A stretch of DNA of 64,000 nt, from the NCBI GenBank assembly GCA_918797485.1, contig CAKKNE010000001.1:4340001-4404000 (forward strand). Direction: 5' to 3'. The stretch comes from Pelagomonas calceolata (Eukaryota). The number at the start of each line of letters is the position of its first letter. The first letter of the stretch is position 1. The notes beneath the pieces were generated by a model that had not been told where the DNA came from, searched no databases, and worked only from the letters and a program-made list of their open reading frames with translations. The position numbers were made by a program, and so were the translations under genes. This document shows, piece by piece, positions 1 to 64,000 of the stretch.

Positions 1-1201
1 ACTTGACCGCAGCCGACATGGCCGCGGCCGAGGCGGCGACGCTCGTCGCGCCGGCCGTCGCCGCCGCCTTTTGCGCCGCGGTCTGGACGGCGGGCGCGGC
101 CGCGGCGTAAGCTTTTGTCACGACGGGCGCCGCGGCCGAGTACACCTTCGTCACGGCGAGTGCGGCGGCCGAGTAGGCCGTCGAGAGCGTCCGCACCGCC
201 GGGGCGCTCCGCTCCGCGACGACGGAGACGGCCTGCGCACTTTGTTCCTTGAGCGCCGCGGCGCGCTTCGCGGCCGCTTGAGTAGCGCGCTCCTTGAGCA
301 ATTCCGCGTAGGGCCCGCCGCGCGCCGCCGCGCGTTTAGCCGCCTCCTGCGCGGCCTTCTGCGTCTCCTGGGCTTTCTTGGAGAGGGCGGACTGGGCCTG
401 CTGGCTTAGTTTGGCGGAGACGGCGGGCGCGTCCTTGTAGGCCTTTTCCAGGGACCGCTTGGCGGTCTCGGTGTACGTCGGGGCCTTTTTCGCGGTAGAA
501 TCGATGGTCTTGTAGATAGTGACCGCGGACGAGGCGATGGGCTTGACGGCGTCCTCGACGGCCTTGGACTTGAGGGGCGTGTAGGGTCGCCCCTGCACGA
601 CCTCGAACAGATCCAAAGCGCCGGAAAGTGCCTTCTTTGCTCCTACGGCAGCCTTCTCCGCGGGCGTGGGCGGCGGCGGCGGCGGCGGGGTGGCCTGCTT
701 CTTGATCGTGGCGACCGTGAGGAAGAGCGCGATGGTCGTCGCACCGGCGAGCTCAATGTCCGTCCAGCCCGCGGCATGTCCTGCGTCGACGACCGCGGCG
801 AACGCGCCGCTCGCTGTGGAAGCGCCCGTTGATAAGGCTGCTTCGACGGCCGGTTTCAGCGCATCGCCGCCCTCTTTCAGGGCCGGCACGACTTTCGTAG
901 AGAACGCCTCCGAAGCCTTGCCCGCGAGTTCGCCGAGCGCGGCCGCCTCGGCGCCGAGCGCGGGGCCCACTTTCGTTGTAATGAATTCGGAAACGCCACC
1001 GGCCGCGCCGGCCACGGCGTCGGGCGCGTTGTAGAGGGCTGCCAGCTGCTCTGCACTTAATGAATTAACAACGTCGTCGGGCAGGAGGTCCGCGACGGCT
1101 TGTACTTGGATCGCGCGGCGCGCTGTCGCGGCTTTCGTCGTTGGTTGGAGGAAGGCGTACGCGGCGGTCGCGCACGCGAGCTGTAACCAAAAGCGCGCCA
1201 T
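1..1201 (-). CDS. Plastid-targeted Ala-rich hypothetical protein, 3' end outside the window
   Basis: ATG at 1201 gives MARFWLQLACATAAYA|FLQPTTK, a signal peptide plus the heterokont 'A-F' plastid motif. No stop was seen in the frame read towards the window edge. One hydrophobic segment (IALFLTVATI) and a poly-Pro tract. Absent from the ORF track, presumably because it has no stop in the window. Confidence 0.7.
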   Translation of the reverse strand, partial: MARFWLQLACATAAYAFLQPTTKAATARRAIQVQAVADLLPDDVVNSLSAEQLAALYNAPDAVAGAAGGVSEFITTKVGPALGAEAAALGELAGKASEAFSTKVVPALKEGGDALKPAVEAALSTGASTASGAFAAVVDAGHAAGWTDIELAGATTIALFLTVATIKKQATPPPPPPPTPAEKAAVGAKKALSGALDLFEVVQGRPYTPLKSKAVEDAVKPIASSAVTIYKTIDSTAKKAPTYTETAKRSLEKAYKDAPAVSAKLSQQAQSALSKKAQETQKAAQEAAKRAAARGGPYAELLKERATQAAAKRAAALKEQSAQAVSVVAERSAPAVRTLSTAYSAAALAVTKVYSAAAPVVTKAYAAAAPAVQTAAQKAAATAGATSVAASAAAMSAAVK

Positions 1202-1677
1202 TCTGTTGTTTTGGGTATGGCTGGAGTCTGGGAGAGCTTGTTTGTTGCGCACAGAGTGCCGTTATCAGCGCTGATTGCCGAGCAGCCAAGTTGTGATCTG
1301 TTTTGTGCACTGTTGATTTCTTGTGCCCCAAGATTTGGCAGCGGCTGTGAAAATCCCCCCGCCGATTTCGAGCACGATGGCGCGTGGCAGGGCTGCGGCG
1401 AGTTCAGCATTTGGGACACGTAGTCGTCCGGATGCCGGTTGGAGGACCCTCAAAGAACCTCCTACCGGACCTTTCCTTCCCAAAACCCGAATTGCGCGAA
1501 AAACCCGTCGCAGAAGGCGTCTTTGCTAGCATGCTAGCCACCGACTTTCAGCCGTCATAAGCGCATCGTTGCTGCACGCAGACGCGTTACGGCTGGTCCA
1601 TATCGTCCCGCGGGCAGTCAGCTGCAATCGCTGCGTCAAACCCCGCATCTTACGAGCCAGTAGACCTCATATAGAAC

Positions 1678-2911
1678 ATGCTCCGCACCGCCATCCGTCG
1701 CGCGGCCAGCGCGCGCCCTGCGCGACGCACCCTCTCCGAAGCGTCCATCACCGTCGACTTCCCGGGCGCCTACACGGCCCACCTGGGCGACGAGCCCGCG
1801 GCGACGGCCGAGACCAATAAAACCGAGCTCCTCGAGTACTTCAAGACCATGTACACGATGCGCCGCATGGAGATTACGTGTGATAACGAGTACAAGGCCC
1901 GGACGATCCGCGGGTTCTGCCATTTGTACGACGGCCAGGAGGCGATCGGCACGGGCGTGCAGGCGGCCCTGTCCCCGGAGGACTCGTGGATCACGTCCTA
2001 CCGATGCCACTGCATCGCCTTGGCGCGAGGCGGTACGGTCGAGGGCGTCTTAGCGGAGCTCATGGGCCAGTCGCACGGCCAGACGGGCGGCAAGGGCGGG
2101 AGCATGCACTTCTACAACAAGGAGCACAACTTCTTCGGGGGCCAGGGCATCGTCGGCGCGCAGGTGCCGGTGGGCACGGGTCTAGCCTTCGCGAACAAGT
2201 ACAAGACGCCCCTGGGCGAGCCGATGCCGGTGGCGATCGGCTGCTACGGCGACGGCGCGGCGAACCAGGGCCAGATCTGGGAGTCCATGAACATGGCTGC
2301 TTTGTGGAAATTGCCCATGATTTTTTGCATCGAGAACAACCAGTACGGCATGGGCACGTCCATCTCGAGGTCGTCGTGCAACAACGACTACTACACGATG
2401 GGCAACGTCATCCCCGGGCTGAAGATGGCGCGTTGCCGTGCGAAAACAAAAATTCACGCCATCGACGCGACGGTTTATTTCCACACAGGACGGCATGAAC
2501 GTGTTGTCGGTGCGCGAAGGCATGAAGCACGTGCGGGACTACGTCTCCCAGGGCAACGGGCCCATGGTCGTCGAGATGTCGACGTACAGATACCACGGCC
2601 ATAGCATGTCCGACCCCGGCACGACGTACAGAAACCGCGACGAGATCGCGGCGATGCGCCAGACGCGCGATCCGATCGAGTTCGTGAAGAACTTATTATT
2701 AGAACACACGGACGCGACGGAGGACGAGCTCAAGGCGATCGAGAAGGACGTGCGGGCGGAAGTGGCCGCTGCCTGCGACCGCGCGAAAGCTGGCAGCCCG
2801 CCGTCCTCCATCGACGAGCTCGTGGGCAACATCTACCTCGACGCCGAGGGCAAGGACGTGCCGCAGCCGTACATCCGCATGCCCGACTACGAGAAGAGCA
2901 TCCGCGCCTAG
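1678..2911 (+). CDS. PDHA1: Mitochondrial pyruvate dehydrogenase E1 alpha, copy 1; join(1678..2427,2489..2911), 390 aa
   Basis: Motifs IRGFCHL, GKGGSMH, GDGAANQGQ...NN (ThDP binding) and YHGHSMSDPG. Removing the GC-AG intron 2428..2488 gives GLKM|DGMNV, identical to the intronless paralog. Confidence 0.95.
2428..2488 (+). mobile_element. 61-nt GC-AG intron, a degenerate introner
   Basis: Ends TTTATTTCCACACAG. Eight nt from the 5' end is CCGTGCGAAAACAAA, an 11/15 match to the inverted 3' end. Contains the family core CACGCCATCGACGCGACG. Absent from PDH copy 2. Confidence 0.85.
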
Positions 2912-3150
2912 GTCCTTTCTTCCCCCCTCATCGCATAAGTCTGTAAACTACGGACGCGCGCGCGCGGCGTCTAGTGTGCGGGGTTTTTAGAGCTGGCCTC
3001 GTGAAATGCGCTCTGGATTGCTGCAACGCCTCGGTTCCTCGCGCGTTGAGTCCTGGCGCGATCGTGGGATCTAGGTGCGGGGTAAGAGCTTTCCGAAGCG
3101 CCGCCGCGTGCATTGCATTGGCTGCCCGAGGCTGCGAATGCTTCAGTAGG

Positions 3151-4326
3151 ATGCTCCGCACCGCCCTGCGCCGCGCCGCGGCTGCGCGCCCCCATGCGCG
3201 AAGCCTATCTGCCGAAGCGTCGATCACCGTCGAGTTCCCGGGAGCATACACTGCCTACCTCTCCGAAGAACCCGCCGCAGCAGCGGAAACAACTAAGGCC
3301 GAACTGCTTGAGTACTTCAAGACCATGTACACGATGCGCCGCATGGAACTTATGTGTGACGATCAGTACAAAAAGAGGGAAATCCGAGGCTTCTGCCATT
3401 TGTACGACGGTCAGGAGGCTGTCGGGACCGGCATCCAGGCGGCCCTGTCCCCAGAGGACTCGTGGATCACTTCGTATAGATGCCACTGCATCGCGCTGGC
3501 GCGCGGCGGCAGCGTCGAGGGCGTTCTCGCGGAATTAATGGGCCGATCACATGGCCAGACGGGCGGCATAGGGGGCTCCATGCACTTCTACAACAAAAAG
3601 GAAAACTTCTTCGGCGGGCAGGGCATCGTCGGCGCGCAGGTGCCGGTGGGCACGGGTCTAGCCTTCGCGAACAAGTACAAGACGCCCCTGGGCGAGCCGA
3701 TGCCGGTGGCGATCGGCTGCTACGGCGACGGCGCGGCGAACCAGGGCCAGATCTGGGAGTCCATGAACATGGCTGCTTTGTGGAAATTACCGATGATCTT
3801 CTGCATCGAGAACAACCAGTACGGCATGGGCACGTCGATCGCTCGCCACAGTTGCAACAACGACTACTACACCATGGGAAACGTCATTGCCGGGTTAAAA
3901 ATGGATGGCATGAACGTGCTGTCAGTGCGCGAGGGCATGAAACACGTGCGGGACTACGTCTCCCAGGGCAACGGGCCGATGGTCGTCGAGATGTCGACGT
4001 ATAGATACCACGGCCATAGCATGTCCGACCCAGGCAAGATCTACCGCGACGGGGCCGAGGTCAAGGCCATGAGGGAGAATAACGATCCGATCAAGAACGT
4101 GAGGCAGTTGCTCCTGGGGCACACGGACGCCACCGAAGATGAATTGAATACGATTGAGAAGAACATCAGGGCGGAGGTCGAGGCCGCGCGCGACCGGGCA
4201 TTGGCTGGGAGCACGCCTTCGTCAACCGACGACCTCGTGCGGAACATCTATCTTGATGAACACGGCAAGGACGTGCCGCAGAGCTATATCCGCCTGCCCG
4301 ACTACGAGAAGTCTATTCGCGCTTAG
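3151..4326 (+). CDS. PDHA1: Mitochondrial pyruvate dehydrogenase E1 alpha, copy 2 (intronless, 391 aa)
   Basis: Tandem paralog of copy 1. Start placed at the ATG at 3151 (MLRTALRRAAAAR) by alignment with copy 1. Same ThDP and phosphorylation-loop motifs. Confidence 0.95.
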   Translation: MLRTALRRAAAARPHARSLSAEASITVEFPGAYTAYLSEEPAAAAETTKAELLEYFKTMYTMRRMELMCDDQYKKREIRGFCHLYDGQEAVGTGIQAALSPEDSWITSYRCHCIALARGGSVEGVLAELMGRSHGQTGGIGGSMHFYNKKENFFGGQGIVGAQVPVGTGLAFANKYKTPLGEPMPVAIGCYGDGAANQGQIWESMNMAALWKLPMIFCIENNQYGMGTSIARHSCNNDYYTMGNVIAGLKMDGMNVLSVREGMKHVRDYVSQGNGPMVVEMSTYRYHGHSMSDPGKIYRDGAEVKAMRENNDPIKNVRQLLLGHTDATEDELNTIEKNIRAEVEAARDRALAGSTPSSTDDLVRNIYLDEHGKDVPQSYIRLPDYEKSIRA

Positions 4327-4516
4327 TCGCTCCCTTTTTTCTCAATACGTATTGGATATGACGCTCCGCGAGTTCTACCGCGGCTGAAGCAGTGAGCGCG
4401 TTTATCATTTTCCCCCCGTCGCGCATAAGTACGTTCTTCACAAATGCCCCATTTACGCCGTCGACGCGCATCAGATACAACAGGAATCTTATTCGAATGA
4501 ATTGGGGGACAACGGC

Positions 4517-5596
4517 TCACGCACTCCCCGTGCGACCGCGGCTCTCGGGCCAGCCGAAGAACTGGCGGAGGCCCGCTGCGCGCTCGGACAGGCCCGAGTG
4601 CGAGCGCTGCCGCGCGCCGCCCGCGGCCGCGCGCGAGCTTTGGGTGCGGTTGTGGAGGCGCGCTGGTGGTGGTGGTGCCTGCTGCGCCCTCCTACCAGAA
4701 ATGAACGCCGCCGTGCGCTCCTGCACCGACGGCCGCCGCGGCGCCGCGAGGCGATCGATAACTTGCGCCGGCGCCATTTCTTCATTGGACCCGGGGTCCC
4801 ACGGCACGCTCACGGAGTACCTTCCAGAAGGGTTCCAGGCGTCGAGCTCGCGGAAGCACCGCACGACCTCGTCAACCGCGACGTCCCCAAACTCGACCCG
4901 CAAGGCCACGAGTTCCGGGTCGTCGCGATCTACAACATCCTTCGCCTCTCCATTCTGATCAACTATCACGCGTGTGGGCTGGAACTCGTGGCACCGCAGC
5001 CGCTCCTGCAGCTCCGAGATCTGCAGCATCGTCATGCCTCTCTGTGTGAGTCGTCTGACATCGAGCTGGCCCATGACCTTGATGGGGATGGACTCGTTGG
5101 TTTTGGACGCCTCGACGGCGGCCTTCCTTGCTGCTACTAACTGTTTTTGTGCTTCCCTTTGAGCCTCGAGCGTGGGTTCAAAGGTCGCATAAGCCAGGTC
5201 CAATTCAGCTTTTGTGGCCTCTAAATCAGACTCCTGGGGAGCTGTCGATTGGAGGGAAGCCCGCCTTCTCAACTCAAAACGCGCCGCCTCGGACGCGTAG
5301 CGGTCGTCGGCGCGGCGCGAGGCCTCCTGCAGCGCGGTTTCCAAATCATCGCGCATCTTCCGCTCGGTCTCGGCCCATCTTCTATCATGCGCGGCCTTTT
5401 CCTTGGCGAAGCGCTGTTCGAAGGTGCTCCTTAGTGAAGAGCAGGCCCGTTCCACGTCTCGCGCGCAGTCGGCGCGTAACCTTAACAACTCGTTGGCGTC
5501 GTCCTTTTCTGGCGTCGGGATGCGCACGGCTTTGACGGGCTTTTCCTCCGTCTCGGCGGCCACGACGACGTCCTCCGGCGCCGCGGCGCTGTCCAT
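4517..5596 (-). CDS. Coiled-coil plus XH-domain protein (IDN2/FDM-like C-terminal domain)
   Basis: IKVMGQLD ... FQPTRVIVDQNGEAKDVVDRDDPELVALRVEFGDVAVDEVVRCFRELDAWNPSGRYSVSVPW matches the XH consensus as I recall it (VKRMGELD...WHPFKV...EVIDEDDEKL..LK.E.G..VY.AV..AL.E.NEYNPSGRY.V.ELW). Confidence 0.8.
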   Translation of the reverse strand: MDSAAAPEDVVVAAETEEKPVKAVRIPTPEKDDANELLRLRADCARDVERACSSLRSTFEQRFAKEKAAHDRRWAETERKMRDDLETALQEASRRADDRYASEAARFELRRRASLQSTAPQESDLEATKAELDLAYATFEPTLEAQREAQKQLVAARKAAVEASKTNESIPIKVMGQLDVRRLTQRGMTMLQISELQERLRCHEFQPTRVIVDQNGEAKDVVDRDDPELVALRVEFGDVAVDEVVRCFRELDAWNPSGRYSVSVPWDPGSNEEMAPAQVIDRLAAPRRPSVQERTAAFISGRRAQQAPPPPARLHNRTQSSRAAAGGARQRSHSGLSERAAGLRQFFGWPESRGRTGSA

Positions 5597-6188
5597 TTTC
5601 TTGTTTTTGTGGGCTGGAGGCGCTGCGGTCCTGTCGCTTTCCGCCTTCGGTCTCTCGTCTGAGAGAGCACTCGGGTCACAGAGACGAAATTGGACCTCCT
5701 ACCGTCGGTTTTTCTACCCACGACCGGGTCAGGCCTTGAAGAGAGATCGTGTGCGCTCTCGCGCGGCCCGCAACGGGCGTGGATCGTACGCCGCCGCCGA
5801 ATGTGACGCGCTCCGCAGCCAAGTGCTGAGACCCAGGCCTCGGCGCCCGATCAGCCGAAAAGCAAGCCAGCGACGCGTCCAGGCGTCTTCGGAGAGCCTT
5901 GGGACGGCCCCTGACTCTGGTTTGCAATATCTGACAAAGGTCGCGGGGCACCACCAAGCTACAGCTCGCATGCAAGGGCAAAGCAAGGATTCAGCCCGGT
6001 CGGCTATCGCTGGTGCTTTAGATTCATTGCTGGTAGACCTTTGTCTCGGCACAGCACGATCCGCAAGCTTGAGCTAACGCTAAGCAGCCGCGTATCCCAA
6101 TTGCCAAGCAAACTGCTATAGCCTCGCTACACTGCTAGACGCGCGATCGACCGAACGACGGGCTCCAGGCGCCGCACGAGCAGCTAAC

Positions 6189-7742
6189 ATGAGGCGGCTC
6201 AGCGACGCGCCCCGCCTTTTGCTCCTCTTAGCGCTCGCGCGCGCCTTCCACCGGCCGCTTCGCTCCCGCAATTGGCTGCGGCCGGGCGCCCAGGCCGACT
6301 CTATTGACAAAAAACCTAGAAGGAACGTGGCCAAAGCGGCCCAGAGAGCCGCTTCGACTATTCGGGGCGGCGTGGGCGATGTTGCGAAAGGCGTCGCTAA
6401 TAGGTTACCAGGCAGACGAAAGGGACCCCTCAGGATAGCTCTGTTAGTAGAACCGACGCCCTTCACGCACGTTTCTGGCTATGCCAACAGGTTCAAGGAA
6501 CAACTCAAGTACCTGAAGGAGTTTGGGGACGAAGTCGCAGTCGCGACGCCTGATGACAAACCGGAGGCACCAGACGAGTTCATGGGCTACCCCATTACCA
6601 CGCTCGAAGGTTTTAGGTTTCCCCTGTATGCCCACCTCTGCTTGACCGGCGACTTCAAGGGCGAGGCCAGGAGGATGGTCGAGAAGTTCAAGCCCGACGT
6701 CATCCACGCGTCGTCGCCCGGTTTTTTTGCGTTGGCGGCGACTGGTATTGCGAAGGCCTTGGACGTGCCCCTGGTGCTGTCGTACCACACGCACCTACCC
6801 GTGTATGCCGAACGGTACGCGTCGTGGCTTCCGTTCTCTAGAAGTAGTGCCTGGCTGGCCATCAAGGCCGCCCACGCCTTCGCCGACGTGACACTCGTCA
6901 CCTCACCACAGATCATGGACGAGTTCAAGCAGCACCACATCCGCAACGTGAAGGTATGGCAGAAAGGGATCGACGTCGACATCTTCAATCCCGAGTTCCG
7001 GGATAGCGCGACGAGGAACGTATTGGCCCCGAAGAACCCGTCGAAGACCATCCTGCTCTATGTCGGGAGAATATCGGTAGAGAAGAGACTCGAGGACGTG
7101 GCGGAAGTGTTACGGGCGAGGCCCGAGACCGTCTTTTCGATCGTTGGGGGCGGCCCGCACGAGGCGGAGCTGCGCAAGTTCTTCGCGGAGTTCGGCGATC
7201 GCGTGCATTTTGTCGGGGTCTTGCGAGGAGAAGCTTTGTCGAAGGCGTACGCGTCGGCGGACATGTTCGTCATGCCGTCCGACAGTGAGACGCTGGGCTT
7301 CGTGGTGATTGAGGCCATGGCGTCGGGCCTGCCTATTGTCGCTGCCGATGCTGGAGGTATTCCGAGCATCGTGGACCATGAGTCGAATGGTATATTGGTC
7401 AAGCCCGGGGACACGAAAGCTTTTGCGGCGGCGTGTGGGCGGGTCCTTGATGATGCGTCCATGCGGGAACGACTCACGACGCGCGGAAGGAGTGACGCCG
7501 AGGGCTGGTCGTGGCGCGCGGCCACGAAAAACCTGCGCGAGGAGCATTATTATTCTGCTATTAGGCGACATGCAGCTTTGAAGAGAGAACGGGACAATGG
7601 CGGCGCCGGCATCCTCTCCTACATCTGGCCGCGGCGCATGCGGCTCTGGACGGGCCAGCTGCGGCGCTACTTCTCGTTCGTCTTCCTGAAGTTCTACGCG
7701 CTGGCCGCGTGGGTGCCCCTGCGCGGCATGAGCGCCGGTTAG
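6189..7742 (+). CDS. SQD2: Sulfoquinovosyltransferase (sulfolipid synthase, GT4), plastid-targeted
   Basis: ALLVEPTPFTHVSGYANRF, SYHTHLPVY and MPSDSETLGFVVIEAMASG motifs. Presequence LALARA|FHRP. Confidence 0.9.
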   Translation: MRRLSDAPRLLLLLALARAFHRPLRSRNWLRPGAQADSIDKKPRRNVAKAAQRAASTIRGGVGDVAKGVANRLPGRRKGPLRIALLVEPTPFTHVSGYANRFKEQLKYLKEFGDEVAVATPDDKPEAPDEFMGYPITTLEGFRFPLYAHLCLTGDFKGEARRMVEKFKPDVIHASSPGFFALAATGIAKALDVPLVLSYHTHLPVYAERYASWLPFSRSSAWLAIKAAHAFADVTLVTSPQIMDEFKQHHIRNVKVWQKGIDVDIFNPEFRDSATRNVLAPKNPSKTILLYVGRISVEKRLEDVAEVLRARPETVFSIVGGGPHEAELRKFFAEFGDRVHFVGVLRGEALSKAYASADMFVMPSDSETLGFVVIEAMASGLPIVAADAGGIPSIVDHESNGILVKPGDTKAFAAACGRVLDDASMRERLTTRGRSDAEGWSWRAATKNLREEHYYSAIRRHAALKRERDNGGAGILSYIWPRRMRLWTGQLRRYFSFVFLKFYALAAWVPLRGMSAG

Positions 7743-7911
7743 AAAGTCCCTTCCCCCCTTGCCCCGTGACATAAACGCATGGCTGGTTTATATCTCTCGG
7801 CGCCACCCCTGCGCCATCGCCGCCGCGACCCGATACACACTCCAATCGCGTCGCGGCGACGGCGTTGTAGAACGAGCTCGAAAGACGAAACTTATATCAT
7901 ATGGAACACAC

Positions 7912-8874
7912 CTACTTCGTCACGGGCAGCGCCTTGCCCGCCTTGTCGGCCTTGGCCGACTGCTGGTAGGCCACCGACGCGAGGATGCAGACGACGATGG
8001 AGAACTGCGCCTCGATGGACGCGTGGTGCGACCAGGCCAGCACGTTGATGGCCACCGTCGCCAGCTTGCAGGCCACGCCGAGCACCGTGAACTGCGTGGC
8101 GCTCACGGCTGAGCGAGTCCCCCACGCGCTGAACGAGATGCCGATGGCCAAAACGCACGACAATAATAAAGGTACTAACGTCGTCATCGTCATGAGCGGT
8201 TCCGACTCGGCCTCCGGCGTCTGGACCAAGAGTCGCAGGGACTGGAACTCGCCTGATACCAACGAAGCAAAGGGCCAGAGGAATAACGCGATCGTGTTCT
8301 GGTAGAGCACCAGCGACCACGTCGACAGTTGAATCGTGGCCGTGACGTGCTTGGCGTAGACCATCTCCGTCACGATGATGCTCAGGTAGACGACGCCCCA
8401 GGCGTAGCCGGCCGGCGTGATGCGCGCGTCGTTGTGCGCGTAACTCGCCGCGCCCAGCGCGATAGCACAAAGACAACACAGCGTGCGCCGCGAAGGGGCT
8501 GGTTCTCCCCTTACCACGGTGTCTAGAGCGGAGACCAATAACGGCGTCAAACTTCGAAAGGCGATGAACGTTTCTACCGTCGCATATTTCAGCACTTGGC
8601 CATTGGTAAAAATGGCGAGGTAGAACACGATGTTTATCGGCGCCATCTGCATGAGCTTATCCTTTCTCAAAGGTTCTACGTCGATGTATTTCAGAGTGCC
8701 CGCGATGCTAACGACCACGGCCGTCGTGAGAAACTGGCAGGCCGTGACGAGGCCCGGGTAGGGGAGGCCCAGTAGCGCCCACTTGTTCACTATGCTGAGG
8801 GTGGAGGAGCAAACAGCATATAAAGATGCCATGAGCGCGACGTACGCGGCGCTCGGCGGCGGCGGCGGCGCCAT
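7912..8874 (-). CDS. Nucleotide-sugar (GDP-mannose/fucose) transporter, GONST/SLC35-like
   Basis: Multi-TM protein with LSIVNKWAL, VETFIAFRSLTPLLV and SATQFTVLGVACKL. The frame stays open upstream of the ATG, so the true start may be further 5'. Confidence 0.85.
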   Translation of the reverse strand: MAPPPPPSAAYVALMASLYAVCSSTLSIVNKWALLGLPYPGLVTACQFLTTAVVVSIAGTLKYIDVEPLRKDKLMQMAPINIVFYLAIFTNGQVLKYATVETFIAFRSLTPLLVSALDTVVRGEPAPSRRTLCCLCAIALGAASYAHNDARITPAGYAWGVVYLSIIVTEMVYAKHVTATIQLSTWSLVLYQNTIALFLWPFASLVSGEFQSLRLLVQTPEAESEPLMTMTTLVPLLLSCVLAIGISFSAWGTRSAVSATQFTVLGVACKLATVAINVLAWSHHASIEAQFSIVVCILASVAYQQSAKADKAGKALPVTK

Positions 8875-8952
8875 GGCGGCCTCGTCGTCGAGGAGCTTGC
8901 CGGCGGCCTCTTCGTCTGCCTTGCTGTCAGCCAGCTTTCCTGGCCCCGGCGT

Positions 8953-9062
8953 GTGGCGCCGGAGACGGATGCTGGTGGGAGGCTGCGTCGTCGGCCTCGC
9001 TTGTCCGCGTCGGCTGGTGGCGCCGGAGACGGATGCAGGTGGGCGGCGTCGTCGGCCTCGCT
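8953..9062. repeat. Imperfect direct repeat, two ~47-nt copies about 64 nt apart
   Basis: GTGGCGCCGGAGACGGATGC(T/A)GGTGGG...GCGTCGTCGGCCTCGCT at ~8953 and ~9017. Confidence 0.75.
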
Positions 9063-9294
9063 GTCAAGCTGTCGGCTTGCGTCGCAGAAAGTTGCCTCGC
9101 TGCAAGTTCTGCTGCAAATTGCCTTTATGATAGCTAGCCTGGCAGCTTGGATGCAGCTAGGGTGGTGTATATTCGATCGAGCGGTCGACGCGAAAAAAAT
9201 TGAGGCGTTTAAGTGTGTCTATACTCCGCTAGCCCAACTCACAATAATCTCTCAATTGTGGGCTTAGTCCGGCTGGTAAATACGAGAAAACAAG

Positions 9295-10272
9295 ATGAAC
9301 ACACGCACCGAATGGCATTTCTGCATACTAATCGTATGCCAGGCTTTGACGCCCCAACCACCGCCTACCAAGCAGCAGCACAGGCCACAGCCATGCACCA
9401 CAGCTAGGCGCGGCGCGCTGCAAGCGTTAGTGGCGGCACCCGTCGTCAGAGCCATCGCGGCCAGCGCGGCAGAAACGCCACAAACGCCGACGGTCTCGCG
9501 CGAAGTCCTCTCGGGCCTCGCCGGCGGCGCCGCGCAACGAATCACCAAGGATGTGGTGTTGTACCCCATCGACACGGTCAAGGTCCGACTCCAGACGGTC
9601 CAGGGACGAACATTGAGCCGGCGCGTCTTCGTGGACCCCTACGCGGGCGTTTTGGCCCCGCTCGTCGTCGGCGTGCCGGCCGCGGCGCTCTTCTTCGGCG
9701 TCAAGGACGGGCTGGGGGAGCTCGCGGCGGAGCGAGGACTCACAGATCCGTTTTTAGTGGAGGCAGTGACAGTATGTCTGGCGAACGCCCCGTACTGGCT
9801 CGCCCGCGCGCCGATTGAACTCATCAAGACGCGGCAGCAGCTCGCCAACACTACGATGGAGAAGCCCTGGGCCGTCGCACAAACAATCATCGAGAGCGAC
9901 GGCCTCGCCGGCCTCTGGACGGGTTTCCGGGAGAGCTACTGGCACGCGGTGCCCGCGGACGTCCTCAAGTTTTCGGTCTATCGAGCGCTGAAGGACAGGT
10001 ACGGCGGCGCCGGCATCTTCAGAAAAGCTCTGTTGGGGTCCGCCGCGTCCGCGGTGGCATTGTCCGCCACCACACCTCTCGACGTCGCCAAGACGCGAAG
10101 CATGGAGCGCGGCGCCGCCAGCGAAGATATCATCAAGCGCCTCGGTGCTATCCTGGATACGGAGGGCGTCGGGGCGCTGTACGCGGGTTTGGGTCCGCGC
10201 GTCGCGCGCGCCGCGGTCTCCGGTGGCTTGCAGTTCGGGTCGTACGAAGCGGCGAAGAGGCTCTTCGGTTGA
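9295..10272 (+). CDS. Mitochondrial carrier family (SLC25, SAM-carrier-like) protein with an N-terminal targeting extension
   Basis: Three Px[DE]xx[KR]x[RK] signatures: PIDTVKVR, PIELIKTR and PLDVAKTR. Hydrophobic N-terminus. Confidence 0.85.
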   Translation: MNTRTEWHFCILIVCQALTPQPPPTKQQHRPQPCTTARRGALQALVAAPVVRAIAASAAETPQTPTVSREVLSGLAGGAAQRITKDVVLYPIDTVKVRLQTVQGRTLSRRVFVDPYAGVLAPLVVGVPAAALFFGVKDGLGELAAERGLTDPFLVEAVTVCLANAPYWLARAPIELIKTRQQLANTTMEKPWAVAQTIIESDGLAGLWTGFRESYWHAVPADVLKFSVYRALKDRYGGAGIFRKALLGSAASAVALSATTPLDVAKTRSMERGAASEDIIKRLGAILDTEGVGALYAGLGPRVARAAVSGGLQFGSYEAAKRLFG

Positions 10273-10615
10273 ATTATTTAATAACGTGTGTTGTTGACTT
10301 GTCTCGTGGTCTACTCGACCAGCTTACCACGCGGCGGAGGCGACGCGCCCGGGTCGCCGGCCGCGTTTCCGACCATGAAGGGTCCGGATGTCTCCGGCGA
10401 TGCGTCGCCCGCAAGGCTCCCCAGCAAAGAATGTCGGCCTTCGTGTCGGGGGCAAGGCTCTGCAGCTGATGAATTAGCGGAGTGTGGAGACACGCAGCGC
10501 TGCCCCGGCGCGGTCCGACCGAGCGGGAAGCGGTCGGGCAGCCCCCCCTTGGGACGAGCCGCGGAGGCGCCGCGGGGCGGGGCCCGGGCGCCCGGGCCCA
10601 CAACACAGAGCGACC

Positions 10616-11722
10616 ATGCTCCGCTGGGCTCTCGCCGCCGCCGCCCTGAGCGTTTGTGTGAACGGGCAGTGCGCCGAGAACTGCCGGACCTGCAAGTCTG
10701 TGAGTTCAACGGACTGCGAGACGTGTAGCGACGGCTACGTCTTGATCGACGAGGACCTGGACGGCGTCGGCGCGTGCGCGCCGCTGAGCGTGGACTGGGA
10801 CTTCAACGCCGGGGCGTGTAGCTCGTCATTGAGCGATCATGTGGGCTTGGCCTCGGATCTAGAAGGGTGCTGGGCGCTCTGCAGCGAGCGGTACGGCGCG
10901 AACCTCAAGGCCATCGACTTGGATTCCAACAACTGGTGCACGTGCCAGGACGCCTGCGAGTGCATGGATCCCGGGAATGGGGGGGGCTACTACGTGATGA
11001 CTTCGTTGGATTTCGCGAACGGCCTGCCTGCGGCGTGCGAGACCGACGAGGCGCCCTTCGTGTGCGAGGCGACGTGCCCCGACGGCAGCGCCGCGACGTG
11101 CTGCGATGACGACGGCAGCTGCGAGGACGGTGACGACGACTGGTGCTGCGGCGACGACTACCTGTGTTCGAACGACAGCAAGGAGTGGGCGGTCTCGATG
11201 GGCGGCGAGCTCTGCTGCGTCTTGGACACGATCAAGTGGGGCGCCACGGGCACCTGGTGCAGGTCCGATCTGGATCATCTCGTGGGGCTGGCGGCGACCT
11301 TGGAAGACTGCTGGACCTTCTGCGTCGAGGCCTATCCGGACGTTCTGGCAGCCGTCGACTTGAACGACCGGGGCGAGTGCTTTTGTCAAGACGCGTGCAC
11401 GTGCCTCGACACCCGGGATGGGATAGAGGCGCAGCTCATGACGACGGCAAATATCGCATACTTGCCGGAGGCGTGCCCCGGCTGGGATCCATGCGTCGGC
11501 TGCGTCGACGTCGACGACGGCGACGATAAAGGGGCAAGGCGGGAGGTCGAGCTCCTGGTCTTCGCGATGGCCGCGACGGTCGTCGTCTGCTGCTGCTTCG
11601 CGGCGGCGGTGCTCGCCGTGGCGGCGCGCGTCATCTATCGGCGGAAGCCGCTGGCCGAGCCGCCGCGCGCGACGGCCGTCGAGTGGCCGAACGTCCCGCA
11701 CGAGGCCGTCGTCGTGCTCTGA
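10616..11722 (+). CDS. Type I membrane protein with two Cys-rich extracellular modules
   Basis: Signal peptide MLRWALAAAALSVCVNG. Repeated C.S.L...VGLA..LE.CW..C...Y...L.A.DL.....C.CQDAC.C module. C-terminal TM segment with CCC. Confidence 0.75.
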   Translation: MLRWALAAAALSVCVNGQCAENCRTCKSVSSTDCETCSDGYVLIDEDLDGVGACAPLSVDWDFNAGACSSSLSDHVGLASDLEGCWALCSERYGANLKAIDLDSNNWCTCQDACECMDPGNGGGYYVMTSLDFANGLPAACETDEAPFVCEATCPDGSAATCCDDDGSCEDGDDDWCCGDDYLCSNDSKEWAVSMGGELCCVLDTIKWGATGTWCRSDLDHLVGLAATLEDCWTFCVEAYPDVLAAVDLNDRGECFCQDACTCLDTRDGIEAQLMTTANIAYLPEACPGWDPCVGCVDVDDGDDKGARREVELLVFAMAATVVVCCCFAAAVLAVAARVIYRRKPLAEPPRATAVEWPNVPHEAVVVL

Positions 11723-12197
11723 GCCTCGCGACAAAAAAAGCATCTTTCGCAAGTCCTCCATGACCCCCTTCCGTCGCTCCTTTGTGTGATAATCTCCTTT
11801 TTGCTCTTGAATCTGAGCTTTCTATTGTTACGGTGCTAGGACTAGTGTAGAGGACTAGTGGGCGGAGCCCCTGCCCAGGGCGGGGGGGGAGGACACCGCG
11901 CGTTCGCCGATTCATCGGCGGCGGGCGCGTGCCGCGTTTTTCATAACAGCACACCTTCTTCTAAGCAGAACCGCCTCGGAAAATCTCCCCGAACAATCTC
12001 CTTGAATGCGGCTAGTGTGACACTACTAGGGCGTCTAATAAAGCCATCATATTTTGCACGCGCTAATTCTCAGGGTCTGGAGCAGAAAGGGCAGCCCGTA
12101 CAGGGGGCAGAGTCTCCCTGGGGTCGCTCAGGGCGTGTGCAAGCGCCTCCTCCGCATACCCCGCTTCCAGCCGGATATCTAAGGTGCTTTGCACCAA

Positions 12198-13583
12198 ATG
12201 CGGCGCGTCGTCCTGACGGCCGCCGTCGCCGGCGGCGTCAAAGCCGACCGGCCGCGGAAGCAGATTGTGGAGACTGCACACCCGCGGCTCCGGGAGGCCT
12301 GGGCGGCCACCGGCGTACTCACAGAAGCGGACTTTGCAGCGGCGCGCGCCGACGACGTGCCGTATTCAGTAAGAAGGAGCCTCCTCGGCGACGTCGACGA
12401 CATCCCCGCGTCCGACTGCGGCGACGACCGCAAGCGCGCCGGTGCCGAGTGGTGCTTCAACGGCACGGACCCGGGGGACATGGACGACGACTGGGCCCGC
12501 ACGGACCTGATGGGGCTGAACCCGGGCGCGTGCGCGATCTGCGGCTTCGTGGACGGCCCGCTGAACAGCAACGGACTGCCCGCTGGGTTGACTGATCCGT
12601 GGACGCCCGCCACGTGGCCCTTCGACTGGCCCTACGACTGCGTCACGTGCGAGGACCCCACGGACCAGCTGGTGGTCTTCTTCCGGGACTGCACGGGCGC
12701 CTGCGTGGACGCGGCGGGCGTCGAAGAGCTCCGGGCGCTCGGCTTCGGGACGCTCGACGAGTCGGGCTGCTACGCCAAGCGCGGCTGCTACCCCGAGGGT
12801 TTTCTGGATGCGTACTCGGTCGAGGGCGTCAACAACCATTTTTTCGAGGACCGCGTCGCCGTCGTACAGACGTGCGTCCCGACCTGCCCCGACGGTTCCA
12901 CTGGTATCGCATCGGGCGACGACTATTTTTGTGGCGGCGCCTACGTCTGCTCGAACGATGGCACGAAGTCCCCAAAATGCTGCGATCTTAATACGATGTG
13001 CTGGGGCAACGTCCGGGCCTACTGCGTGTCGCCCCTCGACGAGCGGCTGGGGTACCTGCCGGACAGCCGGGACTGCTGGGCGGCGTGCGTCCAGCGCGAG
13101 GGCGACCGGGTCGTCGCCATCGACGTGAACGTGGCCGGCGAGTGCTACTGCCAGACCGACTGCACCTGCATGCGCGAGGGCGACGGTCTGAACGGGGCGC
13201 GCACCTACCTCGTGACGCGCGATTCGTTGGCGGAACTGCCGGGCCCGTGCAACGAGGACGGCCGCGCCGTCGACACGGAGCCCGTGCCGTGCACCCAATA
13301 TCTGGGCGACGGGCCCTACCCGGCGGGGCCGCCCCGGGCCGGGACGAAGAAGAGCGGGCCTGCTACTGCTGCTGGCGGTCTGGCGATAAAGGTGTTGATC
13401 GCCGCGGCCGTCGTCGTCGCCGCCTGCTGCTGCTGCGCGATGGCGGTGGGGCTCGGGACGGCCGCCACGCTGGGCCGCGAGGAGGACGACGACGACCCGC
13501 CCGAGCAGGTGCGCGAGATCCAGCTCCACGGCCTGCGGCCCTGGAAGGCCCCCGACGGCGACAACGTCGTCGTCGGCGGCTAG
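12198..13583 (+). CDS. Type I membrane Cys-rich protein, paralog of 10616..11722
   Basis: Signal-like N-terminus. Shares the CPDGS...DDY.C...CSND...CC segment and the CW..C...AIDVN..GECYCQTDCTC module. TM segment with CCCC. Confidence 0.75.
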   Translation: MRRVVLTAAVAGGVKADRPRKQIVETAHPRLREAWAATGVLTEADFAAARADDVPYSVRRSLLGDVDDIPASDCGDDRKRAGAEWCFNGTDPGDMDDDWARTDLMGLNPGACAICGFVDGPLNSNGLPAGLTDPWTPATWPFDWPYDCVTCEDPTDQLVVFFRDCTGACVDAAGVEELRALGFGTLDESGCYAKRGCYPEGFLDAYSVEGVNNHFFEDRVAVVQTCVPTCPDGSTGIASGDDYFCGGAYVCSNDGTKSPKCCDLNTMCWGNVRAYCVSPLDERLGYLPDSRDCWAACVQREGDRVVAIDVNVAGECYCQTDCTCMREGDGLNGARTYLVTRDSLAELPGPCNEDGRAVDTEPVPCTQYLGDGPYPAGPPRAGTKKSGPATAAGGLAIKVLIAAAVVVAACCCCAMAVGLGTAATLGREEDDDDPPEQVREIQLHGLRPWKAPDGDNVVVGG

Positions 13584-13678
13584 TATCGCCGCGGCGCCCA
13601 CGCGCCGCGGCCAAGTTAGTTTAACTGTATGTATATTCCTATCTTTTTGCTGGGACTAGCTGGGGCCGCGCGTTCTCG

Positions 13679-13778
13679 CTCAGGCTCAGGCTCAGGCTAG
13701 CTACGTCGCAGGGTTCCCCGTGCCCCTCCCGATTGCTCAGGCTCAGGCTAGTTACGTCGCGGGGTCCCCCGTACCCCT
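13679..13778. repeat. Short tandem duplication built from (CTCAGG)n plus CTAG.TACGTCGC.GGGT.CCCCGT.CCCCT
   Basis: Two imperfect copies at ~13679-13727 and ~13736-13778. Confidence 0.65.
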
Positions 13779-13792
13779 ACCGCTCCCCGCTG

Positions 13793-13810
13793 CTAGTGTC
13801 TTACAGCTAG
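13793..13810 (+). promoter_or_regulatory. Recurrent upstream motif CTAGTGTCTTAC, copy 1
   Basis: Exact 12-mer about 155 nt upstream of the GH2 gene ATG. Four more exact copies are all upstream of genes. Confidence 0.55.
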
Positions 13811-13958
13811 CTTGAAATCGTCTCTCGCGCGCGCGCCTAGCGGTAGTGGGGCAGCTGCACTACGCACGCCGTCGCAGCGTTGCATTAGTTCAGAGGAGTT
13901 GTGCTGCGCGCATCGCTCTCGGTGCCCAGGACCAAGCTCTCCCTGGTGAAGGGCAGCC

Positions 13959-15929
13959 ATGCTCTACCCCCAGCTCACGCCGACGCGCTGCGTCGTGTCC
14001 TTGAATGGCATGTGGGAGCTAGCGCGCGAGCACGAGCCAGGCAACCACCACAAAGGCTTCAAGGCGGAAAAGCATGTGGCCGTGCCGGCGTCCTATAACG
14101 ACCTGTACGCCGAAGAAGGCTTCCGCATGTGGAAGGACGGCATGTGGTACCAGCGGACCTTCGCGGTGCCGAAGACGCTGCAAGGCGAGCGCCTCGTGCT
14201 GCGGTTCGGCGCCGTCGCGTACCGAGCGCGCGTCTTCGTGAACGGCAGGGAGGTGGGCGGCCACGAGGGCGGCCACCTGCCCTTCGAGTGCGAGGTCACG
14301 GACGTCGTCGATTGCACGGGACTGAATGTGCTCTGCGTGCGCTGCGAGAACCGACTGAGCGCGACGACGGTGCCCATGGGAGAACTGCGCAACGCCGGCG
14401 AGAACGGGCAGTTCGCGGGCCAGTACCCCGACGTGCCCTTCGACTTCTTTCCCTACGCGGGCATCCAGCGCGACGTCTGCCTGTACACGACACCAAGGGC
14501 GGCGTGGTTGGAGAGCGTCCGGGTGACGACGGCGGTAAGTGCCGATGGTGTCGCGACAGTCACCGTCGCAGGGCGCGTCGGTGGCGTCGGCGAAAATTTG
14601 TCCGTCATTGTCGGGTGCATGTCACGCCAGACGCCCAAAGTTATCGCCGGTGGACACGAGTCCATCAGTGATAACTTCACCGTGGACATCCGGATTCCCG
14701 ACGCCGAGCTGTGGGACGTCTTCCGGCCGAACCTCTACGACGCCGACATAACGCTCCTTAGTGGAGAAGACGTCGTGGATACCTACAAACAGCGCTTCGG
14801 CATCCGCACGATACGCGTGACCGGGAATCGACTCCTCCTGAACGGCAGGCCCGTCTACCTCCAGGGCTTCGGGCGCCACGAGGACTTCCCGATCATAGGA
14901 AGGGGTTTGTGTCACGCGGCGAACGTTCGCGACCACGAGTTATTGAAATGGGTCAACGCCAACAGCTATAGGACGACGCACTACCCCTACTCCGAGGAGC
15001 TGGTCCGGCTCGCCGACGAGCAGGGCATTTTGTTAATTGCTGAGGCGCCCGCCGTGAGTGTGAACTTCGACCACCTCCAGGACGAAAATGTGAGAAGGGA
15101 GCTCTACGACCGCCATTCTACAGCGCTGACGGAGCTCATCGACCGAGACTTCAATGCGCCGTCAGTCATAGCCTGGAGCGTGGCCAACGAGGCGACGACG
15201 AATAGACCCGCGGCCCGGGACTACTTCGCGACCTTGGCCGGTCACGTGCGACGGTTGGACGCCACGCGGCCCGTGACCATGGTCACGTGCAAGGTGGAAG
15301 ACGACCTGGTGATGGACGCCTTCGACATGGTGGGCGTGAACTTTTATCCGGGTTGGTACCACGAGCCCGGCTTGGGCTTGGGCGAGCCCTTCGCCAGCGC
15401 GAAGGCGTCGATGCGGCACGCGCTGGAGACGCTGCACCAAAAATTCAACAAGCCCATACTCGTCGCGGAGTTCGGCGCCGACTGCCTCGCCGGCCTGCAT
15501 TCATTGCCAGCCGAGCAGTGGAGCGAGGAGTACCAAGCCGATTTAATAATGACGCTGATCGACGTCATCCGGGAGTGCGACTTTGTGATTGGGGAGCACG
15601 TCTGGAACTTCGCGGACTTCCGAACGGCCCAGAATTTTCCGCGAGCCGGCGGGAATAGGAAGGGCGCGTTCACGCGCGACCGCCAGCCGAAGATGGTCGC
15701 GCACTTCCTGCGGCGGCGGTGGGCGGTGCCTCGTTACCCCGTTACAGAGCCCGTTACCGATCTCGAATCGATGATGCGGGTCTTTTTGGACCCGGCAGCG
15801 CGGGGGAACCGGCATCTCGCGCCGCAGCCGGGAGATCCCGACTTCGGCGACGACGGCGGGCTGGGGGCGTTACAGGCGCGCTGGCGCGCGCAGCTCAACG
15901 CCGGGGCCCCACCGCCGCCGCCTCGATAG
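13959..15929 (+). CDS. Beta-glucuronidase (GH2), uidA/GUS-like, no signal peptide
   Basis: MLYPQLTPTR start, GFGRHED, ANSYRTTHYPY, WSVANE (acid/base Glu), AEFGAD (nucleophile Glu), WNFADFRT and the GUS-specific N-x-K motif GNRKG. Confidence 0.92.
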   Translation: MLYPQLTPTRCVVSLNGMWELAREHEPGNHHKGFKAEKHVAVPASYNDLYAEEGFRMWKDGMWYQRTFAVPKTLQGERLVLRFGAVAYRARVFVNGREVGGHEGGHLPFECEVTDVVDCTGLNVLCVRCENRLSATTVPMGELRNAGENGQFAGQYPDVPFDFFPYAGIQRDVCLYTTPRAAWLESVRVTTAVSADGVATVTVAGRVGGVGENLSVIVGCMSRQTPKVIAGGHESISDNFTVDIRIPDAELWDVFRPNLYDADITLLSGEDVVDTYKQRFGIRTIRVTGNRLLLNGRPVYLQGFGRHEDFPIIGRGLCHAANVRDHELLKWVNANSYRTTHYPYSEELVRLADEQGILLIAEAPAVSVNFDHLQDENVRRELYDRHSTALTELIDRDFNAPSVIAWSVANEATTNRPAARDYFATLAGHVRRLDATRPVTMVTCKVEDDLVMDAFDMVGVNFYPGWYHEPGLGLGEPFASAKASMRHALETLHQKFNKPILVAEFGADCLAGLHSLPAEQWSEEYQADLIMTLIDVIRECDFVIGEHVWNFADFRTAQNFPRAGGNRKGAFTRDRQPKMVAHFLRRRWAVPRYPVTEPVTDLESMMRVFLDPAARGNRHLAPQPGDPDFGDDGGLGALQARWRAQLNAGAPPPPPR

Positions 15930-16162
15930 CGTTCGTAGTATCGCCTAAGTCCGTGTGGTGATTACCCGAGACGCGCCGTGCTCGTCCGACGGCGCGGCGC
16001 CGTGATGGCGTTCATATCGCCTACATAACTCCGGTCACTCCTACTTGCGTTCCTTCGAGGCCTGCGGGGTCCCGCGAGTGGGGGTCGAGCGCGGCTGCTC
16101 TCGCAAACAACGCCAGCGGCCTCTCCCTGCCAAAGCAGGCCGCGGGCAGCCCAAACGCCGAC

Positions 16163-16951
16163 ATGAGGCCAGAACCTGGTACTAACCCCGAGTGGGACGC
16201 GAGGGTCCTGTCCTGGCAGCAGAAACGGGACGACATCACGCAGCGGTTCCGGTGGAGGCGGCACCACAACCAGCGCCAGGCGACGCGCTACGGCCAGGCC
16301 AACGGCTGGCATAGTTCGGGGCGGCCGCCGCGAGAAGAGGCGCCGCGGCCCCTGCCGCACGCCGTCGGCGCCATCAAGGACTGGCGCTACTATAGAAGAG
16401 CGGCGTCGGGCCTCCAGACGGGCGGCGCCATCTGGACGGACCTGTACAACGCGCCCCTAAGGAACGTCAAAAAGCTCGGGTTAGTAAACAAAAAAGTGCT
16501 CCAGGAGGACATTAATGGGTTGGAGCACATCTGTGCCATCGTGGCGCGGGAGCAGGACGCGCAGCAGGCCGAACATGACCGGATTAAAGCGCAAGCGGAA
16601 GAAATACGAGCCGACTTCGTCCAGACGTTAAGAGAAAACAGGGACAAGCCCGGCGGCGTCGACTACACGCGACGGATCATGGGCAAGGAGGTCCTGCCTC
16701 CCACGCTACTCGGGCCGCCCCGCGTGACGGCGCGCACCGAAAGGTTGTCGCACGGCCACAAGGGCGTGGCCGCGCGGCGCGAACTTTTTGAGAGACTGGG
16801 CTGCCAGGACATGAAGGGCCTGCTCGTGACGGACCGGGGCCTGGCGGAGCACATGCACGAGCTCGCGGCGCTCGTCGACATCGAGCTGCCCAAGAACAAG
16901 TTCATCCCCAAGAAAGATGATTCTTTCCAAGGGCCGCGCGTGAAGACGTGA
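16163..16951 (+). CDS. Hypothetical protein, 262 aa
   Basis: ORF with native codon usage that converges on the next gene. No recognised domain. Confidence 0.6.
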   Translation: MRPEPGTNPEWDARVLSWQQKRDDITQRFRWRRHHNQRQATRYGQANGWHSSGRPPREEAPRPLPHAVGAIKDWRYYRRAASGLQTGGAIWTDLYNAPLRNVKKLGLVNKKVLQEDINGLEHICAIVAREQDAQQAEHDRIKAQAEEIRADFVQTLRENRDKPGGVDYTRRIMGKEVLPPTLLGPPRVTARTERLSHGHKGVAARRELFERLGCQDMKGLLVTDRGLAEHMHELAALVDIELPKNKFIPKKDDSFQGPRVKT

Positions 16952-16994
16952 AGACTAAGTAAGTACGAAACGAACGACCTTACACAGATAAGCA

Positions 16995-17534
16995 CTACTT
17001 CTTCTCCTGGGGCCACTTGTTGCCGTCGGGCCAGACGATGGCCGTCGCGCCGGGCCGGCCGGGCGTCGGCAGCGTGAGGACGCCCGTCAAGTTCGGCGGG
17101 CCACCCTTGGGCGGCACGGAGAAGTCGACGGTGATGCGGTTCGCGTCGACGAGGCCGGGGAGGATGTACTCCGAGGGCTCGCCGCGGCCGCCGCCGCCTA
17201 CGACCTTGACCAGGCGGTACTCCCCTATATAAGTGTCCGTCAAGGAAATATCACGGATGCCGCCCGGGTGATTGATCGGATCCGTGTAGCGGCCGACGAA
17301 GGCGTCCTCGGCCCAAGCCTCAGGCGGCGGTTCGCCCGCTTTGCTCCGGTAGGTGAGCTTGGCCGTCTTCGCGGCCTTGTAGAGCGGTTTCAGCGAGGCC
17401 TGGAAGTCCTCGGCGACCGCTGGCGCTGCGATGAGGCCCGTCGCGATTGCTGGCGCTGCTTGCAACAGGTGTCGCCGTGAGGCTGGCTTGAGGGCAGAGA
17501 CAGCACCAGTGAGCAAGACCGCTGCTCGCAGCAT
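16995..17534 (-). CDS. Plastid, probably thylakoid-lumen, protein of unknown function
   Basis: MLRAAVLLTGAVSA|LKP signal, then SRRHLL...APAVA twin-Arg/AxA segment. Mature part has GRYTDPINHPGG...VDFSVPPKGGP...IVWPDGNKW. Confidence 0.7.
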   Translation of the reverse strand: MLRAAVLLTGAVSALKPASRRHLLQAAPAIATGLIAAPAVAEDFQASLKPLYKAAKTAKLTYRSKAGEPPPEAWAEDAFVGRYTDPINHPGGIRDISLTDTYIGEYRLVKVVGGGGRGEPSEYILPGLVDANRITVDFSVPPKGGPPNLTGVLTLPTPGRPGATAIVWPDGNKWPQEKK

Positions 17535-17632
17535 CGTGCCTTGCAGTTGTGGCTCTATTGCGAGCACTGCAGGGTCGCGTTGGCCGCCAGACGGCTGCAG
17601 CAGTGCCGCAGAGCTGGTTTTTGCTTGCATCC

Positions 17633-17655
17633 CTAGTGTCTTACATGCCGCTAGC
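17633..17655 (+). promoter_or_regulatory. Recurrent upstream motif CTAGTGTCTTAC...GCTAGC, copy 2
   Basis: Lies between the divergent starts at 17534 (-) and 17891 (+). Confidence 0.55.
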
Positions 17656-17890
17656 TAATTGGGCCGCGCCGCCGCATCTCCTCGGCGTTTGGCCGCCAGA
17701 GCTGATCAACGAGTGGGAGCGACTGTACGCAACCCTCAAATTCGCTGTGAGCCGCTGCGCCGATCAATATATATATTGGCACTCACTCACCAAAACAGTT
17801 GATTGGGCCTGTCAGCTGCTCGTCGCGCAACAGTAGTGTGGGCAACAGTAGTGTGGAGCGCATAGAAATCAACGAGCAGAGCGCAGAGAA

Positions 17891-19702
17891 ATGGAGCGCG
17901 TCGAACCGGTACCGGCAGGAATCATCGAGGACGCCGTCGTCGTCGGCTGCGCCGCGTTCCGCGAGGACGCCAATACCAATCCACCGGCGCGGCGGCCCGC
18001 GGAGATCCTGGAGAGACTCCCAGACCGCGCGCCCGTGAACGGCGGCATCGCGGGCGGGCCGCGGCCGCCGCTGCCGAACCGCTTGGAATGGTTTTGTTTT
18101 CCGGATGGGGACGTCGCGCCCGTTTTACGAAGACGTCGCCCGCCCGACAGCGTGCACTGGTTCACGCTGCACGACGAGCGGACGCGGCCGCTGCGGGGCT
18201 GCGTGCTGACGTCGTGGCGGCGGTGTGCTTCCAACGCGGACGGGTCCAAAGCGCTCTGGGTGCCGACGGCGCTCTGCGTGCTGAGTAGGGTGGGAGTGGG
18301 CCCGGCGCTGGAGCTCTGGCTCCGCCAGGCCGCCGTCGTGTTGCGAGAGGACGCAACGTGCGATGTGTCGCTTCGAAGAAGGCTCGTCCAGCTCGCCGAC
18401 GAGGCGCCGAAGCCGGCGCGGGGCATCTTATCGATCGACGTGACGGGTCCGCTCGGCCGGGTGATTTCGGTGAGGGAGCACCGCTGCGGCACGCGCGGGA
18501 ATGTGGGAGGCGAGGGCGCGTGCCCGCCGCCCCGGGGCGGCGGCGGATCGATCCGATTGGCAGTGCTGCTGCTCGGCGTGGACGGTTTAAATGCGGCGCT
18601 CGCGGCCGTGCTTCTGGAAAGGCCGTTGGTGCTGCATTCTTGTGAATGCGACTCGCTCACGAGGGTCGCCGAGGCGCTCGTGTCGCTCATCGCGCCCCTG
18701 GAGGTGGCGGGTGCTTACGTGCCGGTCCTGCCGAAGCCCCTGCTGGATTTGTTAGACGCACCGCAGGCGTACGTGCTCGGCGCGAAGAGCGCGTGGCTGC
18801 CGCGCGACGAGAATCGGAAAATGGCGCTGGCCAAGGGCGTTGTGTGTGTCGATTTGGACTCCCAACGAATAGACACGGCCTACCCGGCGTTACCGCCGGC
18901 GATGCGTGCTGAGGTGGAGGCGGCGACGCGGCGCGTCCGCGCGCTGGCCCACGAGGCGCTCGGCGAAATCGTCGACGAGGACGCGGCGTCGCGCGACATG
19001 GCGCTCGTCGCGGCCGAAGCTAGGTTGCAGGCGACGGTCGCGCGGCACATCGTGGCTTTGCTCGATCCGCCGCGGCGGCCAGGCGAACCCAAGGGGAGCG
19101 CCCTGGACCCGCGGACGCGGGGCGTGGCCGCGGTGGCGCGGTGCGCGCCCGAGGCGCGGCCCTTTGCGCGGCAGCTCGTGGATACCCAACATGTTCAACA
19201 GCTATTCGAGCTTCGGCCGAACGCTCTTGTCAAGGCGCGCGATGCGCTCTTCGAGGATGCGGACGAGCTCGAGTGCTGCGACGTCGTTTTGCGGTGCCAC
19301 GGGCCGCGCGCCGACGCGTACACGTACCGAGTGCCGCCTCCGCTAACGGGCGGCGACGCGACGGACGACGAGTCGACCGACGAGGAGACGGCCGACGACG
19401 GCTTCGCGTGGCGGCCGCGGCGCCTGTTTGGCTCGTCTATGACTCCGCCGCCGACGCGCGTCTACCGCTACGGCGTGCTTGCTGATTTATTGGGCGCGAC
19501 GGTCGGGGACTTGCGCTGCGCGCTCGAGCCGCCCATTGAACCGCCGGTGTTGGTCGACACGCCTCGCGCCCCTGCGGTGCCGCCGCCGCCGGGCGCCGCG
19601 GGGACTCGGGACGCGGCGCCGACGAAGCCGCTGCGGGAGTTCACGCCGCCCAAGGCGCCGCGGGAGAACGGGAAGGGTGGGAAGGGGCGTAAGACGAGGT
19701 AG
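17891..19702 (+). CDS. DENN-domain protein (Rab GEF-like)
   Basis: uDENN WFCFPDG...HWFTL, then PTALCVLSR. cDENN AVLLERPLVLHS...LIAPL...YVPVLP..LLDLLDAPQAYVLG and VVCVDLD. Confidence 0.8.
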   Translation: MERVEPVPAGIIEDAVVVGCAAFREDANTNPPARRPAEILERLPDRAPVNGGIAGGPRPPLPNRLEWFCFPDGDVAPVLRRRRPPDSVHWFTLHDERTRPLRGCVLTSWRRCASNADGSKALWVPTALCVLSRVGVGPALELWLRQAAVVLREDATCDVSLRRRLVQLADEAPKPARGILSIDVTGPLGRVISVREHRCGTRGNVGGEGACPPPRGGGGSIRLAVLLLGVDGLNAALAAVLLERPLVLHSCECDSLTRVAEALVSLIAPLEVAGAYVPVLPKPLLDLLDAPQAYVLGAKSAWLPRDENRKMALAKGVVCVDLDSQRIDTAYPALPPAMRAEVEAATRRVRALAHEALGEIVDEDAASRDMALVAAEARLQATVARHIVALLDPPRRPGEPKGSALDPRTRGVAAVARCAPEARPFARQLVDTQHVQQLFELRPNALVKARDALFEDADELECCDVVLRCHGPRADAYTYRVPPPLTGGDATDDESTDEETADDGFAWRPRRLFGSSMTPPPTRVYRYGVLADLLGATVGDLRCALEPPIEPPVLVDTPRAPAVPPPPGAAGTRDAAPTKPLREFTPPKAPRENGKGGKGRKTR

Positions 19703-19737
19703 TGGTCATTTTCATATGCTACTTAGTGCGTGCGAGC

Positions 19738-20250
19738 TTAATCCGCGTCCTCGACTTCGTCCAGTTCGTCCGGAGGCGATTCGCGGGCGCGGAGCGCGGC
19801 TCGCGCAGCTGCTCGCGCGCTTTGTAGGGATTGCTCAATCTGCATTGTGACCGGGTTCGCGCTACCCATCACGCGCCGCGCGGTCCGTTCCGTCTCTTCG
19901 AGCGTTCTCACGGCCTCCCGGAGATCGTCGAGCGTGGCGGCGGTGTCGAGGTAGAGCATTCGTCCGTGATTCGCCCTCATCATGAGTGTGAGTTCATGCG
20001 AATTCCCAAAAACGCGTCGCGCCGCGGGTATTAGTTTGCTTAGTAGCACATTGGCTTCTTTGAAACGCCGTAGATTACGAAGGGCCTCCGCGTAGTTATT
20101 GGCCGCCACGAGGGTGTGTCTATGTTCTTCGCCATATATCTTCGAAAATCCATTATATACATCCCGGTTGGTACATAGTGCCTCTTCATGTCGCCCAAGC
20201 CTGTCATACGTGATCGCAAGATTGCTCTGAGTAGCGAGGAATCTTTCTAC
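19738..20250 (-). pseudogene. C-terminal fragment of a kinesin-light-chain-type TPR gene, 5' half apparently missing
   Basis: QSNLAITYDRLGRHEEAL...GEEHRHTLVAANNYA...FGNSHELTL repeats. Upstream of ~20250 the frame is the antisense of a Pro-rich plus-strand segment and has no convincing ATG. Confidence 0.55.
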
Positions 20251-21029
20251 GAGCCCCGCCGAGCTGTCGCTCTTTGATTTGGCCGGCGAGGCCCGTCCGC
20301 CGCCGCCGCCCCTGCCTCCGCGCCGACGGCCGCCACCGCCTCCCCCGCCGCCGCTCACTCGAGTCGTCGAGGTGTTGCCTCCTTTTTCTCGGCCGCCGCC
20401 GCCTCCACCGCCGGCCCGGCGTCCGCCGCCTCCGCCGCCGCCGCCGTCCGGTGCTCGCGCGCCGCCGCCGCCTCCTCCTCAGCTCGTGGAGGAGGCTTCG
20501 CAGGAGGGCATGGTGTAATGTCATTTTAGTGCCCGCGCGCGCTTTTATTTTGTTTCTGTTGCCCTGACGTAGCACTCGGTGCAGCAGCTCCAATGCCGTC
20601 CTTTTATCGCTCTTAAAGCCGGCAAGTCAACCGACCTCAAGTTGGAACCAAGTGGCATCAGGTCTGTGTCGTGGCGCCAATCAACAAACGTATTCACGTA
20701 ATCTCGCATCACTCGTCGCAGCAGCGTCCGCAAACATCCGCATCTGGTCCAACGTGCTGTGCAGCGCATTCGTGCAACGCGCGCGAAGCTCGCGTGATGC
20801 GTACGCCGCGCACGCATTCACGCGGCCGCCTCGGCAGCCAACAGAAAACGCGCAGCGCAATCGCCGCGCGCTCGCGCGTTGTGCATAGCACTGCACAGCA
20901 CATGCGCGGGCGTTGCGCAACGTTGCATGCTGTGCGGCCGCGCTCCGCTCGACCGCGGCCGCGCGCGTGTCGGGCGCAACATTGCAGCTGACCTGACCCG
21001 CGCCACCGCCCGCAGACAAACTCACAACA

Positions 21030-22047
21030 ATGGCCCTCTCCAAGCTCGCCCTCGCCCTCGCCGTCGCGCCCTCGGCCGCCCTCGTCGCGCCGTCGGCCAA
21101 GGTCTCCTCGACGAAGCTCGCCGCGGAGGGCAAGCTCGACGAGATCCCCGAGGCGGAGAACCGCTTCACGTCCCGCCTCGCCACCCAGGAGGGCTTCTGC
21201 CTCGACCTGCCCGGCGCGCTCGCGCCCATGGGCCAGTGGGACCCGGCCGGCTTCACGTCCCAGGCGTCGGACAACGACATCCGCCGCTACCGCGAGGCCG
21301 AGACCCAGCACGGCCGCGTCGCCATGCTCGCCGTCCTCGGCTTCCTCGTCGCCGAGTCGTGGCACCCCCTCTTCGCCGACGTGACGGGCCCGGCCATCGA
21401 TCACCTGACCCAGGTCCGCCAGGAGTACCCGGCGTTCTTTGAAATCGGCGCGCTCGTCATCGGCGGCCTCGAGGTGAACCGCGCCCTCGTCGGCTGGGCG
21501 TTCCCGGACTCGCGCGAGAAGGTGCGCGCGCCGCGTCCTTTGTCAATTTGACGGCGTCGCGTCGAAAGCGTCGATGCTTGGAAGCTCACCTGTCTCTCTC
21601 AACGCAGGCGGGCGTTCTCAACGAGGACTACTACCCGGGCGACGTCGGCTTCGACCCGCTCGGCCTCAAGCCCACGGACCCGGCCGAGTTCGCCGAGATG
21701 CAGACGAAGGAGCTCCAGAACGGCCGCTTGGCCATGCTCGCGGCCGCGGGCTTCCTCGCCCAGGAGCTCGTCAACCACAAGCCGATCCTCGAGACCCTCA
21801 AGCTCCTCATCCTCCTCGACGACTCGGAGATCTCCAAAAACCTCGGCATCAACCAGTGCATAAATCAAATGACGCGACGCATCGCCATCGACGCGACGCC
21901 AGCTCGACGGCGTGGTGGTGTGGGTCTCTCGCGTCTCGTGCACCCGACTCACCGGTTGATTTGCGCACAGGCATCAACCTCCCGACGGGCGACATCCCGA
22001 CGCTGGAGCTCGAGCTCGAGACCTCGGCGAAGGACACGTTCTTCTAA
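21030..22047 (+). CDS. LHCX: Stress-related light-harvesting protein LHCX/LHCSR (LI818); join(21030..21521,21608..21845,21971..22047), 268 aa
   Basis: [25 protein letters not shown] and [15 protein letters not shown]...[12 protein letters not shown]. Both introns restore the reading frame. Confidence 0.92.
21522..21607 (+). other. 86-nt GT-AG intron in LHCX
   Basis: GTGCGC...AACGCAG. Splicing gives [15 protein letters not shown]. Contains GGCGTCGCGTCGA, the inverted introner core. Confidence 0.85.
21846..21970 (+). mobile_element. Introner (125-nt GC-AG intron) with a perfect 8-bp TSD
   Basis: TSD GCATCAAC at 21846-21853 and 21971-21978. TIRs CAGTGCATAAATCAA / TTGATTTGCGCACAG match 12/15. 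The GC donor comes from the TSD and the AG acceptor from the TIR. Confidence 0.92.
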
Positions 22048-22164
22048 GCGCGAACACACGGTTTCCGCTCGTAGACTCTGTGAACGTCGCCGCTCACAAG
22101 AGTGGCGGCCAGCACGCGTCCTGTTTATCGTCTCGTTTAAGAAAAGATTGTCATTAATATGTAT

Positions 22165-23025
22165 TCATTCGAGCTCCCCGCTCTGCTCGGCGACGAAGCG
22201 ATCCCAGCCCTCCTCGACGTCGTCGTCGCGCGCCTGCTTTCTTCCCCGCTCTTCCGCGGCGACGAGCGACTCGATGTCGCCCTCCTTCGTTTCCTCGTCG
22301 TCGCGCGAGGCGACCGGAGAGGCGGGGGGCTCGTTGTCCTTCCAGCGCCGGACGTCCCACAGCGGCGCCGCCAAGAATAAGATCGAGTAGATGAGGCAAT
22401 ATGTACACCACTTGCTGCCAAGCGCCAGCGTACCCTCCGTCGTCCAGAGAATCGTGATCACGCAGAGGAACGGCACGACGAGGACCGCGAGCACGATGCG
22501 ATCGTCGACGACCACGAAAAAGTTCGCAATCGTCGCCGCGGCGACCAAGAGGATGGGCAAGGCAGGCGTTCGAGTGCCGCCCCACCGCAGCGTCGAGTGC
22601 GGCTCCGGAAATTTTGCCCGGATCACGTCCGTGCAGCCGCTCGTGTAGCACATGACGACTCCGGCGCAGACATAGCCCAGCAGCATGACCTTGCGCAAGC
22701 GCGGGTTTCGCGACGAGGGGTAGGCCAGCTGCGCCGCGTACTGGATGATGACAACGGCCGGGATCGCGTACTTGGAAACAATTAAGTTCTCGAGTTGGCC
22801 GTCCGGCGCTCCCACGGCGAAGGACATTTGCCGCCCGTCGCACGCCTCGAGGCCGCGATCGTACTGCAGGCTCCACAGCACGGCGTCGATGACTTGCGTC
22901 AGCGTAAAGGTGAAGAGGTAGAGGGCGTACCAGCGGTCGTTGCGGCCCCCGCGGTATGCCAAGAGAGCACACGCGACCCAGCCCCAAACGGCGGCTACTA
23001 TCGAGACGTTGCGGTTCCAACACAT
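22165..23025 (-). CDS. Multi-pass membrane protein of the MCW...GS.WC type (DUF5765-like)
   Basis: Starts MCWNRNVS. Has a TQVIDAVLW helix, about 7 TM segments, GSKWC near the last TM and an acidic tail. Confidence 0.65.
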
Positions 23026-23416
23026 CCTGACACTGAGGTGACGCGACGGCGGCGTGAGGGCTGACGTTACCCTTAGGAGTTCATCTGTCGTCTACGGCCG
23101 CGCGGCGCGACTCGTTGGACCGGTCAATCTCGGGCCAACAATGAGGGTCCTGGTCCCCCTCTTGGGATGCTCAGTTGTGTCGTAACGTCCCTAGGCGTAG
23201 ACTTGCCACTGCTCAATCCTGAAACCTGTTTTGGACCAGAGCCTGAATTTGCGGCCCGGGGACGCGCAGAGCGATTAGCGTCGACCTGGCTTCGCATTCA
23301 TCGCGCACGATACAGCCACAGTGCGTCCAGTACGCCTCGCTCCGCCCGGACACCCCGTTTTCAAGAAGTGACCCATTGGTCAGGAGTCGGGTTCAGGACC
23401 CCACAGACGCGAGGAC

Positions 23417-24100
23417 ATGGCAAAGAAGAAGTTTTACGCCGTTGCGTCGGGCAAAAGGACCGGCATCTTCGAATCGTGGGAGGAGGTCAAGCCCTTGGTG
23501 TACGGCGTCGCCGGCGCGCTACACAAAAGCTTCGCGACGCGCGAGGAGGCGGAGCGCTGGCTCGCGGAGGCGTCTGGCGGCGGAGGCGCGGACCCGGCGC
23601 CGGCGCCGCCCAAGAAGAAAGCCCGGATCGCCGCGCCGGCGCCGGCGCCGGCCATCGTGCAGCCGCCCAGAGGAATCACGGGGGACGAGGCCGCACTGGC
23701 CCGTTATCCGGCGCACGAGCAACGCCTGCTTGAGGCGAGAGACTTATTTGGTGCTATTGACGCCCACCCTTATGAAGACAGCGACGAAGACGGCGAGCCG
23801 CCGCAGCAGATGACGGGCTACTTTCCTCCATGGGAGAACGAGATCTACCTCAATCTCCTCAACAAGTACGGCCAGCCCCTGAAAGAAAACCACCGCGCGG
23901 TTATGGCGTTCCAACAGGAATTCAACTATCGCGTGTGGTCGTCGGTGACGGCGCACCCCAACAAGTTCAACGGGGGCCAGACGACGCACAAGACGGGGCC
24001 CCGGGGCGGGAAGATCAAAAGCACGGTGTACAGGGACTGGGTCGAGGCGAACGGGGGCAAGTGGGTCGGCTTCCAGTGGCAGCTGCTAGACTCGGCCTAG
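23417..24100 (+). CDS. Protein with an RNase H1-type hybrid-binding (Cauli_VI/viroplasmin) domain and an unknown C-terminal domain
   Basis: KKKFYAVASGKRTGIFESWEEVKPLVYGVAGALHKSFATREEAERWL. PPKKKAR NLS-like motif. No RNase H catalytic DEDD domain follows. Confidence 0.8.
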   Translation: MAKKKFYAVASGKRTGIFESWEEVKPLVYGVAGALHKSFATREEAERWLAEASGGGGADPAPAPPKKKARIAAPAPAPAIVQPPRGITGDEAALARYPAHEQRLLEARDLFGAIDAHPYEDSDEDGEPPQQMTGYFPPWENEIYLNLLNKYGQPLKENHRAVMAFQQEFNYRVWSSVTAHPNKFNGGQTTHKTGPRGGKIKSTVYRDWVEANGGKWVGFQWQLLDSA

Positions 24101-24119
24101 AGTGAGTCGTAAGTACACG

Positions 24120-26014
24120 TTATATCATCTGATTGCGCGAGCTGCCCGGCGTGAGCTCGAGCTGTGCCGACGCCTTGTAGCGCGGCAGCTCGACGAAGTA
24201 CACGTAGCTGAACGCCGCGCCGAGCGCCAATATGATAATGATGAGCAATGATAAAGTCGCGGCCTCCACGGGGTCCTCGAACTCGCCGTCGTCGTCGTCG
24301 CCCGGCGCCGCGCCGGGCCGCGGCAGGACGTAGACCGTGACGCGCTGGCCGTTCTGGCAGTGGTCCCCGACCTGGCAGACGAAGTGGATGTTTACGGCGC
24401 CGCTCAAGGCCGTGTGTGCCTCGAACCTGTGTGGAAATCAACCAGTGAGTCGGGTGCACGATAATTCTTCACTAAGTCATTTCTCGGCGAGGACGCGGTC
24501 GTGCTGGCTCCGTCGAGCGGCGAGGAACCGGCATCGCCACGCCATCGAGCAGGCGTCGCGTCGATGGCGTGGAAGACGACACGATGATTCAGCGCGAACG
24601 CGCCGTAAAATTTTGATTTCCACACCGCCTCGAACAACTCATCTGCCCCGGAGTTGCCATCACCTACCCACGACTGCGTTGGCTGATCTCGTACCAAGAC
24701 CGCGTCGGGGTCTTCGAGCGAGAGCACATATTCATAACCTGATGAGTCCTTAATGCAGGTGTCGCCGACCCAGGCGTCTCCAGCGGGCTTCTCGTACTGA
24801 ACTATTCCACAGACCGCCTTCTCGCCGGCGGCGTCGTGCACGACCACGACGCGACCGACGGCATCCGCCAAGCTCAAGCCGAATTCCGCCGGGACCTCGA
24901 CGTCGATCGGCGCCATATTACCCTGAGCCGTCCACGTAGTGCCCGTCACCCCGCCGTCCTTCCATATGTCCCGCGGCACCGGCGTCGGCGAAGGCGTCGT
25001 CCACGGCGCCCGACCCGGGGCGCCGGCGTAGTCCTTGGAATAGTGGTCGCCCGGGTCGGCGCACGAGTGGCCCTCGTGCAGGTGGATTTCGCCGTTCTCG
25101 ATGGCGTCCGTGAGGTCGCCGCGGATCCGCAGCGCCCCGTCGTCCTCGCTCAGCGTTAGGCCAGCGCCTCCGCCCGTACTATCATCCACCGCCTTGATAT
25201 TCGCAGCATCTTCATTATAGCCGCTTATCGGCGCAAAGTTGACCCACGCCCGGCCCGCCCGGCTCCCCCACGGCCCCAAGGAATCATCCTTGCCACACCC
25301 GCCGCCCGCGTCCCGGCCGGAGACCTCGGTCATTTTTTTCATCTCGCAGTGGCGCGACGCCGCGTAGTCCGGCGCACGCCAGACGTTGTGGTGCGAACTG
25401 TACTTCCACATCAAACTATCGCCCTCGAAGGCCCAGATCGACGTCAGGCCGTGGGGCCGGTGCACGCCGTCGTCGAAGCGGGCTCCCATGCTTTCACAGA
25501 AGCCAAAATCGTCCGTCCACGCCGGCACCACGATCTTCCGCGCGCCGGACGCGCGCTCCGCGACGCGTTCACTTACAATATTCACGGCGAGCTTGACGCC
25601 GCCCAGACAGTGCGACCGGGAACACGCCAGCCACAGACCGCCCGCGGCTTTATCGGCTTCTGTGACCTCGATCTGCTTGCCCGGCGTCGAGGCCAGGCAG
25701 AAGAAGTCGTGGCTCGTCGCGCAGCCGCCGCCGTCCTCCTCGGCTGTCGTGAGCAGCGTGGACTTGCTCTCGTCGCAGGCCAACCACGATTCTTCGTCCG
25801 GGTACTTGCGCACGTCGTGGCCGCTCATGGCGCCCGCGGCGGCGTACCGCACATCAATGATGTCGCCGACCTCGGCAGACACAGGCTCGAGCTGCTCGCG
25901 CCGCAGCCACGGCGCGGCGGCCTTGCAGTAGCCATAGTCCAAGCTCCAGTCCATGATGGGAATCACACTCTTGCCGGCCGACCCAGCCGCGAGGAGAAGT
26001 GCTGTGCGCGCCAT
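24120..26014 (-). CDS. Membrane-anchored tandem phytocyanin (cupredoxin) protein with an inserted Cu/Zn-SOD-like domain; join(24636..26014,24120..24426), 561 aa
   Basis: Domain 1: VGDIIDVRY..HDV..C..LACSRSHCLGGVKL. Domain 2: EGDSLMWKY..HNV..C...HFVCQVGDHCQNGQRV. SOD-like: IHLHEGHSCADPGDHY...VGRVVVVHDAAGEKAVCGIV. C-terminal TM segment. Confidence 0.8.
24427..24635 (-). mobile_element. Intact introner (209-nt intron = 201-bp element plus one TSD copy)
   Basis: On the minus strand: GTTCGAGG|CGGTGTGGAAATCAA...TTGATTTCCACACAG|GTTCGAGG. Perfect 8-bp TSD and 14/15 TIR. Splicing from the TSD's GT restores ELFEAHTALSG exactly. Confidence 0.95.
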
Positions 26015-26598
26015 TGTATTTGTGCCTGGGGCTGGGAGATGGTTCTAGGGTGGCTTCGCTCTGTCCGTTCACAAGGGCAGCGTGCGCGTTTGTCGAGTGG
26101 TTCCGTTGCGCCGTCTCCGCTGCCCGGTTTGCGCCCCCGCCGGCCAGCTGCTGTGCAAAACAGCAAAATCTGATGGGAGAGCATGGAGCTTGGGCTTTCG
26201 ACGGGGCCCCGCACGTGCCTGGCGGAGCCGTCGAAGACCGGGTCCGGGACGTGTGCTACGCAAACGGACCGGTCGTCGAAGGGCGACCGAGCTCTGATGA
26301 CGAGCGTAGCCGCGGCCGCGCGGGGCAACGCCGATGGCCCTGGCTGGCAAAGCGGCGTGAGTAAACTCCTCTCTGCGGAGATATCTTCACCGGCAATGAG
26401 ACACGGTTTTTATCGCACGGATCGCACATCGGTCAGAGCTAGTGCACACCGGCTCTAGCGTGCAAACATCTCGGCTCCAGGCCAGGCAAGCCAGGGCCAA
26501 GCATCCAGCATTCGTGCGCGTGCGCTGCGATTACGATTCGTTCATTCGCAGCAATCCGCTCTCTCGCGGCAATCATCGCTGCGGCAGCCGTACGCCGC

Positions 26599-27336
26599 AT
26601 GGCGGCGCTCAGCGGCGCGGCCACCCCACCGCAAAAGGTGCGCGTCGCGGTCTTCGGCGGCGCCTTCGACCCGCCGACGGTCGACCACGTGCGCTGCTGC
26701 GCGCAGATTTTAAGGAGTCGGCGCGTCGACGAGGTCTGGCTGACGCCCTGCGGGCCGCGGCCCGACAAGCCCAACCTTGAGACGCCGACGCTGAAAAGAT
26801 GGGCCATGTGCGAGATTGCTGTCAATAGCGCCTTGCCGCCGACGGCGAAGGTGCGAGTGTGTGATGTCGATGTCAATCGAGAGCGGGCCTATTTTACGTA
26901 TGACTTACTCACGCACCTAAACAAAACCAGAGGAGACACGCACGAGTTCTCCTTCGTTATTGGTACTGATTGGCTCACGAAAGAAACGAACATAAGGGAG
27001 TGGGAGTCGGACGTCGGTGGCAAACGGGTGGTCACGGGGCACAAGCTCATCGAGGAGTTCGACTTTTTGGTCCTCAAGCGGCCGGGGCACCCGGCCTACG
27101 GCGAACTCTCGGACTACGGTCCTCGATTCAGCTATTTGGACGTGGATGGCGACTCCACAAAGTTCATCGAGGGCGCCGGTTCTTCAACAGATGTGCGCAA
27201 CTGCCTGAAGGACACGCACGACTACGACGCCGTCGCGGGTTTGGTTCCTGCCGCTGTTTTAGCCTTCATGCGGCGGCACCGGTTATATATCGGGCCCGCG
27301 GAGACGCGCATCGCGCGGGCGTCGTCAGGGCTCTAG
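26599..27336 (+). CDS. Nicotinate/nicotinamide mononucleotide adenylyltransferase (NadD-like cytidylyltransferase fold)
   Basis: VAVFGGAFDPPTVDH, DEVWLTPC, FVIGTD, FLVLKRPG and SSTDVR. Confidence 0.82.
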   Translation: MAALSGAATPPQKVRVAVFGGAFDPPTVDHVRCCAQILRSRRVDEVWLTPCGPRPDKPNLETPTLKRWAMCEIAVNSALPPTAKVRVCDVDVNRERAYFTYDLLTHLNKTRGDTHEFSFVIGTDWLTKETNIREWESDVGGKRVVTGHKLIEEFDFLVLKRPGHPAYGELSDYGPRFSYLDVDGDSTKFIEGAGSSTDVRNCLKDTHDYDAVAGLVPAAVLAFMRRHRLYIGPAETRIARASSGL

Positions 27337-27431
27337 CATCGATCGCTCGTGTTGCCTCGGGCGTTAGCTCGGAGGCCGTCTTTTTTCGTCGGACGTCTAA
27401 AACATAGTTCTCAAACAAATAGGTTTTATCA

Positions 27432-29099
27432 TCATGCGAACAGGTCCTCCAATTCGTCCGCATGTGGTGCGGCAGGAGCGACGGCCTCGCCGCCGGTTTC
27501 GACCGCCGGTGCTGACGCCCCTGAAGGCGCCTCCCCGTTGGCATCCTCGGCCGCGGCAAGTCTCTCGCTGAGCGCAGCGGCCTCCTCGAGCCGTTTTTCT
27601 AATTGAGCAGCGGCGGCTTCGGTGCGCTTGACGGCGTCGGCGCCGTCGTCGGCTATCCGTCGCGTCGTATCCCTCTCGGACGACGCCGCGTCGAGCTCGT
27701 CGAAAATTTCACCCTCGACGGCGGGCGTGGCGGGTGATTCCGCGAGCTCGGCGAGGCCCGAGGCGAACTCCTCGGGCGTGATGACGCCGTCGCCGTCCTT
27801 ATCGAATTTTCTAAACGTGTCCTCGACGAAAAACTCGCCGTCCCTCTCCACAACGTCGGCGTCGGTGCGCCACGCCTGGACGTCGGGCAGCGCCGCCGTC
27901 GCCTTCTCGGCTGCTTCAGCTAAAGCAGCGAGCTCCCGCGCGCGCTTCGCATCAGCGCCGGCCGCGCCGGACGCCGGCCCGCGCCACTGGTCGCGCTCCT
28001 CCGCGGCCAAAGCTCTGGCTTTCTGCGCCAGGTCGCGCTGCGCCGTGATGCGCTGCTCGGCAGCCCTAGCGAGCTGCTCCAGCCGCAACGAGCGCTGTTC
28101 TGACGATTCGGCGCGCTGCTGCGTCGCCGTGAGTTTCGACGTCAGCGAGTCCGCCCGACTTCGTTCGTAGGTGAGCTGGCTCCGCGCCTCGGACGACGCC
28201 TCGGCGAGCTCCCGGAAGTCCCCCTCCAGCTTCGCGCGTGCCGCTTCAAATTCATCGGACCGTTGTCTCATATTTGCTTCATATTCCGCGGTTAATTCGC
28301 GACGCGTATTGTCCACCGCTAATCTCTTAGCAACAGCACCTTTCTCCTTCTCGGCTTGTTTCACCTGGTCCAGCTTCCTTTCTAAATCCGACTGGAACTG
28401 CTCGTTCATGGCCTGCGAACTTTGCTCGAACTCCACATCCAAGTTGAAAATCTCATCTTGTAACGCCTCGGACGCTCGTTCGAACTTCTCGGCTTCTTCC
28501 GTGGCCTTGTCGCGCTCGGCCTCGGCCTCCGCGACGCGCGCTTCGAGCGTCGTCACTTCGCTTTCAAACCGTTCCGCGAGTGACCGTACATCTAACTCTA
28601 GTTGAGTCGCGGCCTCCGTCGCTTCGACGGCCTTGATGCGGTTCGCCTCCCTCTCCGACGTCGCCGTCTGTAAGGCCTTTCTTATGGTGCTAAGTTCTTC
28701 GCTATAAGACGCCTGGACCTCCTCGACGACCTGCCTTCGTTGCGCGGCGGCGTCGGCCTGGGCCTGCACGATCTCCGCTCGTTGTAATGCCAGGGCCTCG
28801 GCCTGGGCTTCGCGTCGCGCCTCCTCGACGCGCTGGTCCGCCTCGCGCTTCGCCTCGGCTTTTGCTTCTGCGACTGCTTGCCTTAACTCTTCTTCTTGTT
28901 TTGCTTTTCTCCGTTTGAGTACTTTCTTCGTCCGTCGCACGCCGAACGCGGCGCTGACGCCTAATGCTAAACCGACGACGCCGGCGGGCAGGATCTCGAC
29001 CTGGACTTGGCGGCGCTGCGGTGCTTTCAGCGGCGGGACGGCTTGGAAGGTCGTGGCTTGCTGCGCGAGCGCTAACAATAGCAGCTTCGCGGGCGCCAT
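27432..29099 (-). CDS. Plastid-targeted coiled-coil protein with one TM segment and an EF-hand
   Basis: Signal MAPAKLLLLALAQQATT|FQA, TM GVVGLALGVSAAFGV, a long heptad-rich region and DKDGDGVITPEE. Confidence 0.75.
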   Translation of the reverse strand: MAPAKLLLLALAQQATTFQAVPPLKAPQRRQVQVEILPAGVVGLALGVSAAFGVRRTKKVLKRRKAKQEEELRQAVAEAKAEAKREADQRVEEARREAQAEALALQRAEIVQAQADAAAQRRQVVEEVQASYSEELSTIRKALQTATSEREANRIKAVEATEAATQLELDVRSLAERFESEVTTLEARVAEAEAERDKATEEAEKFERASEALQDEIFNLDVEFEQSSQAMNEQFQSDLERKLDQVKQAEKEKGAVAKRLAVDNTRRELTAEYEANMRQRSDEFEAARAKLEGDFRELAEASSEARSQLTYERSRADSLTSKLTATQQRAESSEQRSLRLEQLARAAEQRITAQRDLAQKARALAAEERDQWRGPASGAAGADAKRARELAALAEAAEKATAALPDVQAWRTDADVVERDGEFFVEDTFRKFDKDGDGVITPEEFASGLAELAESPATPAVEGEIFDELDAASSERDTTRRIADDGADAVKRTEAAAAQLEKRLEEAAALSERLAAAEDANGEAPSGASAPAVETGGEAVAPAAPHADELEDLFA

Positions 29100-29309
29100 C
29101 CTGGACGTACCGGGCTCGCGCGGGCGTCTTATGGCAGTCTTGGTAATAGGATTTCCACGTGACGTGGCTGACGGCGTGTGGGTCGTCTCGCGGCCTGCAC
29201 AACTGCAGCGCTGCAGCGCTAGTACACTGGCTTGTGCAACGGAGTGTGTAACGTTGTGTCAGCTTGCAAAACAGCTGGCTTGCCGCGCTTTTTTGGGCTT
29301 AACTATAAA

Positions 29310-29332
29310 GCTAGCGGCCCGTAAGACACTAG
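29310..29332 (-). promoter_or_regulatory. Recurrent upstream motif CTAGTGTCTTAC...GCTAGC, copy 3
   Basis: GTAAGACACTAG at 29321-29332, between the divergent starts at 29099 (-) and 29687 (+). Confidence 0.55.
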
Positions 29333-29686
29333 CAAGCAGTAAAACCGTGCGACAGTTGCCGCGTATCGTTCTCCTGGCGTGTGATGATCCCTATGCGCAA
29401 GCGCACCGCTCCTGCGAAACAGTTCGGGTTTCACTGTCCACCTGATGATCAGCGCCAACTTTTTAGGCGCTGTGCGAATCTCGCGCAGTTGGACGTCGTC
29501 GGAACGGCCAGAGCCGGCCACGGCTCTGCTGCGTCGCCAGCACGCAATCCTACGGTGGGCACACGGGGCAGCCCCACCATGCAGCACAATTTCTGATGGT
29601 GAGGCGCTTAGTCTCGTGAACGCGCACACCATACCGGCACAACGCTTCTGGTCCGTCTGAGAAACGCACCGGTCCAGGGATAAGCC

Positions 29687-30316
29687 ATGGACGTCGTAAA
29701 GCGCCTGCGAAACGCCCTGGGCAACAACCGGCCCAGCGACGCGACGGCGTCGAGCGGCGGCCTCGCGGACGCCGACGCCGACGACGTCGAGTCGCTCGAA
29801 CGGCTGAGAGACGAGGCGCGGCGCGCGTGCCTCGAGCAGATGGACTCGCACCTCACCCAATACTTGTTCGAAGAACAAGACCGGCTGCCGCCGCCGCACT
29901 ACGAGGAGTGGATCGCGGCGCTGCATCCCGAGAACGCGACCGTGACCGCGGGCGTCGTGACGAAGCTCGATGCGCGGTTCTACAAGGACCAGTCGGACCA
30001 TCGGCGCCTCTGGAACAAGTACCGGCCGGACGCGCGCGTCGACGCCGTCGAGACGATCGACGCGCCGCTCTCGCCGAAGGATCTTATGAGTGCGGAGGAC
30101 TTGTCCGGGCTCCAGAGCGAGCTCGAGGAACTTGAAGAATTACGAAAGCTCCTCGTCCACGTCCAGGGCGTGCGGCAGAGGCAACAGTCGCCGCATGGCT
30201 CGAAACGTCAGTCGTTCACGCCGCACCCGACGCCGCGCGTGAGCGACAACGCCGAGGCACCGCGCCTGAGCGAGGAGGAAATCGCCGTCTTCGACCCGTT
30301 CGCTTCGACCCGATGA
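29687..30316 (+). CDS. Hypothetical protein, 209 aa
   Basis: Native codon usage and a conserved-looking YEEWIAALHPEN...DARFY...SDHRRLWN segment. Confidence 0.65.
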   Translation: MDVVKRLRNALGNNRPSDATASSGGLADADADDVESLERLRDEARRACLEQMDSHLTQYLFEEQDRLPPPHYEEWIAALHPENATVTAGVVTKLDARFYKDQSDHRRLWNKYRPDARVDAVETIDAPLSPKDLMSAEDLSGLQSELEELEELRKLLVHVQGVRQRQQSPHGSKRQSFTPHPTPRVSDNAEAPRLSEEEIAVFDPFASTR

Positions 30317-30331
30317 CACGCTGTGTAAAGA

Positions 30332-31555
30332 CTATGATAGTACTCGTGCCGTCGCTAGCCCGAGGAACGTCGCCAGCGCGTAGCCGATCGTTCCCACCGC
30401 GACAGCTGGTGCTGTCGCGCCGTCCCACCCCTTGCCGGCGCACAACGCAGCAGCCGTCGCGGGGCCGCCGATTGCCGCGTTCGAAGCTACAGCCAGAATC
30501 GATCGCGGTAGCCTCAGAATCCGCGCGCCGATGCCGTAGACGACCAGCGTGTGTCCGGCGTACAGGAAGCCGAGGAACGCGAGGAGCGCCGGTCCCGCGT
30601 CGACCAAGCACGCGCCGGCCGCGCCGCCGGCCGCGCCCGCGCCCGCGAAGAAGAGATAGAGCAGCGTCTCGGAGAGCACGTTCGCCGCGCGGTCCAGGCG
30701 CCGGCGGTTCCGGCTCTCCTTCGCGGAGGGCAACACCGCCGCGAGACCGAGGGCACACAACGTCGCGGCCGGCAGCGGCGCGCGCGGGCTCAGGCGCGAC
30801 GCCACTGCGAGGATGCCGAGCGCCGTACCTAATGCGGCGAGCAAGGAGCCGGCGTCGACGACGGCTACCGTTTCGTCCCCAGATTCCCCAGATGCCGCAT
30901 CGGGCGACGGGTCGCGGTCGCCGGCCAGCCAGTTGCAGAGCGGGAAATAGACGAGGGCCATGACGTTGTCCGCCGCGAGCGCGACGGACTGCGCGACTGC
31001 GCCCACCCGTAACGTCGCCGCCACCGCGCAAAAATTCACCCCTCCGCCGATGTTCTTCGCGGATAGCGATGCGATGGAGCCGACGGCGTCGCCGCGGCCC
31101 AGCGCCGACGCGAGCGCCGGCAGGACGAAACGCGCGCCAATAGCCGTCGCACAGAGTGTGCCCACCACGGCGACGGCGAAGGCCTTCACGTAGGGCTTCG
31201 ACGTCTCTAGCAGCGCGCGCGGGTCCGCATCCAAGAGCAGTAGCGGCGTCGCGAGCTGGACCGCGGCGTCGCGGATGCCGCTCACGGCGCGCGCGTTCGC
31301 GGGGAGCGCTCCTATTGATGAGGCGGCGAAGGTAATGGCCATTGCTGCGACAGGGCCACCCAGCGCCCTCCCGACCTTGGTCCGCGTGCCGAGGCTGCGT
31401 CCGGCTAAAGCCGCGCCGACGAGCGCACAGGCGTTGCCGACGTCGTCCGTGGGTGCAACGATTGCTGCTCGCGGTGTCAATTTGTGGTGCCGCAGCGGTG
31501 GTTGTTGCAGCGCTCCGACCACTGCTGCGACGAATATTAGGCGTGCGCGTGGCAT
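30332..31555 (-). CDS. DUF819-family multi-pass membrane protein, probably plastid
   Basis: LATPLLLLDAD, NIGGGVNFCAV, ALAADN and ASNAAIGGPATA...GTIGYALAT. Confidence 0.8.
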   Translation of the reverse strand: MPRARLIFVAAVVGALQQPPLRHHKLTPRAAIVAPTDDVGNACALVGAALAGRSLGTRTKVGRALGGPVAAMAITFAASSIGALPANARAVSGIRDAAVQLATPLLLLDADPRALLETSKPYVKAFAVAVVGTLCATAIGARFVLPALASALGRGDAVGSIASLSAKNIGGGVNFCAVAATLRVGAVAQSVALAADNVMALVYFPLCNWLAGDRDPSPDAASGESGDETVAVVDAGSLLAALGTALGILAVASRLSPRAPLPAATLCALGLAAVLPSAKESRNRRRLDRAANVLSETLLYLFFAGAGAAGGAAGACLVDAGPALLAFLGFLYAGHTLVVYGIGARILRLPRSILAVASNAAIGGPATAAALCAGKGWDGATAPAVAVGTIGYALATFLGLATARVLS

Positions 31556-31726
31556 TGTTGCAGCAATGTGCTCTGAGAGCACCGTCTGCTGCTGCACCAC
31601 CCAACGCTTTTCGATTCTGCTATTTTTTATCGCAGCGCTCCAGGCTATGTCGTGAGAGACTACGACAGGTCAAAATTCGATCGCTGCTTGCTCGTAGGCC
31701 AAAAACGCGTCGAGCAGCAGCGCTCC

Positions 31727-31749
31727 CTAGTGTCTTACAGGCCGCTAGC
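31727..31749 (+). promoter_or_regulatory. Recurrent upstream motif CTAGTGTCTTAC...GCTAGC, copy 4
   Basis: Lies between the divergent starts at 31555 (-) and 31923 (+). Confidence 0.55.
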
Positions 31750-31922
31750 AACTAGTTTTACGGCGCGACCTCGACCGACGGACCAGGACGCCCGAAAGTT
31801 GATATAATTGACTCAAACGAACGCCGACATCGAGCTTTCACTGAGCCTCGCGCGCGACAACCGCAGAAACGCGCTTGAAGGCCTTGACCACAGATTGGGT
31901 CAATCGCCTGTTTTCAGAGATA

Positions 31923-33175
31923 ATGACCCTCCCCCAAAACTGCGCGACGTGCGGCAAGTCCCTCGAGGACCGCCAACCGCCGACCTGCCCCCGCTGCAAG
32001 ACGCTCTACTGCGGTAGCGACTGCCAGCGCGCCGACTGGAAGGCGGGTCACAAGAAAATCTGTAAGGCCATCGCCGAGGAGGGCGGCGCCGCGCAACGCC
32101 ACGCCAATGAGAAGGCGGCCGCGGCCGTCGCCGCGCTCTTGAAGGAGCGAGCCGCGCCCGCGAAGACGGCGTGTCGCCTCTGCAAGAAGACGACCACCGA
32201 TGAGTTCGTCGCGGTGTGGTGCGAAAAATGTCAAACGAAGGACCGCCTCGCGCACGCCTCGTGCCTCGCGAAGTACGCCGCGCGCGTCGCGGAGGGCGTC
32301 GACGATTTCCGCGGCTGGGAGCGGTGCAAGGGCTGCACCCAGGAGTTCACGGGCGCGGCGAAGGTCGCGGCCGCGCGACTCTGCTGGAAGGAGTACGCGA
32401 GCCGGGACGAGAGCGACCAGCTCCGGTGCTGGGCCGCGGAGGCGCTGGGGTGCGCGCTGTACGCCGACGGTCCGTATCCGCGTCGACCCCCACACCATCG
32501 ACGCAACTCTGCGCCTCACCGGTCGACGCCAACGCAGGTCAGTACGAGGACGCGCGCGACACCTTCCTCGCCCACCTGAAGGTGATCAAAAGCGCCGGCG
32601 TGAACTGGCAGGACACCGAGACGCCCCTCGCGATGACCCGTGAAAATTTGGCGAAATGCGCGCACGCGCTCGGGCGGCTCGACGAGCTACTTGCCATGCG
32701 ACGGGAGATGTACGCGGAGACCCAAGCGAAGCACTTCGTCACCGACCAGCGCACGATCGACGCGGCGCTGAACCTGGCGTCGGCGTTGCTCAGCTCCGAC
32801 GAGACCGAGGAGGCGCAAAAGTTCTGCCGGGAGACGCTGAGGAAGCTCAAGCGCGGCTGCCCTCCCAACGACGTTCGCGTTGTGACATTGACGTGCGCGT
32901 TGGCACAGACGCTGTATGATCCCGCGGCCGAAGACCGCGACTATCTGATGTCAGATGTGCAGGAGGCGGAGACGCTACTGATGGAGGCTTTCCAGGCGTC
33001 GCGGCAGGCATTTGGCTCGGACCATCCCCAGACCGCGCGCGTGCGGCAGGAGCTCGACGCGGTGCGCGCGGCGCGCAAGGGCGACGCCGTCGACGGCTCG
33101 AAGCTGGAGCGGGGGCCCATTGTCCTGGACAAGCCCAATGACCGTGACGAGAAGACGATAGACAGCATAGACTAG
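31923..33175 (+). CDS. MYND zinc finger plus RINGv-like plus TPR protein; join(31923..32469,32538..33175), 394 aa
   Basis: CATC...CPRCKTLYCGSDCQRADWKAGHKKIC, then CRLC...CEKC...AHASCL...CKGC, then TPR-like repeats. The intron restores YADG|QYEDA. Confidence 0.82.
32470..32537 (+). mobile_element. 68-nt GT-AG intron, a degenerate introner
   Basis: TSD remnant GTCCGTAT vs GTCAGTAC (6/8). Internal inverted repeat GCGTCGACC/GGTCGACGC. Core variant CACCATCGACGCAAC. Confidence 0.8.
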
Positions 33176-33329
33176 GACTCTTGTCTAAGGTACTCGTGAA
33201 TTTACCCACAAGCACTTGCCTTGCCGCGCGGCGGCGCAAAAGCGCTCGCTGTGCAGAGCAGAGACAAGCGCGAGACAGCGTGAAGGCGCGACAGAAGGTG
33301 TAGAAAATCGATTGGGCGTGTCGACACGC

Positions 33330-34112
33330 TCAGTACAACAGGCCCGTAAAAGCTTGCCCGAAGAGCTCGGCGGCGGCGGGCTCGGCGGCGAGAAAGTCCG
33401 TGACGTATTTTGTGATCCGTTCGGGCGCCTCAAAGCCCGTTTTTTCCTTTACCTTCGGAGAGACGGCTACGTACAGTATGGCCACCGCGCAATAATCCGC
33501 GATCGTCAGCGCGTCGCCGCAGACGAACGTGCCCTGGAGATACAAGCCCGCCCACTTATTGAGCGCATCGACGAAGCCCGCGTTGGCCGCCGGCTGGTCC
33601 GATGGGTAGGGCCACATCGGGATGCCCATGACGTCGCCCAGGACGCAGTACGACACGCCGACGTAGCCGTTGCTCGAATCTTTACCCAAATGCCACGGCT
33701 CGTATACGAATTCCTTGAACTGGGCGATCGCCATCTCAATGCGCGCCCGCTCGGCAATGGAACCAGGATACAACGACGGCTTGTACTGCTGCGCGAGGTA
33801 CCGCAGGATGGCCGTCGACTCGCCGAGGTTGAGCCCGTTGCTCTCGTCGGACATGCCCGGCACCTGACCATAGGGATTCACGGCCACGAACTCAGGTCCC
33901 TTCTGCTCGCCCGTCAGCTGGATCACTTTCAGCTCGGCACAGCCGATGGATGAACCCATGATAGCGCAACTAAGCGAGTTGGAGCTGCCTGGATTGTAAA
34001 ACACCGTCACCGGCTTCTTTTCAAGTGATGCGAGATGGGCAGCAATGTCTGCTTCCGAGACGCCGGCCGCGAGGGCGGCCGTGGCGCTCTCATGCGACGC
34101 ACCGGAGCCCAT
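33330..34112 (-). CDS. Glutathione S-transferase (theta-like)
   Basis: EFVAVNPYGQVPGM, LGESTAILRYLA and TIADY N-capping box. Myristoylation-like start MGSGAS. Confidence 0.85.
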   Translation of the reverse strand: MGSGASHESATAALAAGVSEADIAAHLASLEKKPVTVFYNPGSSNSLSCAIMGSSIGCAELKVIQLTGEQKGPEFVAVNPYGQVPGMSDESNGLNLGESTAILRYLAQQYKPSLYPGSIAERARIEMAIAQFKEFVYEPWHLGKDSSNGYVGVSYCVLGDVMGIPMWPYPSDQPAANAGFVDALNKWAGLYLQGTFVCGDALTIADYCAVAILYVAVSPKVKEKTGFEAPERITKYVTDFLAAEPAAAELFGQAFTGLLY

Positions 34113-34301
34113 AGCCGCAAACAATTGCAGACTGCGTTGCAAAGGGCTGCCCTATACAGAGCGAGAGCAGCACCAAATTCGCAGCGCCGGAGAATTTGGA
34201 TCGCAGCGCCGGCGCGCCGCGCGCCATCCGCGCGAGAGCAGGCGTCCACCCCCACGCCATCGACGCGACAGATACCCGATGCTTATGCGATAGGAGGACA
34301 A

Positions 34302-35828
34302 CTAGTCGAACGCCCCCGTGCAGCCCCAGATGTTCGGCTCGGTGTAGTCGAACTGGTGGATCCAGGCGTTCGCCGCGAATTTGGTTCCTTTGATGACCGG
34401 CAGGGCCGCGTGGCGCGTGCGCGGATCTTGCGCGGTGGGGTCGTCGTTCTTGACCGAGGGCCAGACTAATGCGGTTCCTCTTGTGGGTTTGACCTTGATG
34501 GTCGTGCCCGACGGCCGCTTGATGAGGGGGAACTCCGTCTCGCCCCCCTCCTCGACGTCCGACAGGTAGAGGAAGAAGGTGTAGACGCGCGGTCCGCACG
34601 CTAGTCTATTATCCGTGCGCGACATGTCGTGGTGCGCTCGGTACTCCTGGCCGAGCTGATATCTCAACACCTGAAATGATTCATAGTTCTCGGTGGGGAT
34701 ACCCGTAACTTTCTCGATCCGAGACATGACCTCGACGGTCGAAGGATGAGACTCGCAGTGGCCCGTGCACCACGCGTTCTCGGACGTCCTACTCTTGGAC
34801 ACGATCTTCGACTGCTCGCCGTACTTGTCGACGGAGCCTTGGTCCGTCGACCGCGCGAACTGCGACGACACGGTAGCTAGGATGTTCCTACCGTCCTCCT
34901 CTGTGACGAAGTTCGCGAGCGTGGCGACCCAGGGCCCGTCGGCGACGTCCTTTGTTAGATCCGGATCGCCGCCCGGCCTGCTGTGAATCGTAACATTGTA
35001 CTCTTGTGATGACAGTAAAGACTGGAAGAAGGCTTCCACCCCGCCCGGTGTGAGGGCGGGCGTCTGCTTCACGTTCAATAAATCTCTTCGACACCGCACT
35101 TGAGGATCGCGTAAATGGCACGCTTCACAGGATCGCGAACACTTCATGACCATCCAGCCTGGGGCATTTACGCAATCATTTCTCCCAGCTCTATCTGGGC
35201 AAGATGGATCGGAGTCGCGGCACATCTCCTCATCATTATAAGCTTCTATTCCTTCGTCTGTTAAATGGAATGTGGGGCGGTGGGGCATCACGCGGAAGGA
35301 GGCAAGAGTCTTTCCTGACGTATCAGCTAGTCGGAAGACGTGTCCTAAAAAGGTGCCCACTCTCCTACTTTCGCCCGCGTTCAGGCGGAACATCAGTGAA
35401 CCAACGGCTCCTTCGTCCCTCGTGGAGCCGTCCGACAACCAGTACACGTCCACCGGTCCTACCGATGCGCTGTGGTAGAGATCGACACTTACACCGTCGG
35501 ACTCCGTCCGCTCCATCGCCGCGAGAGGATTTCTGATCAGCGACGTCCACTTCCGCTGCGGGTCCGGCACGTCGCCATGTAAGTCATCCATCGCCTCCAT
35601 AACAGCAGTCCCGTCGACGCCGACCTCCAGGGTCGCGTTGCGGCTGCACTGCGAACAGGTCAGGGGGCAGCTCTTGGCCATGTAGGGCGCGTTGCGCTCG
35701 CACTCGCCCTTCCAGCCCCACTCGAGGCACTGGTTGTGCGTGTCGACGCAGTCGTGGCCGTCGCTCGCGGCGGCGAGCGTGGCGAGGACGAGGGCCGCGC
35801 GGAGCGGCTCGCGCGCTATCCTGAGCAT
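34302..35828 (-). CDS. Prolyl 4-hydroxylase alpha-like 2OG-Fe(II) dioxygenase with ShKT domains
   Basis: Signal peptide, two ShKT domains (CVDTHNQC...CPLTCSQC; CRDSDPSC...CSRSCEAC), RTSENAW, YRAHHD, YLSDVEEGGET and HAALPVIKGTKFAANAWI. Confidence 0.9.
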   Translation of the reverse strand: MLRIAREPLRAALVLATLAAASDGHDCVDTHNQCLEWGWKGECERNAPYMAKSCPLTCSQCSRNATLEVGVDGTAVMEAMDDLHGDVPDPQRKWTSLIRNPLAAMERTESDGVSVDLYHSASVGPVDVYWLSDGSTRDEGAVGSLMFRLNAGESRRVGTFLGHVFRLADTSGKTLASFRVMPHRPTFHLTDEGIEAYNDEEMCRDSDPSCPDRAGRNDCVNAPGWMVMKCSRSCEACHLRDPQVRCRRDLLNVKQTPALTPGGVEAFFQSLLSSQEYNVTIHSRPGGDPDLTKDVADGPWVATLANFVTEEDGRNILATVSSQFARSTDQGSVDKYGEQSKIVSKSRTSENAWCTGHCESHPSTVEVMSRIEKVTGIPTENYESFQVLRYQLGQEYRAHHDMSRTDNRLACGPRVYTFFLYLSDVEEGGETEFPLIKRPSGTTIKVKPTRGTALVWPSVKNDDPTAQDPRTRHAALPVIKGTKFAANAWIHQFDYTEPNIWGCTGAFD

Positions 35829-36244
35829 GGCGGAGCTGCGAGTTTCACGCCGCGTCGGCAGCGTTTTTTGCTGCCGTTTTGCTGCTGGCCCGCTGTCGGC
35901 CAATCCAAGGGTTTCGCACGTGCGGCCAGCTTATGCGCTGGGATTTCTGCAATTTCGACCTTGTGCGATGCTTTGAAAACTCTTGAGCGCGCTGGAACCA
36001 ACGCACGCGTCTGTTGCTTTGGATGGCTGCCGTGAATTTTTTCAGCCTAAAACAAATAATCATAGCGCGTAAGGTACTAGGAACGCGAAGACATCTCCTG
36101 GCGCCGGGAGGGGTCCAAAAAACCGTTTGGCCATGGATTGCTTGGCTAGGCAAGCCCCAGCGCTCCCAGAAACCGCCACCGTGACGCCACCGCCGCGACG
36201 GACGACGGACAAAAAGAAAACTACTAGTACTATGGTCGAATTTA

Positions 36245-38653
36245 TCACGCGTCCCCTTCCAAGAACATCGCCTTGTAGACGTCGTCGCGCGCAGAATGAC
36301 GGATGCAGACGATGCGGTAGCCGTCGCCCGCGCGACTCTGATCTAGCGTCGACGCCTCCGCGTCGCCCCGCAGCGCCCGGCCTTCTTCGTACTGCGACAG
36401 GAAGGCATCAATGACGAACGCGGAAAAAACATTCACCGCCACCAGGCACCCGACGACGTAGAAGGACACGAAGTAGATACACCCGAGGCCCGAAATACCA
36501 GTAACGGCATAGCTCATCTCGATAAATTCGGTAAAGGGCCCGCCCGTCGCGATCATGGCGAAGAGGGGCACGTAGCCGTTCGCGAAGTCGTTGAAGTTCA
36601 ATACGTCGTAGTGCGCGTCGACGTACGTCGTCTCGGCCAGTCGCGGGTTGTCCTCGTAGACCTTTCCTCCGTACAGTTGCACGCCCGCAGCATTCCACAA
36701 AGAAGCGGAGCAGTAGAGGAGCCCGACGGCGCCCGCCGACGCGGGGATGATCCGTGTGATGGACGCCGTCACTAACTTAAACCGCTGGACTTCTCGGAGT
36801 CTAGCTACGAGTCGTAGCAACCGTAGGATGGTCAACCGGTGCAAGGTCGCCCTAGAGATATCAATGAAAGGCAGGCACCAGAAGAAGGCCACTACAAATA
36901 AAATTGTGGTGACGAAGGCGTCGAACCTATTGGTCGGCTCGAGCCAAAACTCGTCGAAGGGAATCACGGCCAGTTGCGCCACCAGCAAACCCATGTAGAC
37001 TATACTAAAAAGGCACTCGCAGACGGCGAAGGCCTCTTCTCCTGTAGGTGATAGGGTATCGCTCAGGTCGAGCCACGACTCGGCGAAGACGAGTAGCGTG
37101 TTTGCGGCCAGGACTAGGGTAGTTGTTCTCGCGAAGGCGTCGGAATGCACGAAGTCTGATAACTGATGATACCTATCCGAGGCCGCCCAGTCCGGCTTAT
37201 TCCTCTCAAGCCAAGTAGTCGTCCGTATCTTCACGAAGCTATATTGCAATATATCGACAAAATCAAAAAATTCACTCTTGGAGATCGTGCCGCTCCGATC
37301 ATCATCTAAGACATCGAAGAAGAAGTCGACCTCGTCCTTTTTTATTTGCGGGAGCTTTTCCACCCGATTCGTTTCTTTCACTAACTCTTCAAAAGTTTTG
37401 CGTGAGATGCAGTCATCTTGAGCGAGTAGGGCGAAGGCCGCCTTGAGGCCCTCGACCCTTCTTTCATTCTTCCGCCGGATCTCGTTCTTGATCGAGGCCG
37501 AGTACCTGCGTGCCGGTTGTGTAGGTGTTTGTTCGTGCGAGCCTCGCGGCGATGGCGTCGAGCCGACCCCAGCGAGTCACTCGGTGCTGCGAGCGACCTC
37601 CGCGACCCTCCACGCCGTCGAGCAGCATGTGCGAAGGGGACAACGTCGCGTCGATGGCGTAGAACCTCCACGCCATCGAGCAGAATGTACGGACACAGCA
37701 AAGGACTCGTTGTAGACGACCGCAAGAATCAGGTTGAGGAAGATGAAGCACGCTAACAGCACGTAGAACGCAAAAAATAGCCCAAATGATCTAGATGAAG
37801 CGTACGACGCCAGCATCTGGTCGGGAAAGTTGGCAGTTGTAGAAACGAAGAACATCGTATAGATGCCTTCACCCAAACTCGTGAAGCCCTCGTTCACCGG
37901 CAGGCCGTCCTTGACCGTCTCCACGTCATCTAGAGTTATCGCCGCGAGCCAGCCGAAGAACAGTATGCATAATGTCAGTAATAGGGAGACGTCGAGGAAC
38001 GACGGGATCATCGTCAGACAAGCTCTGCCCGCCGCCCAGACCTCCTTCGTGTTCGCCGCTAACAGGACTACGCGAAGGTAGGGCCCTAATCTGAATGCTG
38101 GTGGGTAGTCTATAGCTAGGCGTAGGGCAAAGATAACGAGGTCCAGGGCCGCGAGTCCCGTTGTTAACAACCGTGTCTGCAATTTAATGTCTCTAGGTCT
38201 TCCAAAGCCGACTTCCAGGCCACACAACGTCGCTAGATATCCCAAGGCGCAGGCCTCGACCAGCAACGTGGCTATGTATGGTACGTATTCGATACCAGAC
38301 AAGTATAGGTCGTGCTTCCGACAGACCTCGGACCCGCCCACCCAGAACAAATTATTTCGTCCCTGAAGACACCAGAGCGGCACCTCGATCAACGACACCA
38401 GCGCCAGTGCGACGACGCACACTAACCTCTCGGGGTGCACGAGGCTTTCGTACCTGACATAAGCGTCGCGCTGCGCGTTTGTTCTTGAATCCATGTCCTC
38501 CTCGAAGTTGCCGCTGAACGCGTCTTCGACGTACCACGCGGCTCTGGCTACGGGACTCAATTGGTCGCTGTCGCGCTCGCGCGTCGGCGCGGAACCGTAG
38601 CGCGCCGATTGCGCTCTTATATGTTCCATGCCAGCGTGGTAGTAGGAGGTCAT
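36245..38653 (-). CDS. TPC1: Two-pore cation channel (TPC1-like); join(37707..38653,36245..37505), 735 aa
   Basis: Pore 1 STTANFPDQM, FLNLILAVVYN, EF-hand DDDRSGTISKSEF, S4 ILRLLRLVAR and pore 2 LNFNDFANG. The intron restores YNE|YSASIK. Confidence 0.88.
37506..37706 (-). mobile_element. 201-nt GT-AG intron, introner-derived
   Basis: Contains the family cores CTGCTCGATGGCGTGG and CGCCATCGACGCGACG. TSD remnant GTCCTTTG vs GTACTCGG (5/8), followed by CTGTGT. Confidence 0.82.
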
Positions 38654-38655
38654 GC

Positions 38656-38726
38656 TGCTCTCGCGCCGGTGGCGTTTCGGGCAGCCCTATATGCTCTCGC
38701 GCCGGTGGCGTTTCGGGCAGCCCTAT
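38656..38726. repeat. Perfect 35-bp tandem duplication (period 36) just upstream of the TPC start
   Basis: TGCTCTCGCGCCGGTGGCGTTTCGGGCAGCCCTAT at 38656-38690 and 38692-38726. Confidence 0.9.
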
Positions 38727-39137
38727 TTGTACAGCTCTGTGTGCCGAGAATCTCTTGAGTATTGCCTACACAGATGCTCGGCGGCTGCCCAACTTTTTGC
38801 TTATTTTATGCGTTGCCCGGAGACGCCTTCTGCAAGTGCACGAGTACTTCCCGCGGACGCGCGGCGCGCACAGCGAGTTGCTCTCTTTTTGTCAATCTCA
38901 GTCAAACTAACTCAGGGCCTGTGTCTCGTCGGAAATCTCGCGCCGAGGCCTCGGAGGCGTGTGCTAGCGCTGCTTGCTGACACGTTTTGCTGCCCGGCTA
39001 GCGTCTCGACACACTAGCTGCTCTTCAGAGCCTGGATTTGCAGGACCTGCTGTGTCCCCGGGAGGCAAGAACAGCCGCTGCCAAATCACTGACAGCACAT
39101 TCTTGATTGGTGCATTCATCGACCCAAAGCTAGCGCG

Positions 39138-39650
39138 ATGCCGCGCGCCTTATTCCTCTCCCTGGCAGCCTGTGCCACAGCCCTGCATGTGCAGCGGCGC
39201 GCACTGATCGGGCCAGCCGTCGCCAGCGCCATCGTTGCGCCGCCCGCACACGCGAGCCTCATCGACTTTGATCCTGAAGCGGCTAAGGCCGCGGGCCGCG
39301 CGCGCGCCGAGCAGCGCCGCGCCGAGCAGAAGGCTTTCACCGATAAATTGGGCACGCTAGGTGGTGTGGAGGGCCAGGTGTCGACGGTCGGTGGAGCCGC
39401 AGCTCAGGACTCGCGCGAGAAGGGCTCGGGCGGCATCATCAAGATGAAGCGCGAGCCGGACCGGAAAGGCGAGGGCCTCCCCGAGCCGGAGCTGGGGCTC
39501 AAGGAGGCCTTGTCGGATGTTGGTATTGACGTGCCCGAGATCAAATATCAGCAGAAGCGGTCGTTCAACGGCAAGGCCGAGGACGACAATTCGTCCAACG
39601 GCATCTTCAAGATGAAGCGCGGCATCGGGAAGCCGCTCGGCTTCGAGTAG
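39138..39650 (+). CDS. Plastid, probably lumen-targeted, hypothetical protein
   Basis: Signal MPRALFLSLAACATA|L, twin-Arg QRRALI...PAHA segment and an internal repeat G(I)IKMKR / GIFKMKR. Confidence 0.7.
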   Translation: MPRALFLSLAACATALHVQRRALIGPAVASAIVAPPAHASLIDFDPEAAKAAGRARAEQRRAEQKAFTDKLGTLGGVEGQVSTVGGAAAQDSREKGSGGIIKMKREPDRKGEGLPEPELGLKEALSDVGIDVPEIKYQQKRSFNGKAEDDNSSNGIFKMKRGIGKPLGFE

Positions 39651-39800
39651 TCCTCCCCCGGTCTAAGTACTGGAAGAGGTTTCTGAGTACTATGTACGAT
39701 GGTGTTAATTTCCGACGAGGGATTCCCGCGGCGCCGTTGCGCCTACGGATCAAAACGGCCGTGTTTCACATGCGAGAGGACCGAGCACAGGATCGATTGA

Positions 39801-40838
39801 TCAGGCGGCTTGCGCGGCGAGGCCCGCCCGGACGTGGCCCACGAGCTCGAGCGCGGCGGCCGCGTTGGGATGGGCGGCGCCATACACACGATTCTGCAGA
39901 ATCAAATTCTCCTCGGCGAGCGCCTCGGCCTCGCCGTGATTCCCCGTCGCGCAGAGCGCGTGCGCGATGTTGTACGTGAGGCGTAATCTGACGTCCGAGT
40001 CGCGCGCGAGGCCGGAGGCGTTCCGCCGCGCCTCGCGCAGGAGCCCCAACGCCTCGGCGGCGTTCCCGCGGGAGAGCAGGAGGCCGGCGAGGTTGCTCGC
40101 CGCCAGGAGCGTCTCGGGGTGGCGCGGCCCCCGCAGGCGCCGCTGCTCGCGGAAGACCGCCCGCGTCAGCTGCAGGGCGTCCTCGGCGCGGCCCTCGAGG
40201 TGGTAGGACAGCGCGAGGTTCGCCGTCACGACCAGGGCCCGCGCGTCGTCGCCGACGCGGGCGCACGTCTGCAGGCCCGCCTCGAGCTTCGGGCGCGCTT
40301 CCGCGAAGCGTCCTGCCGCGAGTAGCTGCCCGGCAAGCTCGACCTGCGCCGAGAGGCGCCGGTCGTCGTGCTCCGGCGCGCTCACGTACGTCGCCCACGC
40401 CGCCGTCGCCAAGGCCATCGCGGTCGCGCCCTGGTAGGCGTTTTTGCAGAGGCCGCAGGCCTGCCAGCGTGCGAACGTGTGCGCGCTCCGCGCGTGCGCC
40501 GCGAGGCACCCGACGTGCGCGTAGCCGGCCGTCCCGCGGCACGCGCATCCGCGCACCAGGCCCGGGCCGCCCTCGAGACAGATGTAGCACCTGGCGCCCT
40601 CTGGGGCCGTTCCGGCGAACTCGGCCGCCGCCGCCCGCGCTGCGGCTGTGGCGGCTTCGTTGGCGTCGTCCTGGTTGCAGTCGGCGGCGGTCGGCTCCTT
40701 CGGTCCGAGGAGCCGCGCGAGGTGCGGCGGGGAGAGCCGCGGCGTGCCGGCCGCCGCCTCGGGGGCGGCCCCGGTAGCCGCGGCGCCGCGGGTGGAACAG
40801 GGCGCGTCGTCGATTACTTCGAGCCGCAACTTGGACAT
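39801..40838 (-). CDS. RINGv (RING-CH-like) plus TPR protein
   Basis: CYICLE...CACRGTAGYAHVGCL...CGLC, followed by GPRHPETLLAASNLA-type TPR repeats. Confidence 0.8.
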   Translation of the reverse strand: MSKLRLEVIDDAPCSTRGAAATGAAPEAAAGTPRLSPPHLARLLGPKEPTAADCNQDDANEAATAAARAAAAEFAGTAPEGARCYICLEGGPGLVRGCACRGTAGYAHVGCLAAHARSAHTFARWQACGLCKNAYQGATAMALATAAWATYVSAPEHDDRRLSAQVELAGQLLAAGRFAEARPKLEAGLQTCARVGDDARALVVTANLALSYHLEGRAEDALQLTRAVFREQRRLRGPRHPETLLAASNLAGLLLSRGNAAEALGLLREARRNASGLARDSDVRLRLTYNIAHALCATGNHGEAEALAEENLILQNRVYGAAHPNAAAALELVGHVRAGLAAQAA

Positions 40839-41270
40839 CGTGGGCCAAAATTGATCGCTTTTTCGGCGTCGAGGGGCGCTCTATGAGGGGTTTAAAACTC
40901 CTGTGGGCGCGATATCTAACTTTCCAGTGGAAAGAAGGGCAAACAGCTGAGGATGCAGTTGAGCAGCAGGAGGGCTGTATGTCGTACGTACGTCTTCAAC
41001 CGAAGTGTGACCAAGCGCACGAATTCTTGAGCACTTAAGGGAACCTCTCGCGTTGTCGTTGCGAGAATTTATGGGGCGTCGCGTGCGTGGGGGCTTTTAG
41101 GAGTTTGGAATACCGCAAAGCGTGCAGGCTGGGCCGACCTCCGCAGCATCCATAGACCCGTCCTTGCCCGCCTCGGGAGACGTCTCCTACGGCAAAAATA
41201 CCTGGCTTATTCAAAATAAAATTTGACGCCCGGCCGACGCGCCAGAACACCAGAGACTAACAGACTAAAC

Positions 41271-42745
41271 TTAATCATCCCAATCGATCTCATCCCCGTC
41301 GCTATCCTCTTCCTCCTCCCCGAACGCCATCGCCTCGTCCTCGTCCTCGTCGTGCTCCTCCTCGACGCGAGCCTCGTCCTCGTCGTCCCGCGGGGCCAAC
41401 GCGGGCACCCACCGCGCATCCATCAAACGCTGCTTGCAGTACACGCTTGCTAAAGGCGCCTGGATCCGCGACGACAGGTTCCAGCACATGACATGGCGGT
41501 CGTAGCCCGCGCCCGCGACGCGGTGCTCCCACTCGCCCTCAAATTCACAAACGTCCAAGGCCCACACGGCCCCAGCAGGACCCGCCAGCCGCTTGCACAT
41601 GCGTCTTGTCCTAGCATCGACGCACGAAATGTCCCCGCCGACGTCGGCTCGACAAACCCCCGGGAACGGCTCCCGCGTCAAACACAGCGCCGAGATGCCC
41701 CGGTCGCATTCCTGGTGGCCGCCCTTGTCCCCGGAAATGCCCTTCACTTCACATTGGGGCCGCCGCGACGCGCGCAAATCATAAAAGCGGAGCTCGCCGT
41801 ACTTCGTGCCGATGACGACCTGCGTGACCAACCAGTGAGTCCGTTATCCTGAGAACGCCAACGCCGCGTCGACGGCGTGGAATCTCCACGCCATCGAGCA
41901 GGCGCAGTCACGGGCGTCGATGGCGCGGGGCGCCTGAAGTTTGATTCTCGCGCAGATCAGGACCTCGTGCGCCGACGGCGCCGCGATGGCCGAGACCCAG
42001 ACGGGCCGTCTCATATCTAAGTTGTCTCTGCGGACATTGCGCGCCTGTGTGTGGGAGACTATTATCGAGCTCTCGTGACGACGGCGTCGGAGATAGCGTG
42101 AAAGGCGGCGCTCGGACATCCAAGGAAGTACATCTTTCGCCCCAATGCATCAGAGAGATGCGTCGGCGGTTACTGCGAATGTTTATGGGATCATGGCTTT
42201 CATCATCGCGCTGCTTCATCAAAAGGACACTGGTGTGAAAAAAGGACCTTCCACGACGGCTGCCGCGTTTCGAGGTCCCACCTCGTCAGCTCGCACTCCC
42301 GGCCGCCCACAAATAATGTATCATCGACGACGCAGCCGCAACTCACATCGTAGTTGTTTTGACCCTGCGCCAGGTCCCAGGTCCCGACGTCGCCCGCCCG
42401 CCTCGAATTTAGAGAAGTGAGCTGCGCTCTGCCTTGTGCAGAGCACGTCAAGAGGCCCCGGTCGATTGATGCGAGGAAAGTTGTCGAGGGCGCGAGGCCC
42501 GCCGCCGTACTTTGTCGAGAGAAGGGCTCTTCCGTCGCGTTGCGGCGCCACGTCTCGAGCGCGCCGTCGCGCCGCGCGGCGTGGAACGTCGTCGCGCCCG
42601 TCGTCGCGTCGACGGCGGACGTGGCTATTTTTAGGATGCCGCGGCTCCGCGCTTGCACCTCGTGCTCGTCGATGCGCGTCGCGGTGTTGCGGTGCAGGTC
42701 CGCGAGTTTCAGCAGGCCGCACTCGTCGCCGGTGACGAGGGCCAT
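41271..42745 (-). CDS. WDR74: WDR74/Nsa1 pre-60S biogenesis WD40 protein; join(42248..42745,41964..42044,41271..41819), 375 aa
   Basis: VTGDECGLLK, VGGRECEL, spliced WK|ARNVRRDNLDMRRPVW, LRFYDLRASRRP, GYDRHV, VYCKQRL and an acidic tail. Confidence 0.85.
41820..41963 (-). mobile_element. 144-nt GT-AG introner
   Basis: TSD remnant GTCCTGAT vs GTCGTCAT (6/8). 5' TIR CTGCGCGAGAATCAA. 3' end GACTCACTGGTTGGTCACGCAG. Family cores present. Confidence 0.88.
42045..42247 (-). other. 203-nt GT-AG intron in WDR74
   Basis: GTCCTT...CCCACACACAG. Splicing joins SWK|ARNV in frame. No clear TSD. Confidence 0.82.
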
Positions 42746-43153
42746 GGCGGTTCCGGCGGTAGTGCGCTGCTGTCTGCGCGTTTCTTGTGCTGCAAAGCGG
42801 ATTTATGCGACTGTGCTGCCAATATCGCCGCTCTGTGTGCAATGCCTTTTTGCGCGCGGTATGCGGCTAGCGATGCCAATTGCCGCCTTGCTCGCGTCGA
42901 TGGCGTGCCGCTGCTTTGTTTTAATGCGGTGCACGCGTGTATGTTTGCGCAAGCACCGAGTACAAGCCGCCTGGAGGTGGCACTGCGGCCCAGCCAGTGG
43001 CAGCAGCTAGCATCGGCAGTGGCCGAAAGCAACGCGAGGTGAGGAGACGCAAGCCCAGACCACTGCATTACGCACTCCCGGAAGACCTGACAGCTGACAA
43101 AAAAGTCACCACGCCGCGGCAGTCGGACGAGTAGCACAGGCCATCGGCTAGCA

Positions 43154-45793
43154 ATGCTGCTGTCGGCTCTTTGTCTCCTCGCCGCGGCGACGGCGGCGGC
43201 CGCGGAGGACCTCCCGGAGACGACGAGCAGCCAGAAGAGCCGCCTCCTAGTCGTCAACGGTTTAGATCACGACGCGCAGATCGACGTCTACTTCGCCGGC
43301 TCGCGCGGCGAGGGCCTCTGGAGCGCCGGGCCGCCGCCGAGCATCAAGCCGGGCACGATGGTCTGCGTCGCGTCCTCGGTCAAGGCGGGTTTTGAATTTG
43401 AGGTCCACGTCGGCGAAATCGACGACGAGTTCGTCGTCACACTGTCAAACAACAATGCAAGGCAAGGCGAGACCTACGGCCAGATTGATGGATTGATCCG
43501 CTGGCGCCACACTCGTAATGAAGACGCCACCATCTATCTGACGGGTGACGAGGACGCCCACGCCGTCTGGCGCGACGACCTCGATGAAATTTCGCAATTG
43601 GCCTGGAAAGACGGGGTAGGGGCGCTCTTCGAGGACGCGGACCGCTTTCTGGTGAGGGGCGACCGTACCAATGCGATGAGGGCGTTCGCGACGGCTCGGA
43701 GGTCGCTGGGACTGGCCGTGGCGACGGACGGCGCGGCGCCGCTGGTCTGGCCGCTGGCCGTGCTCGCGGGCGTCGCTCCTGCAAATAACACACATATTCC
43801 ATCGATCGAGGATGCTCAACCCCTCTCAGAAGAAGGTTCATCCTCGTATGTCGATACGATACGTAAACGAGCCTTACACCACGGCTGCTGGCTCGCGCGA
43901 CTGACGCTAGGGAGCTGGCGCGCCCACGGGAAACGTGGTATGGAAGAGGACTGTAATCGTGCTTGTGATGTCTGGACTTTGTTATTAAGAGACGTGGCGC
44001 CGTTCGGGGGCGGCTCGCCGCGACGAGCTCTGGTCAAGACGCGGCACGTCAATCTAAGACAAGCGGAGCTGCTCGTGGACCACTGGTTAAGAGCTGATGG
44101 CATGGCTACGTTGAGGGACGACGCTATGCAACAGTTCGACGAGGTAGAAGACGAGGAGGACGTCGTCGCGCCGGAGATAATAGACGCACCTGCACCGGCA
44201 GCGCCAGGGGGCTTCTTCCGGCGATTATTACATGGCCCTGACGACCTCTATGATGAGGTCGTGTTTGATGGAGCGCCCATGGAGGACGGCGGGAGAGTCA
44301 TAGACGACGCGGGCGCCGCTTACTTGGAAAGAAGAGCTGTGAACGGCGACGGCCACGCCGCGTTACAACTAGGCGACGCGTGGTTGGACGGTCGCGTAGC
44401 GAGGAGGCGCCCGTCGGCCGCAGCAGCAGCTAGATTCTACGCCGAGGGCCTCAAGTCGAAGGACGCGCACGCCTCTGCTGATTCAGCAGCAGCTCTGGCG
44501 GAGCTGTGGCTCGGGGGGCACGATGGCGTCCCGGCGCGGTTATCGAAAGCCTTGGAGATTCTGGAGACCAGTGCGTCCACACCGCTAGGGGATCATCTGT
44601 TAGGTCACTTGTACGACGTTATCGATATGCCTCCTCGTTTACCGAACAGGTCATTGGCCATCCAACGGTGGGAGCGGGCCGTAGAACAACATCACGCGGA
44701 TTCATTTGTGAGTCTCGCGAGGGCGCTGCGGGATACGGATCCAGAACGCGCTTCAGCGTTACTAAGTGATGCTCTGAAAGAAGGCGACTCGCTCACGGCT
44801 GCTCTACTATTATCACAGATGCACCTGCGTGGCTTGCTCGACGGCGACTGGGAGCTGCACACGACGAACCTGGAAGAAATGCGGTGTTCCCGAGCGCGAG
44901 AAGTCCTGGAGGAAGGCATCCAACAGGCGTGGGACGCCGCATTGCCCGGTTTCGGCGTCGGCGACGCCGTCGCCGCCGGGCGCGCGGCGTGGGAAACTTC
45001 TACCTGGTTTTCGTCCACGTCAAAAGCCGAGGAGGACCTCTACACTGATGATGTACAAGGGGACGACTTGCTCGAGGCGCTTCGTACACGTGTCGACGCG
45101 AGGAACGACCGACGTCTCAAAGATCATACTTCCGGATTAAACGCGCCGGCGCGAGCTAGAGGCGCGTACCGCATGCTCGCGACGCTCGGCGAAGCCGGTC
45201 TAGGCGCCGCCCACGTCAACGCTGGATTTGTTTTAGAGAGATTAGGACGAGGCAACCCCGCCCTGTTGAAGCGGGCGAAGTGGCACTACGAACAAACTTT
45301 AGCGGGACGGGAGACGAATTCTTCTGAAATCGCGCGGGCGGCGCGGAAGCTGGAGTTCGCGGAGGCGCGGCGAGCTTTAGCTTCCTGTAGGAGGGACGGC
45401 TGGGCCGGGGCGTGCGACCAGACCTGTGCTCAAGACGACTCGTTATTCGAGGCGGCGAAGCGGGGCTCGGAGTGGGCCGCGCTTGAATCAGCTTTGGACG
45501 CGTACCGCGGTGGTGCTTATAGAAGGGCGACTGTTTTAGCTTCGGACTGCTCCTACCGCTTCGTATGGCCGCACAGGGTGCCCTGCGCGCTCGTGGCGGC
45601 CTTGCTGTCGGCGCGCGCGATGGTACTTGATTTGTCGTGGTATGTGACGTGGGCGCGGCGGGACCGTTTGAGGCATACTGATCAAACGGTCGACGAGCTG
45701 TTGGCGGAGTTCGCCCCTGAGGTCCCGCAGCTCCAAGGTAAGACGCGCGAGGAGCGCGTGCGGAGCCTCTGGGCCGCTCTCGGTCACAACTGA
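43154..45793 (+). CDS. Secretory-pathway Sel1-like repeat protein (possibly SEL1L/Hrd3-like)
   Basis: Signal peptide, several Sel1-like repeats (LERRAVNGDGHAALQLGDAWLDG; AALAELWLGGHDGV; LGEAGLGAAHVNAGFVL) and a hydrophobic segment near the C-terminus. Confidence 0.65.
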   Translation: MLLSALCLLAAATAAAAEDLPETTSSQKSRLLVVNGLDHDAQIDVYFAGSRGEGLWSAGPPPSIKPGTMVCVASSVKAGFEFEVHVGEIDDEFVVTLSNNNARQGETYGQIDGLIRWRHTRNEDATIYLTGDEDAHAVWRDDLDEISQLAWKDGVGALFEDADRFLVRGDRTNAMRAFATARRSLGLAVATDGAAPLVWPLAVLAGVAPANNTHIPSIEDAQPLSEEGSSSYVDTIRKRALHHGCWLARLTLGSWRAHGKRGMEEDCNRACDVWTLLLRDVAPFGGGSPRRALVKTRHVNLRQAELLVDHWLRADGMATLRDDAMQQFDEVEDEEDVVAPEIIDAPAPAAPGGFFRRLLHGPDDLYDEVVFDGAPMEDGGRVIDDAGAAYLERRAVNGDGHAALQLGDAWLDGRVARRRPSAAAAARFYAEGLKSKDAHASADSAAALAELWLGGHDGVPARLSKALEILETSASTPLGDHLLGHLYDVIDMPPRLPNRSLAIQRWERAVEQHHADSFVSLARALRDTDPERASALLSDALKEGDSLTAALLLSQMHLRGLLDGDWELHTTNLEEMRCSRAREVLEEGIQQAWDAALPGFGVGDAVAAGRAAWETSTWFSSTSKAEEDLYTDDVQGDDLLEALRTRVDARNDRRLKDHTSGLNAPARARGAYRMLATLGEAGLGAAHVNAGFVLERLGRGNPALLKRAKWHYEQTLAGRETNSSEIARAARKLEFAEARRALASCRRDGWAGACDQTCAQDDSLFEAAKRGSEWAALESALDAYRGGAYRRATVLASDCSYRFVWPHRVPCALVAALLSARAMVLDLSWYVTWARRDRLRHTDQTVDELLAEFAPEVPQLQGKTREERVRSLWAALGHN

Positions 45794-46098
45794 CGGGAAG
45801 GCGTTCTCGGGTAAGTGTGTCTGTTGTTGTGGTATCCTTTGCTTTGCTTAGAGCTAGGCCTGGCATGCCGACAAAACCCGGCTGTTTTTGGCCAGCACCA
45901 TTGCACATTTCGCGCGAGGCCTGCGAGCCACGTGAGCCTTACGCGAGGAAGTAATTGAGATAGGTAATTGCTGGGGAGCCTGGGACCCATCTGTGTGTTG
46001 ACGCCAGACAAGGGCCAAAGGCTTGCAGTAATTGCAGGATTTCATTCAGGGAGGTTACGCGCGAGGTTAAGCGCAAGGTTAAGCGCAAGGACGCTAGA

Positions 46099-46560
46099 TT
46101 AACAACGTACGCAAGCGCAATGCAAAGCGCCACAGAGCCGCAGCAAAATGACCTGGAACTCTTCCGCGCGGTGCGATCGGATCAAGTCCTCCGCGGGTGC
46201 GGAGATGACCAGGAGGCGGTGGGGGCGCCCGCCCGGCGTCGTGTCCTTCGTGAGGCGGAACGACACGGACTTCTTCTGGAGTAGTAAGGACCGCGTCTGT
46301 TGGAGGGGCGACGGTCCCTGGTCGGGCTCATCTTCTGCATCCTCGCCGTCGCCGTTGCTGCCGGACCAGACCTTGGCCAGCTCTCTTACACCATCCTCGG
46401 AATTCAATTTGGACAGGGTCTTAAAACTCACCTGCTTGCGCATCGCGAGCCTCTGTTTTTCCTTGCCCTCAGGCGCTGTTCTGGCCACGAGCAGCGGCGA
46501 GACGCTCGCGCCGGTCGAGCGCGAGGAGCTGAGAACTACTTTGAGGGCCTGGGTCATCAT
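46099..46560 (-). CDS. Hypothetical protein; the 3' end may be spliced
   Basis: 153-aa ATG-initiated ORF with native codon usage for most of its length. Possible donor CAG|GTCATT at ~46152. Confidence 0.45.
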   Translation of the reverse strand: MMTQALKVVLSSSRSTGASVSPLLVARTAPEGKEKQRLAMRKQVSFKTLSKLNSEDGVRELAKVWSGSNGDGEDAEDEPDQGPSPLQQTRSLLLQKKSVSFRLTKDTTPGGRPHRLLVISAPAEDLIRSHRAEEFQVILLRLCGALHCACVRC

Positions 46561-47967
46561 TCTGTTCCGAGCGTTTCTCCGCGTACGCAGCTTCGCCGAC
46601 GCAAGAGTTAGTCTAGCGTTCGTGACCGCTTAAGTACTCTCTCTCTCCTCCAGTGGAGTGAATTGCCCGGCCGAGACGCGGCGCTGGGCGATTGATTGCG
46701 GCGCGTCGGCGGGGTTAACAGTGGCTCGTTCCGGTGTGGGATTACCTGTTAATCACCGGTGGCGTCGGCCAGGCGGAGCGGCGTAGCGGCGGGCCGCAGA
46801 CAGAGAGCGATGCTAAATCAAAATGGGCCAGTTTACGTCGTCCGCTTCAGAGCGTCGCCGCGTGGCCGCGGTTGGCCTGTTCTGAAGTTCACGTATCGCA
46901 GAGGTGCCCGTATGCCCAGGTCTCGCCAAGCGCCCAATCACCCCAATCACGCAAGCTCCCGGAGCAAGCACAAGGCTTGCCTATTTTTTAGCTATTAATT
47001 AAATCGGTCCGTTTGGCCCAAACCCGAACCTTCGAAATTCCCCTTTTGCTCGGCGCACGCGGCATGGTTGCAGCTTCGGCCGCGCAGGCGTCGTTTCGGG
47101 TCCCTTGGCTTGCGCCTCGTCGCTTACAGCGCTTAAAACGGTGCCGGATTCGCTCGTATTCGAACCTGGGCTCTGCGACGCGAGGCTCCGTAACGCGCCG
47201 CGCTCGCCGCTGAGGGGCGCGCGGGCCGCGCTGACGGCGCGGAGGGGAGGCCCAGGGTCATGTGCGTCGACGCTGCGACCGGCGGCTCCCCTAGGTCTAC
47301 GGCCGGCGACATATCCGTCGGGGCCGAAACGCCGGTTTCGGTCGGACGCGGCCGACGCAGCAGGAGCTGCATTACGGCTGGACGCGACGGTGCCGCGCGA
47401 AGCGTCGCATGTCGGCCGGCAGTCCGACGGCCCGTGAAGGTCGGCGGTGACCGAGGGTCACTTTCCCGCCGTGACCATGGCCTACGAGCGCGAGAAACGG
47501 GTCGCGCGGCGCGCGGGCGGCGACTTCGAGGCGCGGCTCCACGTCGTCGAGCTGGCGACGCGTCGCGTACTGTTCGGGCTCGAGTGAGGGCCACTCGAAG
47601 TGCATCCAAATCCGCGCGGAACGGGTCGCGGTTTCATGACGGTCCCGGCGGAGTCGTTCTGAGGAGCGTGCGTCTGTGCGGAGCAACGTCGGGTGACGGA
47701 AGCCCCACCGCAAGCTGTAGAAACCGCTCGGGTACTTACGGGAGTCGATCGGCCTTGGGCGGGCCGAGGCCGCGAGGGTGTTTTCGGGCGACGGCGTCGG
47801 GCCACGTACTGGCCGTCTTCGCGCCGCAAACCCGTCCCGCGGCCATGGGCTCGTCGGAAGACCGTGGCGCGCGGCTTTGGCAGGGCCGGGCCGCCGCCGC
47901 GCGCGGGGGCCGCGCCCTCTGTAGTTGTGACCCCACTAATTGTATAGAAAGACGTCACAAGAACAGT

Positions 47968-50289
47968 TTAATCGGCTGGTATGTAGCCAGCCATGCGGCC
48001 GGATTTCGTTGGGCGTTGGTAGATAGGCTCTGGTGGTGGCGTTGGCGGCGGCGGTGGCGGCTCGACGATTGGTGGCGGCGCGGGCGCGGGAACAGGAGCT
48101 GGCGGCGGCGTAGGAGCGGGCGCGGGCGCGGGCGCGGCGCGACCGGCCGGCGGGTTCGAGTAGAGCTGTGTAAAGGCCATGGGATCGTAAACTCGGGTGG
48201 CGGCGCGCGGCGGCGGCGCCTCGGCGGCGATGGTCGCGAGGCCCGCGCCGCGCGCTAACGCGTTGATGGTGTGTGTGGAGATCTCCAGCTCTAGGTGGCC
48301 GCGGTCTCCCACGGCGAAGAGCTCCGGGCGCTTCAGCAGGCTCCGCTGGGACGCCATGCGTCGGCACGCGAGGCGCTCCGCCGCGTCGCGACACGCGACG
48401 ACGAGCGCGTCGCCCGGCGACCGCGAGAGGTAGTCCGCGCGCACGGTCTGCGTCGTGGCGCCGAGGCCCAAGCAGCCCGGCCGCATGACGTGGGTCTCGA
48501 GGAGCATCGCGGCCGTCGCCGTCTGGCGGGCGGCCGGCGCATCTGGAAACAGAGCCTCGGACGCCAGCTTTGTCGCCGTGGCCTCGTCGACCCGCGCGCG
48601 CGCGAGGGCCGCGTCGTAGGCCGCCTGCTCTCGCTCGACGGCGTCCGCGGAGGCCTGGGCTTCCGCGCGCGCCGCGACCTTCCGCGGGTGGTTGTCTGGC
48701 AAAGACCACCAGAGCAGCGAAGCGTCGGACATGCGCTTGCTCGACGCGAGGCGCCCGTCGATGGCCGTGTCCAGCTCGCCTCGGGCCACAAAACACAACC
48801 AGACGTTCGTCGGCTTCGTGACGGGCCTCGCAAGTAGGAAGTGTCGCGGCACGTGCGTCTTGAGCCGCGCGGCGAGCGCCAGCGCGTGGGACACGGCGTC
48901 ACCGGCCCATGCCATCGCGCAGCGGGGCGGCATCCCCGCCGCCAGGTGACCGGAGATCAAAACGACGGTGAACTTCAGGCCAATACCCTTGCTCGCGACC
49001 GTCGTCGAGCCGCCGTCGTGGATGATGCAGAAGTTCTCGCACCGGCGGGCGACCTTGCCGAGCGCCTGGGACCGGATACAGTCGAGGACGCGCAGGGCCT
49101 GGTGTCCCCACGACCCCGAGAACTTCATCTCCTTCGTCGCGCACTTGTCCCGTAGGACAGCCGTCGCCTTGCTCGCGGAGAGCCCGTACGAGGTCAGCAG
49201 GCGGTCCAGCTCGACGATATGGACCACGGGGATCGGCGTCCGCCCGTTCAGTAACGCGTCCGTGGGCAGACCGTCCGTAGGCTGGCGCCGCGCCAGCACG
49301 GCGGCCGCCGTGGCGGCGGCGACGTCTCGCCGTAGGCCGAGAAGCGCTCGTCGAAAGTCGACGATGGGCAAGTTGGACGGAAGCATCGGGAGCCACCCGT
49401 TCGACGCCGCGGCGCGGTCTTTGTAGGTCTTGCGCGCGGCTCGAATGGCTCGGGCCGCTGGTCTCGTGACCCTCCGTTGATTCGGCACCGCGTCCGCGAA
49501 GATCTCCTCGAGTTGCGACCGCGTCATTGCCCAGCCCGTATTCACAAAGTAACGCCGCGCCTCGGCTTCGGCGCGGCCCACGTTCCAGCGTTTTTCCAGG
49601 GCGTGTAGCACAAATTCGTAGGCGGCGGCGGCCTCGAGCGGCGCGCAGACCGACGACGCCGTCGCGAGCGGCGCGGCGCCCGGCGCCTCGGGCGGGACCG
49701 GCGCGATCACGGCGAGCCCTGGTCTTCCGCTCCGCGGCGCGCCCGCGGCCGACGCGGCCGGCGCCCGGGCAACAGGTTGCTGCTGGCGCTGGGCGCCGGT
49801 CGCGGTGGCCTGAGACCGCTTCGGCGCGGTCGTGCGGCCGTCGCGCGCGTTTGGCGCGATCTCGCCCAGCGACTGGCGCCGGGGCGTGGCCGCCGCCCGT
49901 GTTCCGGAAGCGGCAGGCGCGCCCGCGGGTGTAGGCGTCTGCCCCGGGGCGCGCGGCGCGTTCTCGTCGACGCCGCCGCAGCGCGCGAGCGCTCGACTCA
50001 GAACGGCGCGCGTGGCGTCCCAGCAGCGCGTCGTGCTGTTCGTATGAAAGTCCGCCCCGCTCGCCATCACCTCGCCGGGAAAGTTTGCGCCGCACTCCTT
50101 GGAGTGACTTTGTCTGCAAAACCACGACATCCACGCGCTGTAGGCGCCGGGCGAACTGGTGTTCAGTCGCGCCGCGTCGAGGGACACGAGGAGGGCCTGG
50201 CAGCGGTCCTTAGCCCTCATCCGCTGCGGCAGGTCTACGAGCTGCGGGCTGGCGCCAGGACTGAACGGCGTCCCGCTTCGGAGTGCCAT
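47968..50289 (-). CDS. Transposon ORF A (773 aa), carrying a candidate first catalytic Asp strand of a hAT-like transposase
   Basis: Long open frame. QALRVLDCIRSQALGKVARRCENFCIIHDGGST...LKFTVVLISGH resembles the hAT helix plus beta1 (D1) plus beta2. Pro-rich C-terminus. Confidence 0.7.
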   Translation of the reverse strand: MALRSGTPFSPGASPQLVDLPQRMRAKDRCQALLVSLDAARLNTSSPGAYSAWMSWFCRQSHSKECGANFPGEVMASGADFHTNSTTRCWDATRAVLSRALARCGGVDENAPRAPGQTPTPAGAPAASGTRAAATPRRQSLGEIAPNARDGRTTAPKRSQATATGAQRQQQPVARAPAASAAGAPRSGRPGLAVIAPVPPEAPGAAPLATASSVCAPLEAAAAYEFVLHALEKRWNVGRAEAEARRYFVNTGWAMTRSQLEEIFADAVPNQRRVTRPAARAIRAARKTYKDRAAASNGWLPMLPSNLPIVDFRRALLGLRRDVAAATAAAVLARRQPTDGLPTDALLNGRTPIPVVHIVELDRLLTSYGLSASKATAVLRDKCATKEMKFSGSWGHQALRVLDCIRSQALGKVARRCENFCIIHDGGSTTVASKGIGLKFTVVLISGHLAAGMPPRCAMAWAGDAVSHALALAARLKTHVPRHFLLARPVTKPTNVWLCFVARGELDTAIDGRLASSKRMSDASLLWWSLPDNHPRKVAARAEAQASADAVEREQAAYDAALARARVDEATATKLASEALFPDAPAARQTATAAMLLETHVMRPGCLGLGATTQTVRADYLSRSPGDALVVACRDAAERLACRRMASQRSLLKRPELFAVGDRGHLELEISTHTINALARGAGLATIAAEAPPPRAATRVYDPMAFTQLYSNPPAGRAAPAPAPAPTPPPAPVPAPAPPPIVEPPPPPPTPPPEPIYQRPTKSGRMAGYIPAD

Positions 50290-50508
50290 GGGTCACAGAG
50301 CCGCCGCTACGCACAAATGGCCCCCCAGCGGGGCCCCTGCGGCCGTGAGAGCTGACAACGGAGAGAGCAAATACCCGTCCCGAGTCAAACGGCCGCGCGG
50401 AGCACGCAGGCTTCGACAGAGGCGTCCGAAGGACGCGTCTGAACGCGTGGCTTCGTCGTTGCTGCCGAACGGGAGGCAGGAAAAAATGAGGCCAAGCTTT
50501 GCAGGACA

Positions 50509-53500
50509 ATGCAGGACCCCACCGACGCTCCTGAGGCACCGGGGTACGAAGTGCGAGTCGTAGTCGTCGGTCCGAACGTCGTGCTACGCCTGAAAGCCAT
50601 CCCTAGTTGGCCTGTGTCGTTTCTGAAGCAGGTCCTAGCCAATGCTCTCGTGGAGATTGCGGAGTTGCCCGGCCTCGAAACAGCCGAAAATGTGGTCCCG
50701 AGGATGCGCCTTGGGCGCCTGGAGTACAGCTTCAACGACGCCAACCAGCTTTGGATGTATGGACTGGGCACGGCTCCGGGACGGCCGCTCTGGATCGAGC
50801 TGCGCGGCGTCGGCGCGCAGTCTTATACCGTGGGTTCGAACGAGCCGGGCGAGTCCAGCTTCTGGGCGCCTCTGGCCGGGCGCGTCCATCGAGGCGGCAC
50901 CGAGACCGGCCAGAGCATTACCGACAACATCGTCGAGGCGTGCGACGCCGTTCTAGGTACCGAAGAGATGGACTGGGTTCTGGCGGAAACGGTGGCGGTC
51001 ACGGCGGACGGCGCGGCCACCGCTCAAAAAGCGCGGTACTGGTTGGAAGCGATGAAGGCCAACGGGTCCACGGAAGCTAGCTCTGGAGTTATGGGCATCG
51101 TGGCCGTCCGCGTCCGCGACGCGCCCCTGCGCGACGACGATCCTCCGCAGGTATGTGGCTGCCACATCGTGCACGACGGTGTGTGCTACGCATGTGTGGC
51201 CGGCTCGCATCGCCACCCGACGTGGAACCGCCAGAACAACAATTCGGTCCTCGTTTACAACCTCGAGTACGTCGCCCCGTGTAAACGGAACTTCGACGTG
51301 TCGCCGCGACGCCGCGACGGCGTCCGCGCGACGCCACGCCACGAAGACGCCGCGCGCAACTTCAATGAGAGCGCGCCGCTACGGATTGGCGCACGCGCGC
51401 GTCCGACGCGAGGCCGACGCAGGCATGTTTCCAACTATCTCCACAACAACTTCCCCGAGCTCGAGCTCGAGGGCATCATCCCGTACTGCCCCATGGGCCA
51501 AGAAACGCGCTGGGGCACGTTCATCTCCGTAGCGTGCTACCTCGTCTCGTTTCGCTCCCTGCTCATCGCGGCCGTCCGGGGCCTCTTCGCGCGGCGCGGA
51601 ACCACCAGCGTCGCGTCCGACGCGAACGCCCGGCTCCTGGAGGTCATGCTCACGGACCCCTCCATGTACATGCAGCTCGTGGTCCTCGCGGAGTTCGGCT
51701 TAGGCGTCGCGATGCCTTTTATTATGTGGATGCAGCAACGGCACGGCCACCGCGCGATGGTCGCCCCACCGGCGTTCAAGCTCGAGTCGCCTTCACATTG
51801 GGAGTCACACTCCCCGCCGTCGACGCGACGGCGCGATCGCCCTGACTGCGTCCGTTCGAATGCTCGGGGTTTTCCAGGACCGCGGTCGACGTACCACAGG
51901 AGATCCACTCCCAAATCCTCAAGCACCTCACATTGTGTGGGAGCGTGCTCGCAGAGCCCGCCAATTTCTTCGCGAACGCGTACCACGAGGCCGCGGCCGT
52001 CGGGTTCTCCGCCGCGGCGCTCGCCGCGGTCGTCAAGAGCATCGTCCAGCCCTACGAGAAGTACATCTCGAACCGCCTCTCGTTCTGGTTTCGCTTGCCC
52101 TTCGCCTGGCCGCTCCTCTGCGACGAGGACTACGGCCTCGGCTTCGCCAAGGCCCTCGTGGACTTGGTCGCGAAAGGGGTCCTCAAGGGCGTCACGGGCA
52201 CCAAGGTCGACCAGTGCGGCATCCTCGGCGACCAGGCCCTCTGGGGCATGGTCTGCCGCTTCGCCGAGGGCCACGAGGCCCTCGCGGAGGAGGCCCGCGA
52301 CAGAGTCATTCTTACACCGCGGCCCGCGCCATCGACCATGCCTGCTCGATCTCTCCGCACTCACACACAAAAACGCGACGCGCGCGCGCGACGCGCGCGC
52401 GCACGCCTCGAAAAACGCCACCGCGACGCGCGGCTTCCCCCGCCCGAGGCGCGGCCGGCCATCACCGCGACGTCGCGCAGGTCGTCTCCGCCATCATCAA
52501 GGTCTTCGACCACATCCCCATCCACTCGGCGCTCGCGGAGATCGCCGTCAAGGCGTGCCGCAACGCGGACATCAACGAGCTCCTGCACCAGGTCGGCTTC
52601 GGCGCCGCCATGCGACGCGCCCTCCTCGAGTTCCGGCTCGACGATTTTGTCACGGAGAAGGCCGCGTCCGACGCGCGCCGCGACCTCACGCGCCAGGATC
52701 TCGACCGGCGCTCCGTCTTGGAGAAGCGCCAGGCCGAGGTGCGCGACGCGCTGTGCACCACGCACGAGGCGCTCTTCGGCGACAACGCGGACCCGGTCGC
52801 CGTGTGCGAGCGCCTCGCCCAAGAGAGCAGCGCGTACTACCGCGGCGACGCGGCGTCCGTCGAGGGCCAGCTCGACCGCCTCGGCCTCGACGACGCCGCC
52901 GCGGCGCCCCCGACCAACAGGGAGGCGAGGGAGGCGGCGTTCCAGGCGTCGTCGTGGCGCCTGCTCGAGCCGCTCGCGCCGGTGCTCCTCTTCGTCTTCC
53001 AGCAGCTCGTCCTCGACCGCTGCATCAACAACAGCGACGTTCCGGCGCATCTCGCGTGGGTCCTCGCGCGGGCGCCGGCCGCGGAGGACGACACCCCCGA
53101 CAAGGTGACGTGCCGCTTCTGTTCGCGGGCCTGGACATCGGCACGCGGCGCCCGCGGCGCCTGTGCGCACGTCCTCAAGGACCACATCCACCTCAAGGGC
53201 CCGCGCGCCCTCGGCTTCTTCCAGCTCCTCGTCGGCGACGGCCTCGAAGCGTACGAGCTGCCCGAGACCACCGTCGTCCACGTCTTCGACTACGCCACGG
53301 CCACCCCGCTCACGTTCCTGGACGCCTACGTCGTGCCCAAGGTCCTGCCGGCGCTGATCACGGTCTTCGGCCAGGCGCGGGCCCACCACCAGTCCGACGC
53401 GACCGAGCCGCTGGACCTGGTCGCCGCCCTGCGCGCCCAGTTCCCGCCGGCGCCCCCCGCGAAGCCGCCGACGCGGTCGTACCTCGACGCGCTCGTCGCG

Positions 53501-53764
53501 CGCCACGCCGCCGCCGGAGATGATCTCGAGGAACCGCCCCGAGCCGCCCTCGTGGACGTCGTGAAGTTCCTGCCCGCGCTCGTCATCACGAAGCTCGTCG
53601 GCGCCGCCGACCCAGCCGCGCCGCTGGCGCCGGCCCAAGTCCGGGACCGCGAGACCCTCCTGACGCTCAACGCCGGCGTCAATGAGGACCTGGCGCACCC
53701 CGAGCACCGCGCGCTCACACCTAGCGTGAGCCCGGCCGACCGCTTCCCGGCCGACCGGCCTTAG
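50509..53764 (+). CDS. Transposon ORF B: ubiquitin-like domain, C-terminal part of a hAT-like transposase and a C2H2 finger; join(50509..51266,51423..51759,51900..52304,52481..53764), 927 aa
   Basis: ETGQSI...VAVTADGAA (D2 at 51007), CGCH, ETRWGT, IPIHSALAEIAVK (Glu at 52538) and CRFC...HVLKDH. GT-AG introns 51267-51422, 51760-51899 and 52305-52480 join three frames into one. A possible further in-frame intron lies at 51106-51150. Confidence 0.8.
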
Positions 53765-54853
53765 CTCCCTCCCGCGCGCCTCGTCCAAAGCCCCGTGATC
53801 AAATCCGGCCGGCAAGCGCCCCCGACGGGGGGTTAGACCCGCGCGGGGCCAGTAGGGTAATTGTTGTTTCTTTGAGTACAGCTGTCGGCCACGGTGAGAG
53901 GCGCGCGCGGCCGGCGCGCGCGGTGCTCTCCTCGAGGAAGACTCCGCGACCGCGAACAGCACGATCACGGCCACCGCGGCGCCCGAACTCATTTGCGCCC
54001 TCGACGCCTTCGCCATCGCGGCCGCCGTAGCGCCGCGGCTCCGCCGCCGAGCCCGGCTCACACCCTGGACCGTCGGCGCGGCACGCGCTGGCGCGATTCA
54101 ATCCCCGCAGGAGGCCTCGCCGCCCTCGTCCGCCGTCGCCGCCGCTCCGCCGCAGGGCGCACGCAAAAAGCCCGAGCCGGCGCCGGCGGCCGTTTCGAGG
54201 CGACACACGCTCGCGCGCAGCCGCGGAACCGCTCGCGCCCAGCCCCGGCGACGTGGTCAACCCACGGTATCGGTCCTGGGGTCGCGCGACGCTCCTAGGC
54301 TAAGGCCGGCGGCAGCGCAGGCGTCGCACACGAGAATGGCTCGTTCTCGGCGTCCGCCGCCGCAGATCTCACAAAACTTTGACGGAGGCTCGTCGAGAGG
54401 TCAAAGATGACGATCCCAATCGCTCATCCCTCTACGATGCGCAGCGGCCGTGAACGGGACGTTTTTGTCAAAAGCGAGGCGGCAGCGAGCCGCAGCGAAA
54501 CCACGCAATTTAATTAATAGCTAAAAAATAGGCAAGCACAAGGTTAGACAAGTTAACTTTTTCTTCATCCATGCTTACCGCGACGGACGTATGCTATCTC
54601 AGTTTGATCCAATGGACGGCGTCCCGCGAAACCCGCACCCACCCAAAAAACGCTCGAGCTCAGCGCCAGGCTGTGGGCCTGTGGCCATCCAGCAGCGCTC
54701 CGGACGCGCAGCCGTCGAGGCGAACGGTTCCAAGGGAAATCGTTCGAAGGGCCTCCGTGCGAACGGTTGGCTGTCCGACGGGTAGTACTACCCGAGCTCA
54801 TTGGGCAGCCCCATCACACAACGACCACCGGACGGCACGGCACGTAAACCAGG

Positions 54854-57043
54854 ATGGGCTTCGCCGGCATCGAGAACCCCGCCCCGCCGCCCACCCAAGA
54901 AGAACAAGCGACCTTCGCTAGACTCATCAGAGAGACGCACATGGAGACCACAACGGTAGGTACATTATTGAAAGCAAAAACGTGGCCCGGCCTCCTCTTC
55001 TCCACCCTCACGGAACTCAAGCGCGCCACGAAACAAAAGAAGCTCGACCCGAACTCCTACATGGCCCACGCCTTCCACGAGGACGGCGGCGACTCCGACT
55101 CCGAGGACGAAAAGGCCTCGGCCTTATTGATTACCGACGATAAAGAGGAGGAAAAACAATGTGAATTGGCGTGGGACTGGCCGCGGCGCCGCGACAAGGT
55201 CCTCAAGACCATGGAGGAGAAGATGGCCGTGCCTAACTTGTTGGCGATCGACCTGGTGAACGAATGGACGCGAGCGGCGAAGCTCGAGAACGACTCGATG
55301 AACCGAAGGATGGCGGCCTACATGGCTCGGGAGCGACCAGCACCGAAGTCCTTGAAACCGCGGGATCTGCTACGGTCTTTGTCGGATTTGGCCCTGGCAG
55401 ATGCTACGATGGAGTCTCCAAATGACGCATCAACGGTAGATGTCTTGGTGGGTGCGGCCTGGGCCTTAGATCGAAGTAAAGATGACGCGAAAAGTGCAGC
55501 GATGCACGCGGCCTTCCATGCGGCGGCGTTTGCCTTTGATCATAGGAGGATGCCGCGTTCACCACCTTACTCGGATGATGACGTGTTTGATCTCGCAAGA
55601 CATTTGCTCACTTTAAGGCGGGGCTTCCCCGTGCGGCTCAAGGATGATCCTCGGGACGTGGCGTGTGAAGGTGCACAGGGTGTATTGAGGGAGCTCTTGG
55701 GGTCGGAGTCTCCAGCGGCGCGATGTGCCGCGTGCGCGGCTTTAGCTGATTGTGCGCGCTACGGCGACGGCGCGCGATCACTCGGCCCCGCGCTCGCCGT
55801 GTTTGTGGCGCCGCTCATACCGTCGCCCGCCGTCGCCTGTCGACGGAAAGGTTCACATAGTAAAGGTGCCGGCGACCTCGGACCCTTGTTGGCGTGTGCC
55901 GCTGTTGGAGAATTAGCAGCAAGGGACCATACATCTACAAGACCGTCACTCATAAAAGCCGGGTGCGTCGAGAATCTGGTGCGGGCCATCCTCGACGCTC
56001 TACAAGATTCGAAGGATCTTGGGGGTGATTCGTCAGCGGCATCGCGCTTGGTACCGCGATATGCGTTGAAAGCTTTATGTTTCCTGTGCGAGGACGCGAA
56101 AGCACGACGACGAGCCATTGATGCCGGCGCGGTGGAAGGCTGCAAACGCTTGGTGCAGCGAGATGTTGACTCGAGAAGTTCGACAGTGAGAATTGCCAAG
56201 CGGGACGCTCTACGGTTCCTAGCGTCGTGCATGACCTTCGAGGAGGGCCATTCCCTAGATGTTTGCATGGTGCCGGGAGCTATCCAACTCACTGCTGCGA
56301 AAGAAGTGCAGACGAGGAACGCCGCGTTTAGATCCTTGTTATATATCGCACAACATACGGAAGAACCGAGCTATCTGGTACATGACACGGGCTTGTTAGA
56401 AGCCATGGAGGACGGCCTCAACCAGTACACGCTGCGAGGTACGGTACTAAGGTTACTCTTAGTACTCGCCAAACACCCAGAAGCGCAAGCCGAACTAAAG
56501 AGGTGCGGGTTTGCCGATATAGTAACAGATCAAGCGGAGGACGAGTCGAACAGCATCATGAACAAGGGAATAGCGGTAAGAATTATGTTCACGATGGGCG
56601 AGGAGGCCTTCTTTAATGATGGGTTGGCCTTCGCGTGCGCCGGCAAGGATAAAGATTTCCGATTTGAGGTCAAGGAGTTCGAGAAACTCATTAGGGAGCG
56701 GAAGATGCAGGTCGCGTATCAATGTCGACCGGAGGAGGAGCACATGTTCGAAAAACACCAGTTAAAGGCTTACAAGCGCTTATTTAACATCTACTCGGAG
56801 GGTAGCGGCCAGGAGCGGTCGGTAGATACGAAAACTATAAGGGATCTACTACGAAAATGCTGCGCCGAGTTCAAGGACTGGAAGGCTCGTAGAGCGATGA
56901 CGAAGAAGAACGTGGCGCGCGTCGTCGCGATCTACGACGCGGACGGTTCAGGAGAAATAGAATGGGACGAGTTCCTGAACATCATGCACGACATGACGCA
57001 AGGGAGCTTCTTGGATCGGGTGACGGGCTGGGGCTTCTTCTAA
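54854..57043 (+). CDS. ARM-repeat protein with C-terminal EF-hand(s)
   Basis: Helical ARM-like repeats (LIKAGCVENLV, AIDAGAVEGC) and DADGSGEIEWDEF. Confidence 0.75.
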   Translation: MGFAGIENPAPPPTQEEQATFARLIRETHMETTTVGTLLKAKTWPGLLFSTLTELKRATKQKKLDPNSYMAHAFHEDGGDSDSEDEKASALLITDDKEEEKQCELAWDWPRRRDKVLKTMEEKMAVPNLLAIDLVNEWTRAAKLENDSMNRRMAAYMARERPAPKSLKPRDLLRSLSDLALADATMESPNDASTVDVLVGAAWALDRSKDDAKSAAMHAAFHAAAFAFDHRRMPRSPPYSDDDVFDLARHLLTLRRGFPVRLKDDPRDVACEGAQGVLRELLGSESPAARCAACAALADCARYGDGARSLGPALAVFVAPLIPSPAVACRRKGSHSKGAGDLGPLLACAAVGELAARDHTSTRPSLIKAGCVENLVRAILDALQDSKDLGGDSSAASRLVPRYALKALCFLCEDAKARRRAIDAGAVEGCKRLVQRDVDSRSSTVRIAKRDALRFLASCMTFEEGHSLDVCMVPGAIQLTAAKEVQTRNAAFRSLLYIAQHTEEPSYLVHDTGLLEAMEDGLNQYTLRGTVLRLLLVLAKHPEAQAELKRCGFADIVTDQAEDESNSIMNKGIAVRIMFTMGEEAFFNDGLAFACAGKDKDFRFEVKEFEKLIRERKMQVAYQCRPEEEHMFEKHQLKAYKRLFNIYSEGSGQERSVDTKTIRDLLRKCCAEFKDWKARRAMTKKNVARVVAIYDADGSGEIEWDEFLNIMHDMTQGSFLDRVTGWGFF

Positions 57044-57058
57044 CTATATGTGTTTTTA

Positions 57059-57628
57059 TTATTCCTTAGACTCCTCCACACCCTCTTCCTCTTCGACCTC
57101 TCCATGTAAGTCCACCACGAAGACGTTCAGCGTGCAATAAATGGTCCCCGTCGTCTCCGTGGCCATGCCGAACCTTTCGGCCGCACTCACGACCAGTTGC
57201 GGTCGCACCAGTCGAGGATACCCACCGATAAATTTCGCACTCAAATTCTCGTACCAGCTCCCGGCGGGCCGCCAGCAGTGGATCTCGAGGGCGTGCGTGC
57301 CCGTTGAGAGCGGGAGGTGGACCATGCCGTAGCCCGCGATATCTAACCGATCCAGTTCGTCCAGTTGATAGACCTCGACCTTGATCCGCGGCGCCGCGGC
57401 CTTCGCTAAAGCATCGCAATGCAGCCGCACGTCGAGAGGATGGTCAAACGTACACAGCGGGTCGGCTCCTTTACTCATATGTATTTGAGAGGTCCCTTCT
57501 CCAGCACCCTCAAGTAATTGCCAATCGTCCGACCGCTCGAGACTCCAGCGCATCTGCAACCCATACGCTTCGCTCGGGAAGTCGGCGCCGGTCTCTAAAC
57601 AGCCGATGCAGTGGACCTGGGCCGCCAT
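57059..57628 (-). CDS. B9D2: B9 domain-containing protein 2 (ciliary transition zone, MKS module)
   Basis: MAAQVHCIG, WQLLEG..EGTSQ, FDHPLDV, GYGMVHLP..GTH.LEIHCWRP and FIGGYPRL. Confidence 0.82.
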   Translation of the reverse strand: MAAQVHCIGCLETGADFPSEAYGLQMRWSLERSDDWQLLEGAGEGTSQIHMSKGADPLCTFDHPLDVRLHCDALAKAAAPRIKVEVYQLDELDRLDIAGYGMVHLPLSTGTHALEIHCWRPAGSWYENLSAKFIGGYPRLVRPQLVVSAAERFGMATETTGTIYCTLNVFVVDLHGEVEEEEGVEESKE

Positions 57629-57924
57629 CGTTGTTCTTCGATTGCGCTGCGCGCGGTGGCGCGGTTGTGCTGGGCTCCTTGTCCAAGGGCTGCCCCTCGC
57701 GGCGGTGATGTGCGGCAGAGCGTGTGTGAGGCGTGCGAGGGTCACTACGCGTGTGTCCCAAGTCGTCTGATGGCCTACCGGTCACAGTGTGGCGGCGGCG
57801 GGTGGGGTGTTTTGCTGCCCAAAAAGCGGGCCGGACGCGCGGCGGGCATCCGTCCCGTGGCTGCTTGTAGGCCTCTTCTGTGCTCGTTGGGCGACTAGGG
57901 ATCCCTTATTCGGACGGCCGCTTG

Positions 57925-57947
57925 CTAGTGTCTTACAGCACGCTAGC
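57925..57947 (+). promoter_or_regulatory. Recurrent upstream motif CTAGTGTCTTAC...GCTAGC, copy 5
   Basis: Lies between the divergent starts at 57628 (-) and 58062 (+). Confidence 0.55.
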
Positions 57948-58061
57948 TAGCTCATTTGTGCCAGTCTTTTCAGGGGGCTAGTGGTGCGAGCGGTCGTGCA
58001 AGGATAAGTTTTCGCTGCCGAGAGCATCTGTGTACCACGGCCGCACGCCGTCGACGCCAAA

Positions 58062-59357
58062 ATGCCGCCACCCATGCTCCTCAACGACGGCACGGAGATG
58101 CCGCAGATCGCCTATGGGCTGTACCAAGTCAAAAAGGACGAAGCCACGCGCTGCGTCGCCGACGCGATCAAAGCCGGCTACGCCCATTTCGACGGCGCGG
58201 CCTTCTACGACAACGAACGGGAGGCCGGCCGATCACTCACGGAGGAGTGCTGGTACACGACGAAGGTCTGGACCACCGATTCAACTTTTGAGGACGCCGT
58301 CGCGTCCGTGAAGAGGTCTCGAAGTGAACTAGGCCGCGACCTGGATTTGGCACTGGTGCACTGGCCAGTCCCTGGAAAACATGTGGACATGTATCGGGCG
58401 TTAGTTCATTGCAAAGAAGAATTGAAAATAGTGAAGCGTATCGGTTTATCGAACTACACGGAAGATGACTACGAGGAGTTAGAAAAGTCTGGTTTAGTTA
58501 AGGTCTGTCGGCCGGTCGTCAATCAAATAGAAGTGAGCCCCTTCCTGTATCGTAAGGAATGTGTTGATTACTTTCAAGAGAAACATATTGTTGTACAAGC
58601 CTTCAAGCCGTTGCAGAGGGGGGCGGCATTGCAGAATGATACTGTGAAGGCTATCGCTCGGAAGCATTCCGTAACAGAAGCGCAGGTCCTCATCAAGTGG
58701 GGCCTCCAGAAGGGCTTATGTGTTTGTGTCAAATCATCAAACGCGACGCGGATGGCCGAGAACCTCAAAGAGTGGTGGGGCCTCGACATGGACGACGTGA
58801 GTGCATTGGACGCGCTGACGACGGAGGAGGCTTTAGCAGCGTGGCGGGCACATTATGAAAAACGGAGAGCGGGGACGGCCGGGCCCTGGGGGCCGGGGCC
58901 GCGGCCTATCCTTGAGGACGTCGCGCCGCCCGCGCCGGAGCCCTCCCCCGACGCGCCTTCGCCGTCGCCCGAACCGGCCGCGGTGCCGCCCATCGAGCCG
59001 GTGCCTGCGTACGAGGCGGCCGCCGACGCGCCGGCGCCGGAGCCCGCGGCCGTCGCCGACGCGGACACGGAGACCTGCCGCGTGGATTCGTCCACGGTCG
59101 AGATCCCCGCGCAAGCGCTCGAGGAGCCTGGCGATCCCCGGCCGTCTCCGAAGCGCGCGCGCGTCGACGAGGCGCCCGCAGTCGCGGAGCCCGAGCCGGC
59201 ACCCGCGCCCGCGCCGACGGCGGCGCCGGAGCTCGACGCGGCAACCGTCAAGAAGATGACGGTGGCCAAGCTCCGAGCCGCCCTGGCCGCGCGGGGCCTC
59301 GACACGAAGGGCCTCAAGGCGGCGCTCCAGGCGCGGCTCCTGGAGGCGATCGCATAG
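58062..59357 (+). CDS. Aldo/keto reductase fused to a C-terminal SAP domain
   Basis: AKR tetrad in FDGAAFY, TTKVW and LVHWP, plus IGLSNY and VNQIE. Pro/Ala linker, then SAP KKMTVAKLRAALAARGLDTKGLKAALQARLL. Confidence 0.88.
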   Translation: MPPPMLLNDGTEMPQIAYGLYQVKKDEATRCVADAIKAGYAHFDGAAFYDNEREAGRSLTEECWYTTKVWTTDSTFEDAVASVKRSRSELGRDLDLALVHWPVPGKHVDMYRALVHCKEELKIVKRIGLSNYTEDDYEELEKSGLVKVCRPVVNQIEVSPFLYRKECVDYFQEKHIVVQAFKPLQRGAALQNDTVKAIARKHSVTEAQVLIKWGLQKGLCVCVKSSNATRMAENLKEWWGLDMDDVSALDALTTEEALAAWRAHYEKRRAGTAGPWGPGPRPILEDVAPPAPEPSPDAPSPSPEPAAVPPIEPVPAYEAAADAPAPEPAAVADADTETCRVDSSTVEIPAQALEEPGDPRPSPKRARVDEAPAVAEPEPAPAPAPTAAPELDAATVKKMTVAKLRAALAARGLDTKGLKAALQARLLEAIA

Positions 59358-59405
59358 CTAAGGATGATGTATTTGGAATTAGGCGTGGGTAGGGGTTCGA
59401 ACGAT

Positions 59406-59645
59406 CTACTCCGACGCGGCCTCGGCCTCCTCGGCCTCCTCGGCCTCCTCCTCGGCCTTGGGCTCCTCGGCGGGCTTGTCGTCGCCGCCGCCGAAGTCGG
59501 GGAGCCACGAGGGCTTCTCGAAGCCGAGGTCCTTGAGGAAGCCCGGGCCGAGCGGGCGGCCGCCGCGGACGATCTTGCGGGGCGCCACGGCCGGCGTGAA
59601 GGCGACGGCCGGGGCCGCGAGCGCGAGGGCGAGGAGGGAGCGCAT
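59406..59645 (-). CDS. Small plastid-targeted protein of unknown function (79 aa)
   Basis: MRSLLALALAAPAVA|FTP presequence, strongly biased codons, GFLKDLGFEKPSWLPDFGG core and an acidic tail. Confidence 0.75.
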   Translation of the reverse strand: MRSLLALALAAPAVAFTPAVAPRKIVRGGRPLGPGFLKDLGFEKPSWLPDFGGGDDKPAEEPKAEEEAEEAEEAEAASE

Positions 59646-60147
59646 GGTTGTTCGGCCTGCGCGGGGATTCGGCTCCGGTCATCGCGGCGCGTCGGCCGGC
59701 CGGGCGGCGCGGAGTGTGATAATCGGTGCTATTTGTCGTAACTCGTAGGCTTTTTGCGTCTGGTGGCTGTATCGCAGCGCCAGCGCTCTCCGGCGGCCCT
59801 GGCTCCCAGCGCCGGCGCGCGATAGAGTTCCCAACAGAGCAGGGCTGGGCCAGAAAGTCATTTCTCTGCGCGCTCGGCTAATTTCGCTGAAAAAAAGTGC
59901 GCTCCCGGGAGCTATGGTATGTCGGGCAGCTCATGCTTAACGCCGTCCTTTAACAACGCGGTCGCATTACTTTTGGAGCTTCGGCGTCGCGGACGAGATC
60001 TAGATTTGTTCCACGCCGGACCCGCCCAAATGAGCTATTCAGGCGTACAGGCGGTCCATTAACGTCTGGGTTCAGTCCCAGAGGGGTTCCGGTGTCCGGG
60101 GCGGGCCGCCAAAGCGGAAACGCGGCACGCGACGACAATAGATAAAG

Positions 60148-60954
60148 TTAGCGCCCCACCAACCGCCCCGCCAACGAGAAAGCCGCGCTCTCGGACAGCA
60201 CGAGATGGTCGCGGCGCAGGATGTCGTAGACGTTCGCGCCGATCTGCGGCAGCGCGTCGACGCGCGGCGCGTTCGCGACGGCCCGCCGCAGGCCCTCCTC
60301 GATGACGTCGTCGACGAACAGCGCCGAGGCCATGTCCCGCTTCCGCAGGGCCGCGGCCACGACCCGCGTGCGCGGCTCCACATTTAATGAAGGCACGACG
60401 GTCAACCTCCCTTCCCTTAGCTTCTGCGAGAGGACAACTCTCAACGCCATCTTGCGCTGGCGTCGATTGAACGAAGTAGCGAAGTCGCGACGCGTCGGCC
60501 CGTGCGCCTTGCCGCCGCCTCTCCTAATAGGTGCCCGCGCGCTCCCCACGCGAGCCCGCCCCGTGCCCTTCTGCTTGTAGAGTTTCCGCGTGCTCCCTCT
60601 GACATCGCCCCGCCGCTTCGAGGCCCGGTGGATTTGCCTCCTATTATTCCGCTGCCATTTCACGCAATCGTGGACGATATCCCGCCGGAACGGCTCGCCG
60701 AAGACGGCCGCCGGCAGCGCGCAGACGCCATTAGTCGCGCTGTCCTCAGTGAAGAAGTCCGCCTCGACCCAGACGTTCAGCGTGTCTCCGTCAAGGTCCC
60801 AGTTCTTGCGCGGCGGCGGCGCGGGCGGCGGCGGCGGCTCGGCGAGCGTCAGGTTGGCCGGTGCGGCCGAGAAGAGGCGCGGGTGGAGTGTAGGGGTGCG
60901 TCGCGTCGCCGTGAGCGCGCGCGCGCCGACGGCGCGCGCCCGTAGCAGCATCAT
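60148..60954 (-). CDS. MRPL4: Mitochondrial ribosomal protein uL4m
   Basis: RRDIVH..VKWQ, RGDVRGSTRKLYKQKGTGRARVGSARAPIRRGGGKAHGP and GANVYDILRRDHLV. Arg-rich presequence. Confidence 0.92.
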   Translation of the reverse strand: MMLLRARAVGARALTATRRTPTLHPRLFSAAPANLTLAEPPPPPAPPPRKNWDLDGDTLNVWVEADFFTEDSATNGVCALPAAVFGEPFRRDIVHDCVKWQRNNRRQIHRASKRRGDVRGSTRKLYKQKGTGRARVGSARAPIRRGGGKAHGPTRRDFATSFNRRQRKMALRVVLSQKLREGRLTVVPSLNVEPRTRVVAAALRKRDMASALFVDDVIEEGLRRAVANAPRVDALPQIGANVYDILRRDHLVLSESAAFSLAGRLVGR

Positions 60955-61307
60955 AGTGGTCGCTGAGGGCAGTGAAGGTGGCAAAGGGGCGTCGCAGCGA
61001 TGGCGTGCGGTGAAGCAGCCACTGTGGCTGTGCAGCAGTGGTCAAAGAGAATTCCTAGGGGCTTGCGCAGCTTCGCCAACGCAACATATAGCTTGTCGGG
61101 CCTGGTCCGCTAGCGCCTTTGTTGCGCTAGCTCGCAGTCGAGCGCGCGCGGGCTTGAAACGACGCGCTACGGGCAGCGGTTGATCCACCACGGGAGTCAC
61201 AGCGAACTCACAGTCCACGCATACCAAAAGTTGCCGCTCGATTCGACGCGATATTCGTGTTTCAGTGCCAACTGCAGTGCCAGCACAAAAGTGCCAGCCA
61301 TACAAGG

Positions 61308-62525
61308 ATGGCCAAGAAGCGCAAGTCCCAGGGCCAGGGCGGCAAGTCCACGAAGGAGGCGAAGAAGCGTTCGAGAGCGAAATCCAAAAAGCACGCTTTA
61401 CGAAGCGCCACGTACGCCGTTAAGAAGCTGATAGACTCCGCCTTGGCCGAGGGCCAGCCGCAAAACGCTGTCGACCCCGAGGCGCAACAGCGGCGCAAGA
61501 AGAAGTCCATCAGGAGGGCGGCCGCCGCGACGGCGCGGCTCGTCGAGGCGGCCGTCGCCGAGGACGTCGAGGGGAGGCGTAGGCGGTCGCACGAAACGAA
61601 CCAGATGGAGGACGAGAGCGATTCTGATGAGAGCGACGAAGCGCAGGACGCCGCGGCGGCCCTGGCGCCGTTTGTTGGGAGGGGTTTGGCTGGCGCTATT
61701 GACGAGACACTACGAACAACAAGAGACGAGGCCCAGTCCCTGGCTTTGCTGGAAGGCGCTACCTTAAATGCCGAGGATAGTGATGATGCGGCGCCTACCT
61801 ACTTGGAGGACGCCTTCTCCCAGCAGGGCGGCGAGTTCGTCGACGAATCTAGTGAGAGATGGGCCGAGTTCTGGGCGTCGTCGCCGTCCGTCGTCGGCGT
61901 CGACGCCGAGGGCACGCACTTCTCTCCTCCCTTATTAGTGCAGATTGCGGCGGACACGATGAGAGGTAGGGTGTTGTTATGCGCGCCGGGCAATTCTATA
62001 AGTCCGGATTTACAAAGGCTCATGGGCGATGCCGACATCCGCAAGGCCTTCTTCGGCGATCCTCGACGAGAACGCCTGGGCTGCGCCATCCGAAATGGTG
62101 TGGATACGCAAGTCGCGGAACGAGCGTCTTCCGGGCTAGAGGGCGACGCGCCGCAGCGCGGCCTCGCCGACGTCTGCGGGCGGCTCCTGCAGGGCGCGCC
62201 CTACGCCAAGAGGAAACGGCTGCAGAAGTCCTTCGGCTTCTACCGGCAGCGCGCGGAGGCCTCGCTGCGCCACAGCCGCCACTGGCTGTCCACGGACCAG
62301 CGGCGCTACGCGGCGGCGGACGCGTGGGCGACGCTGGCGGTCTATAAAAAGCTGGAGACTTGCGGGGCGACGTTCGAGCTCCACGACGTCGCGGCGGAGG
62401 CGCCGTCGCCGGACCGGCAGCGCGGGCGGCCCGTCGCCCACACGTCGCGCGCCGACGACCTGCGGGCGTTTGTTAATAGAAGCCTCGCCGGCCAGACCGG
62501 GACGCATACACGTTTCAATGAGTAA
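61308..62525 (+). CDS. DEDDy-type 3'-5' exonuclease-domain protein (WRN/EXD-like) with a basic N-terminus
   Basis: ExoI VVGVDAEG, LVQIA, GLADVC and ExoIII LSTDQRRYAAADAWAT. Confidence 0.78.
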   Translation: MAKKRKSQGQGGKSTKEAKKRSRAKSKKHALRSATYAVKKLIDSALAEGQPQNAVDPEAQQRRKKKSIRRAAAATARLVEAAVAEDVEGRRRRSHETNQMEDESDSDESDEAQDAAAALAPFVGRGLAGAIDETLRTTRDEAQSLALLEGATLNAEDSDDAAPTYLEDAFSQQGGEFVDESSERWAEFWASSPSVVGVDAEGTHFSPPLLVQIAADTMRGRVLLCAPGNSISPDLQRLMGDADIRKAFFGDPRRERLGCAIRNGVDTQVAERASSGLEGDAPQRGLADVCGRLLQGAPYAKRKRLQKSFGFYRQRAEASLRHSRHWLSTDQRRYAAADAWATLAVYKKLETCGATFELHDVAAEAPSPDRQRGRPVAHTSRADDLRAFVNRSLAGQTGTHTRFNE

Positions 62526-62544
62526 AGAACAACTGTTGACTTAA

Positions 62545-64000
62545 TCACATGACGAGCCGCATGAGCGCCTCCTCGAGCTCCTCCGGCGGCACCCCCGCGT
62601 CAATTTGCCTCTGGAAGTCAGCTCTCAGGTCCGGCGGGAGCTGTGCCAGGATCTCCCCCACAACATCACCACCACCACCTCCACCCCGGAACACGACGCG
62701 GCCCTGCTGCTGCTGTTGCGCGCGCTGATAAGCCTCAACAGTCAACAACGAATCATCAAACCCCTCGGCGGCGTCGGGCCCGAGCTGCGGGAGGTCGTCG
62801 GCGAAGACTTCGACCGGCACGCGCGCGTACTTCACGAGCGCCGTCCGCGACCACGCGGCGTCGACGACCGCCAGCGTTTGCGTGGAGGCCTTGCCGGGCC
62901 CCAGCCGCTTGATGAGTGCCGCGGCGCCGTCGTGGAGCAATTTCAGAGCGTCCGGCTCGGCCCACAATTTTCTCCCCCTGATACACGCGGCGTCCAACGC
63001 GAGCTCGTATGCGCCCACGGCGTAGGCCTGGGCTAAGCAATTTCTACGTGTCTGCTTCCGGAAGTGCTCGTGCAGCACGACCTCGCGGAAATCATAAGAA
63101 GTCGTGAAGTCCTGGTTCGGGTTCACGCCGCACGCGCCGAGCATGTTCGTCAGGAGGTGAGGATGTGCTGCTAACGCATCAGCGACGGCGTTCACCGCCC
63201 TGGTTCTTTTTGCTTTGCGGTCACCCGGCACTCTCAACAAAGCTAGCGCCCTATTTAACGCGAGGCCCGGCAGTAATCTTGTACTAGAATCGTGCGTGAC
63301 GTGCGGTGACATGTGTTTACGTGGCGCATCGTCAAACACGTCGGCCGGCGGCATGGATACTACAGTGAGCGGACTCTCGAACAAAGCCAGGACCGCTTCG
63401 GCGTCGCCCGCCTGCAGTAAATCCGCGTCCAACCTCAACAAAACGCCGCAGGGGTCGCCCCACGGATCCAGCGCGAGCAGGAAGCGTAGTAAATTCGCCG
63501 CCGTCTCCGGCGCGCCGCTCGACGATGCCACTCTAGCTCGGACATGCAAAGCCTTGAAGAATAGTGCTGACTCGCCGGCACAAGCATCAACACGTAATTT
63601 GACGCTCTTGACCAAATCTCTAGTTCGCTCGGAGCCCGCGTTGAGCGCGACCTCGTACGCCGTCGTCGCTCGCCGCAGAAGCGGCTCGGCGAGCTCCTTG
63701 CGCCCGACGCGGAGCGCAAAGGTCGCCAATGCTACGAGGGGCGGCGCGTGGTACGGCCGTTCGGCGACGCGCTGGGCGAGGTAGTTCGGGTCACCCGCGG
63801 TCGACTCGGCGGTAGCTTGGGCGTAGGCGTCGGAGGCCTCGAAGACGTGCCACTGTTCGTGCGGCCGCGCCCGGCCGGGACTCCGTTTGACGCAGCGCAG
63901 GCCGCCCTTGCCGTAGGTCGGAGCTATGCCGTAGCCGTCGGGCGGCGCGCCGAGCAGGCTCCGTCTTGTTTGTAAGCCGCGCCGCTTGCCGACGCTCGAG
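62545..64000 (-). CDS. TCF25: TCF25/Rqc1 (ribosome quality control) protein, 5' end outside the window
   Basis: DPNYL....RPYHAPPLVALA and ETAANLLRFLLALDPWGDPCGVLLRLD. The frame is open to the window edge, upstream of the ORF-track start. Confidence 0.78.
   Translation of the reverse strand, partial: SSVGKRRGLQTRRSLLGAPPDGYGIAPTYGKGGLRCVKRSPGRARPHEQWHVFEASDAYAQATAESTAGDPNYLAQRVAERPYHAPPLVALATFALRVGRKELAEPLLRRATTAYEVALNAGSERTRDLVKSVKLRVDACAGESALFFKALHVRARVASSSGAPETAANLLRFLLALDPWGDPCGVLLRLDADLLQAGDAEAVLALFESPLTVVSMPPADVFDDAPRKHMSPHVTHDSSTRLLPGLALNRALALLRVPGDRKAKRTRAVNAVADALAAHPHLLTNMLGACGVNPNQDFTTSYDFREVVLHEHFRKQTRRNCLAQAYAVGAYELALDAACIRGRKLWAEPDALKLLHDGAAALIKRLGPGKASTQTLAVVDAAWSRTALVKYARVPVEVFADDLPQLGPDAAEGFDDSLLTVEAYQRAQQQQQGRVVFRGGGGGGDVVGEILAQLPPDLRADFQRQIDAGVPPEELEEALMRLVM

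Follow-up and report, generated by a model that had tools for sequence, protein, structure and literature searches.

A hAT-like transposon with a ubiquitin-like domain fused to its transposase core, and a candidate for the missing catalytic aspartate in the divergent gene

One open reading frame (ORF B) of the window, by which we mean the whole 64-kb stretch of DNA that was analysed, starts with a ubiquitin-like domain (Ubl) and continues as a hAT-like transposase core, while the part that should carry the first catalytic aspartate (D1) is missing. Is this Ubl a genuine domain of the protein, how old is its fusion to the core, and where could D1 come from? ORF B belongs to a 7.6-kb DNA transposon (7,563 bp, 46975-54537), which has two ORFs between its terminal inverted repeats (TIRs). 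These are arranged head-to-head on opposite strands between the same TIR pair, and the element consists of the following parts:

46970-46974, unstranded: left target site duplication (TSD) ACAAG, 5 bp (by enumeration)
46975-47004, plus strand: left TIR, 30 bp, perfect (30 of 30 positions identical to the right TIR)
47968-50289, minus strand: ORF A, 773 aa, no introns seen (open frame; transcribed)
50290-50508, unstranded: spacer between the divergent ORFs, 219 nt (the ORF A RNA contig stops at 50337)
50545-50817, plus strand: Ubl (predicted beta-grasp), apparently an integral N-terminal domain of ORF B, ending in GA (family profile, hhalign, model, fold match)
50818-53764, plus strand: remainder of ORF B, with the hAT-like core starting at beta3 (homologue alignment, motifs, Atlas leads)
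54508-54537, minus strand: right TIR (30 of 30 positions identical to the left TIR)
54538-54542, unstranded: right TSD ACAAG (by enumeration)

ORF B extends from the ATG at 50509 to the stop codon at 53762-53764 on the plus strand. A stop codon is found 66 nt upstream of this ATG, and beyond it ORF A is encoded on the opposite strand. ORF A has been annotated as a 750-aa protein (P0003) and is open also in L001, a marine metagenome contig which is 96.8% identical over 47017-50758 and has the same layout. The spacer between the two ORFs is likely a bidirectional promoter. The TIRs are perfect and the TSD is intact, which indicates that the element moved fairly recently. The ends can be read just as well with a 7-bp TSD (CACAAGG) and a 29-bp TIR. 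A TSD of 5 or 7 bp is compatible with perfect TIRs, and one of 8 bp would imply ends that are offset by one base. A second variant of the right end, present in the same DNA run (X1) and in reads, suggests that the host contains one or more further members of the family.

The two-ORF arrangement also occurs in contigs of X1, which is a possible source of the window itself, and of X8 (contig depth 5.8). Contigs of both span the end of the Ubl at 50817 without a difference, and X1 also spans 48934, where the hAT-like stretch of ORF A ends. The latter position is bridged by X16 as well, with 7 differences in 425 nt. Since the arrangement is present in the X1 and X8 contigs and in L001 and is bridged in X16, it does not represent an assembly error. 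Viral contigs had no match to the TIR, to ORF A or ORF B, or to the related proteins P0009, P0037 and P0006, and there was no match in prokaryote contigs.

The sequence-only reading, an earlier inspection of this DNA, had aligned 50545-50817 with ubiquitin by eye. The translation of this segment (YEVRVVVVGPN...LWIELRGVGA, 91 residues) carries an insertion of about 12 residues after the helix, and as a single sequence it is below detection. No Pfam family, no PDB sequence match and no Atlas match was obtained with it. Pairwise BLOSUM comparison with ubiquitins remained at chance level (p = 0.05-0.86 in 8 tests, with 2 modes for the first 4 of 26 distinct ubiquitins; the ubiquitins used for pairwise and profile comparison came from genome contigs). 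In single-sequence hhalign comparisons, 57 and 66 of 150 shuffles scored as high or higher, and the single-sequence model (pLDDT 47) gave no beta-grasp match in fold searches.

Ubls are found once homologues are added. An unfiltered phmmer search with 50509-51756 retrieved 8 representatives, to which a cluster look-up contributed 29 more listed members, and the family profile is an 8-row alignment (A3). When this profile was compared with PDB, 26 of the 28 rows were Ubls (best E 0.007); ISG15/17 accounts for 18 of these, while the remaining ones include Rad23, Dsk2 and archaeal ubiquitin entries. Alignment of the family with a 19-sequence Ubl profile by hhalign gave a score of 23.4 (E 7e-4), reached by none of 200 column shuffles, and its register is nearly the same as that of the alignment by eye. 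The Pfam ubiquitin family is matched weakly by P0009 (E 0.05) and P0006 (E 0.24) over the same N-terminal stretch. Homology to the ubiquitin family is thus detectable at the profile level.

The alignment-based AlphaFold model predicts a beta-grasp topology for the Ubl (pLDDT 55-83), with the order beta-beta-alpha-beta-beta-alpha-beta, which can be superposed on ubiquitin (Foldseek: prob 1.00, TM(target) 0.86, rmsd 2.0). With VIA, the model matched ISG15/ubiquitin (Z 12.1, rmsd 1.9, 77 aligned) and the UBL of Dsk2 (Z 11.9, rmsd 1.6, 74 aligned). These models provide strong support for a predicted beta-grasp fold of the ORF B N-terminus, and the alignment made by eye is borne out, including its observation that the domain ends in GA instead of GG in the register of ubiquitin residues 75-76.

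The age of the fusion can be judged from the relatives. Four lineages that are only distantly related (24-35% identity) have the Ubl, or its final third, joined directly to the core. The alignments of P0006 (query 55-254) and of P0009 (query 26-256) extend over the junction at residue 103/104, and P0008 contains the last third of the Ubl and then runs straight into the core. P0037, from the cluster of P0010, reads GVGP-QAYTVG where the window reads GVGA-QSYTVG, so that both sides of the junction are kept. The fragments P0005, P0007 and P0012 start after the second catalytic aspartate (D2) and are uninformative for the junction, and P0011 is a relative which has no Ubl and possesses its own D1-like strand. 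In the P0009 cluster, the sequences of all 14 listed members begin with Ubl strand 1. Of the P0010 cluster (18 members in total), 15 are listed, and 13 of these share a start about 11 residues before this strand; such relatives are gene-caller fragments, and an upstream exon with D1 could lie beyond them. The residues in the 75-76 register are GA in the window, GP in P0037, KP in P0006, GP in P0009 and GA in P0008. Thus, GG occurs in none of the five lineages, and three of them end in Pro.

GC3 is continuous across the present junctions (0.91/0.87, p 0.49; 0.72/0.75, p 0.74). Because distant lineages run from the Ubl straight into the core, because none of the five has GG, and because of this GC3 continuity, we regard the Ubl, as far as sequence comparison can tell, as an old and integral N-terminal domain of a hAT-like protein family and not as a cleavable modifier. 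The existence of hAT-like proteins which have a Ubl in place of the DNA-binding region and the first catalytic strand is well supported.

Behind the Ubl, ORF B continues with a strand-helix-strand unit that contains TADGA, with D2 at 51007. It is followed by CGCH, with the His of the CxxH motif at 51163, and by TRW, with the conserved Trp at 51511, both common to the relatives. The CxxH motif and the Trp of hAT transposases are also shared with P0011. Wherever they are covered in the four lineages, D2, CxxH and the Trp have been kept at only 24-35% identity, which indicates selection on a catalytic role, and such a role needs D1 from somewhere. The Glu of PIHSALAE at 52538 is a putative catalytic Glu, assigned by its motif. 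Its exon has no similarity to P0011 by BLAST; the preceding exon matches P0011 (E 3e-5) and has no similarity to P0012. The beta1(D1)-beta2 hairpin is missing from ORF B and, in the fragments seen, from the four relatives, three of which have a linker rich in Pro, Ala and Glu where the hairpin is expected. ORF B does not carry a complete DDE triad in one polypeptide.

Atlas searches with 50818-51756 gave leads to clusters of DUF659, of the ZBED1 RNase-like domain and of DUF4371/FAM200 (scores 0.78-0.84), which rank below three unnamed eukaryote clusters at 0.89-0.92. No Pfam hAT domain was found on any piece and no BED finger was detected. The core alignment retrieved no transposase from PDB, the ORF B core at 564-1796 aa had no relative in word-based protein searches, and members of DUF4371 for a D1 profile were found in 0 of 401 genomes. 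The core part of the AlphaFold model has low confidence (pLDDT 30-52). Four introns are predicted in the core:

51100-51150, plus strand: predicted intron 1, GT-AG, 51 nt (homologues do not have this stretch; not seen spliced in RNA)
51267-51422, plus strand: predicted intron 2, GTACGT...GCAG, 156 nt (not seen spliced in RNA)
51760-51902, plus strand: predicted intron 3 (21 frame-keeping donor/acceptor pairs, boundaries unsettled)
52293-52480, plus strand: predicted intron 4 (4 frame-keeping donors)

A candidate for D1 is found in the other gene of the element. Two parts of ORF A have to be distinguished:

48934-49032, minus strand: D1-like motif FCIIHDGGS with Asp425 (codon 49017-49015), then a predicted beta2-like strand; putative missing RNase H hairpin (hAT pattern)
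47971-48933, minus strand: C-terminal part of ORF A, from MPPR to a Pro-rich tail, no domain recognised (the Met is Ala in L001)

The order in ORF A is helix, FCIIHDGGS and strand, and its hAT-like stretch stops where that of ORF B starts. The hAT pattern that we take to describe D1 was chosen after the sequence had been seen. It has one match in the six frames of the 64-kb window, which is the one in ORF A, and when ORF A was shuffled 20000 times, 3 of the shuffles matched it, a post hoc figure. The D1 region of ORF A has no similarity to that of P0011, and scores as good as its own are reached by 11-16 of 28-30 other Asp windows. ORF A matches no hAT family of Pfam, and word-based searches found no homologue beyond its own alleles (the L001 allele only); the one unfiltered homologue search took ORF B as query. 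A word-based protein search with the C-terminal part yielded one low-complexity match and no relative, and no transposase was retrieved from PDB with pieces of ORF A. On balance, we consider FCIIHDGGS probably to be the true D1.

As the only place in the window that fits the D1 pattern is in ORF A, between the same TIRs as ORF B, we propose a naturally split transposase. ORF A would supply D1 in trans, and the two proteins would assemble one active site of hAT type. The hairpin of ORF A would insert between beta3 and beta4 of ORF B and complete the RNase H sheet, while the Ubl might act as a folding cap or a docking surface for the otherwise open ORF B half. Among the explanations considered, this one, with the Ubl as a likely non-cleavable N-terminal part and ORF A as the likely provider of D1, is the one we favour, and we give it slightly less than an even chance. 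More tentative is the complete proposal of a eukaryotic hAT-like transposon family in which DDE is divided over two head-to-head genes, one for the D1-beta2 hairpin and one for D2 and E behind a Ubl cap, and in which a bidirectional promoter switches a two-key transposition. Speaking against the split are the absence of homologue support for D1 in ORF A, the neutral evolution of the window copy and the lack of co-expression of the two genes in the reads examined.

The latter two points were seen when the state of the window copy was analysed. Between the window and L001, ORF A has a pN/pS of 1.66 (about 42 non-synonymous and 9 synonymous, about 51 changes in all) and the Ubl one of 2.6 (8 non-synonymous and 1 synonymous, about 9 changes). 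As these values are not below 1, there is no purifying selection in the window copy and L001, even though ORF A is open in both. The stranded raw reads X21/X22, which come from one sample and represent about 6% of each run, cover ORF A with a depth of about 1-13, and in both runs the depth is 0 over 50478-51585. ORF A and ORF B are not co-expressed in the stranded reads examined, which show an antisense transcript instead:

52417-54355, minus strand: RNA antisense to the 3' half of ORF B, depth 2-46 (stranded reads X21/X22; orientation set by the plus strand host gene at 54854)

Contigs of X4 are consistent with this and have a depth of 362 over ORF A (colinear to 50337), of about 5 over 50824-52108, where they are unspliced, and of 910-1092 over 52447-53803 (flat contig depths). 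The low-depth contigs over 50824-52108, which keep the predicted introns, may be DNA. None of four RNA runs has a contig over 50513-50713. The window copy is probably inactive or silenced.

These observations also fit an ORF B which is catalytically incomplete and not complemented. It would then be an accessory, regulatory or repressor subunit of elements that are moved by a normal hAT transposase, and the motif in ORF A would be a vestige or a chance match. The D1 of ORF A has no support from homologues, the window copy evolves neutrally and does not express ORF B, and a contiguous relative with D1 does exist (P0011). However, D2, CxxH and the Trp have been kept where covered in four lineages, no second D1-like motif occurs in the window and the one in ORF A lies inside the same element, and the perfect TIRs with their intact TSD speak for fairly recent movement. 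We therefore regard this explanation as possible but unlikely.

Somewhat less probable still is that the Ubl is an internal insertion. According to this view, the relatives encode one long transposase with the Ubl in its beta2-beta3 loop, gene callers have missed the D1 exon, and the window copy was broken by an old inversion near 48934 and about 50510, not 50817. The starts of the relatives do come from gene callers and may break at introns, and a broken copy would be expected to evolve neutrally and to be silent for ORF B. In the P0010 cluster, the 11 residues that precede the Ubl show a weak similarity to the beta2 strand of ORF A (score 11, rank 2 of 763 positions). Such similarity is, however, not seen for P0006 and for the window's own residues before the Ubl (ranks 209 and 184), and the cluster of P0009 starts exactly at Ubl strand 1 in all listed members. 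Across the join that such an inversion would have broken, GC3 drops from 0.91 to 0.72 (p 0.0008). No inverted repeat occurs at 50510-50550, and the arrangement is common to the window and L001.

ORF B could also be self-sufficient, if D1 were replaced by a Glu with which Ubl strand 5 ends and this strand left the Ubl to join the RNase H sheet. The Glu is present in four of five lineages (LWIE, LVVE, LVVE, VKVE) and precedes the beta2-like YTVG of the window by about 9 residues, close to the D1 spacing of P0011. This is nevertheless very improbable: the model packs strand 5 centrally in a complete beta-grasp, P0037 has no acidic residue at the position, and three lineages have the linker rich in Pro, Ala and Glu instead of a beta2 strand.

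The sequence-only reading had tentatively suggested a reciprocal exchange in this lineage at about 48934/50817 (given there as about 48935 and 50815). It would have disrupted both a transposase that was once contiguous and a fusion gene with Ubl-GG|MPPR, and its reversal would restore a canonical Ubl-GG|M junction. The sequence behind the D1/beta2 region of ORF A is indeed HLAAG|MPPR, with the ATG from 48933 on the minus strand. L001 reads AAG-APPR at this place, with Ala instead of the Met, and thus the Met behind the attractive GG|M junction is a polymorphism. Ubl-GG-MPPR continuity does not occur in homologues as far as the data reach. Across the joins that the exchange would create, GC3 differs (p 0.005 and 0.012; weaker at four-fold sites, p 0.08 and 0.12), and part of this difference may come from a 5' gradient within ORF B. 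A convincing inverted repeat at the two junctions is absent, as had been stated before (pair scores of 8-9, which are reached by 39-63% of element windows), the microhomology between them (GCGGCG; 8 bp in an inverted match) does not exceed chance, and none of the read and contig joints listed links about 48934 to about 50817. Although the hAT-like stretch of ORF A ends where that of ORF B begins and GA is in the right register, the exchange is hardly credible in view of four lineages that are contiguous from Ubl to core, the missing GG, the Ala in L001, the continuous GC3 and the lack of a junction repeat and of a joint, and nothing points to an exchange in a remote common ancestor.

Returning to the split transposase, if ORF A does complete the active site, the element would be a natural case of a DDE transposase whose RNase H fold is split. 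The triad could then be assembled from two chains, which would make the element a natural model for AND-gated transposases, and it would be explained why such elements escape annotation, as no piece has a Pfam match.

Comparison with hAT elements reveals likeness in the TIR-bounded organisation with a TSD, in a DDE-type core with CxxH and Trp, and in the Atlas leads to RNase H clusters of hAT type. The CxxH motif and a conserved Trp between D2 and E are common to hAT and MULE transposases and required for activity (PMC5225508). Hermes has about 3 kb, one transposase of 612 aa and an 8-bp TSD (PMC10368747); measured against these figures, the element described here differs with its 7.6 kb, its two divergent ORFs and its TSD, apparently of 5 or 7 bp. 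It further differs from Hermes in its D2/E chain, which has no D1 and has a Ubl at its start; a BED finger was not detected.

With type II Ubls such as those of Dsk2 and Rad23, the domain shares its position as an N-terminal beta-grasp of a larger protein and the absence of a di-glycine, while its partner domain, a transposase core, is different. The patch around I44 and V70 of ubiquitin is the one recognised by proteasome receptors. The Ubl of the window has Gly at the I44 position (hhalign register) and Glu at the V70 position (register by eye), which suggests from the aligned residues that this patch has been lost. At the positions of K29 and K48 it has Val and Tyr. As the patch and both lysines are missing at the aligned positions, the Ubl probably does not serve as a degradation signal. 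Ubiquitin-fusion precursors and UFD substrates resemble ORF B in the N-terminal ubiquitin fold of a linear fusion and differ from it as none of the five lineages has the C-terminal GG of a type I modifier. Non-cleavable fusions of ubiquitin can serve as degrons, for which K29/K48 are required; removal of Ub-G76A is inefficient, and G76V is resistant to cleavage (PMC9703124).

Two proteins between one TIR pair are also encoded by PIF/Harbinger, CACTA, MuDR and ProtoRAG elements. Each of these has two genes and, as far as is known, the whole DDE triad in one chain, whereas here the triad would be divided between two genes. Within the literature searched, in which subscription papers are poorly covered, there was no such Ubl-fused hAT-like element. 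At the level of the Ubl fusion, a new form of hAT-like element is established.

The element lies between two divergently transcribed host regions, and the RNA reads (two stranded runs) place transcripts on both of its flanks and within it. Many molecules of the left host gene stop 15-33 nt short of the TIR, and RNA enters the element from either end, on the plus strand at 47154-47984 and on the minus strand at 52417-54355. The features concerned, together with one tandem duplication elsewhere in the window, are as follows.

1678-2911 and 3151-4326, tandem duplication, 78-85% identity
46618-46650, pyrimidine-rich short motif, with DNA contig depths that add up to about 14,000
46942-46960 and 54633-54900, host flanks of the element, with divergent transcripts and the element between the two
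46964-46980, hairpin GCAAGC-ACAAG-GCTTGC, left flank repeating the TIR end

The repetition of the TIR end in the left flank produces both the hairpin and a 12-bp direct repeat with the right junction, and for this reason the length of the TSD is ambiguous (ACAAG or CACAAGG).

Within the pyrimidine-rich motif, at 46643-46645, the RNA reads carry numerous loose ends which differ from each other. This motif is a multi-copy sequence common to many transcripts.

Four linked differences at 54427-54453 occur in a contig of sequencing run X1 (depth 178) and also in RNA reads, which suggests that a diverged second copy of the element's right end is present in the host. At 48224 and 48227, almost every RNA read has C in place of G. 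RNA editing was considered for these two positions and set aside in favour of cross-mapping from another locus, as loose ends flank the two positions in these reads, at 48204 and 48236. One contig each from runs X16 and X18 continues into about 90 loose letters ahead of 50803, with identical consensus. These letters did not match the ORF A junction, and the contigs probably align at 50803 by chance, over a short GC-rich stretch.

Near-canonical ubiquitin domains within long open frames (238-2675 aa) were encountered in 9 of 401 genomes, all from a single bacterial phylum (L122 and L125-L139); most lack the terminal GG.

The Ubl of the family, which lies at 50545-50817 in the window, was compared with ubiquitin across five lineages, the window and its distant relatives P0006, P0009, P0037 and P0008. 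The position of ubiquitin F45 is occupied by Arg in all four lineages covering the site, and that of V70 by Glu in four of the five. This Arg and Glu may together represent a binding face specific to the family.
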